From positions 32,001-96,000 of the forward strand of contig CAWHEU010000004.1 in NCBI GenBank assembly GCA_963828465.1: DNA of 64,000 bases. Direction: 5' to 3'. The stretch's first letter is position 1. Every line of letters starts with the position of its first letter. A program made the position numbers and the translations under genes. The notes below the pieces were generated by a model that saw nothing but the letters and a program-made list of their open reading frames with translations, was not told the DNA's origin and ran no database searches. Positions 1-64,000 of this stretch are shown here, in pieces. Origin of the DNA: an uncultured Acidobacteriota bacterium. GTDB lineage: Bacteria > Actinomycetota > Acidimicrobiia > Spongiisociales > ZC4RG35.

Positions 1-951
1 AGGCTCGAGGTCCGAGATGAGGGGCTCCAGGGAATGCCAGATGTCGGCCAGATCGAACTGCTCGTCGTCGCTGCCCAAGACCCGGATCAGACTGGTCTCT
101 TCGTCCTCCGAGAAAGGAGCGTCGACCGACTTGGCGTTGTAGGCGAGAGCCGCCTCCATGGCGTCCTCGACCTCCTCGATGGGACGGCCGAGCTCCTCGG
201 CCATCTCGGCCGGGAGTGGTGCCCGCCCCAGCTTCTGGGACAATTCGGCCACGGCACGGTTGAGCTCCACCGTGGTGTCGCTCAGGGATCGGGGAACCCG
301 GACCGACCAGGTGGTGTCACGGAGATATCTCTTCAGGGTCCCAATGATGGTCTTCCGGGCATACGTGGTGAACTTGACCCCGAAGTCCGGGTCGAAGCGG
401 TCGATGGCATTGACCAGGGCGATCGAGGCGGCTTGTCCCACGTCATCAGCGTGCGCGCCTCCCCTGCGATACCGGTTGGCGACCGATGCCGCCCAGCCTT
501 CATATCTGGAGAAGATCTCGTCACGAGCGTCCCGGTCGGCAGGAACCAGCTCGAACAACTCTTCGTCTGAAAGGTGCGACAGCGTCTGACGGCGCACCAG
601 CTCGAGGTCGAACCAGACCTCGCTTCCTCGATGACCCCAACCGTCGGACAATCGGTCGAGCAGCTTGGTCACTATCTCGTCGGTTGGCGCATCGGCTGAC
701 GCGCTGCTGGAGGCGGTGACTCGGGCACTACGACCGATCTCCTCCACCCGCACCGATAGGGTGACATTCGGCTCGTACATGAGAGTGACGACCTCGCTCA
801 CCAGCAGCGCCGCATCAACCGACCTGCTGGCAGGGGCATCGGTGATGATGGCTCGTACGACTCTGCGAGCGATGAATGGGGCGCGTGGCCCTTCGGGTAG
901 CTGAATCTCCGCAACCAGGGTCGCTTTCGAATCTCCGGTCGTGGTCACCAT
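1..951 (-). CDS. SigB/SigF/SigG-family RNA polymerase sigma factor with N-terminal degenerate HATPase_c_2 (anti-sigma-like) domain; 3' end lies outside the window
   Basis: Manual translation from ATG at 951, open to base 1 (not in ORF track). Region-2/3 motifs ALVNAIDRFDPDFGVKFTTYARKTIIGTLKRYLRDTTWSVRVPRSL...LSQKLGRAPLPAEMAEELG. The first ~118 aa resemble an RsbW-type fold. Confidence 0.9.
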   Translation of the reverse strand, partial: MVTTTGDSKATLVAEIQLPEGPRAPFIARRVVRAIITDAPASRSVDAALLVSEVVTLMYEPNVTLSVRVEEIGRSARVTASSSASADAPTDEIVTKLLDRLSDGWGHRGSEVWFDLELVRRQTLSHLSDEELFELVPADRDARDEIFSRYEGWAASVANRYRRGGAHADDVGQAASIALVNAIDRFDPDFGVKFTTYARKTIIGTLKRYLRDTTWSVRVPRSLSDTTVELNRAVAELSQKLGRAPLPAEMAEELGRPIEEVEDAMEAALAYNAKSVDAPFSEDEETSLIRVLGSDDEQFDLADIWHSLEPLISDLEP

Positions 952-982
952 CGGCTGTGCCCTTTACCCGCCCGCAAGGCCA

Positions 983-1305
983 CTATTCGATCGAATCGCT
1001 GATGGAAAACGCTTCGCTGACACCGGTGAGCTCGAGTAGGCGCCCAACGGCGCCGTTGCCGACGACCAGCCTCAGATCTCCCCCGACTCCTGGATCCGGG
1101 AACGTTGATGTAGCAGCACTTTCAGCCCTGCCGAATCCATGAACTCCACGCGACGCAAGTCGAGCACGACTGGCAGGCCGACGAAGGGCTCTAGGGCGAT
1201 CTCAACGCGCGAAGCCGAGGCGAGATCGATCTCTCCTGTCGCTACCACGACATCGAGTTCGCCGATGCGCGTCGTCTCGAGAACAAGCTGCGGGCCTAGC
1301 CCCAT
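983..1305 (-). CDS. STAS-domain anti-sigma factor antagonist (RsbV/SpoIIAA-like), apparent 1-bp deletion near 1080
   Basis: Motifs GEIDLASA and VLDLRRVEFMDSAGL (phosphorylatable Ser). Adding one G to the G-run at 1080-1084 restores GGDLRLVVGNGAVGRLLELTGVSEAF to TAG at 983. Confidence 0.85.
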
Positions 1306-1359
1306 CGCCGTATACCTTTCTCGATCCAGCGTCGTACCCAAAATCGCTTTGAAGCCCGG

Positions 1360-1764
1360 TCATCTAGAGCCGACCTCAAACCACGCGGTCACCTCGACAC
1401 CATCGGAATCGACGCCCCAGACATCGGCGATCTTATCGACGATCGCCAGACCCCGGCTCGCCCCCGGCTCCTGGGAGGAGGGTGGCAACTCATCCACCTC
1501 GAAGAGTACCCCGGCGTGTCCGACCGTGAACCGGGTCAGGGCCCCATCCGGCCCAACGGTGACTGTGAGGCCGTCGTCGGGCTCGAGCCCACCATGCATG
1601 ACGGCGTTGTTGACGAGTTCGGTTATGGCGAGCAGGACATCGTCGAGGCGGGGATGGCCGTCGATCCAGTCGACGACAGCATGGCGCACAGCAGCGCCGG
1701 CCGTAGGTCGCGCCTCGACGGTCAACTGGCTCACAGCGTGATCCACCTCATGTGATTCGATCAT
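1360..1764 (-). CDS. RsbW-like anti-sigma factor / ATP-binding protein (HATPase_c_2)
   Basis: Motifs LAITELVNNAVMHG and SRGLAIVDKIADVWGV...AWFEV. ATG at 1764 overlaps the upstream stop (ATGA). Confidence 0.85.
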   Translation of the reverse strand: MIESHEVDHAVSQLTVEARPTAGAAVRHAVVDWIDGHPRLDDVLLAITELVNNAVMHGGLEPDDGLTVTVGPDGALTRFTVGHAGVLFEVDELPPSSQEPGASRGLAIVDKIADVWGVDSDGVEVTAWFEVGSR

Positions 1765-2009
1765 CGCCGCAAGGCGTGGATCAACTCTCTCTTGGTCATC
1801 CCCGATCGCCCATCGACTCCCACTTCTTTCGCCTTGTCGTAGAGCTGGTCCTTGGTCCAATCCTCGTAAGAGCCGGGTCCGCCCTTTTCCTCGATCTCCC
1901 GGGGAGGCGTGTTCGCGATCCGGGCGGCCTTCTCTTTGCTCATCCCCTCCCCGCGCAGAGCCTCATACCTGTCGTCGTCATGAATCGTGGGCCCATGGTC
2001 CTTGCCCAT
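1761..2009 (-). CDS. Small stress protein with Rho-termination-factor N-terminal-like domain
   Basis: Sequence GPTIHDDDRYEALRGEGMSKEKAARIAN...YEDWTKDQLYDKAKEVGVDGRSGMTKRELIHAL; RBS AGGTGA before ATG 2009. Confidence 0.75.
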   Translation of the reverse strand: MGKDHGPTIHDDDRYEALRGEGMSKEKAARIANTPPREIEEKGGPGSYEDWTKDQLYDKAKEVGVDGRSGMTKRELIHALRR

Positions 2010-2049
2010 TGACGTCACCTGCCTCGTATCGTCATGTTTCATCGTTCCC

Positions 2050-2076
2050 ATACCCCGGGAACGTGCCAGCTACACC
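2050..2076 (-). promoter_or_regulatory. Putative SigB/SigF-type promoter GGTGT-N16-GGGTAT
   Basis: Matches the actinobacterial SigF/SigB-type GGWTT-N16/17-GGGTAY consensus. Overlaps a possible divergent GTTT-N17-GGGAAC (2036-2062, + strand). Confidence 0.5.
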
Positions 2077-2099
2077 GAGATACGGCCTAGGAGTCAACG

Positions 2100-2558
2100 A
2101 TGGACAGGACCGAGAACGACGTAGACGATCAGTTCAGATCGTTGATGGAGGGTCTCAGGACCACATTGCCCGGAGTCCAGGTTCTCTTCGCGTTCCTTCT
2201 GGTGCTTCCACTGCAAGCGTCCTTCGCGGAGATCACCGACCTGGAGCGGATCGCCTACTACGTGTCCTTCTTCGGGTCGGCGATGGCGTCGGTCCTGCTC
2301 ATCGCCCCCAGCGCCCATCAGCGACTCCGCGCTCCGGTATCCGGTGTCGAGCGTCGCTCAGAGAGGCACCTGCAGATCGCGGTCAGCCTGACCATCGCCG
2401 GAACCATCATCTTTGCCGTCGCCCTGTCGGCGGCGGTCTTGCTCATTTCCACACTCACGCTTACGGACAGCGTCGCCGTCGGCGCGACCATGGCCGTCGC
2501 CGCCGTTTTGGCGTGGTCGTGGTTCTACATCCCGTTGGTGAGCTTCCGCCGCCATTGA
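2100..2558 (+). CDS. DUF6328-like membrane protein
   Basis: Motif LMEGLRTTLPGVQVLFAFLLVLPLQ...LLIAPSAHQRL; four hydrophobic segments; RBS AGGAG. Confidence 0.75.
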   Translation: MDRTENDVDDQFRSLMEGLRTTLPGVQVLFAFLLVLPLQASFAEITDLERIAYYVSFFGSAMASVLLIAPSAHQRLRAPVSGVERRSERHLQIAVSLTIAGTIIFAVALSAAVLLISTLTLTDSVAVGATMAVAAVLAWSWFYIPLVSFRRH

Positions 2559-2560
2559 CC

Positions 2561-2588
2561 GGTTTTGCGGCGGTTCGATCTCGGGTAA
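2561..2588 (+). promoter_or_regulatory. Putative SigF/SigB-type promoter GGTTT-N17-GGGTAA
   Basis: Near-consensus match 46 nt upstream of the ATG at 2635. Confidence 0.6.
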
Positions 2589-2634
2589 GTAGACCTTCTG
2601 GTAAGCGACCAGCAGTTCCGATTGGAGGTGGAAC

Positions 2635-3243
2635 ATGACCCATCAGGCACACACTGTCCGGGAATATTCGACCGAGACCAGGCCCGATATCGAGCCCGAG
2701 GCTGCGATCGTGCGCGAGCGCTACGGGAAGGCCGACTTGGTGGCTTCCGTTCTCGGGATGCTCGCCGCCATTGGGACCCTGGTTTTCCTGACGGCTCTCT
2801 TTGCAGCGGGCGCTGCCAACGTTGAGCCACAAATCAACCTGCTGAACCAGGATGGGACTCTCAGTGAGGTCGAGACCGTGGGCGCCATCGCCGCGGGAGT
2901 CGTCCTGTTCGTCTCGTTCCTCGTGGGAGGCATCGCCGCCGGGCGCATGTCACGCTACGACGGGGGAATCAACGGGATGGGAACTGCCCTTTGGTTCCTT
3001 CTTTTGGTGACGGTCTTCGCCGCACTCGGTGCCTGGGTTGGTGAGGAGTACAACGCCTTCGCGTTGGCCGGGCTGCCCAACTGGGCGGCACAGGTCGACG
3101 TGGAAGAGATCACGACGGCGGCGATCATCGCGTCGGCGGTCGCAGTGGTGGTTACCTTGCTCGGCGGGTATCTCGGCGGGCGCATCGGTGACTCCTACAA
3201 CCGCAAAGTCGATGCGGCGCTGGTCGACGAAGCGAGACGGTGA
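2635..3243 (+). CDS. Hypothetical integral membrane protein
   Basis: Strong RBS GGAGGTG; four TM segments; Gly-rich motifs GGIAAGRMSRYDG and LLGGYLGGRIG. Confidence 0.75.
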   Translation: MTHQAHTVREYSTETRPDIEPEAAIVRERYGKADLVASVLGMLAAIGTLVFLTALFAAGAANVEPQINLLNQDGTLSEVETVGAIAAGVVLFVSFLVGGIAAGRMSRYDGGINGMGTALWFLLLVTVFAALGAWVGEEYNAFALAGLPNWAAQVDVEEITTAAIIASAVAVVVTLLGGYLGGRIGDSYNRKVDAALVDEARR

Positions 3244-3286
3244 CCAGCCCCGCCCACCGAAAATCAATCAACCCAGGAGGTGAGTC

Positions 3287-3346
3287 ATGTATATCAGCAT
3301 CGGAGGCCTGATCCTGCTGATCCTCATCCTCATATTGATCTTCTAA
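3287..3346 (+). CDS. 19-aa hydrophobic small protein MYISIGGLILLILILILIF
   Basis: Strong RBS AGGAGGTGA, ATG at 3287, TAA at 3344, followed by a hairpin. Below the ORF-track cutoff. Confidence 0.7.
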   Translation: MYISIGGLILLILILILIF

Positions 3347-3367
3347 TCAGGTACTGAGTTTCTTCGA

Positions 3368-3397
3368 AGAGAGAGCCGGCTGGAGCCGGTTCTCTCT
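3368..3397. terminator. Intrinsic terminator-like hairpin between convergent genes
   Basis: 13-bp stem AGAGAGAGCCGGC-TGGA-GCCGGTTCTCTCT with one G-U pair. Confidence 0.7.
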
Positions 3398-3416
3398 CAC
3401 TTTCAGATCTGGGATC

Positions 3417-3845
3417 TCAGGACATGGAGGCGTCGAGGGATATCGGCACACCCCTGGTCAGCGCCTGCGAAACGGGGCAGTTCTCCTTGGCGTCCTCCGC
3501 CAGACTCATGAAATCCGCTTCGCTCACGCCGTCGGCTGAGCCCTTGACCGACAGGACGATCCCGGTGATGCCCTCGCCGGGCACAAATGTGGCGGTGGCC
3601 TCGGTGTCGAGGACGATCGACGCGCCTCCGGCTTTGCCCAAACGAGCAGAGAAAGCCATCGAAAAACAAGCGGCATGAGCGGCGGCGATCAGCTCTTCGG
3701 GGCTGGTCATGCCGGCATGCTCCTCGCTCCGGGCATCCCAGGTCACCTGCATCGGGCCAACGGCGCCGGTGTCGAGGGTCGCAGTTCCGGATCCGCTGGT
3801 GAGATCGCCCTCCCAATGGGCGCGACCGGTGCTGTCCACGGCCAT
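3417..3845 (-). CDS. osmC: OsmC family peroxiredoxin
   Basis: Motifs AHWEGDLTSGSG, TSPEELIAAAHAACFSMA and AKENCPVSQAL. Confidence 0.92.
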   Translation of the reverse strand: MAVDSTGRAHWEGDLTSGSGTATLDTGAVGPMQVTWDARSEEHAGMTSPEELIAAAHAACFSMAFSARLGKAGGASIVLDTEATATFVPGEGITGIVLSVKGSADGVSEADFMSLAEDAKENCPVSQALTRGVPISLDASMS

Positions 3846-3926
3846 GTGCTGTCCTTTCGGTCGGGGCGCGGGAGCCTACCTCTCCAACCAATCCCGATCG
3901 TCCTCGTGCCGATACCATCGAAGACC

Positions 3927-5753
3927 GTGCCCACCCACTCGGTCCGTAATGTCGCGCTCGTCGCCCACGTCGACCACGGCAAGACGACCCTCGTCGACTC
4001 CATGCTGTCTGCGGCCGGCGTGTTCGCTGCCCATCAGGAGAGGGTGGAGCGGGTGATGGACTCGACCGACCAGGAACGGGAACGTGGAATCACCATTCTG
4101 GCAAAGGCAGCCTCGATCCAGTGGCGCGACACGAAGATCAACCTGGTCGACACCCCGGGTCACGCAGACTTCGGTGGCGAGGTGGAGCGAGCGTTGGCCA
4201 TGGTCGACGGGATCCTCCTGCTGGTCGATGCCGCCGACGGGCCCATGCCGCAGACCCGATATGTGCTGAGCAAAGCCCTGGAGCGCCATCTACCGGCGGT
4301 GGTGGTGATCAACAAGGTCGACCGGGCCGACGCCCGGCCTGACGAAGTCGCCGACGAGGTCTACGAGCTCTTCTTCGACCTCGATGCCAAGGATCACCAC
4401 ATTGACTTCCCGATCGTCTCCACGGTGGCCCGCATGGGCCGCGCTGTCACCGGGATCGGCATCCCGGACGAAGATGCGGACCTGACCGCTCTGCTCGACG
4501 CGATCGTGGACACCATTCCGGCACCGTCGGGAAACCCGGAGGCACCGATCCAGGCTCTGGTCACGAATCTCGACGCATCGGATTACCTCGGCCGCCTTGC
4601 CATCGGCCGAGTCTTCGAAGGGACGCTGCGGCAGGGAAGCACCATCGCTCTCTGCCACGGGAACGAGGAAGAGCCCCCGATCAAACGCAGGCTGACCCAC
4701 CTGATGGGGTTCTCCGGGTTGGGCCGAGCCGAGATCGAGGATGTGAAGGCAGGCGATCTCTTCGTCGTCGCCGGCTTCCCCGAAGTCGAGATCGGCGACA
4801 CCTTCGCGGACCCGGCCAACCCTGAGCCCCTCCCCCGGCTCATCGTCGACGAGCCGGTGCTCAAGATGACGTTCGGGGTGAACACCTCGCCACTGTCGGG
4901 CCAGGATGGGAAGTTCTTGACCTCCAGGCAGATCCAGGACCGTCTCAAGCGAGAGATACTGGGGAACGTCTCGATCCGGCTCGGCGCCACCTCGTCACCC
5001 GAGGTGGTCGAGGTAGCGGGTAGGGGCGAGCTCCAACTCGCCGTGCTCATCGAATCCATGCGCCGGGAGGGCTTCGAGCTCCAGGTGAGCCGGCCTGAGG
5101 TCGTGATAAGGGTGATCGACGATCAGCCAAACGAGCCCGTGGAGCGAGCGGTGGTCGATGTTCCCGACGAGTACGTGGGGGCGGTAACCCAGGCGGCCGC
5201 ACCGAGGAAGGGCATGATCGTCGAGCTCTCCCCCGGCGACCCGGGCCGATCCATAGTCACCATCGTCGCCCCGGCCCGGGGTCTCCTCGGGTTCCGCTCG
5301 CTGCTCATGACCACCACCAGAGGCACGGCGCTCATCCATCAACACCACGACGGGTGGATGCCATGGGTGGGTGAGCTGCCCCACCGGATCGGCGGAGCCA
5401 TGATTTCGGACCGTGCCGGGACCAGTACCGCCTTCGCCCTCGACAACCTGCAGAAGAGAGGAGACCTCTTCATCGGTGCCGGCGAGGTGGTCTACGAAGG
5501 CATGATCATCGGGGAAGCATCCCGCCCCGACGAGATGGTGGTCAACGCGGCACGGCCCAAGCAACTGACCAACATCCGGACCCACGCCTCCGACGAGGCG
5601 ATCAATCTCAGGCCTCCCCGGGAATTGACGCTCGAGACGGCGATCGAGTGGATCGCCGACGATGAGCTCGTCGAGGTGACCCCGACCGCGATCCGGGCAC
5701 GCAAGCGCTACCTGAGTGATGCCGAGCGTCGCCGATACGGCAAGAAGAGCTGA
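3927..5753 (+). CDS. typA: Translational GTPase TypA/BipA
   Basis: Motifs [47 protein letters not shown] and the BipA C-terminus [12 protein letters not shown] start at 3927 inferred. Confidence 0.96.
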
Positions 5754-5774
5754 GCCCAAGGAAGAGCTGAGCTG

Positions 5775-5966
5775 TCAGGCCGCCAGCCCGAGATGCACAC
5801 TGACTCGGACATCGGATCCCGAACCGGTCAGCATCTCGGCAGGCTGCCCACATGCACAGCGGTAGCGCACCACCATGCCGGCTTCGGTGTTGACGATGCC
5901 TTGCAGGTCCGAGGCCCAGATCAGGGCCTCCTGACCGATGATGTCACACTGGGCGAGGAACACCAC
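5775..5966 (-). CDS. Small hypothetical protein with CxC motif
   Basis: RBS AAGGAGG before GTG; contains YRCACG; overlaps the upstream small ORF. Confidence 0.6.
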   Translation of the reverse strand: MVFLAQCDIIGQEALIWASDLQGIVNTEAGMVVRYRCACGQPAEMLTGSGSDVRVSVHLGLAA

Positions 5967-6120
5967 GAACCTCCTTGCTCAAGGTGAGCCGGTAGGAGCC
6001 CAGCTTCAGACTGCGAGGCTTCATGACGGTCTTCGCCCGTCGGTATGCGTTCGCTTCCTCGCGCCTATCGTCGAGGATTCGTTGCGCCACTATGTATGCG
6101 ATGGCGGGATGCCCAATCAT
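5944..6120 (-). CDS. 58-aa basic small protein (not in ORF track)
   Basis: AGGAGG RBS, ATG 6120, TGA 5944: MIGHPAIAYIVAQRILDDRREEANAYRRAKTVMKPRSLKLGSYRLTLSKEVRGVPRPV. Confidence 0.6.
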   Translation of the reverse strand: MIGHPAIAYIVAQRILDDRREEANAYRRAKTVMKPRSLKLGSYRLTLSKEVRGVPRPV

Positions 6121-6135
6121 CTTGGGAACCTCCTC

Positions 6136-6164
6136 TTGACGTAATAACCGTTCATCCGTACACT
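6136..6164 (+). promoter_or_regulatory. Housekeeping sigma promoter TTGACG-N17-TACACT
   Basis: Near-consensus -35/-10 with a 17-nt spacer upstream of ATG 6198. Confidence 0.6.
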
Positions 6165-6197
6165 TGTTACCATATTGGACGGGGTGTAATAAGTCAA

Positions 6198-6746
6198 ATG
6201 AATTTCTCTCATTACTCGGATCAAACCGTGGAACTCGCCGTGGACCTCGTCAACACCGATGAGCTGACCGGTGACGAGATCGGCACCCTGGACGAGTTGG
6301 TCACTTTCCTGACCAGTTACGAGTCACTTCTCCCGACCGATGAGCAGCCGGTCACCGAGAAGGACCTGAGGAAGCTTCACAGACTGCGTGACGAATTGCG
6401 GGCGATTTTCATCGCCCCGGACGTCGGCACAGCCGTCTCCCATCTCAACGAGGTGCTCGCGAAGAACAGCGCCACCCCCCGTGTCTCGATGCACGACGGT
6501 GAGCCACATCTCCACTACGAGCCGGTAGACGCCCCGATCGCATCCAGAGTCGGGGCGATCGCGGCGATGGGTCTCGCCGGCGTGATCGTCGAGCACGGGA
6601 TCAGCCGTTTTGGGACCTGCAGCGCCAGCAACTGTCGCGACGTGTTCGTCGACACCACCCGTAATCGGTCGCGCGTCCACTGCTGCCACAACTGTTCCAC
6701 CCGAGAGGCCGTGGCGGCCTACCGGAAGCGTCAAGCGACCCTCTGA
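6198..6746 (+). CDS. ABATE/CGNR zinc-finger domain protein (putative regulator)
   Basis: N-terminal LAVDLVNT; C-terminal CSASNCRDVFVDTTRNRSRVHCCHNCSTREAVAAYRKR. Confidence 0.88.
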   Translation: MNFSHYSDQTVELAVDLVNTDELTGDEIGTLDELVTFLTSYESLLPTDEQPVTEKDLRKLHRLRDELRAIFIAPDVGTAVSHLNEVLAKNSATPRVSMHDGEPHLHYEPVDAPIASRVGAIAAMGLAGVIVEHGISRFGTCSASNCRDVFVDTTRNRSRVHCCHNCSTREAVAAYRKRQATL

Positions 6747-6793
6747 CCACACTCCCATTCCAACAACTCCGGGCTCAGCCCTAGATTGCGCGG

Positions 6794-7105
6794 ATGGCGA
6801 CCGCCATCACGCCACGAGCAAGCCGCCCGATCTGGTGGTGGCTCCACGACATCGCGGTCGGCCTGCTCTTTGGTTTCGGAGTGGGAACCGTGGCCGGGCT
6901 ATTCCTGAATCGGTTGGTGGAGAACAACGTCGTGGTGCTGGTCTGCGCCATCCTCGGCGCCGCCGCCGGGATCTACGTCCTGATTCAGAATCATCGGGAA
7001 TCCCGGCGGTTCCTCAGCGGGATCGTCGTGGTCAGCTGGCTCCTGCTGATCCTCTCCGCCGGGTTCCTCGGTCTGTTCATCTGGGCGATTCTCAACTTCG
7101 AGTAG
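6794..7105 (+). CDS. Hypothetical membrane protein
   Basis: Three hydrophobic segments; fills the gap between neighbouring genes. Confidence 0.65.
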   Translation: MATAITPRASRPIWWWLHDIAVGLLFGFGVGTVAGLFLNRLVENNVVVLVCAILGAAAGIYVLIQNHRESRRFLSGIVVVSWLLLILSAGFLGLFIWAILNFE

Positions 7106-7108
7106 AGC

Positions 7109-9754
7109 TCAAACGTCGGCCGGGCCGGTGAGGGCGTAGGCAACCGCAGCCTCGAGGCTCATCGCCCGCCCCTCACGGTACGGGATGGCCGCCTCGCCAG
7201 TTTGCGCTTCCATTGTCTCGTAGTCGAGTGCTTCGATCCGGTTCAGCTCGTTGAGCACGATCTCGGTCCCCGAAGAGATGCGCAGGCCGTGAAACGCCCC
7301 AGCCAGCCGGTGAGCACGGTCTCGGTCTCCGAGGATGAGTGCAAGCCCGGCGCACGCGGCGAGGAGCAACACCACGCCGCTTACGTCCTGATGCGCGGAG
7401 AACAGCTCGAGCCCGCGCGAGAGGTATTTCCAGGCCTGGTCGTAGTCACCGATCTGGCGGCTCAAATGTCCGACCTCGAAGTGTCCCCAGCCCATCCCGA
7501 ACTCGTTTCCTGCCGCCTCGTAGTACTCGATGCTCTTCTTCATGTGCGCCATCGCCCCGGGGGCATCGTCATCGACGTACGCGGTGAAGTTGCCTCGCCC
7601 CCACTCGACATCGCCGAGCCCCCCGACGTCACCCAACTCCCGGTAGAGGACTTCAGCCTCATCGAGGGCATCCCTGGATGCATTCGCGTCCTGGACGAAC
7701 ACCGTGGCGAGCGAGACGTTGTAGAGGGCGTTGGCGAGCTCCTTGGGGTCACCGAGCCTTCGGTGCATTCGAACCGTCTCCCGGTAGACCTCCAAAGCCT
7801 TCTCGAGGTCGGACTGCCACCACAGGATGCCCCCCAGAGCCTCGAGGGCCTTGGCCCTGTACCTCGGATCACCGCCCTCGAGTGCCAGCACCTCATCCAG
7901 TCTCCGACGTGCCTCGTGAAGATGACCCCTCGCCTGCCACAGTCTCCAGGCGGCGGAGGAGAGGCGGAAGGCGAGATCCGCCTCACCTGACTCGACGGCC
8001 CAATCCAGCGCTGCTCGAAGATTGTCCTGATCCTGCTCGAGGAGATCGAGCCACATCCGGCGATCCCTGCCCAGCAACTCCGGGGCGACACTCTCGACAT
8101 ATGCGGCATATGTCTCCAGATGCCGCCGGGCAATCGCCGCAGCCTCACCCGACTCGGTCAGTCGCTCCAAGGCGAACTCCTGGATCACGTGGAGCATCCG
8201 GAAGCGGAGCCGTCCCTCGGCATCGAGCCTCCGGATGAGGCTCTGCTCCACGAGCGTGGACAAGGAGTCGATCACTTCCTCTCCCAGCTCCTCCGTTGGC
8301 CCGCACACCGCCTCGACCTCTTCCAGCCGCGCACCGGCGCTGAAAATGGCGAACCGAGCGAAGAGTTTCCGCTCCGGCTCGGCGAGCAACTCATAGCTCC
8401 AGGTGATCGCGCTCTCGATGGTTCGTTGCCGGGCAGGGAGGTCGACCGAACCCGAGCTCAACATGCGGGAGCTCAGACGGGACAGGATCTGGTCGACAGG
8501 CAGCAGGCGAAGCCTCGAGGCCACCAGCTCTATGGCAAGGGGCAGGCCATCGAGACGGCCCACCAGCTCGGCAACCGCCGGCGCGATGTCGACCGTCAGC
8601 CTGAAATCCGGGCGCACCGCCATCGCTCGATCGGTGAAGAGACGGATCGCCTCGGACTGCATGAGTGTCTCGAGATCCGCGCCTGGATCGACTCCGGAGA
8701 TGCCAAGGGGGGGCACCGGGAGCTCCTGCTCCCCGCTGATCCGAAGCGGTGCCCGAGACGTGACCAACACCTTGGTTCGTGGCGAGGCTCGCAGCAGTTC
8801 GGCAACCAGCGGCGCCCCGTCGAGCAGCTGCTCGAAGTTGTCGAGGATGAGCAGGATGCCCTTGTCGGACAGTTGGCTGTTGAGGCGAATCGCCGGCGGC
8901 TCCTCCCGGGTCGAGACTTGAATGCCCAACGTCTCCAGGATCCGCGATGGGATGACTTCCACATCGTTGATCGGGGCAAGATCGACGAAGAACACCCCAT
9001 CGGGATACCCATCTGCCACCTCCGCCGCCAGTTGCAGCGAAAGCCGGGTCTTGCCGGTCCCTCCGGGGCCGGTGAACGTAAGGAGCCGGGTCGCGCCGAG
9101 CAACCGCACCGCCTCGGCCAACTCCAGGTCCCGCCCCACGAAGCTGGTGAGCAGCTTGGGGAGGTTGTTCGGGATGGCATCCAGGGTGCGGAGCAGCGGA
9201 AACTCCGACTGCAGCCCCGGCGACACGACCTGGAGGATTGCCTCCGGATCTGCGAGGTCCTTGAGCCGGTGCTTGCCGAGGTCCCGCAGCGAAACACCTT
9301 CCGGAAGGCTCCGCTCCACCAGGACGGCCGTTGGCTCCGACAGCACCACCTGACCCCCGTGGGCCGAATCGGCGATCCGGGCAGCCCGATGCACGTCGAT
9401 ACCGACGTAGTCGGAGGCGCCGAGGGCGCCGATCCCGGTGTGAAGCCCCATCCGGGACCTGACGACGCCGTCGGCCGGCCAAGGATGATCCATCAAGGCG
9501 TGCTGAGCCTGCACCGATGCCTGCAGCGCATCGACTGCAGCGGCGAATACGGCAAAGAACGAATCGCCTTCGGTCTTGACGACGACACCGTTGTTCCCGG
9601 TGATGGCCTTCTCGATCAGATGGTTGTGTGACTCGAGGACAGGGACCCAGCCATCACCCAGGGATTGCACCAACCTCGTCGAGCCCTCGATATCGGTGAA
9701 GAGGAAGGTGACCGTCCCCGTCGGAAGCGATTGACGAGTGGATGGAGACACCAC
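7109..9754 (-). CDS. Adenylate/guanylate cyclase (class III) - STAND ATPase - TPR protein
   Basis: Cyclase motifs TFLFTDIEGST, KTEGDSFF, RMGLHTG, VHRAARI; Walker A GPGGTGKT; LILDNFEQ; LDGLPLAIEL; TPR-like C-terminus. Confidence 0.92.
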   Translation of the reverse strand: MVSPSTRQSLPTGTVTFLFTDIEGSTRLVQSLGDGWVPVLESHNHLIEKAITGNNGVVVKTEGDSFFAVFAAAVDALQASVQAQHALMDHPWPADGVVRSRMGLHTGIGALGASDYVGIDVHRAARIADSAHGGQVVLSEPTAVLVERSLPEGVSLRDLGKHRLKDLADPEAILQVVSPGLQSEFPLLRTLDAIPNNLPKLLTSFVGRDLELAEAVRLLGATRLLTFTGPGGTGKTRLSLQLAAEVADGYPDGVFFVDLAPINDVEVIPSRILETLGIQVSTREEPPAIRLNSQLSDKGILLILDNFEQLLDGAPLVAELLRASPRTKVLVTSRAPLRISGEQELPVPPLGISGVDPGADLETLMQSEAIRLFTDRAMAVRPDFRLTVDIAPAVAELVGRLDGLPLAIELVASRLRLLPVDQILSRLSSRMLSSGSVDLPARQRTIESAITWSYELLAEPERKLFARFAIFSAGARLEEVEAVCGPTEELGEEVIDSLSTLVEQSLIRRLDAEGRLRFRMLHVIQEFALERLTESGEAAAIARRHLETYAAYVESVAPELLGRDRRMWLDLLEQDQDNLRAALDWAVESGEADLAFRLSSAAWRLWQARGHLHEARRRLDEVLALEGGDPRYRAKALEALGGILWWQSDLEKALEVYRETVRMHRRLGDPKELANALYNVSLATVFVQDANASRDALDEAEVLYRELGDVGGLGDVEWGRGNFTAYVDDDAPGAMAHMKKSIEYYEAAGNEFGMGWGHFEVGHLSRQIGDYDQAWKYLSRGLELFSAHQDVSGVVLLLAACAGLALILGDRDRAHRLAGAFHGLRISSGTEIVLNELNRIEALDYETMEAQTGEAAIPYREGRAMSLEAAVAYALTGPADV

Positions 9755-9786
9755 CCGAGACGTTAGTTCGCCGACGCCCCGCAGCC

Positions 9787-10788
9787 CTACCCGATAGCGG
9801 GTATCACCTGGTCGCCGTATGCCTCCAGCGTGCCCTCCATGTCGTCGTGCATGAGGTAGATCCCGAAGTGGCCGACACCGAGCGACTTCAGGAGGTCGAG
9901 CTTCTCGATGTGGGCGTCCACGGGTCCGGTCACACAGAATCGGTCGACGATGTCATCGGGCACGAATTCCGTGGAGGGGTTGCCCGACTTGCCGTGATGG
10001 TCGTAGTCGTAGGACTCCCGGGCCTTTATGTAGTCAGAGAGAACCTGCGGCACCTTGTCACGATCTTCGCCATACCGGTTCACCATGTCGACCACGTGAT
10101 TGCCGACCATTCCACCGAACCACCGCAGTTGGTCTCTCTGATGCGCGACGTCATCGCCGACATACGCCGGCGCCACCACGCAGATCTCGACCTCGTTGGG
10201 ATCGCGTCCGGCCGACTCTGCGGCTGATCGAACGGCGCCCACCGTCCATTCGAGGATCTGGGGGTCAGCAAGCTGGAGGATGTAGCCGTCGGCGTGCTCC
10301 CCCGCCGTGGCCAGTGCCTTGGGCCCGTATCCGGCGACCCAGATCGGGAGATCCCACCCATCGGTGATCCACGGGATTCGCAACTGCTTCCCGTTGTAGT
10401 CGACCTCCTTACCGGCCACGAGCGCTTTGACCACCTCCATCGACTCGACCATCGTCTGGAGGGTCTTGGGCTGGCGCCCTATGTAGCGAAGGGCCGAGTC
10501 ACCGCGGCCCATTCCACAGATCGTGCGTGGCCCGTACATGTCGTTCAGGGTGGCAAACAACGAGGCGAGCACGGTCCAATCACGGGTGCCCGGGTTGGTG
10601 ACCATCGGGCCGACGATCAATTGCCGGGTCTCCGCCAGGATTCGCGAATAGATGACGAATGGCTCCTGCCATAGGACGTGGGAGTCGAATGTCCAGGCAT
10701 GGCTGAAGCCGAGGCTCTCGGCGCGTTTCGCCAGCTCGATCACCCTGGTGGCGGGCGGATCGGTCTGCAACACCACGCCAAAGTTCAA
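9787..10788 (-). CDS. TIGR03842-type LLM-class F420-dependent oxidoreductase
   Basis: Motifs FGVVLQTDPPA, AWTFDSHVLWQEPFVIYS, GPMVTNPGTRDWTV, GRGDSA, WFGGMVGNHV. TTG start at 10788 inferred. Confidence 0.88.
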   Translation of the reverse strand: MNFGVVLQTDPPATRVIELAKRAESLGFSHAWTFDSHVLWQEPFVIYSRILAETRQLIVGPMVTNPGTRDWTVLASLFATLNDMYGPRTICGMGRGDSALRYIGRQPKTLQTMVESMEVVKALVAGKEVDYNGKQLRIPWITDGWDLPIWVAGYGPKALATAGEHADGYILQLADPQILEWTVGAVRSAAESAGRDPNEVEICVVAPAYVGDDVAHQRDQLRWFGGMVGNHVVDMVNRYGEDRDKVPQVLSDYIKARESYDYDHHGKSGNPSTEFVPDDIVDRFCVTGPVDAHIEKLDLLKSLGVGHFGIYLMHDDMEGTLEAYGDQVIPAIG

Positions 10789-10887
10789 AGCGGCCCACTC
10801 ATGCCACGAAAGGTAACGGACGATTTGTTCTGATTTGGACCAATCCGGAGAGCCGGTCGCGACGAACGGTCTTCGAAAGGAGGCTCG

Positions 10888-11289
10888 ATGAGCTATGTCA
10901 AGACTTACGCCAGGATCCTGGGCTGGACATTTGTCGCCGTCGGATTGGTGGGGTTCTTCCTCACCGGTTTCGGCGGGTTCTTCGGGATGGACGGCGAGAC
11001 TCTGATCCTCTTCGGGATCAACCCCGCTCACAACCTGGTCCATCTGATCCTCGGCGTCACTTATCTGATCGGTGCCAGGGCGACCGAGGCAGGCGCCCGC
11101 GCCGTCGTTTTGGTGCTCTCCTCGGCCTATCTGCTGGTTGGTGTGCTCGGTCTGATCCTGATCGACACCAGCGCCAACATCCTGGCCATCAACCAGGCCG
11201 ACAACGTCCTGCATCTGGCAGTGGGCGCTCTCGGCATCGGCGTTGTGGCCGCCTCCGCCAGACGGGGGACACAGCCTGCGGAAGCCTGA
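10888..11289 (+). CDS. DUF4383-like membrane protein
   Basis: Motifs LFGINPAHNLVHLILG and AINQADNVLHL; RBS AAGGAGG. Confidence 0.8.
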   Translation: MSYVKTYARILGWTFVAVGLVGFFLTGFGGFFGMDGETLILFGINPAHNLVHLILGVTYLIGARATEAGARAVVLVLSSAYLLVGVLGLILIDTSANILAINQADNVLHLAVGALGIGVVAASARRGTQPAEA

Positions 11290-11413
11290 TTCCCTGGCTG
11301 GCACGAGCGGGGATGGGGCACGGGTGGGACCCCATCCTCTCTCGATTCGAGGCCCGTATTGAGACATCCAGGCCCGTATGTGAAACTATGGGTTCCAATC
11401 ACGGGCAGGGCCG

Positions 11414-12512
11414 TTGCAATATCCACTCTCGGACGAAACGAGCTTCTACCACCATCCCGGTGTCTTCCACCTCGAGAGCGGTGCGAGACCTCGAGGATGT
11501 CCAGGTCGGCTACCGCACCTGGGGTGAGCCCCGTCCCGAGGCCATCCTGATCTGTCACGCCCTCACCGGAAGCGCCGACGCCGACGAATGGTGGGAAGGC
11601 CTGTTCGGCCCGAACCGGTCGTTCGACCCCGAGCAGGACTTCATCATCGCCAGCAACGTCCTCGGCGGCTGTTATGGAACCACCGGGCCCACCTCGTTAC
11701 GACCGGGCACGGAACGCTGGTACGGGCATGAATTCCCCCGGGTCACGATCCGGGACATGGTCGATCTTCAGGCGGGCTTGCTCGACCACCTCGAGGTCGA
11801 GACGCTAGGACTCGTCATCGGAGGGTCGATGGGCGGCATGCAGGCCCTGGAATGGGCGGCGATGTACCCCGACCGAGTGGGAGGTGGGGTTGCCATCGGA
11901 GTCGGTTCCCATCACTCCGCCTGGAGTGTCGCCTTCTCCGAGGCACAGAGGGCCGCCATCTGGGCGGACCCGAAGTTCCTGGACGGCGACTACGAGCCGG
12001 GGCTGGGCCCTGACAACGGTCTTTCAGTGGCCCGGATGATCGCGATGATCTCGTACCGGGGGAAGGCCAACTTCGAGTCCCGCTTCGGGAGAAAGACCCT
12101 GGAAGACGAGTTCGAGATCCAGTCCTACCTCCGCTACCAGGGCCAGAAGCTGGTCGGTCGCTTCGACGCCAACACCTATCTTCGCCTCGTCGACGCCATG
12201 GACAGCCATGACCTGGCGCGGGGCCGCGGCGAGATGGACCAGGTCCTGGCCGGATTGAAGACACCGTTCCTCACCGTCGGCATCTCCAGTGACATCCTCT
12301 ACCCGGCTACCGAGGTGGAAGAGCTCGCCACCGCCTTGCCCAATGCCCGCTATCAGATGTTGCATGCCCCACAGGGCCACGATTCCTTCCTCATCGACAT
12401 GGCCAACCTCGATGGCATCGTGAGCCGCTTCAAACACGACCTGGCCCGTGGGATCACCCCAGCCGACGACTTCGCCACGGGCGCCGGGCGGGGCTCGTCG
12501 TGGGCGTTTTAG
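11414..12512 (+). CDS. metX: Homoserine O-acetyltransferase; apparent 1-bp insertion near 11488
   Basis: Motifs CHALTG, NVLGGCYGTTGP, GGSMGGMQ, RFDANTY, GHDSFL. The N-terminus MQYPLSDETSFYHHPGVFHLESGA (TTG 11414) is in a different frame and joins LEDVQVGYRTWG if one C is removed. Confidence 0.9.
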
Positions 12513-12544
12513 GTGGTAGGTCATAGGTTGTAGGTGGTAGGTCG
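12510..12544 (+). repeat. Five tandem heptamers TAGGTNR
   Basis: taggtgg taggtca taggttg taggtgg taggtcg spans the metX stop to the lysA start. Confidence 0.85.
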
Positions 12545-13830
12545 TGAGTGTTCTGCCGCTTCAACTGCTCCCGGATACGGCTCAGATCTCCCCTAGCGGT
12601 GCACTCAGCGTTGGAGGGTGCGATGTGGGCGAGCTGGCCGCCGAATTCGGGACGCCCCTTTTCGTGTATGACGAGGCACACCTCCGCTCCCGCTGCCGTG
12701 AGGCTGTTGCGGCATTCCCCGACGGGGTTGCTTATGCCACCAAGGCCTTTCTGTGTGGGGCCATGGCCCGGCTCGCCCACGAGGAGGGCCTGCTGCTCGA
12801 TGTGGCGACCGGTGGCGAGATCCACATCGCGCTGGCGGCCGGTGTCCCTGCCGACCGGCTCGTCTTCCACGGGAACAACAAGTCGCCCAACGAGCTGAGC
12901 AGGGCCCTCGAAGTGGGGGTGGGCCGAGTCGTCATCGACTCCATGGTCGAGATGGACAGGATCGAGACGCTGGTCGCCGCCGGAGCACCGGCTCCCACAG
13001 TCCTCATCCGGATCAATCCGGGCATCGAGGCCCATACCCACGAGTATCTCCGCACCGGTGCCGCCGACTCCAAGTTCGGGATCACCACCGAAGGGGGTGC
13101 GGCCGAGACGGCGGTGGAGCGGGCCCGGGGCTCTTCGGCGATGGACCTGATCGGCATTCATGCCCACGTAGGGAGCCAGGTCTTCGACGTTGCCTCTTTC
13201 GAGAGGGCGATCGAGGTCATCGCCCGTTTCGCCGCACCGCTCGACATCGAAGAGCTATCGATCGGCGGGGGCCTGGGCGTGGCCTATGTGGAAGGTGAGA
13301 CGGCACCAACCATCCCGGAATGGGGCAAGGCCGTTATCGATGCCGCCACCGCCGCCGGGGTACAGGCGCGAATCATGGCCGAGCCGGGGAGGGCCATCGT
13401 GGCCCAGGCGGCGCTGACGATCTACACCGTCGGGACCATCAAGGAGATCCCGGGTGTCAGGACCTATGTCTCGGTCGACGGGGGGATGAGTGACAACCCG
13501 CGCCCGGTGCTCTATGGCAGCGGGTACGAGGTGTTCGCCCCGTTGGCGACCAACGTCGACCGCACCCGGCCCATTCGGCTCGTGGGGAAGCACTGCGAGT
13601 CGGGAGATGTGCTGGCATGGACCGCCCATATCCCCGAAGTCGTGAGTGTTGGCGATCTGCTCGCCACCCCTGTGACCGGGGCCTACGGGCATTCGATGGG
13701 ATCCAACTACAACATGGCTCGGCGTCCCGCGGTGGTCTTCGTCGAGGGCGGAAACGCCCGCCTCGTCGTCAGAAGGGAGACCGACGACGACCTGCTGGCC
13801 CGCGACCTGGTCGCCGGATCTCCCGGCTAG
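12544..13830 (+). CDS. lysA: Diaminopimelate decarboxylase
   Basis: Motifs FGTPLFVYDE, YATKAF (PLP Lys), HGNNKS, HAHVGSQ, EPGRAIV, GKHCESGD, GAYGHSMGSNYN. Confidence 0.96.
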   Translation: MSVLPLQLLPDTAQISPSGALSVGGCDVGELAAEFGTPLFVYDEAHLRSRCREAVAAFPDGVAYATKAFLCGAMARLAHEEGLLLDVATGGEIHIALAAGVPADRLVFHGNNKSPNELSRALEVGVGRVVIDSMVEMDRIETLVAAGAPAPTVLIRINPGIEAHTHEYLRTGAADSKFGITTEGGAAETAVERARGSSAMDLIGIHAHVGSQVFDVASFERAIEVIARFAAPLDIEELSIGGGLGVAYVEGETAPTIPEWGKAVIDAATAAGVQARIMAEPGRAIVAQAALTIYTVGTIKEIPGVRTYVSVDGGMSDNPRPVLYGSGYEVFAPLATNVDRTRPIRLVGKHCESGDVLAWTAHIPEVVSVGDLLATPVTGAYGHSMGSNYNMARRPAVVFVEGGNARLVVRRETDDDLLARDLVAGSPG

Positions 13831-14639
13831 CCGTTTGCCAACGTGTAGGCCGGCTCGAACCAGGCCACCCGCGCCGCGCATGGGTCATCGACCACGGTGA
13901 GCGTGAGCAGGTCGTCCTCGAACTCGGCGCTGTAGACGCCGGTCTGCCCGGGACATTCGCCGGCCACACCTGAGACGAATATGAAATTGCCTTCCTCCCT
14001 CGCCACGAAGCCTCCGGTGAGCGGCCGGTCAGGGTCGGCATCCGGACCGAGGACGACGTAGTCCCCCGCATCGTTGACCCTCAGAACGGATCTCTCGTTC
14101 TCCCAGCTCCCGGACAGGTCCGAGATGACGGCGTCCGGTCCGGTAGTCGTCGTCGGTGAGTCCGGGGAGAACGGAGCGGCGAAGGCCTCCTCCCGAAATG
14201 CACACGGGTCTTCGACGACCGACAGATGGAGGAGCTCGCCGACGAGCGCACCGTCATAGACACCGGTCTCGCCGGGGCAGGGATTGGGGTTGGCGCTGGT
14301 GGCGAATATGAGCTGGCCGTCCTGGAGGGCGACGAAACCGATTACCCCCGTGGGCGATTCGGTGGCCTCGGCATCGAGCTCGAAGAGCTCGTACGAGCCG
14401 CCCTCGTCGAAGACGATGGAATTGGCCTCACTCTCCCAACGACCGACCAGATCGGACAGCGCGACAGGCTGCTCGGCGGGTGGCGCGGTGGTCGACGGGA
14501 TGGTCGTGTCGATGGTGGTAACCGTGGTGACGGCCGATGATGATGTCGTCGTCTCGACCGCCGGTGTCTCGCCGCATGACGCCGCGATGAGGGCCGAAAC
14601 GGCGAGCAAGGGCCAGGCCCGATGCGGACGGCGTCTCAC
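13827..14639 (-). CDS. Hypothetical lipoprotein with two tandem homologous Cys-containing beta domains
   Basis: Lipobox IAASC, Thr-rich linker, two repeats with LxGxW...CPGxTGVY...LxVVxDPC. GTG start overlaps the mmsA stop (GTGA). Confidence 0.75.
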   Translation of the reverse strand: MRRRPHRAWPLLAVSALIAASCGETPAVETTTSSSAVTTVTTIDTTIPSTTAPPAEQPVALSDLVGRWESEANSIVFDEGGSYELFELDAEATESPTGVIGFVALQDGQLIFATSANPNPCPGETGVYDGALVGELLHLSVVEDPCAFREEAFAAPFSPDSPTTTTGPDAVISDLSGSWENERSVLRVNDAGDYVVLGPDADPDRPLTGGFVAREEGNFIFVSGVAGECPGQTGVYSAEFEDDLLTLTVVDDPCAARVAWFEPAYTLANG

Positions 14640-16130
14640 CCGTGAGTGGGGAACCCGAGATCCACGCCCCGGTGGATCGGGTCGGCCCAGCGAGAGATCA
14701 CCACCTTCTGCCTGCTGTAGAAGTGCACGCCTTCCGGGCCATAGATGGCATGGCTGCCGAAGATGGAGTGTTTCCAACCACCGAAGCTGTAGAAGGAGAG
14801 CGGCACCGGGATGGGGACATTGATCCCGACCATGCCCACCTCGATCTCGGATTGGAACTTGCGAGCCGCCCCGCCGTCGTTGGTGAACACCGCGGTTCCG
14901 TTCCCGTACGGGTTCTCGTTGATGAGCCTGATGGCCTCCTCGAAATGCTCCATCCGCACCGTGGAGAGAACGGGGCCGAAGATCTCGTCGGTGTAGATCG
15001 ACATCTCCGTAGTCACGTTGTCGAACAAGGTTGGGCCGAGGAAGAAGCCATTCTCGTGACCTTCGACGACCAGATCCCGGCCATCGGCAACGAGGAGGGC
15101 TCCCGCCTTCTCACCGGCATCGACGTACCCCCTGACCTTCTCCAAGTGTTGTCTCGTCACGAGGGGGCCCATCTCGACTCCGGTCTCGTGACCCGGGCCT
15201 ACCTTCAACTTCTCGATGCGTGTCCTCACCCCATCTATCAGCGAGTCGCCGGCGTCGCCTACCGCCACAACTGCCGAAATCGCCATACACCGCTCACCGG
15301 CCGAGCCGTAGCCCGCCGAGACCGCGGCGTCCGCCGCAAGGTCCATGTCAGCGTCTGGAAGGACGATCATGTGGTTCTTGGCGCCGCCAAGCGCCTGAAC
15401 CCGCTTGCCGTGACTGGTCCCGGTCTCATAGATGTAGCGGGCAATCGGGGTCGAGCCGACAAACGAGACGCGCGGCCACCATCGGGTGGGTGAGGAGGGC
15501 GTCGACTGCCTCCTTGTCACCGTTGACCACGTTGAACACGCCCTCGGGGAGCCCTGCCTCGGCGAGCAACTCGGCAGCGAAGAGGGAGCACGAAGGATCC
15601 TTTTCCGAGGGCTTGAGCACGAAAGTGTTGCCACAGGCGATGGCAATGGGGTACATCCACATCGGGACCATCGCCGGGAAGTTGAACGGGGTGATCCCGG
15701 CAACGACACCGAGCGGTTGGCGAATCGTGTAGGTGTCGACCCCCGTCGAGACCTGTTCTGAGAAATCTCCCTTGAGGAGGTGCGCGATGTTGCAGGCGAA
15801 CTCGACCACCTCCAAGCCACGTTGCACCTCTCCCAGTGCGTCATCGATGGTCTTCCCGTGCTCCGCCGTGAGGAGCTTTGCAAAATCCATCTTTCGCCCA
15901 GCGACGAGCTCGCGGAAGGCGAACATGATGTTCTGCCGCTGGGTCAAAGAGGAGAAACGCCAGGTGTCGAAGGCGCTGCGCGCAGTCTGCACGGCGCGAT
16001 CCACATCGGCCGCCGAGCCCAGCTCCACCTCGCCGGTCTGCTCGCCGGTAGCCGGGTTGAACACCTCCCCGACCCGTCCGCTGGTCCCCCCGGTCAGCTG
16101 GCCGTCAATCCAGTGCTGGATCTGCCTCAT
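14636..16130 (-). CDS. mmsA: CoA-acylating (methyl)malonate-semialdehyde dehydrogenase; apparent 1-bp insertion near 15470
   Basis: Motifs GITPFNFPAMVPMWM, KPSEKDPS, then (other frame) SFVGSTPIA, QALGGAKNH, GSAGERCMA, EIFGPVL. Confidence 0.92.
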
Positions 16131-16222
16131 CGGGCGAATCTACACCGGGAGGGGCGATACGCCGAGACCGAGTCCAGCCGCTGCAATGGTTGGGCCGACC
16201 CTGTCCTGGGTAAGTTGGCGAC

Positions 16223-17092
16223 GTGGTCAAGTTCAAAAGAGATGCCACTGGCCCCGGCCAGGTGATCGATCGCCGTGGGGCTGGTGGGGGCTACCGGCCA
16301 GGAATGGGAACGCTTGGTGTCGGCGGAGGTGCCGTTGGCATCATCATCGTCTTGCTCCTCACTCTTTTGGGTGGTGGAAGCGATCTGAGCGGTCTCACCG
16401 AAGTCCTGCAACCGGCAGGTGGGGTGCAGCCCGAAACGGGAAACACACTCGACCCGTCGGTCGATCCAGAGACCGATCTAGCTGCGTTCCTCGAGGAAGT
16501 CCTGCAGGACACTCAAGGGATGTGGGTGGGCGTCTTTGAGGAGTCCGGACTCGATTACAGACCCACGAACCTGGTTCTGTTCAACGGTTTCACCCAGTCG
16601 GAGTGTGGTGGGGCGCAGGCACAGTCGGGGCCTCACTACTGCCCGATCGACGAGCTGGTCTACACCGACCTGGACTTCCTGGCCGAACTCCAGCGCCGGT
16701 TTGGCGCAGCCGGTGACACCGCCCAGGCCTATATCCTCGCCCACGAGGTCGGCCACCACGTCCAGCATCAGCTCGGCATTACCGAGCAGGTCCAGAGCGC
16801 GGGCACCAATGAAGCCAGTGTCGCCTTGGAGCTCCAGGCCGACTGCTTTGCCGGTGTCTGGCTCTCCACCTTGAAATCAGGGGAATCGGCCGCCCTTCTC
16901 GAATCGGGCGACCTCCAGGAAGCCTTGAACGCGGCGGCTGCGGTCGGTGACGACGCCATCCAGCGGCAGACCACCGGCCAGGTGAACCCGGAGTCGTGGA
17001 CCCATGGAAGCTCGGAGCAGCGCTATCAGTGGCTGAACCAGGGATTCACCTCCGGCTCACCGGGCAGTTGCGACACCTTCGCCTCGTCCTAG
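16223..17092 (+). CDS. Putative neutral zinc metallopeptidase (YpfJ/Zn_peptidase family)
   Basis: Motifs GPHYCP, AYILAHEVGHHVQ, ELQADCFAG, AVGDD, ESWTHGSSEQR. Confidence 0.9.
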   Translation: MVKFKRDATGPGQVIDRRGAGGGYRPGMGTLGVGGGAVGIIIVLLLTLLGGGSDLSGLTEVLQPAGGVQPETGNTLDPSVDPETDLAAFLEEVLQDTQGMWVGVFEESGLDYRPTNLVLFNGFTQSECGGAQAQSGPHYCPIDELVYTDLDFLAELQRRFGAAGDTAQAYILAHEVGHHVQHQLGITEQVQSAGTNEASVALELQADCFAGVWLSTLKSGESAALLESGDLQEALNAAAAVGDDAIQRQTTGQVNPESWTHGSSEQRYQWLNQGFTSGSPGSCDTFASS

Positions 17093-17201
17093 TGCCAGGG
17101 CGAATTCAGATATTTGGGTCTGTTCCTTTACACCCTCTAAACCGATACCTTGGCATCGTGAGCGGCTGACCAGGTCGCTCTCGCCCGGGTCGCCAAAAAT
17201 C

Positions 17202-17924
17202 ATGTCACTACTCGCCACCGCCATCCCCCTGATCATCTACGCGGTCGCGTTCCAGACAATCGTCTACTTGCTTCTGCCAATCCGCTTCCGTCCCACATGG
17301 GCGCCCCTCGCCACCAGCTCGGTGGGGGCGGCGGTAGTGGTGGTCGCGGCCTTGTGGTTCGGCCCGACCTCGATCGGTCTCGCCGGCCCTGACGGCGGGC
17401 TCCTCGCATCCTGGGGATCGGCGACCCTGGTGGCGATGTGCACGGTCGGAGTGGTGATGATGAGCCGGCCCCAGCTGCGGGGCCATCTCGCCGACCCCCG
17501 GATGGGGGCGATGTCCAGTCGCACCGCCGCAGCCCACATCCTCGTCAGGATCCCGCTGATCACTGTCGTGATCGAAGAGGCTGTGTTTCGTGGGGTCCTT
17601 CATGCGGCCCTCATCGCCGTCTATCCCGAGCCGATGGCTCTCTGGGGAGGAGCCGTGTTGTTCGGGCTCTGGCACATCGGCCCCGGGCTCGACCAAGCTC
17701 ACGCCAACGAAAGACGCAGCATGGCCCGTTTCGCCCACGTCGCCATCACCGTGGTCGCCACAACCGCCGCGGGCGCCTTCCTGGTCTGGCTTCGCATCGA
17801 GACCGGATCGATCTGGGTCCCGGTGGCGGTTCACGCCGGGGTCAACATGACTCTCGCCGCATTCGCACGGCTAGCGACCAGGACCAAGGTCGCACCGGTA
17901 CCCGCGCTGGAGATGGCCGCCTAG
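17202..17924 (+). CDS. CPBP (CAAX/Abi) family intramembrane metalloprotease
   Basis: Motifs EEAVFRG, FGLWH, SIWVPVAVHAGVN. Confidence 0.85.
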   Translation: MSLLATAIPLIIYAVAFQTIVYLLLPIRFRPTWAPLATSSVGAAVVVVAALWFGPTSIGLAGPDGGLLASWGSATLVAMCTVGVVMMSRPQLRGHLADPRMGAMSSRTAAAHILVRIPLITVVIEEAVFRGVLHAALIAVYPEPMALWGGAVLFGLWHIGPGLDQAHANERRSMARFAHVAITVVATTAAGAFLVWLRIETGSIWVPVAVHAGVNMTLAAFARLATRTKVAPVPALEMAA

Positions 17925-17980
17925 CCCCCTCGGCCCTTCGGGCCACTCCCCCCAACGTCGCTTCGCTCCTGGGGGAGAAA
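17925..17980 (+). repeat. REP-like palindromic element, copy 1
   Basis: CCCCCTC-GGCCCTTCGGGCC-ACTCCCCCCAACG...TGGGGGAGAAA; two hairpins; related to the reverse complement of 20299-20360. Confidence 0.7.
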
Positions 17981-17982
17981 TC

Positions 17983-19407
17983 TCAGATCAGATACTGATT
18001 GGTGCCCCGCCTGAGGTACCGGCCATCCCCTGGATTTCCCAGGTACTCACCGTTCTCGATGATGATCCGACCCCGGGTGAGCACGCACTTGACCTTTCCG
18101 GTGATCTCGAGGCCCTCGTAGACGGAGTAGTCGACCCGCATGTGTTGGTTGTCCACCGAGATGACGTGCTTCTCGTTGGGATCGAAGATCACGATGTCGG
18201 CGTCAGACCCCACTGCGATCGTCCCCTTCTGCGGGTACAACCCGAACATCTTGGCCGGGGTCGTCGCCGTGATCTCCACGAACCGGTTGACACCTATTCG
18301 CCCCTGGTTGACGCCACCGTCGAAGAGCACCTCCATCCGGGGCTCGACGCCGGGCATGCCGTTGGGGATCTTGGAGAAATCTTCTTCGCCGAGTCGCTTC
18401 TGCCGACCCAATTCGGGATGATCGTTGAAGCAGAACGGGCAGTGGTCGGTGGAAACCACCTGGAGATCGTTGGTCCGCAGCCCTTGCCATAGGGCGTCCT
18501 GGTGACCCGCGGCCCGGTCTCGCATCGGGGGTGAGCAGACGTACTTGGCTCCCTCGAACCCGTTTCCCAGATTGTCGAGATCGAAGAAGAGGTATTGGGG
18601 GCAGGTCTCGGCGAACACGTTGAGACCGCGGTCCCGAGCCTGGATGACCTCGTTCACCGCCTCTTTGGCCGACGTGTGGACGATGTAGAGCGGAGCACCG
18701 GTGAGCTCGGCGAGAACGATGGCGCGATGAGCCGCCTCTCCCTCGAGCAGGGCCTTGCGCACGAGCCCGTGGTGGAGGGGGTCGGTCTGGCCTCGCTTCA
18801 ATGCCTGCTCGACGTAGACGTCGATGGCGATCCCATTCTCGGCATGCATGCAGATGGTTGATCCGTTCTCCGCTGCTTTCTGCATGGCGAGGAGGATCTC
18901 GCCGTCGTCGGAGTAGAAGACGCCGGGGTAGGCCATGAACAGCTTGAACGAGGTCACACCCTCGTCCACGAGCACGTCCATCTCTTTGAGAGTCTGCTCG
19001 TTGATGTCGCCGGTGATCATGTGGAGGCCGTAGTCGATGGCCACGTTGCCGTCGGCCTTCTCCCGCCAGGACTCGTAACCCTCCATGGCCGAGCCGCCCT
19101 TGGTCTGGACGGCGAAGTCGATGATCGTGGTGGTACCGCCCCAGGCCGCGGCCCGGGTCCCGGTCTCGAAATTGTCCGAGGCGAAGGTCCCGCCGAAGGG
19201 GAGCTCCATGTGGGTGTGGACGTCGATCCCCCCCGGGAGAACGTATTTGCCCGAGGCATCGATCACCCTCTGGGCGCCTGACTCCCAGTCGTGTGAGCCT
19301 GCTGCGGCCAGGGCGACCACCTTCTCCCCGTCGACCAGGACATCAGCACCCATCGTCTCGGTCGCGGTGACAACCGTCCCTCCCTTGATAACGGTCCGTC
19401 CCATCAC
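17983..19407 (-). CDS. hydA: Dihydropyrimidinase (D-hydantoinase)
   Basis: Motifs PGGIDVHTH, AAAWGGTTTIIDF, SFKLFMAY, MHAENG, ETCPQYL, STDHCPF, KIPNGMPG. Confidence 0.95.
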   Translation of the reverse strand: MMGRTVIKGGTVVTATETMGADVLVDGEKVVALAAAGSHDWESGAQRVIDASGKYVLPGGIDVHTHMELPFGGTFASDNFETGTRAAAWGGTTTIIDFAVQTKGGSAMEGYESWREKADGNVAIDYGLHMITGDINEQTLKEMDVLVDEGVTSFKLFMAYPGVFYSDDGEILLAMQKAAENGSTICMHAENGIAIDVYVEQALKRGQTDPLHHGLVRKALLEGEAAHRAIVLAELTGAPLYIVHTSAKEAVNEVIQARDRGLNVFAETCPQYLFFDLDNLGNGFEGAKYVCSPPMRDRAAGHQDALWQGLRTNDLQVVSTDHCPFCFNDHPELGRQKRLGEEDFSKIPNGMPGVEPRMEVLFDGGVNQGRIGVNRFVEITATTPAKMFGLYPQKGTIAVGSDADIVIFDPNEKHVISVDNQHMRVDYSVYEGLEITGKVKCVLTRGRIIIENGEYLGNPGDGRYLRRGTNQYLI

Positions 19408-19414
19408 CCCTCCT

Positions 19415-20257
19415 CTACGGTGCTACCAAGTCTCCATACGCATCCGGGCGCCGGTCCCGATAGAAAGCCCACTGCTGACGAACCTCCTCGATCATGTCGA
19501 GGTCCAAGTCGCGGATCACCAGCTCCTCCTCGGTGTCCGACGCCGACTCGCCGACGATCTGACCCCTCGGGTCGACAAAGTACGAGGACCCGTAGAAGTC
19601 GTTGTCGCCGAACGGCTCCTGCCCGACCCGGTTGATGGCGCCGACGAAGTACTCGTTGGCGACAGCAGATGCCGGCTGCTCGAGATTCCACAGATACATC
19701 GACAGCCCGCGGCTGGTGGCAGAAGGGTTGAAAACGATCTTCGCCCCGTTCAAGCCCAGGGCGCGCCATCCCTCCGGGAAATGCCGGTCGTAACAGATGT
19801 AGACCCCGATGCGGCCCACCGCGGTATCGAAAACCGGGTATCCGGTGTTGCCCGGCCGGAAATAGAACTTCTCGAAGAAACCCTTCACGTGGGGGATGTG
19901 GGTCTTGCGGTACTTGCCCAGATAGGTGCCGTCGGCGTCGATCACCGCCGCCGTGTTGTAGTAGAAGCCCTCTTGCTCCATCTCGAAGATGGGCACCACC
20001 AGGACCATTCCGGTCTCCTGAGCGAGGTCCTGCATCAGCTTGGTAGTGGGCCCATCCGGTATCGGCTCGGCGTATTCGAAATGCTCGTCCTCCTGCACCT
20101 GGCAGAAGTAGGGGCCATAGAAGAGCTCCTGGAAACACATGACCTTGGCGCCTTGCTTCGCCGCCTCGCGGGCATAGTCGGCGTTCTTCTTGATCATCGT
20201 GTCCTTGTCGCCGGTCCACTCGGTCTGGACGATGGCGGCCCTGACGATGTTGGGCAT
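19415..20257 (-). CDS. Nitrilase-family carbon-nitrogen hydrolase, beta-ureidopropionase-like
   Basis: E-K-C triad motifs FQELFYGPYFC, YRKTHIP, ICYDRHFPE; adjacent to hydA. Confidence 0.88.
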   Translation of the reverse strand: MPNIVRAAIVQTEWTGDKDTMIKKNADYAREAAKQGAKVMCFQELFYGPYFCQVQEDEHFEYAEPIPDGPTTKLMQDLAQETGMVLVVPIFEMEQEGFYYNTAAVIDADGTYLGKYRKTHIPHVKGFFEKFYFRPGNTGYPVFDTAVGRIGVYICYDRHFPEGWRALGLNGAKIVFNPSATSRGLSMYLWNLEQPASAVANEYFVGAINRVGQEPFGDNDFYGSSYFVDPRGQIVGESASDTEEELVIRDLDLDMIEEVRQQWAFYRDRRPDAYGDLVAP

Positions 20258-20298
20258 TTGTCGACTCCTTTTCGACGAAACCTAGCGCGCCACGGCCG

Positions 20299-20360
20299 TT
20301 TCTCCCCCCAGCGAACAGAGTGAGCGTTGGGGGGAGTACCGGCGTAGCCGGGGAGGGGGG
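20299..20360 (-). repeat. REP-like palindromic element, copy 2 (inverted relative to copy 1)
   Basis: Reverse complement CCCCCCTCC-CCGGCTACGCCGG-TACTCCCCCCAACG...TGGGGGGAGAAA shares the core and architecture of 17925-17980. Confidence 0.7.
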
Positions 20361-20362
20361 TT

Positions 20363-21505
20363 CTAGCTCCCGCCCTCCTGCAACTCGATCTCACGACGCT
20401 CGTAGCTCTCGCCGTTCACATCGGCGTCACCGAGGGCATCGACCGCGGCCTGGGCCAGATCCGTCCGGAACACGTCTGCTGGGATCTCAACACCTTGGAG
20501 CTCGACGACCTGCTCGTTGGCGATGGAGATGGTCTGATCCCAGAGTTCCTCGTTCATGACCCCGATGCCGTTCGTTGCGGGGAAGATGAGACCGAGGATC
20601 TCGTTGAGCTGCCACTCCTGATGACTCTGGCCCAGCGTCGAGCCGTTGTTGAGGACCACGTCGACACACTCATCGAAGGCGTCGAGACAGTGGATCCAGC
20701 CCTGGAAGGTTGCAGTGAGGAATCGGGTGGCGATGTCCGCGTTGCCTTCTTCGGCGATCCAATCGGCGGTGACCCACAGCCCGTCCTGCAGCATCGCCGT
20801 GGCAACCGACTCGTCGTTGTAGTCGATGACGCTCAGGTCATCGGGTTGGTACAGCTCACCGGTGTCGGGGTTGACCGCCTCCAGGACCTGTGCGTACTCG
20901 TTGTAGATCATCGCCTCGGCGGCGTCGATCTCGTCGTTGAGCAGGGCGTTCATCGTGAAGTCCTGCGCCACCAGCTCGCCGACCGTCACATCGAACTTCT
21001 CGATGGCAGCGAGCACCTCGTATTCGTTGCCAAAACCCCAGTTGCCTACGCTCTTGCCCTCCCAGTCTGCCGGGGTCTCGATCCCGGAGTCGGCCCAGGA
21101 AACCTGGAGCGTGCCCGAGCGCTCGAACACTTGGGCGATGTTGATGATGTCTGCGCCGCCTTCACGTGAGACGAGGGCCTTGGGGACCCAGGCGATGCCG
21201 AACTCGGCGCCACCGGTGGCCAGGACTTGCTGCGGAACGATCTCCACCGCCCCCTCGAGGATCTCGACATCCAGGCATTGCGCCTCGTAGAAGCCGTTGT
21301 CGAGGGCGACGTAATAGCCGGCGAATTGCGACTGGGCGAACCATTGCAGCTGGAGCCGGACAACATCGGGCTCGGTGCATTCCTCGGCCGCAACGGTCGT
21401 CCCATCCCCCTCGCCACCCGTCTCGCCTCCGTCACCACACGCGGCCAGCACGATCGCCAGCACGGACAGCCACATGACATGGCGGCGCCATCTACTCGTG
21501 TTCAT
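20363..21505 (-). CDS. ABC transporter substrate-binding lipoprotein, NMT1/THI5-like
   Basis: Lipobox LAAC; LQLQWFAQSQFAGYYVA; AMIYNEYAQVLE; RBS GGAGG before ATG 21505. Confidence 0.88.
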   Translation of the reverse strand: MNTSRWRRHVMWLSVLAIVLAACGDGGETGGEGDGTTVAAEECTEPDVVRLQLQWFAQSQFAGYYVALDNGFYEAQCLDVEILEGAVEIVPQQVLATGGAEFGIAWVPKALVSREGGADIINIAQVFERSGTLQVSWADSGIETPADWEGKSVGNWGFGNEYEVLAAIEKFDVTVGELVAQDFTMNALLNDEIDAAEAMIYNEYAQVLEAVNPDTGELYQPDDLSVIDYNDESVATAMLQDGLWVTADWIAEEGNADIATRFLTATFQGWIHCLDAFDECVDVVLNNGSTLGQSHQEWQLNEILGLIFPATNGIGVMNEELWDQTISIANEQVVELQGVEIPADVFRTDLAQAAVDALGDADVNGESYERREIELQEGGS

Positions 21506-21580
21506 CGGAATTCCTCCATCTCTGATGTCTGCGCACGTTATCCGGCCTGGCAGATGCCCGCGCTGTGCCAATCGGTTGCG

Positions 21581-22451
21581 CTACTCGCTGGTGCGGAACG
21601 AGACGTGCCAGGGCATGAGCCACCGCTCTGCGGCCAGGATCAGCAGATAGAAGGCGACGCCCAGGATCGAGGCCACGAGGATCGCCGCCCACGCATCAGG
21701 GAACTGAAACAGTTGTGCCCGGTTGACGATGTACTGGCCGAGCACGTCCTGAGGGCCGCCGAAGTACTCGGCGATGATTGCGGCGATCAGCGACAGCACG
21801 CTGGCCACCTTGAGGGATGAGAAGAAATAGGGCAAGGCCCTAGGGATGCGGATCCTGCGTGTCACCTCCGACGGGCTCGCCGCCAGCGATCGCATCAGCT
21901 CGAGCTCGGCGGGGTCGACCTCGAGGAGCCCTCGTGTGGTGTTGATCATCACGGGGAAATAGACCACCACCGCCACGACGGCCATCTTGGAGAACGGGTT
22001 GGTCAATCCGAACCAGTTGTTGAAAATCGGCGCCAGAGCCGCGATCGGGGTTGCGTTGAGGACGATGGCAAGAGGGAGCACGCCTTGCCGGAACCCGACC
22101 CAATGGGCCGCCGCTAGTGAGGTAGCGACGGCCAGACTGGTGCCTATGACGAAGACCGCCGGCCGCCTCGAACAGGGTCCTCATCCCGGCACCCCAGATC
22201 ACGCCGAAGGTCTCCGAGAAGCTGGTCAGGATCTCGCTTGGCTTGGAGAGGACGAATGACTCCACTCCGAACAGCCTCGTGAGCCCTTCCCAGACGAGGA
22301 GCACAGCAAGAAAGGCGAAGACGGCCGGCAGATAGCGCCGCACCAGCCGTGCCGGAGACGACCGCCGGCCGCTTGCCGGGACATCGCCTTCGAATGAGGC
22401 GAATACATCGGTGATCGACGTCTCCTGGATCTGGTCGTCACGCTCGGTCAT
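21581..22451 (-). CDS. ABC transporter permease (SsuC/TauC-like); apparent 1-bp insertion near 22155
   Basis: N-half FVLSKPSEI...EAAGG and C-half ATPIAALAP...IPRALPYFFSSLK...AEYFGG lie in different frames. Confidence 0.85.
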
Positions 22452-23236
22452 GACCCGCTGCTCCCCGATTCGCCGCGGCGCAGAGCTTCCCTCACCTCGA
22501 TCACCAGCTCGAAGTATCTCGGGTCCTCGCGCGTGTCCAGGTCACGCTTCGGAGGGAGGTCGACCACGATCTCGTCGCTGATCCGGCCCGGCCGGGGTGA
22601 CATCACCACCACCCTCGTCGAGAGGAACACGGCCTCGGGGATGGAGTGAGTGACAAAGACGACACTGGTCCCGGTCTCCCCCCACACCCGAAGCACCTCT
22701 TGCTGCATCGCTTCCCGGGTCATTTCGTCGAGGGCGCCGAACGGCTCGTCCATCAGGAGCAGGGCCGGTCGGAAGGCCAGCGCCCTGGCGATGGCCACCC
22801 TTTGCTGCATGCCGCCGGAGAGTTGCCACGGGTAGTGGTCGGCGAACCCCCCGAGTTGGACCAGGTCGAGCATCTCCTTGGCCCGGGTCGGTCGCTCGGC
22901 GTCGGGGAAGTCCATGATCTCGAGGGGCAGCTCGACGTTCTTTTGGACGTTGCGCCAGTCCAGCAATGTCGCCGACTGGAACACGATGCCGTAATCACGA
23001 TCGAGACGGGCCTGGCCCGGATCTTTCCCGTTGACCACGAGAGTCCCGGTGGTCGGGCTGACCAGATCGCCGATGAGTCGGAGGAGGGTGGACTTGCCAC
23101 AACCCGAGGGGCCGATCAAGGAGACGAAGTCGCCGCCCGCTATCTCGAGGTCGATGCCCCGCAGAGCCTCGGTTTCCGCGTCTCCTGTGCCGAAGACCTT
23201 GCCCAGACCCCGCGCTTCCACGACCGGCGCGCTCAA
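22448..23236 (-). CDS. ABC transporter ATP-binding protein (TauB/SsuB-like)
   Basis: Motifs GPSGCGKST, LSGGMQQR, LLMDEPFGALD, VTHSIPEA. Confidence 0.93.
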   Translation of the reverse strand: MSAPVVEARGLGKVFGTGDAETEALRGIDLEIAGGDFVSLIGPSGCGKSTLLRLIGDLVSPTTGTLVVNGKDPGQARLDRDYGIVFQSATLLDWRNVQKNVELPLEIMDFPDAERPTRAKEMLDLVQLGGFADHYPWQLSGGMQQRVAIARALAFRPALLLMDEPFGALDEMTREAMQQEVLRVWGETGTSVVFVTHSIPEAVFLSTRVVVMSPRPGRISDEIVVDLPPKRDLDTREDPRYFELVIEVREALRRGESGSSGS

Positions 23237-24081
23237 GCGGCCAGCCTCCGATTGGCCCCGATCCAGCGGTGCTCGAGCGCGGTGATGAGGCCGACGAAGG
23301 CGATTCCGGCCAGCCCGGCAATCAATACCGCGGCAAACAGCTTCTCAGGCGCCGCGGTGAATTGCTGGGAGAACTGGAGCAGGTCCCGCCCAAGGCCGCC
23401 GCGCAGCCCGGCGGGGAGCTCACCGACGATCGCCCCGATGACGCTGGCTGCCGCCGAGACCTTGAGAGCAGTGAAAATGTATGGCATCGCTGCCGGGACC
23501 TGGAGCTTCCAGAGGACTTCGCCAGGCGTGCTGGCATATGACCTCATCAACTCCATCGAGGTCGGGTGTGGCGAGCGCAACCCTCGCAGGGTGTTGATGG
23601 CCACCGGGAAGAAGGTCAGATAGGCGGCGATGAGCGAGACGCTCAACCACTGGGGCAGGTTCGCGCGGCCGCCCCAAACCACCACCATCGGGGCGATGGC
23701 AATGATGGGAACGGTCTGGGAGGCGACGACATAGGGCATGAAGGCGCCGCTCCGGACATGGTCGACCTGACGAACAGGACACCCGAGTCCAAATCCCACG
23801 GCTCCGCCGATCAGAAACCCGACAAACGCCTCACGCAGCGTCATCAGAGCCGCCCTCAGCTCCACGAAGATGAACGGCGGGCCGTTGCGCTGGGCCGGCT
23901 GGAAGAGCGCCAGGAAGATGTCCCACGTGTGAGGCATCGTGCGATTGTCGGGCCGCACAGGGTTCTCCCAACCCATCGCGGTCCAGATCAGCTTGTAGCC
24001 CTCCCAGAGCAAGACGAACACGACGACGACAGCCAGGATCGAGATACCGGCCCGAGCAACCCGTCGATTCGCTCCTCCCAT
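23233..24081 (-). CDS. ABC transporter permease (SsuC/TauC-like)
   Basis: Motifs SQTVPIIAIAP, FFPVAINTLRGL, PAAMPYIF. A short segment at ~23745-23785 looks locally out of frame (compensating indels). Confidence 0.88.
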   Translation of the reverse strand: MGGANRRVARAGISILAVVVVFVLLWEGYKLIWTAMGWENPVRPDNRTMPHTWDIFLALFQPAQRNGPPFIFVELRAALMTLREAFVGFLIGGAVGFGLGCPVRQVDHVRSGAFMPYVVASQTVPIIAIAPMVVVWGGRANLPQWLSVSLIAAYLTFFPVAINTLRGLRSPHPTSMELMRSYASTPGEVLWKLQVPAAMPYIFTALKVSAAASVIGAIVGELPAGLRGGLGRDLLQFSQQFTAAPEKLFAAVLIAGLAGIAFVGLITALEHRWIGANRRLAA

Positions 24082-24121
24082 GGCGGCGAGACTCTAACGA
24101 GGGACCGCCAGGCTCGATCGG

Positions 24122-25370
24122 TCAGTGCCCCACCGAGCGAGGCTCGTCGTTCGGATCGGGAAACCCGGTGCGCGGGACCTCGACGGCACGTGTGCGATCG
24201 AGCCGCTTCGCCGTCGGGAAGAACAGAAGGGCGAAGGCGGCAAGGGCGAGACCGGAAAGGATGAGGGTTCGTTGGACGCCGAAGATTCCGGCGAGTACGG
24301 GGGCGATGGCGAGGGGCAGCAGATGGCCCACCTCGGAATGGACCTGGGTAACCCCGGTGATCCTCCCCATCAGGGATTCGGGGCTGTTGAGCTGGATGAG
24401 GGTGCGCAGCAGCGGCGCCATGACCCCGATGATCAGACCCCAGAACACACCGGCCACCACCACCACCCGTAGTTGATCGGTCCCGACGTAGGCGAGCACC
24501 CCAACCGAGTTGAGGGCGACGATCAGTACCAGCGAACGGGCGGTGCGGTATCTCGCCGGGAGACGGGATGCGATCCATGTGCCAGCCACCAGGCCGAGCC
24601 CGAAGATCGAGTTGACCCAGCCCAATGTCGCCGGCTCCACCTTGAGGATGTCCCGGTAGAACAGAGGCTCCAAGGCGCTGAAGGTCCCGAACAGGACCCA
24701 AACCGAGGAACCGATCAAGATGTAGAAGCGAAGCCGATGGTGGCTGTACGCGTAGGTGAATCCCTCGCGTAGCTCACGCAGACCCTCCTTCTCCTTCTCC
24801 TCCCGGGCCATTTTCCGCACCGAGACTGGGATCACAATCAAGGCCGCAATCGCCGAGGTGGCGGCGTCGAGGACGAAGATGCCATCGAGCCCAACAGTGC
24901 TGGCGATGATCGCACCGAGGGCGGGGCCCAGCGACGAAGGCGGCCCACGCCGCACCCTCGATGTACCCGTTGATGCGGGCCAAACGATCGGGGTCGTCGG
25001 TCAGGAAGGGGCCGAACGAAGAGATGGCGGTGAACACCGGCATGCCAACCAGACCGAGGAGGAAGGTCGCCACTACCAATGCGGGAAGGGTGTCTGCGAA
25101 AACCATTCCGAGCGCCACCGGGATGAACACGATCTCAGCAGCAATTAGGACTCGGCGTGGGTCGAAACGATCGACCAACACCCCGGCCACCGCAGAGCCG
25201 ATCAGGGAGGCGACGCCGAGGGCCGCCATGACGGCAGCCACGCCCGCAGCCGTGGCGTTCAACTCAAATGCTGCCTTGCCCCAGATGCCGACGAAGAAAG
25301 CCGCTTCTCCCCCGCTGCGGGAGATGAATCGAGCCAGGACAACCCGTCTGACATCACGATCCGCCCACAT
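24122..25370 (-). CDS. MFS transporter; apparent 1-bp insertion near 24928
   Basis: Motif A GVLVDRFDPRR; the GPALG motif is split across frames; about 12 TM segments over the two ORFs. Confidence 0.85.
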
Positions 25371-25429
25371 GAAGTGTGACGGTACCCGGGGCCTCGGACG
25401 CTCTTTCCCGCATTTTCCGGTGGGAAGCC

Positions 25430-26152
25430 CTAACTGTCCGGCGTGAAGGAGATCAGCTCGATTCGGCCACTGCCACCCACGACTGTGGTCTCGAGCACTA
25501 CGCCCACCCCCGAGGCGTAATACTTCTCCTCGACCACGTCCGGTTCCAGCGGTGTCCACTCCTCGATGACGATGAGGTCATCGAATGCCCCGAACGCCAC
25601 CTCCTCGCTCACACCAGTTTGGACCACCTCTGCCATGTCTTCGGCCTCGCCCGGGTAGTACTCCTGCCGATAGCTGTCGCCGACAGTCGGCTCCATTCCC
25701 ATAACGATTCCGGGCATCGCCCCGTCGACGCCTGCTTCCCAGGCGCCGGCCGTCGACACGATCTCGCCGTCCTCGTATTCAGCCGTTTCCTCACCGAAAT
25801 ACCAGACGTTGCCCTCCTGATCCTGGGCATACCAGTCGTACGTGTCCTCCACCAGCTCCCCATCGACCGTCACCGTGTCTCGGACGACTGTGGTGGAGAC
25901 TCCCATGACCGTTCGCTTCTCTTCGGTCACGACCACTTCGATTCGCTCGACCTCTTCTCCGCCGATCGACTCGTAAACCCACTTGCTACCGGGACGAAAC
26001 GGGAGTCGATCGTTGTCGATCTCCGGCACGAAATCCGCGGGATCGATGGTGACCGAATAGTCGCCACCATCGCCTGGGTCGATCGGATCGGCCGTGGCTC
26101 CGGCACAGCCCGCCAGAAAAATCAGGAAAAGGAGGAGTTTTACCTTCGCCAT
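25430..26152 (-). CDS. Hypothetical lipoprotein
   Basis: Lipobox LAGC; acidic beta-rich domain with DWYAQDQEGNVWYFGE and YRQEYYPGEAEDMA. Confidence 0.8.
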   Translation of the reverse strand: MAKVKLLLFLIFLAGCAGATADPIDPGDGGDYSVTIDPADFVPEIDNDRLPFRPGSKWVYESIGGEEVERIEVVVTEEKRTVMGVSTTVVRDTVTVDGELVEDTYDWYAQDQEGNVWYFGEETAEYEDGEIVSTAGAWEAGVDGAMPGIVMGMEPTVGDSYRQEYYPGEAEDMAEVVQTGVSEEVAFGAFDDLIVIEEWTPLEPDVVEEKYYASGVGVVLETTVVGGSGRIELISFTPDS

Positions 26153-26163
26153 GGTCGGTACCA

Positions 26164-26197
26164 TATATCAAAACACGATATAGTTCAAGTAGATATA
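26164..26197. promoter_or_regulatory. Two overlapping palindromic operators (TATATC-N7-GATATA and TATAGT-N7-GATATA), probable PadR sites
   Basis: AT-rich palindromes directly upstream of the PadR gene, between divergent starts. Confidence 0.6.
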
Positions 26198-26207
26198 GTC
26201 ATCGCAA

Positions 26208-26537
26208 ATGGCCCTCCCTACCTCTCATTTCCACATCCTGTTCGCTCTTGCCGAGGAGGATCGGCACGGCTATTCGATCATGAAGGAAACCGAGGAGCTG
26301 ACGCAAGGAGACGTCCGTCTAGGGCCGGGAGCCCTCTACGTCGCTCTCGGGAAGCTCGCCGACCAGGGCCTCATCGAGGAGAGCGAAGAACGACCCGCCC
26401 CCGATCTCGATGACGCGCGTCGCCGGTATTACCGGATCACCGATGATGGCAGGGCAGCGTTGGGCGGCGAGTTGCAGCGTCTACATCGGGTCATGGAGCA
26501 CGCCAGACGGGCTGACCTCGGATGGAGCCCGACATGA
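26208..26537 (+). CDS. PadR family transcriptional regulator
   Basis: Motifs RHGYSIM, LGPGALYVAL, RRRYYRITDDGR. Confidence 0.9.
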   Translation: MALPTSHFHILFALAEEDRHGYSIMKETEELTQGDVRLGPGALYVALGKLADQGLIEESEERPAPDLDDARRRYYRITDDGRAALGGELQRLHRVMEHARRADLGWSPT

Positions 26538-27085
26538 GCCCCGCATCAATCCGCCGCCATCAGGGGATGTATCGACGGCTGGTAGCCGTCACGCCAGAGG
26601 CGCATCGCTCGCGACACGGAGAGGCGCAAGTCGTCCTGTTTGGGGATCTCCTCAGCAAGGGAGAAAACCCCCTCCGATTGTGGATGCGGGCGCTCCCTGA
26701 CCTGATCACGGTCATCAGACAGACCAGTGTCCGATTGCCTGATCGCACCACCCGCATCGCCCTCGGCATCGCCTCGCTTGGCCCAATCGCTCTCGGGATG
26801 TTCCTCGGGTGGATCTCCATCGATGAGTACGGCGACGTACCGATTCTGTTCCCGATCACGGCGATGGCCCTCGTGTTGCAAGGTGTGTTCACTTTGCTCT
26901 GGCTGAGTCATGCGCTCGACCACTGGGAGAAGAACGCCAGGGCTGTCTTCGTGGCCGGCGAGGCGGTCGCCTTGATCGTCGGTTCGATCATCGCGATCGG
27001 TTCCAGCGTCCTCCCCGGCACCATGATCGCCGGTGTCGTCATCGCTACCCAGGCAGGCCTCGGATTGGTCGTAGCCAGGCATTGA
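26534..27085 (+). CDS. PadR-associated hypothetical membrane protein
   Basis: ATGA overlap with the PadR gene; N-terminal YRRLV..PEAHRSRHGE followed by TM helices. Confidence 0.7.
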   Translation: MSPASIRRHQGMYRRLVAVTPEAHRSRHGEAQVVLFGDLLSKGENPLRLWMRALPDLITVIRQTSVRLPDRTTRIALGIASLGPIALGMFLGWISIDEYGDVPILFPITAMALVLQGVFTLLWLSHALDHWEKNARAVFVAGEAVALIVGSIIAIGSSVLPGTMIAGVVIATQAGLGLVVARH

Positions 27086-28266
27086 CCGGGGTGCGCACCG
27101 TCTCTAATGACGAACGACGAGCACGCCTGGCGATCAGGCATCGGCTCGTTGCCCCGGCCGACGGTGTCGTCGAGGCCGCCGATTCGATGACCTGCCTCCA
27201 CTCTTCAGACCCTGCCACGGTCTACCTGTCTGCCCGCGCCCGGGTACAGGGGTTCAAGCAGGGCGACCTGGAGCACGCCCTCTATGAGGAAAAGTCGCTG
27301 GCGCGGATCCATGCCATGAGACGCACCCTGTTCGTGGTGCCGGTCGGGATGGTCTCGATGCTCCATCACTCTTCGACAGTGGCACTGATCGGTCCGGAGC
27401 GGAAACGACTGGCGGGATGGTTGGAGAGTTCCGGCATCGCCAAAGACGGCGCGACGTGGATCGAAGCCGTCTCAAAGAAGACAGTGGCGGCATTGCGGGG
27501 ACGGGGGGAGGCCGTCGCCGGCGAGCTGAGCAAGGACGTCCCCGAGCTGAAAGAGAAGATCACCTTCTACAAGGCCGATGGCTCGGTCCAAACCACCGTG
27601 GGGATGACGACCCGAATCCTCTTTCTCCTCGCCACCGAGGGAAAAGTGATACGGGTGCGACCGAAGGGGACCTGGGTCAGCGGCATGTACCGCTGGGCAC
27701 CGATGGACGAGTGGCTGGGGGGGCCGATTCCCGAGGTCTCAAAACTCGAAGCGCAGGTTGGAGTCCTACGGAAGTGGCTGACCACATTCGGCCCCGGGAG
27801 CGAGGTCGACATGAAATGGTGGACAGGATGGCCGGTTACCCAGGTGCGTGCGGCCTTGGCGACGATCGGCGCGGTCGAGGTCGACCTGGAACCGGGTACG
27901 GGATATCTCCTACCCGATGACCTGGATCGGGTGCAACCGGTTGACCCGTGGGTAGCGCTGCTCCCGTCACTCGATCCGACCACGATGGGCTGGAAGGAAC
28001 GGGAGTGGTACCTAGGACCTCACGCCCCCCGGTTGTTCGACAGCAACGGGAACGCCGGGCAGACGATTTGGGTAGATGGGAAGATCGTCGGTGCCTGGGG
28101 GCAACGGAACTCCGGTGAGGTGGTGTGGGAGGTGCTCGAGGACATCGGCCGCGAGAGCCTCGCCGAAGTCGAGCGTCAGGCGGCGGAAGTGGAGACCTGG
28201 CTCAGCGACAAGAGAGTCATCGCCCGCTTCGCTTCCCCGCTGGACCGCGAGCTGTCGGCTCGCTGA
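27082..28266 (+). CDS. HTH_42 winged-helix protein (AlkZ/YcaQ-like DNA glycosylase superfamily)
   Basis: Motifs LHSSDPATVYLSARAR, AMRRTLF, WLTTFGP, LLPSLDP, VDGKIVGAW. Confidence 0.8.
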   Translation: MTGVRTVSNDERRARLAIRHRLVAPADGVVEAADSMTCLHSSDPATVYLSARARVQGFKQGDLEHALYEEKSLARIHAMRRTLFVVPVGMVSMLHHSSTVALIGPERKRLAGWLESSGIAKDGATWIEAVSKKTVAALRGRGEAVAGELSKDVPELKEKITFYKADGSVQTTVGMTTRILFLLATEGKVIRVRPKGTWVSGMYRWAPMDEWLGGPIPEVSKLEAQVGVLRKWLTTFGPGSEVDMKWWTGWPVTQVRAALATIGAVEVDLEPGTGYLLPDDLDRVQPVDPWVALLPSLDPTTMGWKEREWYLGPHAPRLFDSNGNAGQTIWVDGKIVGAWGQRNSGEVVWEVLEDIGRESLAEVERQAAEVETWLSDKRVIARFASPLDRELSAR

Positions 28267-28289
28267 CTGCGCTCGCTTATCGTAAAAGC

Positions 28290-28619
28290 ATGACCTCCCT
28301 CCAAGTCCGCGTTCGGGAAGATCTGGCCGAGGCAATGAGGGATCGCGACATGGCGAGGGTCAAGGTCCTCCGCACCACGATGTCGGCCATTCAGAACGCA
28401 GAGGCCGTCGAAGGTGTCGCCTCGGTCGAGGGAGTCGTTGGCTACAGCGACGTGCAGCGCCGGTCGTTGACCGACGACGACGTCCTCGAGATCATCATCC
28501 GCGAGATCGAGGAGTTCGAGGGATCCGTTGCGGAATACCGGCAGATCGGCCAGACGGAGAGGGCGGATGGATTGCAGAGGGAGCTCGATGTGCTGCGGAG
28601 CTACCTCAACCCTGACTGA
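28290..28619 (+). CDS. GatB/YqeY domain-like protein
   Basis: Motifs DLAEAMRDRD...LRTTMSAIQNAE and LTDDDVLEII...ELDVLRSYL. Confidence 0.7.
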   Translation: MTSLQVRVREDLAEAMRDRDMARVKVLRTTMSAIQNAEAVEGVASVEGVVGYSDVQRRSLTDDDVLEIIIREIEEFEGSVAEYRQIGQTERADGLQRELDVLRSYLNPD

Positions 28620-29568
28620 CCGGCGTTGGAACAGGCAACGGCTGCTTGAACCGGCCTTCCGGAATCGGCGTTCCGGTCCGCACCAGCGCCAGCTGCCACG
28701 ATGGAGACGCACCGAGGGCCCAGCGCAAACCGGCCACGACTCCCTTCCCCACCCTCGCTGCCCCAGGTGTCTTGGTCAGTCCGAGCACGTCCCGCAGACG
28801 ACCGGGGAGCGTGGCGACCGCTGCCTCCATCAGGAGTTTGTAACCGATCATCAGACCGGGCTCCAGGGGTGGGTCGGTGAGGAAATCCACCGCATCATCC
28901 ATTTCGGGTGAGGGCGCCACCCCCGGATGCCGCTCGATCCATCGGGACAGCTCGGCGGCAGTCGTCGGCATCGGGTCGGCGCCGAGGAGGGCGCCCACAC
29001 GTGTCTGCTCCAGGACGAACCGGTCAGCATTCTCTGGGCTGAGCCGATCGGTCCCGAAGGTCTGATAGGCCACGAGGAACGAATCCGTGAGGGCGTTGTG
29101 GACCCAGGCCGAGAACCCCGGGTCATCGGCGTCATAAGCGATGCCACGGCTGGAGGTCCCCGACACGACCCGATGGATGCGACGAACCTGGGCCACCGCC
29201 TGCTCGACCTCGGGCACGGCGCCATATGTGGTGGCGGTCACATAGGCGGAGGTGCGTGACAGCCGGCCGAGCGGATCCTCCCGATAGCGTGAGTGGTCGC
29301 CCACACCGGCTACGACCTCGGGATGGGCCGCCTGAATCAGCAGAGCACGGACTCCGCCGACGAAGGAGGCGGCATCGCCGATGACGTGCCAGGACACCGA
29401 TTCGGGACCGAACAGGCCCGGATCGCCGCGATAGAAGAGACTGCGGGCCAGGGGGTAGGGGGCGTGGCGAAAGGGTGCGGTTGCCGAGGAAACGACGCGC
29501 GATCGCACGTCCTCGAAGAAGCGCTGGATCGGACCGCGAACGCGGCTATCGCTGGACGTCGCCCCCAT
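28606..29568 (-). CDS. Oxygenase MpaB/DUF2236 family protein
   Basis: Motifs GLFGPESVSW, ALLIQAAHPEVVAGVGDHS, GRLSRT, WVHNAL. Confidence 0.85.
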   Translation of the reverse strand: MGATSSDSRVRGPIQRFFEDVRSRVVSSATAPFRHAPYPLARSLFYRGDPGLFGPESVSWHVIGDAASFVGGVRALLIQAAHPEVVAGVGDHSRYREDPLGRLSRTSAYVTATTYGAVPEVEQAVAQVRRIHRVVSGTSSRGIAYDADDPGFSAWVHNALTDSFLVAYQTFGTDRLSPENADRFVLEQTRVGALLGADPMPTTAAELSRWIERHPGVAPSPEMDDAVDFLTDPPLEPGLMIGYKLLMEAAVATLPGRLRDVLGLTKTPGAARVGKGVVAGLRWALGASPSWQLALVRTGTPIPEGRFKQPLPVPTPVSQG

Positions 29569-30079
29569 GTTTCGCAGCCAGATCGACGGTAGAGGTCTGC
29601 TCGACGGTGACGAAAGCTTCAGGGTTCGCCTCGTGAATCAGATGGGTCACTGACCACACCTCTTTCCTCGGGACGACGCAGAAGGTGACCCGCACCTCGC
29701 CGGACAGACCGTCACCATTGAGCACCGTCGCACCGTACCCCTGTTCCCGAAGCAAGGGCGCAACCGGGTCGGTGTGGACGGGCGCCACCACCCTGATGAG
29801 GGATTGGCCCAGTGCGAGCCACTCTTCGACCATCGAACCGGCGTAGGTGCCGGCGGCGAAGCCGAGAGCGAACGCGATCATCCGTGCCGGGTCCTCGAGA
29901 CCGGCCAGGACTCTGGAGATGGCGATGACCCAGACAAGGGCTTCGAAGAATCCGAGCAGAGCGGCAGGCCCCCGCCGGCCTCGGCTGATCAGGACGATGC
30001 GCACGGTGGACATGCCCACGTCGAGAAGGCGCAGCGTGAATATCAGGAACAGATCGAGAGCGAGCTGCACGCCCGCCAC
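29546..30079 (-). CDS. UPF0316 / DUF2179 family membrane protein
   Basis: Motifs RLLDVGMSTVRI, GFFEALVW, FALGFAAGTYAG, PEAFVT. Confidence 0.85.
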   Translation of the reverse strand: MAGVQLALDLFLIFTLRLLDVGMSTVRIVLISRGRRGPAALLGFFEALVWVIAISRVLAGLEDPARMIAFALGFAAGTYAGSMVEEWLALGQSLIRVVAPVHTDPVAPLLREQGYGATVLNGDGLSGEVRVTFCVVPRKEVWSVTHLIHEANPEAFVTVEQTSTVDLAAKHGGDVQR

Positions 30080-30091
30080 GGTAGAACGTGC

Positions 30092-30322
30092 TCAGCGGGC
30101 CGCCTGGGAGATCTCTCCCGGCTCGAGGACGATCACCTTGCCACTGGTCTCATCGAGGACCACTCCAACCTGATCCCGGAGGATCTCAGCCTTGCGCTCC
30201 TCTTCGATCCGGTGCTCGGCGGCAGGGCTGAGCAAGACCTCGAGCTCGGCCATCGCATTGGACAGGGCAACACCCATCCCCATGCTGCGTTGCTTTGGCT
30301 TGGCGTCGCGGGAGCCGGGCAC
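30092..30322 (-). CDS. Small hypothetical protein (possibly DUF6191-like)
   Basis: Contains LSPAAEHRIEEERK...LDETSGKVIV; co-oriented with neighbours; start uncertain. Confidence 0.5.
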   Translation of the reverse strand: MPGSRDAKPKQRSMGMGVALSNAMAELEVLLSPAAEHRIEEERKAEILRDQVGVVLDETSGKVIVLEPGEISQAAR

Positions 30323-30350
30323 GACGAGGACGATACCTACAGACCGAGAG

Positions 30351-31526
30351 CTAGCTGTCGAGGACGGGTCGTCGCCTGTCGAGCCCGGAGATGATCGAGT
30401 AGGCGATGATCAGCCCGAGCAATACGATCCAGGCCCACGAAGCCTCGATCACCTCCACTGCCAGGTTGAAGTCGGCCTGGAAATCGATCCCGTTGAGTGC
30501 GGAAGCCGACCGCACCTCTCCATAGATGTCGCCCTGGAAGTTGGCTTGGAGCCCACGGGCGGCAGCTCGGATCCCGCTCCCGCCCGGGGCGAACGTCTGG
30601 ATCGAACCATCGCCGCCCGTCCCCTCGTGATCTGGGCCACCCCTATCGGGCCCACCGGCCTGACCCGGCCCGCCGGGGCCTCCGGCGATGAGCGTGGTGG
30701 TCGTCGACGAGTCGGGTGCGGTGGAAGTCGTGCTCCCGTCTCCACCACCCGGGACGGTCGTAGTGGTCGACGTGTCGCTTCCAGGCTCTGACGTCGTAGT
30801 CGGAGCCGGTGAGCCTGAGCCGGGGATCGTCGTGGTCGTCGTGGCGTCAAGCCTCGAAGTGGTGGTGGTAGTGCTGGATGTTGTGGTGGTAGTGGGCTGG
30901 GTAGTCGTCGTGGTGGGAACTGTCGTTGTGGTGGCCGGAGGGAGAGTGGTTGTCGTGGTGGTCGTCGACTCGGTATATGTGCCGAGGATCTCAACGGTGT
31001 CGACGAACACCTCACTGCTGAGGAGGAGACCTGAGAAGCGGAAGCGAACCCGGAAGTTCTCGGAACTGAAGTCGCTCACGTCGATGCTGGCGTGTTCGTT
31101 GATGCCGGAGGACAGTTGATACTCGGCGACCTCGACCCAGCCGCTACCACCGTTGACCTGCACCTCTAGGGTGGAGGCGAGGAGCGACGACGTGCTCCTG
31201 ACATCGAAACTGAGTGTTGCCTCCTCGAAAAGGCTGGTATCGGCAGACCGCACCGCACCGATCGGGCCGAGCAGGGTCGTGAGAGCGCTCATCCGCATGC
31301 AGGTGCCCGAGCAGTTCCCCGACGACACGACCCGCACGTTGCCTTTCTTCTCGTCCCCGTCGTCCCCAATCTCGCTCCACGGCCCAGGCCAGGGCAACGA
31401 TCCGTCCGAGCCATGCCAGCTGATCGAAGTGAACTTGTCTTTGTATTCCTCCGTGTCATGCGCCGAGGCGGTGACCGCCAGACCCATCAGAGCGAACGTC
31501 ACCAGAGCTGCGGTCAGACGTCTCAA
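30351..31526 (-). CDS. Secreted/surface protein with Thr-rich stalk and C-terminal membrane anchor
   Basis: Signal peptide, beta-rich domain, long poly-Thr/Pro region, C-terminal TM helix then RRR. Confidence 0.8.
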   Translation of the reverse strand: MRRLTAALVTFALMGLAVTASAHDTEEYKDKFTSISWHGSDGSLPWPGPWSEIGDDGDEKKGNVRVVSSGNCSGTCMRMSALTTLLGPIGAVRSADTSLFEEATLSFDVRSTSSLLASTLEVQVNGGSGWVEVAEYQLSSGINEHASIDVSDFSSENFRVRFRFSGLLLSSEVFVDTVEILGTYTESTTTTTTTLPPATTTTVPTTTTTQPTTTTTSSTTTTTSRLDATTTTTIPGSGSPAPTTTSEPGSDTSTTTTVPGGGDGSTTSTAPDSSTTTTLIAGGPGGPGQAGGPDRGGPDHEGTGGDGSIQTFAPGGSGIRAAARGLQANFQGDIYGEVRSASALNGIDFQADFNLAVEVIEASWAWIVLLGLIIAYSIISGLDRRRPVLDS

Positions 31527-32920
31527 GCCGACATCGCCCGGATCAGATGGGCCACGGTCGTGTCGTCGGCCTTCGGACCGTCGACCGCTTCGGCGAGAAC
31601 GGGAAGCGACACGATGAAGTAGCTCTTCTGGGCGAAGCGCTGGTAGACGAGCTTTCCACCGAGCAACTCCATGAGACGCGAGGCCACCCCGAGACCCAGA
31701 CCTAGCGTCCCCGTCATCAGCGTTGCTGCGCCGTTGTGGATGAAGGTGTCGAAGAGCCTCTCCAACTGGACGTCGGGCACACCTTCGCCGTCGTCCCAGA
31801 CTTCGATGTCGACCACGTCGTCTCCGGTCGACACTTCGACCCCGATATTGGGGCCGCCGTGGCGGGCAGCGTTGGAGATGAGATTGATCAGAACGTGGCG
31901 GAGACGTGCAGCGTCGGTAGACACGATGGCGTCCACACCGGCCTTCTTGATCTTGAGACCCGCACGTTCGAAGGGAAGGATGGCCGAGTCGACCACGTCG
32001 GTGACATGGGTCGGGCTCAACTCGATTTGGACCCCGGTGCTCTCGAGCCGGGCCACAGCAAGGAGATCGTCGACCATACGGGTCATCTCGGCCGCCTCGT
32101 TGGCGATTATCTGGGAGACCTCGACGGCAGTCGCCTGGTCCTCGGCTCCACCGTCTGTGAGGATCTCCGCGAACCCGTAGATCGAAGTGAGCGGGGTACG
32201 CAGCTCGTGGGAGAGGCCGGCGATGAATTCGTCCTTGGCCCGCCCGATCTCCCTCTCCTTCTCCAGTTCTAGATCGACCTTGAGACGGAGCTCACGCATC
32301 TGGCGGCGGGCCACGAAGCGGTAGATGAGCACTGCCGATGCGGGAATGGCCAGCATGAGGAAGAACTGGATGAACTCGGTGGTACGGCGGGAACCCGCCG
32401 TGTTGGCGTCGATCTGGGCCTGAATCTCGGTCTGCTCGGTCTGGAGGGAGTCGACCAGGCCGGTGTAGGCCCGCTCCCCATCGTTCATCAACATTGCTTT
32501 GGATGCGCTGAAGTCACCGTTGTCGAGGTGGGCCAGAGCCTCGTCCATCCGGGCCAGGAAATGGGTCAGTGCCGCGGTAGAGACGCTCGACCCCGAGGCA
32601 TCGAGGAGCTCGGCCAGCCGTTCCCGCGCATCGTGGGCCTCGCCCATTGCAGCTGCCAGGTCGTCCTGTGTGACGAGCCCGCTGCCCGCCAGTTCCGAGA
32701 AGGTGGTGGCCTGGACCACTGCCGCTCGGGTCAGGGCACCGGTGCCGAGGGTGGCATTGGTCCAATGCAGGTCGGAGGCGTTCCCCGCCACGCGGGCTGC
32801 GCCGACCGAGTTGGCGAAGGTGAGACCAACGACGAGGACGACGAGCACCAGCGTTGCCCCGATGGCGATCCCAACCGCGCGTCGCCGCGCTGTTGGACTG
32901 GACAGGCGCTCCGTCCCCAT
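31523..32920 (-). CDS. Membrane sensor histidine kinase (HisKA + HATPase_c)
   Basis: H-box SHELRTPLTSI, N-box NLISNAARHG, G-boxes DDGEG and GLGL; two TM segments. Confidence 0.9.
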   Translation of the reverse strand: MGTERLSSPTARRRAVGIAIGATLVLVVLVVGLTFANSVGAARVAGNASDLHWTNATLGTGALTRAAVVQATTFSELAGSGLVTQDDLAAAMGEAHDARERLAELLDASGSSVSTAALTHFLARMDEALAHLDNGDFSASKAMLMNDGERAYTGLVDSLQTEQTEIQAQIDANTAGSRRTTEFIQFFLMLAIPASAVLIYRFVARRQMRELRLKVDLELEKEREIGRAKDEFIAGLSHELRTPLTSIYGFAEILTDGGAEDQATAVEVSQIIANEAAEMTRMVDDLLAVARLESTGVQIELSPTHVTDVVDSAILPFERAGLKIKKAGVDAIVSTDAARLRHVLINLISNAARHGGPNIGVEVSTGDDVVDIEVWDDGEGVPDVQLERLFDTFIHNGAATLMTGTLGLGLGVASRLMELLGGKLVYQRFAQKSYFIVSLPVLAEAVDGPKADDTTVAHLIRAMSA

Positions 32921-33048
32921 GATGATTGGTTATCGGAGATTTCGCGCATTTTTCTTTAGGGGCCGGTGGACCCTTGCGCGGGCCTCAAGGTCGGTCCCCG
33001 GGGCACCAACTCGTGCTCGTCGAAAAACCTCGACGAGGGTATGGATTC

Positions 33049-33070
33049 TGTCGGGGTCCTGTTGTAGTGT
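33049..33070 (+). promoter_or_regulatory. PafBC-type (RecA-NDp) DNA-damage promoter motif TGTCGG-N10-TAGTGT
   Basis: Exact match to TGTCGG-N10-TA-N3-T ending 7 nt before ATG 33078. Confidence 0.7.
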
Positions 33071-33085
33071 CGAACGTATGTTCGA
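33070..33085. promoter_or_regulatory. LexA SOS box TCGAAC-GTAT-GTTCGA
   Basis: Perfect actinobacterial LexA palindrome overlapping the start codon of the HNH gene. Confidence 0.85.
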
Positions 33086-34376
33086 TACCGAGATTCTGCC
33101 ACCTGATCTCGACCTTCTCGATTCGGAGCAGGTGGACGACCACGGGCTGCCTGCTGATCTAGAAACGATCCCACCGGGTCTGCTGCTGGCAGTGATCCTG
33201 TCCAGCGTGGACCGGGATGAATTGTCGGGGTTTGACCGGGTGGAATTGTTGAAGGCTCGGAGCCGGCTGATTTCTCATCTTCAAGCCGAGCTGTACGCCG
33301 ACATCCATTCCGTCTCCGAGGCGGTCTCGGACCTGGACCGCTTCGAACATCGGGACGGGTTCTGTATCACCGCCTCCGAAGTCCAGGCAGCGCTCACTCT
33401 GACCCGTCGGGCCGGGGAGATGCACACTGATCTCGCCTTCCAACTCCGCGACCGTCTGCCCGGTGTGTGGGAGGCGCTTCATGATGGTTTCATCGACCTG
33501 GCCAGGGCTCGAGTCCTCTCCGACCAGACCTGTCATCTCCCCCAGGACCTCGCCCAACAGGTATGTGATGCCGCGCTAGAGCGGGCGCCGGACCAGACCA
33601 CGGGGCAACTCCGCGCCCGGATCCAAAGGTTGATCATCTCGATCGATCCGGCCTCGGCCCGGGACCGGTACGAGGAGAAGCTGAAGGAGCGACGGGTGAT
33701 ATCCGAGATGACCGATGAAGGTACGGCCAACCTCCACGGTCTCGACCTGCCTCCGGCCGACGCCCATGCCGCGATGCGAAGGATCAACCGGATGGCCCGG
33801 TACCTCAAGGCCAAAGGTGACAAACGACCGATCGACCAGATCCGAGCCGACATCCTCTTGGACCTTCTCACCGGCCGCAATCAGGGTCAGAGCCAAGGCG
33901 TCGACCGGGGAGTGGTCGACGTGAGGGTGGAGATGACCACCCTGGCCGGGATCGACGACAAACCCGGAGAAATACCGGGATGGGGACCTGTCATCGCCGA
34001 TGTCGCCCGTCAGATCGTGGACGAACAACCCGATTCCGAATGGCGGATCGTCACCACCGACGACAACGGGCACCCGGTCGGTGTGGTCACCACCAAGAGA
34101 CGACCGACGACCACCCAGAAGCGGATCGTCGAGACCAGGAATCCGACCTGTGTCTACCCCGGTTGTCGCATCGACTCAGCTCAATGCGATCTCAATCACG
34201 AGGTCCCCTGGGCAGAAGCCCACCACACGACGTGCCCAGAGCTAGGACCACTCTGCCGCCACCACCACAAAAACCACCACCACCGTGGATGGAAACTGAA
34301 ACAGACGAGACCCGGTCACTACCAGTGGACCAGCCCACTTGGACACAAGTATGCGACCGGCCCCGACCCACCCTGA
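33078..34376 (+). CDS. DUF222 + HNH endonuclease domain protein (13E12-repeat-like family)
   Basis: Motifs RLPGVWEALHDG, DQIRADILLDL, GEIPGWGPV, RNPTCVYPGC...CDLNHEVPW...LGPLCRHHH, WTSPLG. Confidence 0.88.
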   Translation: MFDTEILPPDLDLLDSEQVDDHGLPADLETIPPGLLLAVILSSVDRDELSGFDRVELLKARSRLISHLQAELYADIHSVSEAVSDLDRFEHRDGFCITASEVQAALTLTRRAGEMHTDLAFQLRDRLPGVWEALHDGFIDLARARVLSDQTCHLPQDLAQQVCDAALERAPDQTTGQLRARIQRLIISIDPASARDRYEEKLKERRVISEMTDEGTANLHGLDLPPADAHAAMRRINRMARYLKAKGDKRPIDQIRADILLDLLTGRNQGQSQGVDRGVVDVRVEMTTLAGIDDKPGEIPGWGPVIADVARQIVDEQPDSEWRIVTTDDNGHPVGVVTTKRRPTTTQKRIVETRNPTCVYPGCRIDSAQCDLNHEVPWAEAHHTTCPELGPLCRHHHKNHHHRGWKLKQTRPGHYQWTSPLGHKYATGPDPP

Positions 34377-34382
34377 CGGCGG

Positions 34383-35177
34383 TCACTCCACGCGGTTCAG
34401 CCAGTTATCTGCGGCCTCACCCACCACCGAGTCGAATTTGAGCCCCATGAGGATGACCCCGGCCGCCCCCGCGTCCTGGGCTCGTTTCTCCAACTCAGTA
34501 GTCAGCTCCCATGCCAGTTTTCGGCCCACCTCGGGCGTGAGGTCGGCCAACCGCTCCTTGAGGCCATCGGTAGACGGGACCGACCCGATCGCCTCCATCT
34601 GCTCGACCCAGGACGGGCTGAACGGAGGGATGATCATGACGAAGACGGGAGGATCCTCCGGCTTCAGGTTGAGCAGGCCCAAGTGCCGCTCCATCACCTC
34701 GGGGTCGAGGATCGGCCCGGTGACGAAGAATTGGGCGCCCAGCTCGATCCTCCTCCGGAACTGCCATTCGCGGAACCGTGAGGGCATGCCCACCTCGAAA
34801 TCGGGCAGGTTCTCCTGGAGCTCCCGTAGGTGTTCGACGATCTCGTAATGATGGGCGAGATGGTCGACGTGGGGAACGGTGTCGCCAATGACGACGAGGA
34901 AAGAGTCAACGCCGTTGCCGAGGGCCCCTCGCACCTCTGATTCGATGGCCAGGATGTTCCGGTCTCGGGTCGACACCACCACGGTGGGGTGCACGTCCGG
35001 GGTGTCGTGCGTGATGCGGGCTGAGAACGCATAAGGCGAAACCCGGATCCGTCCAAAGACGTTGTCGGTGACCAGCACATGGCTCCACGCCGGAGACAGA
35101 CTCCGATGCTGGAGGTTGGGGAGCTCAGGTGGGTTGATCTCGGCGATCCTGAGCCAGCCGTCAGCCTTTGTCAGCAT
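34383..35177 (-). CDS. Methylenetetrahydrofolate reductase-like protein (divergent)
   Basis: Motifs AEINPP, VTDN, STRDRNILAIES, VIGD, GAQFFVTGP; start overlaps the metH 3' end. Confidence 0.7.
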   Translation of the reverse strand: MLTKADGWLRIAEINPPELPNLQHRSLSPAWSHVLVTDNVFGRIRVSPYAFSARITHDTPDVHPTVVVSTRDRNILAIESEVRGALGNGVDSFLVVIGDTVPHVDHLAHHYEIVEHLRELQENLPDFEVGMPSRFREWQFRRRIELGAQFFVTGPILDPEVMERHLGLLNLKPEDPPVFVMIIPPFSPSWVEQMEAIGSVPSTDGLKERLADLTPEVGRKLAWELTTELEKRAQDAGAAGVILMGLKFDSVVGEAADNWLNRVE

Positions 35178-38100
35178 CTCGGTCCTCCCTCGGTTTGCGG
35201 GCGACGAAATACTTCGCCTGGGGGTGATGGCAGATGATCGCCGACGTGGTCTGCTCCGGCTGGTACTGGTAGAAGGTCTCCTCGCCAACGGTGATCCCGA
35301 TGCGATCGGCGCCGAGCAGATAGGCCACCTTCTCGTTGTCCTCCAGGTCGGGACAGGCCGGGTATCCCCACGAGAAGCGCCCGCCCCGGTATTGCTGACG
35401 GAACAACCCGAGCAGCGATGGCCCGTCCTCGTCGACGAACCCCCACTCCTCCCGGATCCTGTGATGCCAGTGTTCGGCCAGGGCCTCCGCCATCTCCACA
35501 CCCAGACCGTGGAGGAGCAAGTAGTCGGTGTAGCGATCCTGATCGAACAACTCCTTGGTCCGGTCGGAGACCTTGTCACCCATGGTGACGATGTGGAAGG
35601 CCGCGTAATCGACCTCCTCACCGACAGGGCGAAAGAAGTCGGCGATGCACATGTACGGATCCTCCCGCTGCCTGGGGAAGCTGAATCGAGTCAACTCCCT
35701 CTGGGCGCTCACGTCGTCCCAGATGACGAGGTCGTTGCCGTCGCCATTCGCCGGGAAATAGCCGTAGACAACCTTCGGGTTCAGCAGGTCGTCGTGCCGG
35801 GCCAGCGCGATCTGTTCACGAAGCAACGGCGCCAGCCGCTCCTTGAAATCGAGGTCCCGCTCACCCTTCTCAGGCCGATACTGCCATTGGTTGCGGAAGA
35901 GGGCGGTCAGGTTGAGATAGGGGACGATCTCGTCGATCGAGACGCCCCGGATCACACGCGACCCGGTGAAGGGGGGCACGAAGATCTGGTTGTCCCGCTT
36001 GACGTCCGGGGACCGGGCCGGGATCACACCTCCCTCGGCCTCCCGTCCGTGATACTGCCGGGCCGCGATCGGCTCGGGGGCCGGTTCGCCGGCGACGATC
36101 TTTCCCATGGCCTCTAGGCCGGCGAAGGCGTTCTTGCCGTAATACAGCGGGCCCTGATAGCGCGATCGGAGATCTGCTTCGACGTAGTTCCTGGTCAAGG
36201 CGGCACCGCCGAGAAGGACGGGCACCTTGCCGAGGCCACGTCGCTCCAACTCCTCGAGGTTGTCCCTCATGATCAGCGTGCTCTTCACCAGGAGACCGCT
36301 CATCCCGATCGCGTCCGCTGAAGTCTCCTCGAACTTGGCGATCATTTCTGAGATGCCGATCTTGATGCCGAGGTTGTGTACCTCATAGCCGTTGTTGGTG
36401 AGGATGATGTCGACCAGGTTCTTGCCGATGTCGTGGACGTCGCCGGAAACGGTGGCCAGCACGATTCGGCCCCGTGTCGACCCTTCGGCCTTCTCCATCA
36501 TCGGCTCGAGGTAGGCGACCGCCTTCTTCATGGTCTCGGCCGACTTCAAGACGAACGGGAGTTGCATTTCACCGCTGGCGAACAGCTCGCCCACCGTCCG
36601 CATCCCATCGAGGAGGTAGTTGTTGATGATGTCGAGCGGCGTGGTGCCTTCGCCCAAGGCGACGTCGAGGTCAGCGATGACGTTCTTCTGGTCGCCGTCG
36701 ATGATGCGCTTGGCGAGACGCTCCCCCACCTCCATACCCTCGTAGTCGCTCTCCGACCTCTCGACTGTCTCGACTCCCGCGAACAGCTCGAGGAGTTTCT
36801 CCAACGGGTCGTATCCCTCGGCACGCCGGTCGTAGATGAGGTCGAGGCAGACCTGGCGCTGTTCAGGGTCGATCCGATTGAGCGGCTCGATCTTCCCGGC
36901 ATGGACGATGGCTGCGTCGAGACCTGCTTCGACCGCCTCATGGAGGAACACCGAATTGAGGACACGCCGCGCCGCCGGGTTCAGCCCGAACGAGACGTTG
37001 GACACGCCGAGCACGGTCCTCACCCCGGGCAGCTCGGTCTTGATCTGCCTGATGGCGTCGAGAGTGATCATCGCGTCTTTGCGCAGGTCGTCGCCACCGG
37101 TGGTGAGTGGGAACGTGAGGGCATCGAAGATCAGGTCCTCGGACCGAAGTCCGTAGCGCTCGACGGCGAGGTCGTGGATGCGATGGGCGATCCGCAGCTT
37201 CCACTCCAGGGTGCGAGCTTGACCCTCCTCGTCGATGAGCAGGCAGATGGCACCAGCGCCGTGCTTCCGAGCCAGGCCGAACACCCGATCGAGCCGTGAG
37301 CCCGGCTCTTCGCCATCCTCGAGGTTGGCACTGTTGAGCAGGCTGCGGCCGCCGAGCCGCTCCAGACCGGCCTCCATGACCTCGGGCTCGGTGGAGTCGA
37401 GCACCACGGGTGCGGCGACGTCGGTGGCAAAGGCGGCGGCCAGCCTTGTCATGTCGGCCACTCCGTCCCGCCCGACATAGTCCACACAGAGGTCGACGAG
37501 GTGGGCGCCTTCCTTCACCTGATCCTGGCCGACGGAGACGCAACTGTCGAGGTCGTCGACGAGAAGGGCATCTTTGAAGGCGCGAGAGCCGTTGGCGTTG
37601 GCGCGCTCCCCGATGATCAAGAACGATGTGTCCTGGTCGAAGGGGACCTGACTGTAGATCGAGGCGGCCGATGGGATCGTCTCTGGCCTGCGCTCGAGGA
37701 GAGGCAGAGGACGGGTCTTCTCGATGACCGCAGCCAGATGCTCGGGACTCGTGCCGCAACAACCTCCGATCACGCCGATCCCCATTTCGGTGACGAACTG
37801 GCCCAGATGGTGGGCGAGGTCGTCCGGTGAAAGGTCATAGGCCATCTGCCCGTCCTCGACATGGGGCAGACCGGCGTTTGGTATCGCCGACACCGGCAAT
37901 TTCGAGTGACGGGACAGGTGGCGCAGCGGCTCATACATCTCGGCCGGGCCGGTGGCACAGTTGAGGCCGATGACATCGGGTCCCAGCGCCTCCAGGGTGG
38001 TCAGGGCAGCGCCGATCTCGGTCCCGGGCAGCATCCGCCCGGTGAGCTCGATCGTGACCTGGACCTGGAGCGGGATCTCGACACCGGCGCTCTTCATCGC

Positions 38101-38646
38101 CCGTCGAGCGCCCTCGATAGCGGCTTTGGCACCAAGGAGGTCGAATTGGGTCTCGATGATCAGGAGGTCGGCGCCCCCGTCGATCAGCCCGGAGGATTCG
38201 ACCTCATACGCATCGGCGAGGTCTCTATAGGAGATCTGGCCAAGGGTGGCGAACTTGGTCCCGGGGCCGATCGACCCTGCGACGAATCGCGGTCGTCCGT
38301 CTGCTTTGACGAACTCGTCCACAGTCTCTCTGGCCAGCGTCGCCCCGGACGCGGCGATCTCATACGACTGGTCCTCGAGCCCGTACTCACCCAGCGGGAC
38401 AGAGAAGGCTCCGAAGGTGTTGGTCTCGACCACATCGACGCCGACTTCGAGGAAGGACCGATGAAGGTCCCTGATCACGTCGGGACGACGCAGGTTCAAC
38501 AGCTCGTTACATCCCTCCAAGGACGGACCCCCGAAGTCGTCGGCAGTGAGGCCGACCATCTGCAGGTTGGTGCCCGTAGCCCCGTCGAAAATGACGAGTC
38601 CGGATTGGACGAAATCTATGTAGTCGCTCGGCCGAGCCTCGCTCAA
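35161..38646 (-). CDS. metH: Cobalamin-dependent methionine synthase
   Basis: Motifs DGATGT, GLNCATGP, GGCCGT, IGERANANGS, B12 motif GDVHDIGKNLV, RFSWGYPACP. Confidence 0.97.
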   Translation of the reverse strand: MSEARPSDYIDFVQSGLVIFDGATGTNLQMVGLTADDFGGPSLEGCNELLNLRRPDVIRDLHRSFLEVGVDVVETNTFGAFSVPLGEYGLEDQSYEIAASGATLARETVDEFVKADGRPRFVAGSIGPGTKFATLGQISYRDLADAYEVESSGLIDGGADLLIIETQFDLLGAKAAIEGARRAMKSAGVEIPLQVQVTIELTGRMLPGTEIGAALTTLEALGPDVIGLNCATGPAEMYEPLRHLSRHSKLPVSAIPNAGLPHVEDGQMAYDLSPDDLAHHLGQFVTEMGIGVIGGCCGTSPEHLAAVIEKTRPLPLLERRPETIPSAASIYSQVPFDQDTSFLIIGERANANGSRAFKDALLVDDLDSCVSVGQDQVKEGAHLVDLCVDYVGRDGVADMTRLAAAFATDVAAPVVLDSTEPEVMEAGLERLGGRSLLNSANLEDGEEPGSRLDRVFGLARKHGAGAICLLIDEEGQARTLEWKLRIAHRIHDLAVERYGLRSEDLIFDALTFPLTTGGDDLRKDAMITLDAIRQIKTELPGVRTVLGVSNVSFGLNPAARRVLNSVFLHEAVEAGLDAAIVHAGKIEPLNRIDPEQRQVCLDLIYDRRAEGYDPLEKLLELFAGVETVERSESDYEGMEVGERLAKRIIDGDQKNVIADLDVALGEGTTPLDIINNYLLDGMRTVGELFASGEMQLPFVLKSAETMKKAVAYLEPMMEKAEGSTRGRIVLATVSGDVHDIGKNLVDIILTNNGYEVHNLGIKIGISEMIAKFEETSADAIGMSGLLVKSTLIMRDNLEELERRGLGKVPVLLGGAALTRNYVEADLRSRYQGPLYYGKNAFAGLEAMGKIVAGEPAPEPIAARQYHGREAEGGVIPARSPDVKRDNQIFVPPFTGSRVIRGVSIDEIVPYLNLTALFRNQWQYRPEKGERDLDFKERLAPLLREQIALARHDDLLNPKVVYGYFPANGDGNDLVIWDDVSAQRELTRFSFPRQREDPYMCIADFFRPVGEEVDYAAFHIVTMGDKVSDRTKELFDQDRYTDYLLLHGLGVEMAEALAEHWHHRIREEWGFVDEDGPSLLGLFRQQYRGGRFSWGYPACPDLEDNEKVAYLLGADRIGITVGEETFYQYQPEQTTSAIICHHPQAKYFVARKPREDRDADKG

Positions 38647-38709
38647 CGGTCACTCCTCTGTTTCTTCTCGAAACGCTTGAAGAGCGCCGGGAGCCAAGGG
38701 CTCCGGCAA

Positions 38710-38792
38710 CTCATCGATCCAGGCATTGGCACCGTGCTTGCGCCGGTTGCCGCGGTTTCATCGGGCCTGATCCCTCAACCGCTCAAGATGAG
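38710..38792 (-). ncRNA. SAM-I family riboswitch, apparently lacking P4
   Basis: Minus strand CTCATC-TTGAGCGGTTGAGGGATCAGGCCCGATGAAACCGCGGCAACC-GGCGCAAGCA-CGGTGCCAATGCCTGGATC-GATGAG shows P1, kink-turn P2, GCAACC/GGTGC P3 and a CAGG/CCTG pseudoknot; lies upstream of metH. Confidence 0.92.
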
Positions 38793-38849
38793 CGCTTCGT
38801 CAGTGTTGAGACTATTGGATTTCAGCGGATTTGTGCAACATCCCCGGGT

Positions 38850-39239
38850 TCATCTGGAGGATGCGAGCTGAATGAGGTTGCCGCAAGTGTCATCGAGCAC
38901 GGTCGTGGTGATATCCCCCATCTCCAGTGGTTCCTGGGTGAAACGAACGCCGGCTGCGCTGAGCCGCTCGTATTCGGCACGGGCGTCATCCACGGCGAAA
39001 GACGCGAAGGGAATGCCGTCCTCCACCAGCGCCTTCTTGAAAACCCCGGCCGCAGGATGGTTGTCCGGCTCCAGAACGAGTTCCGGTCCATCGGGATCGG
39101 CTGGTGAGCAGACGGTCAGCCATCTGTACTCCCCAGCAGGGATCTCGGTCTTCTTCTCGAACCCGAGCTTCTCCGTGTAGAAGTCGAGTGCCTTGTCCTG
39201 ATCGTCCACCAGGACCGATGTGACGTTGATTCGGATCAT
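38850..39239 (-). CDS. VOC/glyoxalase family protein
   Basis: Motifs VDDQDKALDFYTEKLGF, RWLTV, DDTCGNLIQL. Confidence 0.9.
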   Translation of the reverse strand: MIRINVTSVLVDDQDKALDFYTEKLGFEKKTEIPAGEYRWLTVCSPADPDGPELVLEPDNHPAAGVFKKALVEDGIPFASFAVDDARAEYERLSAAGVRFTQEPLEMGDITTTVLDDTCGNLIQLASSR

Positions 39240-39520
39240 CCTTCTTCCCTCTCGCTAGGGGGCCAACGCTCGACGATGCTCTGCAACGGCGAGGTGTTGA
39301 CGTGATGGAACTTGTACCGACCCTCACGCTGGGTACTGAGCAGACCGGCCTCTTCCAGAACATCCAGGTGCTGGGAGATGGCTTGCCGGGACGGGCTCAA
39401 ACCGTGTTTCATCGCCAGTCGGGCGCATATCTCGAACAGGGTCTGACCGTCCTTGTCGCTCAACTCGTCGAGGATCGCCCGCCGCGTGGGGTCGGCAAGA
39501 GCCTTGAACATGTCGCTCAT
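39236..39520 (-). CDS. ArsR/SmtB family transcriptional regulator
   Basis: Motifs FKALADPTRRAILD and SRQAISQHLDVLEEAGL. Confidence 0.9.
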   Translation of the reverse strand: MSDMFKALADPTRRAILDELSDKDGQTLFEICARLAMKHGLSPSRQAISQHLDVLEEAGLLSTQREGRYKFHHVNTSPLQSIVERWPPSEREEG

Positions 39521-39534
39521 GGCCCTGTCATCAT

Positions 39535-39554
39535 AGGCAAGTCGTTACTTGCCT
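39535..39554. promoter_or_regulatory. Palindromic operator AGGCAAGT-N4-ACTTGCCT, probable ArsR autoregulatory site
   Basis: Perfect 8-bp inverted repeat 14 nt upstream of the ArsR start codon. Confidence 0.65.
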
Positions 39555-39579
39555 GTCGAACCCGCCTTCGTTTCGTGCA

Positions 39580-39608
39580 TTGACTTGAACCCCGATCCTG
39601 GATACCTT
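39580..39608 (+). promoter_or_regulatory. Housekeeping promoter TTGACT-N17-TACCTT
   Basis: Near-consensus -35/-10 ending 9 nt before the leader-peptide ATG. Confidence 0.6.
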
Positions 39609-39617
39609 TCCTGTCAC

Positions 39618-39683
39618 ATGAGCGCCTGGCTCACGACCGGTATGACGACCACGACCGAAAGGCCGTGCGACTCGTCCGTGTAA
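39618..39683 (+). CDS. Thr-rich attenuator leader peptide MSAWLTTGMTTTTERPCDSSV
   Basis: 21 codons with six Thr codons clustered; followed by alternative hairpins and a U-tailed terminator upstream of homoserine dehydrogenase. Confidence 0.8.
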   Translation: MSAWLTTGMTTTTERPCDSSV

Positions 39684-39709
39684 CCAGCGACACCACCACA
39701 CGAAACACG

Positions 39710-39740
39710 AGATCCGCACCGGCAGGGAGCGGATCTTTTT
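39710..39740 (+). terminator. Attenuator terminator hairpin
   Basis: AGATCCGC-ACC-GGCAG-GGA-GCGGATCT followed by TTTT, located within the 5' leader of hom. Confidence 0.85.
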
Positions 39741-39814
39741 GATTCCCGACCCGGTAGCGGCCATCGGAGAAGCGAAGGTCACATGAGAGAGCAGACAGAA
39801 TCGAGGCGGAGGCC

Positions 39815-40840
39815 ATGACCGTCCGCGTCGGCGTGCTCGGTGCCGGAACCGTCGGTGGCGCCCTGGTCAACCGGCTGTTGACCGACCGTGACGCCATCAG
39901 ACTGAAATCAGGCGTTGATCTAGAGGTCCGGCGTGTCGCGGTGAGGGACCTGGCCAAGGAGCGTCCCTTCGCCATCAAGGCAGACCGGCTGACCGACGAC
40001 GCGGTGTCGGTCGTCACCGACCCTTCGATCGACGTGATCGTCGAGGTGATCGGTGGCCTCGAGCCGGCGGGTGCCCTGGTCCTGGCCGCCTTGCGCTCGG
40101 GAAAGCCCGTGGTCACCGCCAACAAGGAGCTCATCGCCACCAGGGGCCAGGAGATCGTGGAGGCGGCAAAGCGGGCCGGGGTATCCGTCATGTACGAGGC
40201 GGCGGTGGGAGGTGGGATCCCGGTGATCCGCCCCCTTGCCGAGAGCCTCGCCGGCGAGGACATCGACGTGGTGAGCGGCATCGTGAACGGGACCACCAAC
40301 TACATCCTCACCGCGATGGCAAAAGAGGGCCGCAGCTATGACGACGCCCTGGCTGAGGCCCAGCGTCTCGGCTACGCCGAGACCGACCCCGCGGACGATG
40401 TCTCCGGGCGCGATGCTGCCTTCAAGACCTCGATCCTCGCCAGCCTCGCCTTCGGTGAGCGGGTCGCGCCGTGGGAAGTCGAATGTGAAGGGATCGAAGG
40501 CGTGACCGCCGACGACGTGGCCTCCGCCACCGAAAAGGGCGAGGTGATCAAGCTCATCGGCTCGGCGCAGAGGGGAATCGATGGGCGGGTCGAGGCAACG
40601 GTGAAGCCGCTGAGCCTTCCCGACGACCACCCGCTGGCCGGCGTCAACGGGGTGACCAACGCCATCTTCATCGAGGGGCCGTCGGTGGGCCGTCTCCTCT
40701 TCACCGGACCTGGGGCCGGGGGCCAGCCCACGGCTAGCGCGATGCTCGGCGATCTGATCCAGGTGGCCTCACGGGGCCGTGGCCCGAGGACCGGCTCGGC
40801 GCACGATCCCAAGCCGCGACGCCAGGTGCTCCACCGCTAG
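39815..40840 (+). CDS. hom: Homoserine dehydrogenase (short form, no ACT domain)
   Basis: Motifs GAGTVG, VVTANKE, EAAVGGGIP, GIVNGTTNYIL, GYAETDP, GPGAGGQPTASA. Confidence 0.93.
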   Translation: MTVRVGVLGAGTVGGALVNRLLTDRDAIRLKSGVDLEVRRVAVRDLAKERPFAIKADRLTDDAVSVVTDPSIDVIVEVIGGLEPAGALVLAALRSGKPVVTANKELIATRGQEIVEAAKRAGVSVMYEAAVGGGIPVIRPLAESLAGEDIDVVSGIVNGTTNYILTAMAKEGRSYDDALAEAQRLGYAETDPADDVSGRDAAFKTSILASLAFGERVAPWEVECEGIEGVTADDVASATEKGEVIKLIGSAQRGIDGRVEATVKPLSLPDDHPLAGVNGVTNAIFIEGPSVGRLLFTGPGAGGQPTASAMLGDLIQVASRGRGPRTGSAHDPKPRRQVLHR

Positions 40841-42210
40841 GTGCTTGCCTGGCCCGCGAGGAAGTCGCGGTACCAGGCTCCGCTCGCTTTGATCGTTCGG
40901 CTCATCGTCTCGAAATCGACCCTGACGATCCCGAAACGCTTGTCATAGCCACGGGCCCATTCGAAGTTGTCCATGAGGGACCAGAGGAAATAGCCCCGCA
41001 CATCGACACCCCGATCGACCGCGGTCTTGATCGCGTCGATATGTTGCCGGACGTAGTTGGTGCGATCCGGGTCGTCGATCGATCCGTCGGAACCCACCAC
41101 ATCGACATAGGCGGCGCCGTTCTCACAGATCACCAGCGGCAAGCCGGGGTTCTCGCTGCCGATGCGCTCCAGCATCCAGGTCAGGCCTTCGGGCTCGACT
41201 CCCCAGTTCATCTCGGTCAGTTTCCCAGGCGCTCGAACCACCCTGGCCCCCCAAGATCCGGGCCAGGGAGCCATCGACTCGGCCCCACCCACATGCTCGA
41301 TGTGGTTGACGTTGTAATAGTTGACCCCGAGGAAATCGATCGGCTGCCGGCGAGCGGCGAGCTCATCGATGTCTATCGCCTGGGACACCCCGTACCGCTC
41401 GAACACCGACAGGATCTCGTCTGGATAGCGGGCGTGGATCACCGCATCCGCGAACAGCCGGTTCTGGACCAGGTCGACAGCCGCGGCTGCCGCCCGATCC
41501 TCATCGGTGTCGTTCTGGGGCCAGGCGGGGATGAGATTGAGCACGATGCCTAGCCGGTCGTCCTCCCGTGGAGCTGTCTCCCGCATCGCCCTGATCGCCG
41601 AGTGATGGGCCAGCATCAGGTGATGAGCCACCCTGAGAGATCCTGGGGTGTCGGTGATCCCCGGGGCATGCTCCCCCGAGCTGTGCCCGAGGAAGGCGAC
41701 GCACCAGGGCTCGTTGAGCGTCACCCAGGTGTTGACCATGTCACCCAGGGCGTCCTTGGCCACGCGGGCGTACTCGGTAAACCAGGCAACCGACTCGGGG
41801 TTGAGCCAGCCGCCCCGGTCCTGCAGGGCCTGGGGCAGGTCCCAGTGATAGAGCGTGGCAACCGGAGTGATCCCGGCCCCGGCCAACTCCTTGCAAAGCC
41901 GGCGATAGAAGTCGACGCCGGCCTGATTTACTCGACCGGTCCCATCGGGCAGCAGACGTGGCCACGCGATCGAGAACCTGTAGGCATTGACCCCGAGCTC
42001 AGACATGAGGGCGACGTCCTCGGCGTATCGGTGGTAATGATCCACCGCACGATCGCCGGTTTCCCCGTTGCTCGTGTTGCCCGGGGTGTGGGCGAATGTG
42101 TCCCAGATAGACGGAGCCCGTCCGTCTTCGGCCACGGCACCCTCGATCTGATACGAGGCCGTGGCCACACCCCACAGGAACCCAGGGGGGAACTGCGACA
42201 AAGATGCCAT
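40837..42210 (-). CDS. GH1 beta-glucosidase
   Basis: Motifs FLWGVATASYQIEG, TLYHWDLP, TLNEP (acid/base), ICENG (nucleophile), WSLMDNFEW. Confidence 0.95.
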   Translation of the reverse strand: MASLSQFPPGFLWGVATASYQIEGAVAEDGRAPSIWDTFAHTPGNTSNGETGDRAVDHYHRYAEDVALMSELGVNAYRFSIAWPRLLPDGTGRVNQAGVDFYRRLCKELAGAGITPVATLYHWDLPQALQDRGGWLNPESVAWFTEYARVAKDALGDMVNTWVTLNEPWCVAFLGHSSGEHAPGITDTPGSLRVAHHLMLAHHSAIRAMRETAPREDDRLGIVLNLIPAWPQNDTDEDRAAAAAVDLVQNRLFADAVIHARYPDEILSVFERYGVSQAIDIDELAARRQPIDFLGVNYYNVNHIEHVGGAESMAPWPGSWGARVVRAPGKLTEMNWGVEPEGLTWMLERIGSENPGLPLVICENGAAYVDVVGSDGSIDDPDRTNYVRQHIDAIKTAVDRGVDVRGYFLWSLMDNFEWARGYDKRFGIVRVDFETMSRTIKASGAWYRDFLAGQAST

Positions 42211-42233
42211 CTGGCGCTGCTTCCTTTCTCTAC

Positions 42234-43313
42234 CTACTTCTGGACACCGGAGAGATCGATGCCCTTCAGAAACACTCTTTGGGCGAAGAGGAAGACCATC
42301 ACCGGGATGATCAGGGCCAGCATGGCGCCCGACTGGACGAGGCTGGGGGTGTCGTCGTAGAGCGTGTTGAAAGTGCGCAGGCCCACCGCAATCGGCTGCA
42401 ATTCCGGTCGTGCCGAGAGATAGATCAAGGGCTCGAAGAAGTCATTCCAGGCGAAGTAGAAATGAAAGAGGGATACAGCAACGATCGGGGCCTTCATCTG
42501 CGGGAGGAGGACCGACCACAGAGTGCGAAACGGCCCAGCCCCGTCGATGGTGGCTGCTTCGTCGAGCTCTCTGGGGATGGTGAGGAAATACTGTCTGAGC
42601 AGGAACACGTTGAAGGCGTTGGCGAAGAAGTGGGGAACGATCAACGGCAGCCATGTGCCCACCCATCCGATGCGGAGGAAGAGCGTGTAGGTGGGAACAA
42701 GCGTGGCGTAACGAGGGAGGATGATCGTGGCGATCAGCACCACCATGATCGACCTGCCGAACGGCACGTGGAAGCGGGCCAACCCGTAGGCGACCAGGAT
42801 GGAGGACCCGACCGCCCCTATCGTCCCCAGTCCGGCGATGACCAGCGTGTTCCTCAGCAGGAGCGGGAAGTCCATCAAGTCCCAGGCTTGGCTGTAGTTC
42901 TGCCATTGCGGGTCGAACGCGTACGCGGGCTCGAGCAACCTCCAGTTGCCTTCCCACTCGATAGGCCCAGCCGATGGATCGGCGGGGTCGATGAATTGCG
43001 ACGTCTGCCGCCCCGGCTGGAGCATCGCCAGCTCTCGTTCCGTGCCATCGGGCATGGGAACGGTGTAGATGTCGAGTTGTTCGCCCTCGTACTCGAAGGT
43101 GGCTGCCGACTGGGGAAGGATCGGACCCTCGAAGTCGGAGAGCATCTGCTCGGACTTGAGCGAAGTGACTGCCATGTATCCGAGGGGAAGAAGGAACACG
43201 AACAGGACCAACCCGGTGATCCCGGTCAACATCCAGCCCTGGAGGCGCCTCTTCCGGGGACGACCGGCAGTGGGGGTGGTCGAGGTGCTCTCGCGCTCCA
43301 GGGTCGCAGTCAT
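42234..43313 (-). CDS. Carbohydrate ABC transporter permease (MalG-like)
   Basis: EAA motif IPRELDEAATIDGAG; WNDFFEPLIYL. Confidence 0.92.
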   Translation of the reverse strand: MTATLERESTSTTPTAGRPRKRRLQGWMLTGITGLVLFVFLLPLGYMAVTSLKSEQMLSDFEGPILPQSAATFEYEGEQLDIYTVPMPDGTERELAMLQPGRQTSQFIDPADPSAGPIEWEGNWRLLEPAYAFDPQWQNYSQAWDLMDFPLLLRNTLVIAGLGTIGAVGSSILVAYGLARFHVPFGRSIMVVLIATIILPRYATLVPTYTLFLRIGWVGTWLPLIVPHFFANAFNVFLLRQYFLTIPRELDEAATIDGAGPFRTLWSVLLPQMKAPIVAVSLFHFYFAWNDFFEPLIYLSARPELQPIAVGLRTFNTLYDDTPSLVQSGAMLALIIPVMVFLFAQRVFLKGIDLSGVQK

Positions 43314-43317
43314 CGTC

Positions 43318-44277
43318 TCATCCCTCGAACTCGTAGTGGACCCAGTACTTGGCCGACCAGAAAAGGGCCCCCGTCGTCAACACCGCGACGATGAACAGCG
43401 CCCAAGCCAATGTCGCCGCGTACCCCATGTTGAAAAACTGGAACCCGGTCCTGAAGAAATAGAGGGCAAAGAACTGGGTCGCCCCGTTGGGGGCGCCGCT
43501 GCCGTTGTTGAGGACGAAGGGGACGAGGAAGTAACCGAAGATCCCGATCAGGGTGATGACCAGGTTGTAGAAGATGATCGGGGTGATGAATGGGATGGTG
43601 ATGTGCCGGAAGGAGCCCCACTCCCCGGCGCCGTCGATGCGGGCCGCGGCATAGAGGTCTTCCGGGACCCCTTTCATGGCGGCAATGAAGATGAGGACGG
43701 CATTCCCCACCGCCCAGAGACCGATGAACACCAGGGAGGGGTAGATCCAGAACTCATCGTGGAACCAGTCCGGCCCGTCGATACCGAAAATGGCGAGGAT
43801 CTTGTTCACCCAGCCTATTTGCCCATTGAAGACCCCGTTGAAGATGAGGACCGCGGCCACGAAGGGGATGATCGACGGCATGTAGAAGAGGGCCCGGAAT
43901 GTCTCCCGCCCCTTGAGGGACCTGCTGACCAGGAGATATGCGATTGCCATCGGGAACAGAATCGCGAAGGGGAGGGCGATCGCCCCGAACTTGAGGGTTA
44001 CCAAGACCGACTGGTGAACGTCGGCGTCGTTGAACATCCTGACCCAGTTCTCCAGCCCGATGAATTGCATCGGCTCGTCACTCACCAGGTCGTAGTCGGT
44101 GAACGAGAACCAGAGGGAGGCCGCCATCGGGATCGCGTACCAGAGGAAGAACCCGAGTATCCAGGGCATGACGAACCAAATCCCGGCTCGGCCCCGTCTC
44201 CTTGCCAGGGATGATCTCCTGGGCCGAGAGGGAGCGGCCGGGTGCTCGGCCGCTCCCTCATCGACGATCACAGTCAT
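43318..44277 (-). CDS. Carbohydrate ABC transporter permease (MalF-like)
   Basis: Motifs SFTDYDL, FIGLENW, VPEDLYAAARIDGAG; ATG 44277 inferred. Confidence 0.92.
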   Translation of the reverse strand: MTVIVDEGAAEHPAAPSRPRRSSLARRRGRAGIWFVMPWILGFFLWYAIPMAASLWFSFTDYDLVSDEPMQFIGLENWVRMFNDADVHQSVLVTLKFGAIALPFAILFPMAIAYLLVSRSLKGRETFRALFYMPSIIPFVAAVLIFNGVFNGQIGWVNKILAIFGIDGPDWFHDEFWIYPSLVFIGLWAVGNAVLIFIAAMKGVPEDLYAAARIDGAGEWGSFRHITIPFITPIIFYNLVITLIGIFGYFLVPFVLNNGSGAPNGATQFFALYFFRTGFQFFNMGYAATLAWALFIVAVLTTGALFWSAKYWVHYEFEG

Positions 44278-44294
44278 GCGATCGACCCTAACCG

Positions 44295-45767
44295 TCAGCC
44301 TTCGGCGTTCTCGGCGAAGATCGCGCTCAGGTCGCTTTCCACCTGGGCGATCTCGGCATCCAGATCGATATCTGGATTGGACAGGAGCCCGGTTTCGAGC
44401 TCCTTGAGCCGGATCTTGTACTCCGACCATCCGGGGAGGAAGGTCTCGTGGCTCGGGTTGTCCGCATAGTTGGCTCCATCGAGGATGGTCTGCCAGTTGA
44501 CCCCTTGCGGGTACCTCTCATCTTGGGCTGCCAGGTAAGCGTCCATCAGCGCCGGGTCCGCCGGCGCTGCACCGTAGGCCGTCAGCAGGTCCAGAGCCGC
44601 CTCGGTGAGGAGGTAGTACATGGCCGTGAACGCCTCTTCAGGATGCTCGGTCGAGTCCAGGATGCGGAAGGTGTCCGCATGCAGGTTGGCCGTGACCACC
44701 CCCTCATTGGAAGGCATGACCCCGTAGTCCCAGAAGTCTCCGGCAATGGTGTCGCTCTGAATGCAGCACGTGTACCAGAGGTGAGTCGCCGCCATTGCTA
44801 TGTTCCCGCCCTGGAACAGGTTGTCGCCCGCATCCAATACGGTCTGGTCTGGTGAGATGCCTCGCTCCCACACGTTGGCGTGGAACCACTTCCACTCCTC
44901 TTCCCAGATCGCCGGGATGTCGGCTGTGCCGTCATCCGCCATCGGGTAACCGGCGCCCCAGAACGACCCGTTCTGGAAGAGACCGGTGGTGAACTGCCAG
45001 TGGAAGCCCCACTGGGTCGCAGTCGTGCGGTCGAAGGCGGGATCCGTGGCGTCCACCCCGTTGCCATCGACGGTCAGGATCTCGGCGATCTCCTGGACCT
45101 TGGCCCAGTCCCAGGTTCCCTCGTATTCCGTGCCCTCACCGTAGACAGTCACGCCATCCGGCCCATACTCCTGTGGCGGTTCGGGCAGACCGGCCTCCGC
45201 GAAGAGGTCCCGGTTGAAATAGATGGCCGACGGGAAGGATCCGAACGGGAGACCCACCAAGGTCCCGTCGGCTTCCCGCTGGTTGTCCACGGCGGCGGTC
45301 GCCCATTGTGAGGTCTCCACCCCGGTCGACTCGATCAACGGCTCGATGTCCAGGTAGAGCCCGGCGAACCCATTCGAGCCGTCGCGGCCTACCGGACCGA
45401 TGATGTCCGGGGCGTCGCCCGTCGCGATCTGGTTTGCCAGGGTCGTGTATGCGACGTCGTAGTCGACGATCTCGAGCACGAGCTCGATCTCATCCTGCGA
45501 CTCGTTGAAAGCGGCAACGACCTCCTCTTGAGCCGCCTTCTGCTCCGGCTGATCCCCGGCGCCGAGCCCGACGAACCACCTAATCTCAACTGCCTCGCCG
45601 GACGGTGCCGCGGTAGTCGCCGCCGCAGCCGCCGTGGTAGTGGGCTCCTCGGAAGCGGCCGCCGTGGTACTGGAACCACCGGATTCACCGGATTCACCGG
45701 TACCACCACACGCGGCAAGGATCAAGAGGAGCACCACCACGAGGGCGGTACTCTTGGATTTCTTCAT
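44295..45767 (-). CDS. Sugar ABC transporter solute-binding lipoprotein
   Basis: Lipobox LAAC; GDAPDIIGP; YFNRDLFAEAGL. Confidence 0.9.
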   Translation of the reverse strand: MKKSKSTALVVVLLLILAACGGTGESGESGGSSTTAAASEEPTTTAAAAATTAAPSGEAVEIRWFVGLGAGDQPEQKAAQEEVVAAFNESQDEIELVLEIVDYDVAYTTLANQIATGDAPDIIGPVGRDGSNGFAGLYLDIEPLIESTGVETSQWATAAVDNQREADGTLVGLPFGSFPSAIYFNRDLFAEAGLPEPPQEYGPDGVTVYGEGTEYEGTWDWAKVQEIAEILTVDGNGVDATDPAFDRTTATQWGFHWQFTTGLFQNGSFWGAGYPMADDGTADIPAIWEEEWKWFHANVWERGISPDQTVLDAGDNLFQGGNIAMAATHLWYTCCIQSDTIAGDFWDYGVMPSNEGVVTANLHADTFRILDSTEHPEEAFTAMYYLLTEAALDLLTAYGAAPADPALMDAYLAAQDERYPQGVNWQTILDGANYADNPSHETFLPGWSEYKIRLKELETGLLSNPDIDLDAEIAQVESDLSAIFAENAEG

Positions 45768-45880
45768 TGCTTTCCTTCTCCTCCTTCGGCCCCGGCTATT
45801 TCAACGGCCGCCTGGCCGTTGTGGTCCTGCACCGGGGACAGGCAGGACCTCCTTCTTCGGGCTATCCCCGCTACTTCGGT

Positions 45881-46888
45881 CTATCCCGATAGACCTCCAA
45901 CCGTCGATTGCCTGATGACCAACTCGGTTGGAAGAAGCACTCGCCGCGGCCCACCCTCAGGATTCTCCAGAAGGCTGAGGAGGGCAGAGGCCGACTCGAT
46001 GCCCTGGGCGTGCACGCCCTGACGGATCGTGGTCAGCGGAGGATCGAGCTCAGATGCGCCGGGGAGATCATCGAACCCGGCCAGCGCCACGTCCCTCGGA
46101 ACGATCAGACCGGCTGCCCTGATCGCCTCCATTGCCCCACTTGCCGTGGCGTCGTTCGCGCAAAAGATGGCATCGACCCCAAGTTCGAGCACCTTCGCTG
46201 CGGCCTCGATACCGGTTGGGCGGGTGAAGTCACCCTCCACCACCAAGAGTTCGGGGTCGAGGCCGGCACGCTGCATCGCCCGTCGGTACCCGGTCAGACG
46301 GTCCTCGCCGGCCACACTGCCCAGACGGCCCGTGATGTGGCCGACACGGGTCCGGCCGAGGTCGATGAGGTGGGTCGTGACCGTGTCGGCGGCACCAATG
46401 TTGTCGATATCGACATAGCTGGCGGTCAGATCAGAGCGCCGATGACCGATGAGGACGGTGGGAAGGTCCGAGGCGAGCAGGCCATCGACCAGGGGATCAT
46501 CGAGGTTGTCTGCAGACACGATGACTCCATCCATGAGGCCGGTGCCGAGGATCCGGTCCAGGGTCTCTTCCTTGCTCCGGTTGCCCAGCCACAACATCAT
46601 CCCGCTCGCCCGATCGGCGAGCACGTCACTCACTCCGTGGAGCAGGGCCACGAAATAGGAGTCTTCGAAGAGGACAGGTGGGGCGACATGCATGACAACG
46701 CCCACCACCCCGGTGCGCCCCGACGCCAGGGAGCGGGCGGCGAGGTTTGGTCGATAGTTGGTGCCCTCGATCACCTCGAGGACACGTCGTCTGGTCGCTT
46801 CGGAGACCGATCCCCCGTTGATTACCCGGGAGACGGTGGCACGCGAAACACCGCTGAGTTCGGCCAAGTCGTCGAGCGTCCGCGCCAT
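45881..46888 (-). CDS. LacI family transcriptional regulator
   Basis: HTH TLDDLAELSGVSRATVSRVING, YRPNLAARSL, GFDD, PPLTTIRQ. Confidence 0.95.
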   Translation of the reverse strand: MARTLDDLAELSGVSRATVSRVINGGSVSEATRRRVLEVIEGTNYRPNLAARSLASGRTGVVGVVMHVAPPVLFEDSYFVALLHGVSDVLADRASGMMLWLGNRSKEETLDRILGTGLMDGVIVSADNLDDPLVDGLLASDLPTVLIGHRRSDLTASYVDIDNIGAADTVTTHLIDLGRTRVGHITGRLGSVAGEDRLTGYRRAMQRAGLDPELLVVEGDFTRPTGIEAAAKVLELGVDAIFCANDATASGAMEAIRAAGLIVPRDVALAGFDDLPGASELDPPLTTIRQGVHAQGIESASALLSLLENPEGGPRRVLLPTELVIRQSTVGGLSG

Positions 46889-46907
46889 CCGTTGAGCCTC
46901 ATCCCTC

Positions 46908-46921
46908 TGAGAGCGCTCTCA
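46908..46921. promoter_or_regulatory. LacI-family operator TGAGAGCGCTCTCA
   Basis: Perfect 14-bp palindrome resembling the CelR/CebR box TGGGAGCGCTCCCA, 19 nt upstream of the LacI gene. Confidence 0.8.
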
Positions 46922-46982
46922 AACATACCGGCCATCAGTAGGCGCTGTCAATCAAAAGTGGGGATCAATTTGCCAGAAGTTT

Positions 46983-46996
46983 GGAAAGCGCTTTCA
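46983..46996. promoter_or_regulatory. Second LacI-family operator (TGAAAGCGCTTTCC on minus strand)
   Basis: Palindrome GAAAGCGCTTTC, 75 bp from the first operator. Confidence 0.65.
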
Positions 46997-48223
46997 GGAC
47001 GAGGGCTTCCAGGTCTGGTAATGGCGCCGGGCACAGGCCTCCGGGTCCTCGTAGTACTGGTCGGGGGTGACGTCGAGAGTCACGGTCTTCACCGGAGCCC
47101 GGATCGTGGGAGCGGTAGCGGCGAATCTCCGAATCACCTCGGCGTGCGGCTTGAGGGTGCCATCGGGTCGCACCAGGCCGAAGTGGCGCTCGTGCTTGGC
47201 CCCGCCGTCGTCGCACGGGGGCCGGTCCCAGAGGTCGGGGTGATAATCGGCGAAACACCACATGAAGGCGCCACTCGCCCCGACATCGACCAACCGGGGC
47301 AGCACCGATTCGACGTAGTCGGCGAACGCCTCCTCCCCGGCCATGAACTGGGTCCTCGACGATCCGTAAGCAGTCCAGGACCAGGTCGTGGAGCCGGCAG
47401 TGTCGGGTGAGGTGCAGCCACCCCACTCCTCGGCCAGGCACGGCTTACCGGTGAGCGCGGTGACCAGCGCACAGAGATAGGGGACGAAGTCCGGGTCGAG
47501 TGGGTCACGTGCCCAATCGACATACATCGGGTAGCCGTGCATCACCGCGACATCGCTCTCGCTGAACACATGGTCGACACGGAGCCCGTTGTCGGCGAAG
47601 AGACTGGCCGTGTGCAGGCCCGTCGTGACCGGGTGGTCGGGGTCGATCTCTTTGACCAGTTGAGTCATCTCCCTGACCCAGGATCGGCCCGCAGCAGCAT
47701 CGCGGGGGTGGGCAAACAAATCGGGCTCGTTCCCCAGGTTCCACATCCAGACCCCGGCGTGGGAGCGGTACTCGCCGACGACCGTCTCGAGGAGCAGACG
47801 ACCCGCATCGAGGGCGGCCCGGTCGTGGAACATGTTCCGATACGACGTGTCTACGACCACTCCCCCGCTGACCACCTGACGGACGTGTGGGGACGGGTGC
47901 CCGGCCACAGATGGATCCAGGAGCCATCCCGGCGACCAGTTGGGCCCGCTCATGTGACCGGTGAAGAAGGTCACATCCAGAGCCAGCCCTCGCCCGGCAG
48001 CGAGGTCCAAGACCACGCCGAGGTCGCGAAGACGTTCGGGCGAGACCGCGTCGGCTGAAGGCTGCCAATCGTCCCAGAGCAGGAAGATCCGCACCACGGA
48101 CATGCCCAGCGACTCGATCACATCGAACTCTTCTGCCACTTCGCCCCGGTCGAAATCAGACCACCAGTACATCGCCTTGGCCCGCGGCCAGTAGTTGACA
48201 CCGAGGGGGAAAGGGTCGCCCAT
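46994..48223 (-). CDS. Clan GH-A glycoside hydrolase, GH5-like (beta-mannanase/mannosidase-like)
   Basis: Motifs GVNYWP, VRIFLLWDDWQP, WNLGNEP (acid/base), LAEEWG (nucleophile), ERHFGL. Confidence 0.8.
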   Translation of the reverse strand: MGDPFPLGVNYWPRAKAMYWWSDFDRGEVAEEFDVIESLGMSVVRIFLLWDDWQPSADAVSPERLRDLGVVLDLAAGRGLALDVTFFTGHMSGPNWSPGWLLDPSVAGHPSPHVRQVVSGGVVVDTSYRNMFHDRAALDAGRLLLETVVGEYRSHAGVWMWNLGNEPDLFAHPRDAAAGRSWVREMTQLVKEIDPDHPVTTGLHTASLFADNGLRVDHVFSESDVAVMHGYPMYVDWARDPLDPDFVPYLCALVTALTGKPCLAEEWGGCTSPDTAGSTTWSWTAYGSSRTQFMAGEEAFADYVESVLPRLVDVGASGAFMWCFADYHPDLWDRPPCDDGGAKHERHFGLVRPDGTLKPHAEVIRRFAATAPTIRAPVKTVTLDVTPDQYYEDPEACARRHYQTWKPSS

Positions 48224-48232
48224 CTGCGCCGC

Positions 48233-48737
48233 TCATTTGTCTTCGTCCTGCAACGCATCGAGGACCAATGCCACCGACTCTTCCACCGATCGATCACCCG
48301 TGTCGACCACGACATCAGCGATCTCCCTGAACAGTCGGTCTCGATTCTCCAGATGCTCCGATTGCCGGACCGGTCGGCGATGCGATCCGCGTGCCGATCG
48401 CTCGGCCAGGATGCGAGGGTCGGCTGTCACCCAGACACAGAACGCCCGGGCGAGGTCGTCACGCACGTCGGGCGTCTTCGATCACAGAAGCCGCCGCGGC
48501 GATCACTGCCGGCTGCTCAACGGAGAGCGAATCGATGAGGACTTCCTTCTCGCGGCGGTGCAATGCATCGACACCATCGGTCTCGGCGATCTCACGACCT
48601 GACCGCCCGGTTTGGGTCTCGATCGATCGGTCGGAGTCGTGGAAGATTCGGCCAAGGGCCACGGCCAGCCTCTCGCCTACCGTGGTCTTGCCAGAGCCCA
48701 TGGCCCCAATGACCACGATGTGCTCAGCCTCGGGCAA
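48233..48737 (-). CDS. Shikimate kinase-like protein; apparent 1-bp insertion near 48472
   Basis: P-loop IGAMGSGKTTVG and DSDRSIE; C-terminal half (CVWVTADPRILAER...HRRP) is in another frame. Confidence 0.75.
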
Positions 48738-49035
48738 GGGCGCTCTCGATCCACTCGACGAGGGACTCCTCGCCGGCAACCGAGGCACCATCGACCATCA
48801 CCCAGCCTGGCACGGGCAGATCGGCGAACAGCAGCGGACGGACTCCATCTCCGGCCAAGAACTCCTCCCACTCATCCCTGCCAACGTTGACACAGAGATC
48901 GTCGTCCATCACTGCGACCACGAGCTGGCCATCGACGAAGTAGCCGTCACCGTCGAGCACCCTTCCTTCGGTCAGTTCCCCACGCCCACGGAGGTGCGTC
49001 TCAATCCGGCCGAGGAGGTCGTCGTGCGGGCTCAA
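48724..49035 (-). CDS. TfoX/Sxy N-terminal domain-like protein
   Basis: Pattern GDGYFVDGQLVVAV..DLCVNVG...GWVMVD...LVEWIESAL. Confidence 0.65.
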   Translation of the reverse strand: MSPHDDLLGRIETHLRGRGELTEGRVLDGDGYFVDGQLVVAVMDDDLCVNVGRDEWEEFLAGDGVRPLLFADLPVPGWVMVDGASVAGEESLVEWIESALARG

Positions 49036-52000
49036 CCGGCAGCTGGGACCTCGGTCACTTCGATCCCAACCGGCTTCCGTGGTGGCGCCGATGCCGAGAT
49101 CACCCAGAAGGCGCCTTGCTGGCGATTCCAGTCGTCGAGGATCTGCTCGGCGACCGGACTAGCCGTGCAGCGCAGGTGAGTGTCGATGAGAGTGCGGATG
49201 TCGGCCAGATCCGCGTCCAGCGGCCGTCGGGCGGAAGGAGCAGTGTCGGCCAACAGGGCCTTGAGGCTGAGATCCGGGTCCCAGACATACGCCACCCCGC
49301 CGGTCATCCCGGCGGCGAAGTTGCGCCCGACGTCGCCGATCACCAGCACCTTGCCCCCGGTCATGTACTCACAACCGTGATCGGAGCAACCCTCGATCAC
49401 CGCAGTCGCACCGGAGTTGCGAACTGCAAATCTCTGTCCGACCCGTCCGGCCAGGAAGGCGCGGCCCCCGGTAGCGCCATAGAGCACCGCATTCCCGGCA
49501 GCGTGTGGGGCGGACCCGCTCGGGCGCCGGGGCGAGACCGAGATCAGGCCGCCGCCCATCCCTTTGCCCAGATAATCGTTGGAGGTTCCCTCGAGATGGA
49601 ATTCCACCCCGTTGCACAGCCAGGCACCGAAGCTCTGCCCGGCGGTCCCGGCGAACTTGACCACGATCGTGCTCTCAGGGAGGGCATCGCTCCCGTGGCG
49701 GGCGGTTATATCACCCGAGAGCCGGGCGCCGATGGCCCGGTCGACATTGCGGATCGGGTAGGAGAGCTCGACAGGTCGCTGAGTAGCAATTGCCTCCTGG
49801 CTGTCTGCCACCAGGCGAACGGAAAGACGTGAAAGCGGTAGCTTCCGGTAGCCCTCGTGGACCTTTCCACCCTTGGATGCGATCAGCATGGCGGATAGAT
49901 CGGCGGAGAGCGGATGCTGAGGATCGATCGGGCGCAGCAGGTCGGCGCGACCCACCAGGTCGGCGATCGATCGGGCCCCGAGTGAAGCCATGTGACGGCG
50001 TGCCTCTTCGGCCAGGCGGCGGAAGAGAAGGACGACCTGATCGGCCGAGCCGGTGAACTTCGCCCTCAGGTCCTCCTGTTGGGTGGCGATGCCGACCGGG
50101 CAGGTGTTGAGGTGGCACTGGCGGACCATCTTGCAACCCATGGCGAGTAGCGGGAGGGTCCCGAAGCCGAAGCGCTCCGCCCCGAGCAGCGCGGCAACGA
50201 TGATGTCGCGCCCGGTGCGCAGCCCTCCGTCGGTCTCCAGCAGCACCCGAGAGCGAAGGCCGTTGGCGGTGAGCACCTGGTGCGCCTCGGCCAGACCTAG
50301 CTCCCATGGCGAGCCGGCATGCTTGATCGAGACGAGTGGAGAGGCTCCGGTGCCTCCCTCTGACCCAGAGATGGTGATCACATCGGCGTCAGCCTTGGCG
50401 ACTCCGACGGCGATCGTGCCCACCCCGGGCTCGCTCACCAGCTTCACCGAGACGAGCGCGGTCGGCTTGAACGCCTTCAGGTCGTAGATGAGCTCGGCGA
50501 GGTCTTCGATCGAGTAAATGTCGTGATGCGGGGGCGGCGAGATGAGGGTGACACCCGGCTCGGTATAACGGAGACGGGCGATCTCGGGAGACACCTTGTG
50601 GCCGGGAAGCTGGCCCCCTTCGCCGGGCTTGGAGCCCTGGGCCATCTTGATCTGCAGCTCGTCGGCGGAATGCAGATAGGCGGGAGTGACCCCGAATCGG
50701 CCTGATGCGACCTGTTTGATCGCCGAGTTCATCGGCGTGCCGAACCGGGCGGGGTCCTCCCCTCCCTCACCGGAATTCGAGTGCCCGCCGATCAGGTTCA
50801 TCGCCTCGGCCAGTGCAACGTGGGCTTCGGCCGATAGAGCGCCGTGCGACATCGCAGCCGTCGTGAACCGCCGCATGATCGCCTCGACCGGCTCCACCTC
50901 CTCCATCGGGACCGGGTTCCGCTGCACGAAGGCGAGGAGATCGCGCACCAACGCAGGATCGCGATCCGAGATCATTTCGATGTACTTGTCCCAGTCCTCA
51001 GGGTCACCCGATCGGACCGCCTTCTGCACTCCGAGGACGACCATCGGGCTGGTGACGTGGGTGTCCGAGCCGCGGCGGTGCTTGTAGAACCCGCCTGGAT
51101 CCGGGACGCTCGCGGTGTAGCCCTCATGACGCAACAGCGCCTGCCGGGCCAGTTCCTTGATCCCAACGCCCCGGAGACGGCGCGGAGCGTTGCGGAACGC
51201 CTTGCGGCAGACCTGCTCGGAGAGCCCGATCGCCTCGAAGAGCTCAGAGCCGCGGTAGGCAGACAACGTGCAGATCCCCATCTTGGACATGATCTTGAGC
51301 AGGCCACCCTCCATGGCAGCCCGGAAGTTCTCCTGGGCTGCCACCGGGTCGACGTCGATGGCGCCCGAGGCGGCGAGGTCGCCGGGCGTGCTCGATGGCC
51401 AGGTACGGGTTCACCGCCGACGCCCCGAACCCAACCATGCAGGCCAGGTCGTGGGGGTCTCGTGGCTCCCCCGACACAACCACCAGCGACACCGAACCCC
51501 GCACCCCCTCGTCGATCAAACGGTGATGGACTGCTCCCAGAGCCAGGAGCATCGGTATCGGCGCCCTGGTGGCCTCCGTCTCCCGATCGGAAAGCACGAT
51601 GATCGTCGCCCCCAACTTCACCGCCTGGGTGGCTTCCTCACAGATCTCGTCGAGCCGGCGCTCCATGCCCTCGGGCCCGTCGGCCACAGCCCACGTGGTG
51701 GCGATCCAATGCGAGAAGAAGCGGGCGTCCCCGGAGCGGACGATCGACTCCAGCTCGGCATCGGACAGGATCGGGCTGGACAGCTCGATGAGATGGGCTT
51801 GCTGCGGGCGGTCCTCGAGGAGCGGACCGCGTCGCCCGAGCTGGATGCGGAGAGACATGACCAGCTTCTCCCGGATCGGGTCCATGGGCGGGTTGGTCAC
51901 CTGGGCGAACTGCTCGTGGAAGAACTGGGTCAGACGACGTGGCTTGGTGGCCAGAACGGCGAGCCCGGTGTCATCACCCATGGAGCCGAGCGGATTGTCG

Positions 52001-53403
52001 CCCTGAGCCATGTCTGCAATGACCAGCCGACGCTCCTCTGCGGTGTAGCCAAACACCCGGCTCAGGGCAGCAGCATCGAAACGGTCGTCGGCCAAGCTGT
52101 CGAAGGACGCCTGGATGCGCAGGGTCTCGGTATTGACCCAGTCGCCATAGGGCCGGGCCGTGGCCAGCGCTCGCTTGACCTCGTCGGTGTGGAGCACCTG
52201 GCCCGTCTCGCCATCGAAGAGAATCAGCTCGCCGGGCCCGAGTTGGCCAGTAGCTGTCGCTTTTGACTCCTCCTCGGGGCACACACCTGCCTCGGACGCG
52301 ACCAGGAGCACATCCGGCGTCACCGCCCACCGGGCGGGGCGAAGACCGTTGCGGTCCATGCCGGCCAGCAGAGACGACCCGTCGGTGGCTGCGATGGCGG
52401 CCGGACCATCCCACGGCTCGGTGAGAAATGCGTGATAGGCGTAGAAGGAGGCCAGGTCCGGCTCCAGGTCAGGGACGTTCTCCCAGGCCGCCGGCATGAG
52501 CATCTCTTTGACGTGGGGAAGGGAGCGACCGCTCTGCATAAGCAGCTCGAACACGTTGTCGAGGCTTCCCGAGTCGGAGATCCCGGGCTGGAGGAACGGG
52601 AAGACATCGGGGAGGCGGTCTCCCCAAACCCCCGGCGTCGCCGCCTTCTCCCTGGCCAGCATCCACGATCGGTTGGACTGGATGGTGTTGATCTCACCGT
52701 TGTGGGCAAGGGTGCGGAACGGCTGGGCGTTGTCCCACGACGGGAAGGTGTTGGTCGAATACCGCTGGTGGAATATGGCGAACGCCGTCTCGAAATCGGG
52801 GTCGCGCAGGTCCCAGTAGAAGTCCGAGATCTTGGAGGCGGTGAACAGCCCTTTGTAGACCACGGTGCGGCTCGAGGCCGACGGGATGGACAATCCCGGG
52901 ACATCCGCCCTCTCGATGCGCTTCCGGGACAGATAGAGGGCCCGCTCGAAATCGGCGCCTTCGCTCTCGCTGGTGACAATGGCCTGCTCGATGAGGGGCA
53001 AGACGAGTCGGGCGTGATCGCCGAGGACCGAGGGGTCGGTGGGGACGGAGCGCCAGAACAAGAGGTGCATCCCCTCCGCCTCGATCGCCTCAGTGACCAC
53101 CGATCGGGAGGCCGCGGCGTCGGTCGGCGAGAGGAAGCACATCACCACTCCGAGACGCGACGGCGACACTTCGAGCCCGTGGGTGGCCAACTCGCGGTTG
53201 ATCAGTCGATGGGGCACCTGGGTCAGGAGCCCGGCGCCGTCACCGGTGCCATCTGCCGCCCGAGCCCCACGGTGGTCCAGGTTGACCAGGCACTCGACGG
53301 CGAGACGTGTCATCCGGAAGGTGGGTGCGAGATCCCGGGCCGCGATGAACCCGACGCCGCAGGCGTCACGGTCAGGGCCAGGATCGAAGAAGGGTGCCGT
53401 CAT
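49032..53403 (-). CDS. gltB: Glutamate synthase large subunit; apparent 1-bp insertion near 51384
   Basis: Motifs DACGVGF (Ntn Cys), HQRYSTNT, HNGEIN, PWDGPA, FAQVTNPP; second frame has SNSGEGG, QGSKPGEGGQLPG, CHLNTCPVG, GXGXG domain. Confidence 0.95.
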
Positions 53404-53482
53404 CGCTCCATGGGTGTCTCGGGAGCGATGCAGTGTAAACCCAGAAAACCCAGGTCCAACCATGTTTCGTTAGCCTCGCCTC

Positions 53483-54466
53483 ATGAGATTCGGAGCATTC
53501 GTCCCACAGGGATGGCGTCTCGATCTGGTCGGGATCGACAAGAGTGAGCATTGGAAGACCATGTCCGACGTGGCGCGGCGGATCGAGGAGACCGGATTCG
53601 AGTCGCTCTGGGTCTACGACCACTTCCACACCACTCCCGCCCCGACCCAGGAGGCCACCTACGAGGCATGGACGCTGATGGCATCACTCGCGGCCGTGAC
53701 AAACACGGTCCGTCTCGGGCAGATGTGCACCTGCAACACCTACCGCCCGCCCTCCTATCTGGCCAAGGTGGCGGCCTCGATCGACGTGATCTCTGGTGGC
53801 CGTCTCGAGATGGGGATCGGTGCCGGCTGGTACGGGCACGAGCATGATGGCTACGGCTACCCCTTCCTCGAGCCGGCGCCGCGAATCAAGATGCTGGAGG
53901 AAGGCGTCGAGATCATGAAAGCCATGTGGACCGAGGAGGTGGTCGACTATGAGGGCAGGCACTATCGGCTCAAGGGAGCGATCTGTCAGCCCAAGCCTGT
54001 CCAGTCGCCCCACATCCCGCTCTGGGTCGCCGGCGGCGGGGAGCAGCTGACGCTACGAGTGGCGGCCCGGCACGCCCAGTACACCAACTTCGGGATCAAA
54101 CCCGAGCTCTTCGTCCAGAAATCCGAGGCCCTGGCGGGGCATTGCCGAGACATTGGCCGCGACTTCGACTCGATCACGAGGTCGGCCAACTTCAACATCG
54201 TCTGCGACGAGACCGAGGCCGGTGTCCAGGAGAAGATCCGGGCCGTCGAGAGCCGGATGCAGCAGTACGTCTCGGAGGATCGCGCCGCCGAGCAGGCGAA
54301 GCTTTACAAGTACGCCTCGGGCACCCCGGACCAGGTCATCAGCTACCTCAAGGAGTGGGAGGCACTCGGGCTGGCGTACGCCATCATCTATTTCCCCGAC
54401 CCCGCCTACGACTTGTCGAGCCTGGAGCTGTTCGCCCGCGAGGTGATGCCCGCCTTCGCCGGCTGA
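53483..54466 (+). CDS. LLM-class F420-dependent oxidoreductase (TIGR03560-like)
   Basis: Motifs WVYDHFH, EAWT, RLGQMCTCNTYRPP, GIGAGWY, WVAGGGEQLTL. Confidence 0.85.
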   Translation: MRFGAFVPQGWRLDLVGIDKSEHWKTMSDVARRIEETGFESLWVYDHFHTTPAPTQEATYEAWTLMASLAAVTNTVRLGQMCTCNTYRPPSYLAKVAASIDVISGGRLEMGIGAGWYGHEHDGYGYPFLEPAPRIKMLEEGVEIMKAMWTEEVVDYEGRHYRLKGAICQPKPVQSPHIPLWVAGGGEQLTLRVAARHAQYTNFGIKPELFVQKSEALAGHCRDIGRDFDSITRSANFNIVCDETEAGVQEKIRAVESRMQQYVSEDRAAEQAKLYKYASGTPDQVISYLKEWEALGLAYAIIYFPDPAYDLSSLELFAREVMPAFAG

Positions 54467-54475
54467 ACACACATA

Positions 54476-55627
54476 TCACTTGAGACCGCTGAGCCGGTCG
54501 AGGGCCTCGGTGAGTATCTCCTCGTCCTTGCAGAAGGCAAAGCGGACCAGAGAAGCTCCATCATCGGGCCGGTGATAGAAGACACTCGGCGGGATCGCCA
54601 CCACTCGGGCAGTCTCGACCATGTGACGGCAGAAAGTCCTGTCGTCGTCGAAGCCGAAGCCGTCGAACCCGGCCATCATGAAATACGTCCCTTGCGGGCG
54701 GTGTACCTGAAAGCCGACAGCATCGAGGCCATTGGCGAGTAGGTCCCGTTTCTTCAGATAATCCGAGCGAAGGTCCTCATAGAAGCCAGCCGGTGCGCCC
54801 ATCGCGGCCACCGCCCCGTGTTGCACCGGGGTCGGGGTGGTGAAGGTGAGGAACTGATGGGCGGCACGTAACCCGGCGGTCAGCGCCCGTGGGGCGATAC
54901 CCCAGCCCACCTTCCATCCGGTGAGCGAGAACGTCTTCCCGATCGAGGAAAGGGTGAGGGTTCGCTCCCACATCCCCTCATACGTGGCCAGCCGGCGGTG
55001 CTCACCGTCGTAGACCATCTCCTCGTAGACCTCGTCGGTGATGGCGATGACGTTGTATTCGACACAGAGAGAGGCGATGGCCGCCAGCTCATGGTCGCTG
55101 AACACCCGACCTGTCGGGTTGTGGGGATTGTTGACCACGATCGCCTTGGTCTTCGGGGAGAACGTCGATCGAAGCTCCTCGAGGTCGATGCCGAAGCCCG
55201 GTGGCCTCAGGGTCACGTACCTCGGCACAGCGCCGGTCATCGAGACGAACACCGGATAGGCGTCGTAGAAAGGCTCGATGAGGATCACCTCGTCGCCGGG
55301 ATCGATGAGCCCGAGGAACGATGCCGCGAGGGCTTCTGTGCATCCACAGGTGATGGTCACCTCCCCAACAGGGTCGACCTGCCTCCCGAGAAGCGGCCCG
55401 TATCGATCGGCAATGGCTTGTCGCAGCGCCGGCACACCCTGGCTCGGCGGATATTGGTCGCTGCCGCCCTCGACCAACGAACGAGCGGCGGCATCCTTCA
55501 CGAACTCCGCCCCCTCCCAGTTGGGGAAGCCCTGTCCGAGATTGATGGCGTCGTACTCCATGGCGAGGGCGGTCATTTCGCTGAAGATGGTGACCCCGAA
55601 CGAGGCAAGACGGTCGGCGATCGACAT
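54476..55627 (-). CDS. PLP-dependent aminotransferase class I/II (YbdL/DapC-like)
   Basis: Motifs AINLGQGFP, NNPHNPTG, DEVYE, SSIGKTFSLTGWKVG, VRFAFCK. Confidence 0.9.
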   Translation of the reverse strand: MSIADRLASFGVTIFSEMTALAMEYDAINLGQGFPNWEGAEFVKDAAARSLVEGGSDQYPPSQGVPALRQAIADRYGPLLGRQVDPVGEVTITCGCTEALAASFLGLIDPGDEVILIEPFYDAYPVFVSMTGAVPRYVTLRPPGFGIDLEELRSTFSPKTKAIVVNNPHNPTGRVFSDHELAAIASLCVEYNVIAITDEVYEEMVYDGEHRRLATYEGMWERTLTLSSIGKTFSLTGWKVGWGIAPRALTAGLRAAHQFLTFTTPTPVQHGAVAAMGAPAGFYEDLRSDYLKKRDLLANGLDAVGFQVHRPQGTYFMMAGFDGFGFDDDRTFCRHMVETARVVAIPPSVFYHRPDDGASLVRFAFCKDEEILTEALDRLSGLK

Positions 55628-55647
55628 GTCCGTCAGACTATGCCGCC

Positions 55648-56070
55648 TCAGCCCAGGCGCTCGAGGGTGACGATCGGGATCTCCCGGTCGGTTCTCGTCT
55701 GGTAAACGGCGTAGTCGCCATAAGACGCCACCACCTTCGGCCACCACACCTCGCGATCCGCCGACGAGGCGGTCCGTGCGGTCAGCACCAGCTTCCTATC
55801 GCCGACCCGGGCGGTGACCGAGGGATCGGCGAGCAGATTGAGATACCACTCTGGATGACGATCACGCCCGCCGTAGGAAGCGATCACCAGAAACTTGTCG
55901 CCATCCCGCAGGTAGAGCAGAGGAACGGTGTGGGGCTGACCGGTCAGCCTCCCCCGCGTGGTGAGGAGGAGCATGTCGTTCCCGACCAGCCGCCTGCCGA
56001 CCACCCCGTTCGTCGCCTCGTAGAGGACGCGGTGAAATGCTGACCACCGCTTGACGCCCGAATCTCTCAC
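55648..56070 (-). CDS. Deazaflavin (F420)-dependent nitroreductase family protein (Ddn-like)
   Basis: Motifs LLLTTRGRLTG, VIASYGG..HPEWYLNL, YQTRTDREIP. Confidence 0.88.
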   Translation of the reverse strand: MRDSGVKRWSAFHRVLYEATNGVVGRRLVGNDMLLLTTRGRLTGQPHTVPLLYLRDGDKFLVIASYGGRDRHPEWYLNLLADPSVTARVGDRKLVLTARTASSADREVWWPKVVASYGDYAVYQTRTDREIPIVTLERLG

Positions 56071-56080
56071 CGTGCTGGCC

Positions 56081-57106
56081 TCAGCCGGCGTCGCTGGACC
56101 TGGCCCACAAGTTGATGTCGCCCTCAACCGCGTACCGGTCGATGGCAGCCAACTCCTCCTCACTGAAACGCGTGTTGTCGACGGCTCGCAGCAGGTCTTC
56201 GACCTGAGACCAGCGACTCGCCCCGATGAGAGCCGACGTGACACGTTCGTCTCGTAGCACCCAGGCCACGGCCATCTGGGCCAGGGTCTGGCCCCGATCT
56301 CGGGCGACGTCGTTGAGCCCGCTCACCCGGGCCAGGTTGTCTTCGGACAGCATCGAGCGATCCAGCGCACCTCCTGTCGCCACCCGGGAGTCGGCCGGGA
56401 CACCATCGAGGTATCGATCGGTCAGCAGCCCCTGGGCCAAGGGAGAGAACGCGATGCAGCCGATACCCAGCTCGCCGAGCACATCGAGGAGCCCATCCTC
56501 GACCCACCGATTGAGCATTGAATAAGAGGGCTGATGGATGATGAACGGCGTCCCGAGTCGGGTGAGGATGGCGTGCGCCTCCCGTGTCATCTCCGGGCTA
56601 TATGAGGAGATCCCGGCATATAGGGCCTTCCCGGCGCGGACCGCGGTATCGAGTGAGCCCAGGGTCTCCTCGAGGGGCGTGTCCGGGTCGTAACGATGGG
56701 AGTAGAAGATGTCGACGTATTCGAGTCCCATACGCGTCAGGCTCTGGTCCAAGCTGGCCAACAGGTACTTCCGTGAGCCCCATTCGCCATAGGGCCCCTC
56801 CCACATGTCGTATCCCGCCTTGGTGGAGATGATCAGCTCATCGCGATATGGCGCCAAGTCCGAAGCAAGAAGCGTCCCGAAGTTCCGCTCCGCCGATCCG
56901 GGTGGTGGCCCGTAGTTGTTGGCCAGGTCGAAGTGTGTGATCCCCTGGTCGAAGGAGTTCAGGATCATGCGCCGACCCTCCTCGGTCAGCGAGTCGCCTC
57001 CGAAGTTGTGCCATAGCCCCAAAGACACCCGGGGCAGGTCGAGACCACTCCGCCCCGATCGGGCATAGGGCATACGGCTGTATCGGTCCGGGTCTGGATT
57101 GTGCAA
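56081..57106 (-). CDS. Aldo/keto reductase, L-glyceraldehyde-3-phosphate reductase (YghZ/MgrA-like)
   Basis: Motifs SLGLWHNFG, HFDLANNYGPPPGSAE, STKAGYDMW, HQPSYSMLNR; TTG start after AGGAGGTGA. Confidence 0.9.
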   Translation of the reverse strand: MHNPDPDRYSRMPYARSGRSGLDLPRVSLGLWHNFGGDSLTEEGRRMILNSFDQGITHFDLANNYGPPPGSAERNFGTLLASDLAPYRDELIISTKAGYDMWEGPYGEWGSRKYLLASLDQSLTRMGLEYVDIFYSHRYDPDTPLEETLGSLDTAVRAGKALYAGISSYSPEMTREAHAILTRLGTPFIIHQPSYSMLNRWVEDGLLDVLGELGIGCIAFSPLAQGLLTDRYLDGVPADSRVATGGALDRSMLSEDNLARVSGLNDVARDRGQTLAQMAVAWVLRDERVTSALIGASRWSQVEDLLRAVDNTRFSEEELAAIDRYAVEGDINLWARSSDAG

Positions 57107-57122
57107 CGGACTCACCTCCTGG

Positions 57123-57965
57123 TCAGACAGCTTCCAATTGTGGCTCGTCCTTCCGTCGACGTCGCGACGTCGACCCTGACGATGGCTCCCACCTGAAGAA
57201 CCGGATCGCGAGGAGAGCGGCCACCACACCCCAGAGGGCGAGATAGCCGATCTGGGGCCAGTGGAACTGAGGCCCGGTCAGGGTGGGGTCGAAGGCATCT
57301 CGGAAAGCCTCGGCGAAGGCTTTGAGTGGGAAGAAGTTGCCGGCGATCTCCATCCACCGCGGTGGGTCCTGTATCGGGAAGAAAATGTTGGAGATGAACG
57401 CGACGGGGAGGAGAGTGGCGTTGGTGATCGCGGGGGCGGCATCGCCATTGGGCGAGATCGCCGCTACCAACATCCCGAGAGCAGCGAAACAGCTGACCCC
57501 GACGACGAACGTGAGCAGGGCCGCCGGCAGGGTGCGGGCGATGATCTGGACCCCGTAAAAGACCACTCCGGCCGCCATCATCAGGGCCATGGCGAGAAAT
57601 GCGAGGTAGACCGAGGAAGCCACGCGGCCTGCGATGTAGGCCCACGGCGGGATCGGCGTGCCCCGGATACGCTTGAGTATCCCGTTGTCGCGGGCAATGG
57701 CCGTGCCGATGGCGAGATTGGTGTAGGTGGCCGAGACGGCAGCGAACACGGCGAGGCCGGGGGTGAAGTACTGGGCCGTGGTGATCCCCAAGCCTTCGAT
57801 CTCATCGTTGCCGAAGATGGCGGTGAACAGCACGAGCAACATCAACGGGAACACGATGGTGAAGAATGCTGCGATCGGCGTGCGCCAGAACACCTTGTTC
57901 TGATAGCGGAACTGCTGCCAGACCAAAGACCATACCGAGGGTCTGTGTAGGGCTTCAGTGCTCAT
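57123..57965 (-). CDS. ABC-2 type exporter permease
   Basis: Motifs FWRTPIAAFFT, GILKRIRGTP, FISNIFFP; six TM segments. Confidence 0.88.
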   Translation of the reverse strand: MSTEALHRPSVWSLVWQQFRYQNKVFWRTPIAAFFTIVFPLMLLVLFTAIFGNDEIEGLGITTAQYFTPGLAVFAAVSATYTNLAIGTAIARDNGILKRIRGTPIPPWAYIAGRVASSVYLAFLAMALMMAAGVVFYGVQIIARTLPAALLTFVVGVSCFAALGMLVAAISPNGDAAPAITNATLLPVAFISNIFFPIQDPPRWMEIAGNFFPLKAFAEAFRDAFDPTLTGPQFHWPQIGYLALWGVVAALLAIRFFRWEPSSGSTSRRRRKDEPQLEAV

Positions 57966-58848
57966 CGGTCAGCTCGAGATAGACATCCTCCAACGATGGT
58001 CGGGCGACCTGGAGTTGTTCCAGCTCCAGGTCTTTGCCGATCGCCCAGGTGGTGAGCTCATGGAGCGCCCGGGTGGCCGACTCGGCGCTGACCTCGATCA
58101 TGTCGCCGTCCACCGTGCTGGCGCTGATCGGCAGTTCCTCGACGCTGACCCCTTCAGGAAGCGCGAATCGGATCATGCTCTTCCCGTCCGCCCGCCCGCC
58201 GAGCGTCTCCGGTGTGCCCTCCGCCACGATCTTGCCGCTGTCGATGATGGCGATCCGATCCGCAAGATGCTGGGCCTCATCCATGTAGTGGGTCGTGAGC
58301 AGGATTGTCTTGCCCAGGTCAGCCAGGTTCTCGAGGATCCCCCAGGCCTGTCTGCGCGCCGAGGGGTCGAATCCGGTGGTGGGCTCGTCCAGGAAGAGAA
58401 GGTCGGGATCGCCGACCAGCCCGAGGGCCAGCTCGAGTCTTCGCTGCTGGCCACCCGACAGGGTCTTGATCCTGGCGTCGGCCTTTTCGGTGAGCCCGAC
58501 CAGGTCGATCAAATGATCGGCCTCGAGCCGCCTGGGATACATGCCCCCGTATATGGACAACGCCTCACGCACCGAGAGCTCCCGTTCCACAGCGCCCTCC
58601 TGGAGCACGATCCCGATTCGCTCCCGGTAGGCGCGGCCGCCTGTGGAGGGGTCGAAGCCGAGCACACTGATGCTGCCGCCATCGGCCGAGCGATGCCCCT
58701 CGAGGATCTCTACCGTGGTGGTCTTGCCCGCCCCGTTGGGTCCGAGCAGCGCAAACACCTCACCGGTCTCGATCGAGATGTCGACGCCGTCGACGGCCAC
58801 CACGTCGCCATAGGACTTCCTGAGGCCCCTGACCTCGATTGCCGCCAT
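57955..58848 (-). CDS. ABC exporter ATP-binding protein (DrrA-like)
   Basis: Motifs GPNGAGKTT, LSGGQQRR, DEPTTGFD, TTHYMDEA, SLEDVYL. Confidence 0.92.
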   Translation of the reverse strand: MAAIEVRGLRKSYGDVVAVDGVDISIETGEVFALLGPNGAGKTTTVEILEGHRSADGGSISVLGFDPSTGGRAYRERIGIVLQEGAVERELSVREALSIYGGMYPRRLEADHLIDLVGLTEKADARIKTLSGGQQRRLELALGLVGDPDLLFLDEPTTGFDPSARRQAWGILENLADLGKTILLTTHYMDEAQHLADRIAIIDSGKIVAEGTPETLGGRADGKSMIRFALPEGVSVEELPISASTVDGDMIEVSAESATRALHELTTWAIGKDLELEQLQVARPSLEDVYLELTDEH

Positions 58849-58871
58849 TTCCGGGATCCTAGGATGCCGCC

Positions 58872-59330
58872 ATGACAGCAGAATCCGGTCCAATTGGGCC
58901 TGTGGTTGTGGGAATCGACGGGTCCGAGCCGGGCTTCACGGCATTGCGACATGCGGTTCGGGAGGCCGAATGGCGAGACGTCCCTCTGCACGCGGTCCAC
59001 GTGCTCGATGTCAGCCCGGCTGTTCTCCACCTCGAGGGAGATCGAACGGTCAACACCCGCGAGCTCGCCGAGAGCGACAGGGCCCGGATCTGGGAGCTGG
59101 CCGAGCCCATCCTCGAAGACACCAAAGCGGAGGTGGTACGCGTAGAGAGGGACGGCAACCCGGGCAAGACGCTCATCGCATATTGCGACGAAGCCGGCGG
59201 GTCAGTGCTGGTGGTTGGACCGCGGGGTCGGGGACGAGTGGGCCGATGGCTGCTCGGGTCGACCGCCGACCAGGCGGTCAAGACTGCGCCTTGCGATGTG
59301 CTCGTTGTCAAGCCTGGTGCGGACATCTAG
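58872..59330 (+). CDS. Universal stress protein (UspA family)
   Basis: Motifs VVVGIDGS and LVVGPRGRG...LLGSTA...APCDVLVV. Confidence 0.92.
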   Translation: MTAESGPIGPVVVGIDGSEPGFTALRHAVREAEWRDVPLHAVHVLDVSPAVLHLEGDRTVNTRELAESDRARIWELAEPILEDTKAEVVRVERDGNPGKTLIAYCDEAGGSVLVVGPRGRGRVGRWLLGSTADQAVKTAPCDVLVVKPGADI

Positions 59331-59371
59331 GCCTGCCTCCTTGAGTTTTCAGGCGGGCGGGTCGATCCTCT

Positions 59372-59974
59372 AGCCGTGCATGCACTGTTGTTGGCGGTGT
59401 TCATGGCTGTGCTTCCTCCTGGAGGCTCGTTCGTCGATGACGACGGGAACGTCCACGAGGGGGGTATCGAGGCGATCGCCGCCGAAGGCATCACCCGTGG
59501 CTGCAACCCACCAGCCAACGACCGTTACTGTCCGGAAAAGACAGTCACTCGGGGCCAAATGGCGGTGTTTCTGGCCCGCGCCCTCGATCTCGGCCCCACC
59601 TCCAACGACTATTTCAACGACGACGAAACCAGCCTGTTCGAAGCCGGGATCAACCGTCTCGCCGCCGCCGGGATTACCCAGGGCTGCAATCCGCCGGCCA
59701 ACAACCGGTTCTGTCCCGAACAGGAAATGACCCGTGGCCAGATGGCAGCCATGCTGGCCAGAGCCTTCGACTATCCGGTGTCACACCACAACCGGTTCAA
59801 CGATGACAACGGTCACATCTTCGAACAGGCAATCCAGAAGCTCGCCGCCGCTGGAGTGACCGTCGGCTGCAATCCACCGGCCAACAACCGGTTCTGTCCC
59901 AACGATCCGATCAGACGAGACCAGATGGCCACCCTCCTCACCCGAGCCAACCACCTCACCCCCAACCGACCACC
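59372..59974 (+). repeat. 603-bp direct repeat, copy 1 (N-terminal leader + three SLH-like modules)
   Basis: Matches 60994-61596 (offset 1622 bp) with six mismatches by manual comparison. Confidence 0.95.
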
Positions 59975-60983
59975 GGCGCGACTGCTGCCCACCCCGGGCA
60001 ACCCTGACGGAAATTCGCCTGTCCCTGTCGCCGGCAGGGCGGTGGACACCTCCAACCCGGACATCGTGATCGGCAATGGCTCGCCACAGGGTTGCACGTC
60101 CCAGGCGGTGGTGAACGCCGTGGCGCAGGGGGGGATCATCACATTCGACTGCGGGCCGGACCCGGTGACGATCGTCATGAATGCCACGGCCAAGGTCTTC
60201 AACGACACCGGGCCCGAAATCGTCATCGACGGCGGCGGCCTCGTGACGCTCAGCGGGGGCGGCGTGCGACGGATCCTCTACATGAACACATGCGATCTGG
60301 CCCAGGTCTGGACCACCGCCCACTGCCAGAACCAGGACCACCCGAGGCTGACCGTGCAAAACCTGGGTTTCATCGATGGGAACAGCACGAGCCATGGTCA
60401 GGACCTGGAGGGTGGTGGGGGCGCAATCTGGGTGCGCGGCGGTCGCTTCAAGATCGTGAACTCTGTGTTTGCCCGAAACACCTGTGCGCCAAGCGGGCCC
60501 GACGTGGGAGGCGCCTCGGTCAGGGTCTTCAGTCAGCATGACAACCAACCGGTCTACGTCGTCAACAGCACATTCGGCGGCGGCACGTCATTTGCCAATA
60601 CCTGCTCCAACGCCGGTGGCATCAGCAGCATCGGGGTCTCCTGGACCATCATCAACAGCCTCTTCACCGACAACGACGCCACCGGCCGCGGTGCCAACCC
60701 GGCCCGAGGGGGCACTCCGGGCGGCGGAAGTGGTGGGGCCATCTATCTGGACGGGAACACCATGACTCTGCGGATCCAGGGCACGAGGATCGAGCGCAAC
60801 CACGCACAGGAAGGTGGCGGCGGCATCTTCTTCGTCAGCAATGACAGGACGGGACACCTCGTGATCCAGAGCTCCGTCCTGTCGAACAACCCGAGCGACG
60901 GGTTCGAGACGGCCGGCTTCCCGGGCATCTTCTATCTCGGCGACGGGCCGATCCAGGTGACCGACAGCGTGATCGAGGACTGA
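59376..60983 (+). CDS. SLH-like domain surface protein with C-terminal beta-helix/Pmp-like domain
   Basis: Three repeats FxDD...AAxG(I/V)TxGCNPPANxx(Y/F)CP...RxQMA; C-terminal GGAI / FxxN repeats. Confidence 0.85.
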   Translation: MHALLLAVFMAVLPPGGSFVDDDGNVHEGGIEAIAAEGITRGCNPPANDRYCPEKTVTRGQMAVFLARALDLGPTSNDYFNDDETSLFEAGINRLAAAGITQGCNPPANNRFCPEQEMTRGQMAAMLARAFDYPVSHHNRFNDDNGHIFEQAIQKLAAAGVTVGCNPPANNRFCPNDPIRRDQMATLLTRANHLTPNRPPARLLPTPGNPDGNSPVPVAGRAVDTSNPDIVIGNGSPQGCTSQAVVNAVAQGGIITFDCGPDPVTIVMNATAKVFNDTGPEIVIDGGGLVTLSGGGVRRILYMNTCDLAQVWTTAHCQNQDHPRLTVQNLGFIDGNSTSHGQDLEGGGGAIWVRGGRFKIVNSVFARNTCAPSGPDVGGASVRVFSQHDNQPVYVVNSTFGGGTSFANTCSNAGGISSIGVSWTIINSLFTDNDATGRGANPARGGTPGGGSGGAIYLDGNTMTLRIQGTRIERNHAQEGGGGIFFVSNDRTGHLVIQSSVLSNNPSDGFETAGFPGIFYLGDGPIQVTDSVIED

Positions 60984-60993
60984 CGGTGACATC

Positions 60994-61596
60994 AGCCGTG
61001 CATGCACTGTTGTTGGCGGTGTTCATGGCTGTGCTTCCTCCTGGAGGCTCGTTCGTCGATGACGACGGGAACGTCCACGAGGGGGGTATCGAGGCGATCG
61101 CCGCCGAAGGCATCACCCGTGGCTGCAACCCACCGGCCAACGACCGTTACTGTCCGGAAAAGACAGTCACTCGGGGCCAAATGGCGGTGTTCCTGGCCCG
61201 CGCCCTCGATCTCGGCCCCACCTCCAACGACTATTTCATCGACGACGAAACCAGCCTGTTCGAAGCCGGGATCAACCGTCTCGCCGCCGCCGGGATTACC
61301 CAGGGCTGCAATCCGCCGGCCAACAACCGGTTCTGTCCCGAACAGGAAATGACCCGTGGCCAGATGGCAGCCATGCTGGCCAGAGCCTTCGACTATCCGG
61401 TGTCACACCACAACCGGTTCAACGACGACAACGGTCACATCTTCGAACAGGCAATCCAGAAGATCGCCGCCGCTGGAGTGACCGTCGGCTGCAATCCACC
61501 GGCCAACAACCGGTTCTGTCCCAACGATCCGATCAGACGAGACCAGATGGCCACCCTCCTCACCCGAGCCAACCACCTCACCCCAAACCGACCACC
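60994..61596 (+). repeat. 603-bp direct repeat, copy 2
   Basis: Second copy of 59372-59974. Confidence 0.95.
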
Positions 61597-62482
61597 CGGG
61601 CGATGCCCCACACTCCCGGCGGACGACATCTGGAACACCCCGATCGATCATCTACCGGTGCACACACGCTCGACTCAATACGTGTCGTCGATCGGGCTCT
61701 TGGCCCATCTCCACCCCGACTTCGGATCGGGTGTCTGGCCGCCCGGATCCAACAGCCCCATCGGGATCCCATATGTCGAGGCGCCGTCCGGCACACCTGC
61801 CGTGACCGTCACTTATACCGCCTATGGCAGCGAGTCGGACCCGGGCCCGTTGCCGATTCCCGCCGGCGCTCCGATCGAGGGTGGGCCCGATTCGTCGGGC
61901 GATCGTCACGTCATCGTCGTCGACCGATATCGATGCGAGCTCTTCGAGCTATTCGATGCCCATCCGGGACCAGGCTCATCCTGGCGAGCAGCATCAGGAG
62001 CCCGGTATCAGCTCGATTCGTCTCGACTTCGCCCCGATGGTTGGACTTCGGCCGACGCTGCCGGCCTACCGATCTTTCCGGGTCTGGTTCGATACGACGA
62101 AGTTGCCTCCGGGCACATCGATCACGCCATCAGATTCACGGCGCCGCAAACGCGGTCGGCGCACGTTTGGCCCGCCCGCCACCACGCCTCGAGTTCGCCC
62201 AACCTGGCCCTGCCGGCGATGGGGCAGAGGTTTCGCCTCTCGGCCCAGTTCGACATCTCGGGTTTCTCACCTCAGGTGCAGGTGATCCTGCGGGCCTTCA
62301 AGGAGTACGGGATCATCCTCGCCGACAATGGCTCCCCGTGGTACATCTCCGGGAGCCCGGACCCCAGGTGGGACAACGATCTGTTGCGTGAGTTGAAGGA
62401 GATCCCCGGGTCCGCATTCGAGGCGGTCGATGTCTCGTCGTTGATGATCGATCCCGGCTCCGGACAGGCGCGTCAGCCCTGA
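60998..62482 (+). CDS. SLH-like domain surface protein with uncharacterised C-terminal domain
   Basis: Same N-terminal ~200 aa as 59376-60983, then WNTPID...HLHPDFG...ESDPGP...GDRHV...WTSADAAGLPIFPGLVRYDEV...HAIRFT. Confidence 0.85.
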   Translation: MHALLLAVFMAVLPPGGSFVDDDGNVHEGGIEAIAAEGITRGCNPPANDRYCPEKTVTRGQMAVFLARALDLGPTSNDYFIDDETSLFEAGINRLAAAGITQGCNPPANNRFCPEQEMTRGQMAAMLARAFDYPVSHHNRFNDDNGHIFEQAIQKIAAAGVTVGCNPPANNRFCPNDPIRRDQMATLLTRANHLTPNRPPGRCPTLPADDIWNTPIDHLPVHTRSTQYVSSIGLLAHLHPDFGSGVWPPGSNSPIGIPYVEAPSGTPAVTVTYTAYGSESDPGPLPIPAGAPIEGGPDSSGDRHVIVVDRYRCELFELFDAHPGPGSSWRAASGARYQLDSSRLRPDGWTSADAAGLPIFPGLVRYDEVASGHIDHAIRFTAPQTRSAHVWPARHHASSSPNLALPAMGQRFRLSAQFDISGFSPQVQVILRAFKEYGIILADNGSPWYISGSPDPRWDNDLLRELKEIPGSAFEAVDVSSLMIDPGSGQARQP

Positions 62483-62505
62483 GCGGGCCCGCCCGTCCGG
62501 GTATC

Positions 62506-62883
62506 TCAGCGACTCAGGGCGCGCCAGATCCCGACCGAGGCCAGAAGCAGCGTGACTCCGATCTTGGTGAAATCGATCACCGGCGTCACCTCGACCCTGC
62601 TGGGTGTGACCCTGATCATTGCCACCGGACGCCCCTGGGAGAAGCCTCCGCCACCTCCACCCTCTCCAGTGCCAATCTCGTCTTCGCCGCTCTGGCCCTG
62701 GCCGGCGCCGAACCCGAAACCACCGGCCCGCTCCCATGCCACCGCGGTGACGATGAGGTCGTCGCCGTGTTTGATCGGCTCGGAGAACAACGCACTCGGG
62801 GACGCCTCGCCGAAGAGCCCGGTGAGGGCGTCGCCGATCTGCGAGGCGATCGCCTCCGAAGTCGTCTGATCGTCATTTGCCAT
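62506..62883 (-). CDS. YtfJ/GerW-like protein
   Basis: Pattern FSEPI...GGFGFGAG...GGGGGG...RPVAMI...VEVTPV with a C-terminal hydrophobic helix. Confidence 0.7.
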   Translation of the reverse strand: MANDDQTTSEAIASQIGDALTGLFGEASPSALFSEPIKHGDDLIVTAVAWERAGGFGFGAGQGQSGEDEIGTGEGGGGGGFSQGRPVAMIRVTPSRVEVTPVIDFTKIGVTLLLASVGIWRALSR

Positions 62884-63130
62884 CGAGCCACCTCCAGATT
62901 CCGGCCAACACGAGCATCACGACAGCAGCCAGCCTGACCTCCATCACGTGATCCCGGATCGGGATTACCACACCGCTGTCAGGGAGCCTGACGAGGACGG
63001 GTCGGTGATATGTGAAGCCACCGCCGCCAATCGAGGTCGTCCAGTAGAAACCACTGTCGGCAAACGTCAAAGTGACACCACTGGCGCCATCGACCGCCTG
63101 CTCTGATCGGGCATGTCTGAACCGCAACAT
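62873..63130 (-). CDS. Small hypothetical membrane-anchored protein
   Basis: Overlaps the downstream start; contains RPVLV...IPIRD and a C-terminal TM helix. Confidence 0.55.
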   Translation of the reverse strand: MLRFRHARSEQAVDGASGVTLTFADSGFYWTTSIGGGGFTYHRPVLVRLPDSGVVIPIRDHVMEVRLAAVVMLVLAGIWRWLDGK

Positions 63131-63153
63131 GGCACCACCCTACAAACCCGGCG

Positions 63154-64000
63154 TCATAGCCCGGTCAGCATCTGGTCTACTGGCGCGAAGTCGTCGGTCA
63201 AGGGGCGGGCGTCGTCGATGAACCGGGCCAGCTCGTCACCGGTCAGCCCGACCTCCACCCCGCCTCTGGAGGAGAGAGCCGATCGCACCCGATCCATGTC
63301 GATCGGATCGTCCGACCCAACGAGGACGTAATTGCCACCTCGGTCCCCCGTGAAGTAGTCCCCCGGGGCGAACACCGCCACGTGGCCGAACACCTCCTTG
63401 AGCGTCGCAGCCTCGGCCCGGGCGAAACGCGCCTCGGGCCGGTCGATCACGTTGACCGTGTAGAACCCTCCCGGCGCCAGCGAGTCACCGATCATCTCGA
63501 CGAACTCCACCGTGGTGAGATGCCACGGCACTGTGAGGCCGGTGAACGCGTCACCGACTACGACATCGACCGAGCCTGGTGCAACTTCTGTGATCGATCT
63601 CCGTGCGTCATCGACAATCACCTCGGCCTCGTCCTCGAACCCGAGATGACGCCGGCCGATATCGACCAGCGAGGCATCGATCTCGAGAACCCGGTGTTCG
63701 GTGCCCGGTCGTGTGGCAGCCAGATACCCGGGCAAGGTGAATCCCCCTCCACCAATGGAGACGACATCGAGAGGGCCCGAGGGCATCTCGACATCGATCA
63801 GATCGGCCATCACCCGGATGTAGCGAAACTCGAGGTGGGTCGGGTCCTCGAGGTCGACGTAGCTGTTGTGGCCACGATCCAGGATCAGCAACCTCCCCGA
63901 CGGGCGCGCAGTGTCGGCAACCACTTCGGCGCAGTGGTAGGAGGTCTCGTATTGGCACGGTCCTTCCCACACGAGGGCAAAGCCGCTCAGGAGGAACAGC
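63154..64000 (-). CDS. Fused MFS/spermidine synthase-like protein (C-terminal part; start outside the window)
   Basis: Motifs LEFRY, IGGGGFTLP, EIDASLV, DAR, DVVVGDAF, PWHLTTVEF, LTDDFAPVD. Confidence 0.85.
   Translation of the reverse strand, partial: LFLLSGFALVWEGPCQYETSYHCAEVVADTARPSGRLLILDRGHNSYVDLEDPTHLEFRYIRVMADLIDVEMPSGPLDVVSIGGGGFTLPGYLAATRPGTEHRVLEIDASLVDIGRRHLGFEDEAEVIVDDARRSITEVAPGSVDVVVGDAFTGLTVPWHLTTVEFVEMIGDSLAPGGFYTVNVIDRPEARFARAEAATLKEVFGHVAVFAPGDYFTGDRGGNYVLVGSDDPIDMDRVRSALSSRGGVEVGLTGDELARFIDDARPLTDDFAPVDQMLTGL

Follow-up and report, generated by a model that had tools for sequence, protein, structure and literature searches.

A putative threonine attenuator ahead of an ACT-less homoserine dehydrogenase gene in an uncultured Acidimicrobiia bacterium

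Introduction

The hom gene considered here encodes a homoserine dehydrogenase lacking the C-terminal ACT domain found in the ACT-regulated NF004976-type enzymes (about 430 aa), and a threonine-rich mini-ORF lies between its promoter and its start codon. The locus raises the question of whether this leader governs hom and, if so, which amino acid it reads. Leader-peptide attenuation is a textbook mechanism, documented chiefly in Proteobacteria and, among cultured Actinobacteria, in a few operons. An earlier note on the window (the whole 64,000-nucleotide stretch of DNA under analysis) had proposed that hom is controlled by such an attenuator. In the present analysis we conclude that the hom leader is very probably a ribosome-mediated (leader-peptide) transcription attenuator set by the supply of charged tRNA-Thr. 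The anatomy of the leader, its conservation, its coding signature, two covarying alternative helices and a codon identity that tracks the function of the gene behind it all argue for this reading.

The hom locus and its host

The host, an uncultured Acidimicrobiia bacterium, has a genome of 3.07 Mb that is 92% complete, and a single PF00742 match in that genome indicates that the gene is the sole hom copy. Pfam places only NAD_binding_3 and Homoserine_dh domains on the protein, and NCBIfam NF004976 matches it with 428.5 bits, aligned over model positions 4-325 of 430. A convergent GH1 gene starts at 40837, at the 3' end of hom, and therefore no space is left for an ACT domain behind it. With this convergent gene following it, hom is monocistronic and does not stand in thrABC order. 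Its neighbours were classified by Pfam as ArsR-type, glyoxalase and GH1 genes; the ArsR-type gene was ruled out as a conserved regulator, being present in only 7 of 25 relatives. The thrB gene of the host lies on a different contig and lacks a leader, and inspection of the DNA upstream of thrB and metX in the host genome revealed no convincing mini-ORF and no T-run terminator. The best thrC match in the host genome reached 60 bits against a family cut-off of 167; thrC is either divergent or missing from the 92% complete genome.

Twelve RNA runs, in the form of assembled contigs, were also considered; in the best of them the share of sampled words was 0.25, and four were aligned with the window. 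Two short contigs of run X4, each with 7 differences from the window, cover 39502-39699 and 39717-39840. One of these begins upstream of the proposed promoter, although such contigs cannot show starts, ends, strand or transcript levels.

Anatomy of the leader

The promoter TTGACT-N17-TACCTT, the leader ORF, the 1:2 hairpin, the 2:3 pairings and the 3:4 terminator of the earlier note were all read in the sequence as it had described them (Table 1).

Table 1 Features of the hom leader and gene, in window positions
Feature	Position	Strand	Basis or remark
-35 hexamer TTGACT	39580-39585	+	Read in sequence; TTGACTT invariant in 26/26
-10 hexamer TACCTT, within invariant GGATACCTT	39603-39608	+	26/26 aligned leaders
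uORF1, leader peptide MSAWLTTGMTTTTERPCDSSV, putatively near-leaderless, stop TAA	39618-39683	+	Frame kept in 26/26
Control codons T-T-G-M-T-T-T-T (codons 6-13)	39633-39656	+	Thr counts in 27/27 hom leaders
1:2 hairpin CACGACC-GAAA-GGCCGTG, one A.C mismatch	39650-39667	+	Read in sequence
Region 2, antiterminator 5' strand	39661-39681	+	Overlaps uORF1 codons 15-21, reaches stop codon
Region 3, antiterminator 3' strand (ACACG, ACGAG, CGCAcCGGC)	39698-39723	+	Includes terminator 5' arm
Intrinsic terminator (3:4), 9-pair stem, 11-base loop, T5 tail	39709-39740	+	Fold, 49 leaders
uORF2 (MREQTESRRRP)	39783-39818	+	TGA overlaps hom ATG as ATGA
hom, homoserine dehydrogenase, 341 aa, without ACT domain	39815-40840	+	Pfam, NCBIfam

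A spacer of 17 bases separates the two promoter hexamers, and the uORF1 ATG at 39618 follows nine bases past the -10 hexamer without a Shine-Dalgarno sequence. Because the -10 hexamer ends only 9 bases 5' of this ATG, the mRNA would be leaderless or would carry a 2-3-base leader. TACCTT matches three of the six -10 consensus positions and is weak by the E. coli consensus. In a simple consensus scan both the promoter and the terminator of the hom leader went unlisted, the promoter because of these 3/6 matches and the terminator because its loop of 11 bases exceeds the scan maximum of 8. As the thresholds explain the miss, it is not counted against the leader. Six of the 20 internal uORF1 codons encode Thr, four of them consecutively; in the window the ORF has no Ile codon and one Cys codon. 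Codons 10-13 double as region 1, and the C-terminus of the peptide, RPCDS(S/T)V, is conserved.

Three 2:3 pairings join GTGCG (39665-69) with CGCAC (39715-19), CTCGT (39671-75) with ACGAG (39707-11), and CGTGT (39677-81) with ACACG (39698-39702). The resulting antiterminator fold has an energy of -21.3 kcal/mol, and its core is 99.2% paired across 49 leaders (27 hom and 22 metY leaders). The terminator (-17.2 kcal/mol) pairs GAGATCCGC (39709-17) with GCGGATCTT (39729-37) and is followed by T residues up to 39740. Across the 49 leaders it is 98.0% paired, and 3 of its pairs have both sides changed. Energies of the 1:2 hairpin are lower in magnitude (-6.9 kcal/mol for the core, -9.0 extended), and helix 1 of the annotated structure shows 82.2% pairing over the same 49 leaders, again with both sides changed in 3 pairs. 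A 5' extension of this hairpin in the window MFE fold, joining the start-codon region to region 2, was rejected as fortuitous, being missing from the consensus fold. The whole-leader fold modestly beats shuffled sequences (z = -1.85; 8 of 200 shuffles as stable). The case for the hom leader therefore rests on conservation.

Between the terminator and hom lies a second mini-ORF, uORF2, which was found in 26 of 26 sequences with its TGA always overlapping the hom start. Its length is 11 codons in 20 sequences, 12 codons in 4, and 14 and 32 codons in one sequence each. Shine-Dalgarno-like purine-rich bases stand 5' of uORF2 in most of the 26, and the GGAGG ahead of hom in the window is only 2 bases from the ATG. 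The terminator is situated 42 bases upstream of uORF2 and 75 bases upstream of hom.

Conservation and coding signature

The close set comprised the window and all 25 relatives with upstream DNA, with Hom identities of 77-98%. TTGACTT, GGATACCTT, the ATG, the frame, the stop and both alternative helices are conserved in 26 of 26 sequences; the Thr run and the T tail are likewise conserved in all 25 relatives. The alignment of hom leaders across relatives had been recommended in the earlier note, and in it the leader ORF and its Thr run are kept in every one of the 26. uORF1 is 21 codons long in 25 of the sequences; in L018 it reaches 23, and this sequence was omitted from column statistics on account of its 2-codon insertion. 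Pairing among the close sequences reaches 99.4% in the terminator state and 99.3% in the antiterminator state. The stems are near-invariant and covariation is minimal, with one compensatory pair.

Variation within uORF1 is of the coding type. Over codons 2-9 the entropy climbs with codon position (0.46, 0.73 and 1.03). Thr7 is retained in 25 of 25 sequences through three synonymous codons and Gly8 in 23 of 25 through four, and the stop is TAA in 20 sequences, TAG in 5 and TGA in one metY leader. The third codon positions of region 2 are near-invariant (entropy 0.03), which indicates constraint at the RNA level. The ACG and ACC codons of the Thr run are nucleotide-invariant, a conservation that could be explained by RNA pairing alone.

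Alternative folds and a proposed mechanism

Folding of the full-length window leader at equilibrium left the terminator in place under every ribosome mask. As the terminator always wins at equilibrium, the switch would have to be kinetic, as in classical models. Transcripts truncated 5' of region 4 were then folded under two masks (L088 row excluded, its anchor having landed on an incorrect CGCACC; results computational only). With the stalled-ribosome mask the 2:3 core formed in 26 of 27 hom leaders and in 8 of 8 usable metY leaders, and with the ribosome at the stop codon it formed in 0 of 35. In truncated transcripts carrying no ribosome, the antiterminator formed in 17 of 27 hom leaders, that of the window among them. 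Given that the 1:2 hairpin is far weaker than the 2:3 pairing and that the antiterminator forms without a ribosome, untranslated transcripts may read through. Of the 1:2 hairpin in the earlier note, its existence is borne out; its energy suggests that it is probably not the main anti-antiterminator.

The mechanism that we infer starts at a housekeeping-type promoter, from which a leaderless or nearly leaderless mRNA would be made and its 21-codon uORF1 translated. When Thr-tRNA is plentiful, the ribosome would reach the stop codon at the 3' end of region 2 and cover that region. With region 4 as its partner, region 3 would then form the U-tailed terminator, which would halt RNA polymerase before hom. 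When Thr-tRNA is scarce, the ribosome would stall on codons 9-13 (M-T-T-T-T), covering region 1 and leaving region 2 free, and regions 2 and 3 would pair before region 4 exists, allowing the polymerase to read through. This antiterminator would be formed mainly by GCCG-UGCG with CGCA-c-CGGC, with CUCGU/ACGAG and CGUGU/ACACG as additional pairings. Translation of hom is probably coupled to the 11-codon uORF2 through the overlapping stop and start codons.

The same scaffold ahead of metY

A covariance model built from the hom leaders alone retrieves the same scaffold, about 125 nt in length, before metY in other genera. Of the 151 genomes of the order, 26 contain strong matches (at least 60 bits) to a two-class covariance model. 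In 22 other genomes this RNA scaffold stands ahead of metY with Met and Cys codons replacing Thr; two of the 22 metY genes were checked with TIGR01326 (698 and 682 bits; cut-off 495) and the other 20 were identified by their N-terminal motif. The 27 hom leaders contain 5-9 Thr codons and 0-2 internal Met codons, and the 22 metY leaders 0-3 Thr, 2-5 internal Met and 1-4 Cys codons.

The covarying stems sought by the earlier note amount to one pair among the 26 close sequences, and over all 49 leaders column 111 links the antiterminator to the terminator. With column 61, in the antiterminator, it forms G-C in 41 leaders and A-U in 8, and is unpaired in none; with column 135, in the terminator, it forms C-G in 41, U-A in 4 and U.G in 4. 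The covariation scores of both column-111 pairs were matched by 0 of 500 shuffles. The informative covariation stems from the metY branch and may reflect few evolutionary events. Taken together, the 26 of 26 leaders, the coding-type variation, this linking covariation and the metY scaffold support the central claim of the earlier note, that in this actinobacterium a complete ribosome-mediated Thr attenuator precedes a hom gene without the ACT domain.

Several matches of the covariance model were discarded. L092 is false: a coding-region repeat of Asn/Asp/His is combined there with a terminator, behind which lies a gene that we take to be radA-like. L131, L132 and L133 are false matches located within coding regions, and L127 was also rejected as false.

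A design scan of the whole 3.07 Mb host genome searched for a promoter, a start codon within 11 bases, a short ORF and a terminator. Only three sites were obtained, each with a codon run suiting the gene behind it: trpE is preceded by WWWAW, hom by the Thr leader, and the TusA/DsrE genes by a leader with six Cys codons. Cys-rich leaders stand before TusA/DsrE and also before a cysteine-synthase-like gene. A TAnnnT hexamer 8-10 bases 5' of the ATG recurs in the metY, Cys and Trp leaders.

Which amino acid is sensed

The attenuator could also answer methionine through the internal Met codon of uORF1 (codon 9 in the window), in which case hom would be derepressed when either homoserine-derived amino acid runs short. 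We hold this dual-sensor reading tentatively and consider it somewhat less than probable. An internal Met codon is present within codons 6-12 in 26 of 26 close hom leaders, its place shifting among the forms T6/M9, M6/T9, M6/M9, M8 and M6+M12. By geometry, a ribosome whose A site holds Met9 would sit over region 1 while region 2 stayed exposed, and both pathways are fed by Hom. However, internal Met codons are missing from L083 (MNHLAATTTTTTAPEPCG), a more distantly related hom leader, and codon 9 lines up with the Met that opens the MMCM run of the metY leaders, so that it may have been inherited as a relic. A single transition separates ACG from ATG, a lone codon makes a weak sensor, and the shifts in Met position represent few independent events.

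At which level control is exerted

Stalling on uORF1 might instead gate the start of uORF2 and hom, which would make the leader a translational attenuator or a general translation-stress sensor in place of a Thr-specific terminator. The unusual and putatively coupled uORF2 before hom would fit such an arrangement. So would the mycobacterial polycysteine sORFs, a leaderless actinobacterial system studied by experiment, which is reported to act on translation (10.1101/834739). We nevertheless consider translational control improbable, for a GC-rich stem with a T5 tail is present in 49 of 49 leaders and shows compensatory changes, the terminator at its distance of 42 bases is unpaired with the uORF2 Shine-Dalgarno region in predicted folds, and the codon runs match the particular gene behind each leader.

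It is very improbable that the leader is a riboswitch-like metabolite- or protein-binding RNA in which the ORF is incidental. Nucleotide conservation in regions 1-3 is indeed very high, third codon positions included, but the positions of the ATG, the frame and the stop are fixed, the stop codon comes in three kinds at one position, synonymous variation occurs outside the helices, the promoter keeps its fixed 8-10 bases 5' of the ATG in all classes, and the codon runs change with the regulated gene. An Rfam search of 39200-40200 with E up to 10 matched no family to the leader. The sole hit, a Xanthomonas sRNA inside hom on the opposite strand, is attributed to chance.

Hardly credible is a functional small peptide, such as a Thr/Cys-rich modified-peptide precursor with a terminator that merely ends its transcript, since the conserved RPCDS(S/T)V that would speak for it coincides exactly with region 2 and has conserved third codon positions as well, modification genes are absent nearby (the neighbours being ArsR-type, glyoxalase and GH1), and the homologous metY leaders encode different peptides.

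Relation to known systems

Enterobacterial thrL carries Thr plus Ile control codons and stands before thrA-thrB-thrC. The threonine attenuator proposed here for hom shares with thrL (Rfam Thr_leader RF00506) the run of Thr codons, the alternative 1:2, 2:3 and 3:4 pairings, the U-tailed terminator and a downstream homoserine dehydrogenase activity, as well as the principle that a stall at Thr codons favours the antiterminator. RF00506 itself showed no sequence or structure match to the hom leader (39200-40200, E up to 10). In contrast to thrL, the window leader is without Ile codons, its target is a lone ACT-less hom and its host belongs to a different phylum. It also differs in being putatively leaderless or nearly so, without a Shine-Dalgarno sequence, and in having a weak 1:2 hairpin and a stop codon inside region 2.

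Classical leader-peptide attenuation would be shared with other Actinomycetota, and the host itself also has a Trp leader before trpE. Attenuators of trp, ilvB, leu and cys are reported as predicted or tested in actinobacteria (Seliverstov et al. 2005, PMC1262725), in work that does not include Acidimicrobiia among the groups covered. Attenuation of Corynebacterium ilvBNC is the reported subject of two further papers (PMC11857589, PMC10272879).

The mycobacterial polycysteine leaderless sORFs are described as a 'Cys ribulon' by Canestrari et al. (bioRxiv 10.1101/834739). They would share with the hom leader a leaderless sensory mini-ORF with which the mRNA begins, a signal given by the stalling of a ribosome and one design used over several operons, and they resemble the Cys-rich leaders before TusA/DsrE and the cysteine-synthase-like gene. 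The mycobacterial system is reported to be translational (10.1101/834739), unmasking a ribosome-binding site without a terminator. The hom leader, in contrast, has terminator/antiterminator competition and a Thr tract, and the metY leaders have Met plus Cys.

No description of the hom leader was found in the searchable literature, in agreement with the statement of the earlier note that it knew of no thr attenuator described for this group. The leader would extend threonine attenuation to Actinomycetota, on a branch-point enzyme and with a putatively leaderless mini-ORF. The same scaffold with Thr, Met/Cys or Cys codons suggests that attenuators may gain new specificity through point mutation, and it points toward methionine-sensing leader peptides, none of which were found described in the searchable literature. 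Being short, the scaffold could be moved into reporter constructs.

A broader and rather unlikely scenario is that one ancestral leaderless scaffold (GCCGUGCG ... CGCAcCGGC ... terminator) spread in one order of Acidimicrobiia and was re-aimed, becoming dual Thr/Met in hom through the Met codon kept there. A few region 1 substitutions, for example ATG to ACG or TGC to ACC, might have sufficed for the re-aiming. The resulting switches would sense Thr before hom, Met plus Cys before metY and Cys before TusA/DsrE, the hom switch replacing lost ACT feedback. If true, this would amount to a natural codon-swap experiment, including the first methionine-sensing leader peptide.

Leader presence and the ACT domain

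The leader-bearing Hom proteins (338-341 aa) lack an ACT domain in 27 of 27 cases. Among relatives without the leader, 45 of 50 are 423-436 aa in length, and an ACT domain was present in 5 of 5 sampled (427-433 aa). Leader presence and ACT absence thus correlate, and the correlation probably reflects a single evolutionary event. The proposal that attenuation replaces allosteric feedback stands to this extent, as a correlation. The locus would then offer a concrete case of RNA-level control gained alongside the loss of an allosteric domain, with one feedback layer replacing another.

Anatomy of the hom leader

Direct reading of the sequence recovered every element of the leader that the earlier note had listed, each in its place. 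Hom itself was confirmed to lack the C-terminal threonine-sensing ACT domain, as had been claimed: the gene encodes NAD-binding and catalytic domains only, and its match to NCBIfam NF004976 covers model positions 4-325 of 430. No ACT domain can follow, because a convergent GH1 gene begins at the 3' end of hom. No second hom gene occurs in the genome, which is 92% complete. Upstream of the leader lie divergent ArsR-type and glyoxalase-family genes (39236-39520 and 38850-39239, both minus strand) with a promoter-like site nearby (39559-39530, minus strand); the ArsR gene adjoins the hom locus in just 7 of 25 relatives.

Features of the hom leader and the adjoining genes
Feature	Position	Strand	Remarks
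Promoter -35, TTGACT	39580-85	+	direct reading; 17-base spacer to -10
Promoter -10, TACCTT	39603-08	+	direct reading
uORF1 ATG	39618	+	9 bases past -10 hexamer; without Shine-Dalgarno sequence
uORF1, 21 codons, MSAWLTTGMTTTTERPCDSSV	TAA at 39681-83	+	direct reading
1:2 hairpin, CACGACC-GAAA-GGCCGTG	39650-67	+	direct reading
Antiterminator pairings GTGCG/CGCAC, CTCGT/ACGAG, CGTGT/ACACG		+	direct reading; three in all
Terminator arms GAGATCCGC...GCGGATCTT, T5 tail	tail end 39740	+	direct reading
uORF2, 11 codons, MREQTESRRRP	39783-39818	+	between terminator and hom; TGA overlaps hom ATG
hom	39815-40840	+	341 aa
GH1 glycosidase gene	start 40837		convergent; adjoins hom 3' end

Conservation of the leader

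Taken by itself, the leader sequence is only suggestive. A consensus scan listed neither its promoter, because the -10 hexamer fits only three of six positions, nor its terminator, because the loop has 11 bases against a maximum of 8 allowed, and the whole-leader fold gave a z of -1.85. As judged from sequence comparison, it is conservation that settles that the leader is more than chance. Our sample of Hom relatives comprised 78 loci, 27 of them at 77-98% identity, and two of these 27 (L021 and L022) run into a contig end; the leader element is present in all 25 close relatives (77-98% Hom identity) with upstream sequence. Alignment of the hom leaders across relatives, a check that the earlier note had proposed, showed the promoter, frame, stop and both helices to be kept in 26 sequences. 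TTGACTT, GGATACCTT and the start codon show little or no variation, nor do the reading frame and stop codon; pairing stands at 99.4% for the terminator state and 99.3% for the antiterminator. Where the sequences differ, it is in the loops of the hairpin and the terminator and in the stretch that separates regions 2 and 3. When the whole genome was searched for the same design (a promoter, a start codon at most 11 bases on, an open frame of 9-40 codons, and a T run behind a stable hairpin), only three sites came up: a Trp leader before trpE, the Thr leader before hom and a Cys leader before TusA/DsrE genes.

The mini-ORF varies as codons do. Outside the helices, in codons 2-9, column entropy climbs by codon position (0.46, 0.73 and 1.03). 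With L018 excluded from these column statistics for its two-codon insertion, Thr7 occurs in 25 of 25 hom leaders through three synonymous codons and Gly8 in 23 of 25 through all four; 20 of the leaders end in TAA and 5 in TAG, and TGA occupies the equivalent place in a single metY leader. Third positions are near-invariant in codons 10-13 (entropy 0.0) and 15-21 (0.03), which fits, as a sequence pattern, a dual role of these codons as regions 1 and 2.

A scaffold shared with metY leaders

A search with a covariance model built from hom leaders only recovered the common scaffold in other genera, ahead of metY, the O-acetylhomoserine sulfhydrylase gene (TIGR01326, cut-off 495 bits; the two proteins checked reached 698 and 682), with leader peptides such as MNVAFTREMMCMAMTQPCRPHA and MKVVPIARMICMACPKPCDVDA. 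Of 151 genomes from the order, 33 had a match at E <=0.01 to a second model, from hom and metY leaders together. Strong matches (>=60 bits) fell in 26 genomes, five of hom type and 22 of metY type with one carrying both, and among the weaker ones Cys-rich leaders were mixed with false hits and two Tyr-rich leaders. The single covariance match outside the order, in a class-wide sample, was a false positive.

Across 49 leaders, codon content tracks the downstream gene with zero exceptions: the 27 hom leaders (26 close ones plus the more distant L083) hold 5-9 Thr and 0-2 internal Met codons, and the 22 metY leaders 0-3 Thr, 2-5 Met and 1-4 Cys codons. Every leader class keeps a TTGAC-type -35, separated by about 17 bases from a TAnnnT -10 located 8-10 bases ahead of the ATG. 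This pattern is the comparative counterpart of a codon swap, and we regard it as the strongest argument for sensing by the ribosome.

The Met/Cys-rich, putatively leaderless peptides, each with a terminator ahead of metY, come from 22 Acidimicrobiia genomes (for example L084:1501-1626, minus strand, peptide MNVAFTREMMCMAMTQPCRPHA; further loci on the same scaffold are L085-L091, L093, L110-L112 and L114-L123). They are candidate methionine/cysteine attenuators, for which the searched literature yielded no description. The only full metY of the window genome has a SAM riboswitch upstream (RF00162, 75.9 bits, L094:2833-2915, minus strand) and not a leader peptide; a genome of the same genus (L093) carries a metY paralogue behind a leader. 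A metX-like gene in the window (11487-12431; TIGR01392 388.7 bits, under the model cut-off of 500) sits within a 601-aa open frame, with neither leader nor terminator seen upstream.

Covariation of the alternative helices

In the 49 aligned leaders, pairing reaches 98.0% in the terminator, where three pairs are altered on both sides, and 99.2% in the antiterminator core (GCCGUGCG with CGCAcCGGC). The proposed check for covarying stems was borne out at column 111 (C39715), which pairs with column 61 (G39669) in the antiterminator as G-C in 41 leaders and A-U in 8, unpaired in none, and with column 135 (G39731) in the terminator as C-G in 41, U-A in 4 and U.G in 4. A single base thus covaries with two alternative partners. 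The covariation score was matched by none of 500 shuffles in either the antiterminator or the terminator test; independent events are few, because all eight variants are metY leaders, and three of these, from the first model search, share one family.

The internal Met codon

An internal Met codon is present in 26 of 26 close hom leaders, its place shifting among codons 6, 8, 9 and 12. Sensing of both Thr and Met by the hom leader is permitted by the geometry, yet we hold it to be somewhat doubtful. Descent from a Met leader accounts for the codon equally well, and the L083 hom leader has no internal Met codon. In the alignment, the first Met of the MMCM run in metY leaders falls opposite codon 9, and two hom leaders, L023 (MTTTTA) and L024 (TLTTMA), seem intermediate in form.

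Predicted mode of switching

Predicted folding energies are -17.2 kcal/mol for the terminator, -21.3 for the 2:3 antiterminator and -6.9 (core) to -9.0 (extended) for the 1:2 hairpin. At equilibrium the terminator of the full-length leader persists under all ribosome masks; the choice must therefore fall during transcription, as in classical systems. Masked folding was run on transcripts ending just before region 4, for 27 hom and 8 usable metY leaders. With a ribosome halted before region 2, the 2:3 core formed in 26 of 27 hom leaders (only partly in L013) and in 8 of 8 metY leaders; with a ribosome on the stop codon, which coincides with the 3' end of region 2, it formed in 0 of 35. Ribosome-free hom leaders folded into 2:3 in 17 of 27, the window's among them, and into 1:2 in 10 of 27, and metY leaders into 1:2 in 7 of 8. 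Because 2:3 is the ribosome-free fold of those 17 hom leaders, termination in this lineage probably needs region 2 to be physically occupied by a ribosome. As for the 1:2 hairpin, it would more likely be a transient or pause element, and untranslated hom-leader transcripts may read through, unlike those of E. coli trp.

Past the terminator, all 26 sequences have uORF2, with a length of 11 codons in 20 of them, 12 in 4, 14 in 1 and 32 in 1, and most copies are preceded by Shine-Dalgarno-like bases. The window's GGAGG upstream of hom stands just 2 bases off the ATG, and the equivalent stretch in relatives is not Shine-Dalgarno-like. A role in translational coupling to hom is likely; ordinary Shine-Dalgarno sequences take the place of uORF2 at the L083 hom and metY genes.

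Association with loss of the ACT domain

All 27 Hom proteins with a leader are 338-341 aa long. Among 50 Hom relatives lacking the leader (L029-L079 minus L067), 45 span 423-436 aa and are complete; of the remaining five, two run off contigs, one is a 770-aa open frame and two (L079 and L072) are seemingly short and encode the ACT part in another frame. A Pfam ACT domain was found in all five sampled relatives of this set, and the hom-plus-metY model had no match at E <=1 in any of the 51 loci. The C-terminal tails of the window and L083 proteins are alike, which suggests one truncation event. The earlier proposal that attenuation replaces allosteric feedback thus gains a clean correlation (27 against 50 Hom proteins), but as far as the sequences indicate it is worth about one event, and the Thr insensitivity of the ACT-less enzyme is inferred.

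At L079:1498-2764 and L072:955-2236 hom is split by a frameshift just ahead of the ACT domain, possibly through assembly errors in these long-read genomes. Seven records titled 'uncultured Acidobacteriota bacterium' (L003-L006, L015, L023 and L028) have hom loci 77-96% identical to Acidimicrobiia genomes and look mislabelled.

Comparison with described systems

In mechanism the hom leader would correspond to E. coli thrL, but it has no covariance match to Rfam Thr_leader, and the Ile codons and thrABC context of thrL are both missing. In the available parts of their articles, Seliverstov et al. 2005 (PMC1262725) saw no conserved upstream RNA regulatory structures for actinobacterial threonine/methionine operons, and Naville and Gautheret 2010 (PMC2965389) leave threonine and homoserine unmentioned. 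The leaderless polycysteine sORFs of Canestrari et al. (10.1101/834739), as described in the accessible portion, act on translation without a terminator, whereas the hom leader has one. The full-text literature, with subscription-only papers outside the search, yielded no Thr/hom attenuator in Actinobacteria, in keeping with the claim that none had been described for the group, no Met-codon leader attenuator and no paper joining Acidimicrobiia with an attenuator. We consider it highly probable that the hom leader is a real attenuator of the classical kind in a new lineage. Its new features are the putatively leaderless mini-ORF, hom as the only target, the loss of ACT, the probably coupled uORF2 and a scaffold common to Met/Cys and Cys leaders.

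Other leaders of similar design

On other contigs of the window genome, TusA-like and DsrE-like genes follow a six-Cys leader peptide (MTCPTSPTRCCACSCAAVPCG, L081:1516-1649) with a terminator; this leader shares the scaffold GCCGTGC...CGCACCGGC and is kept in two other genomes of the genus (L128 and L129). A near-leaderless Trp leader (MSRKNLSHADGTWWWAWRAPEVASVG, with WWWAW) and terminator lie before trpE (L135:65-240; Pfam Anth_synt_I_N and Chorismate_bind). Tyr/Phe-rich mini-ORFs with terminators (L125:1383-1517 and L124:1501-1619, the latter on the minus strand; peptides MQVSYYAYFIYRL... and ...VAYAYYRPG...) stand before a gene for an aromatic amino acid hydroxylase (Pfam Biopterin_H, checked in L125). 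At L126:1516-1654, a leader with five Cys codons in a row (MKQFTSSAAACCCCCRAIQPGGATLSC) and a terminator stands before a PALP-family gene resembling cysteine synthase.
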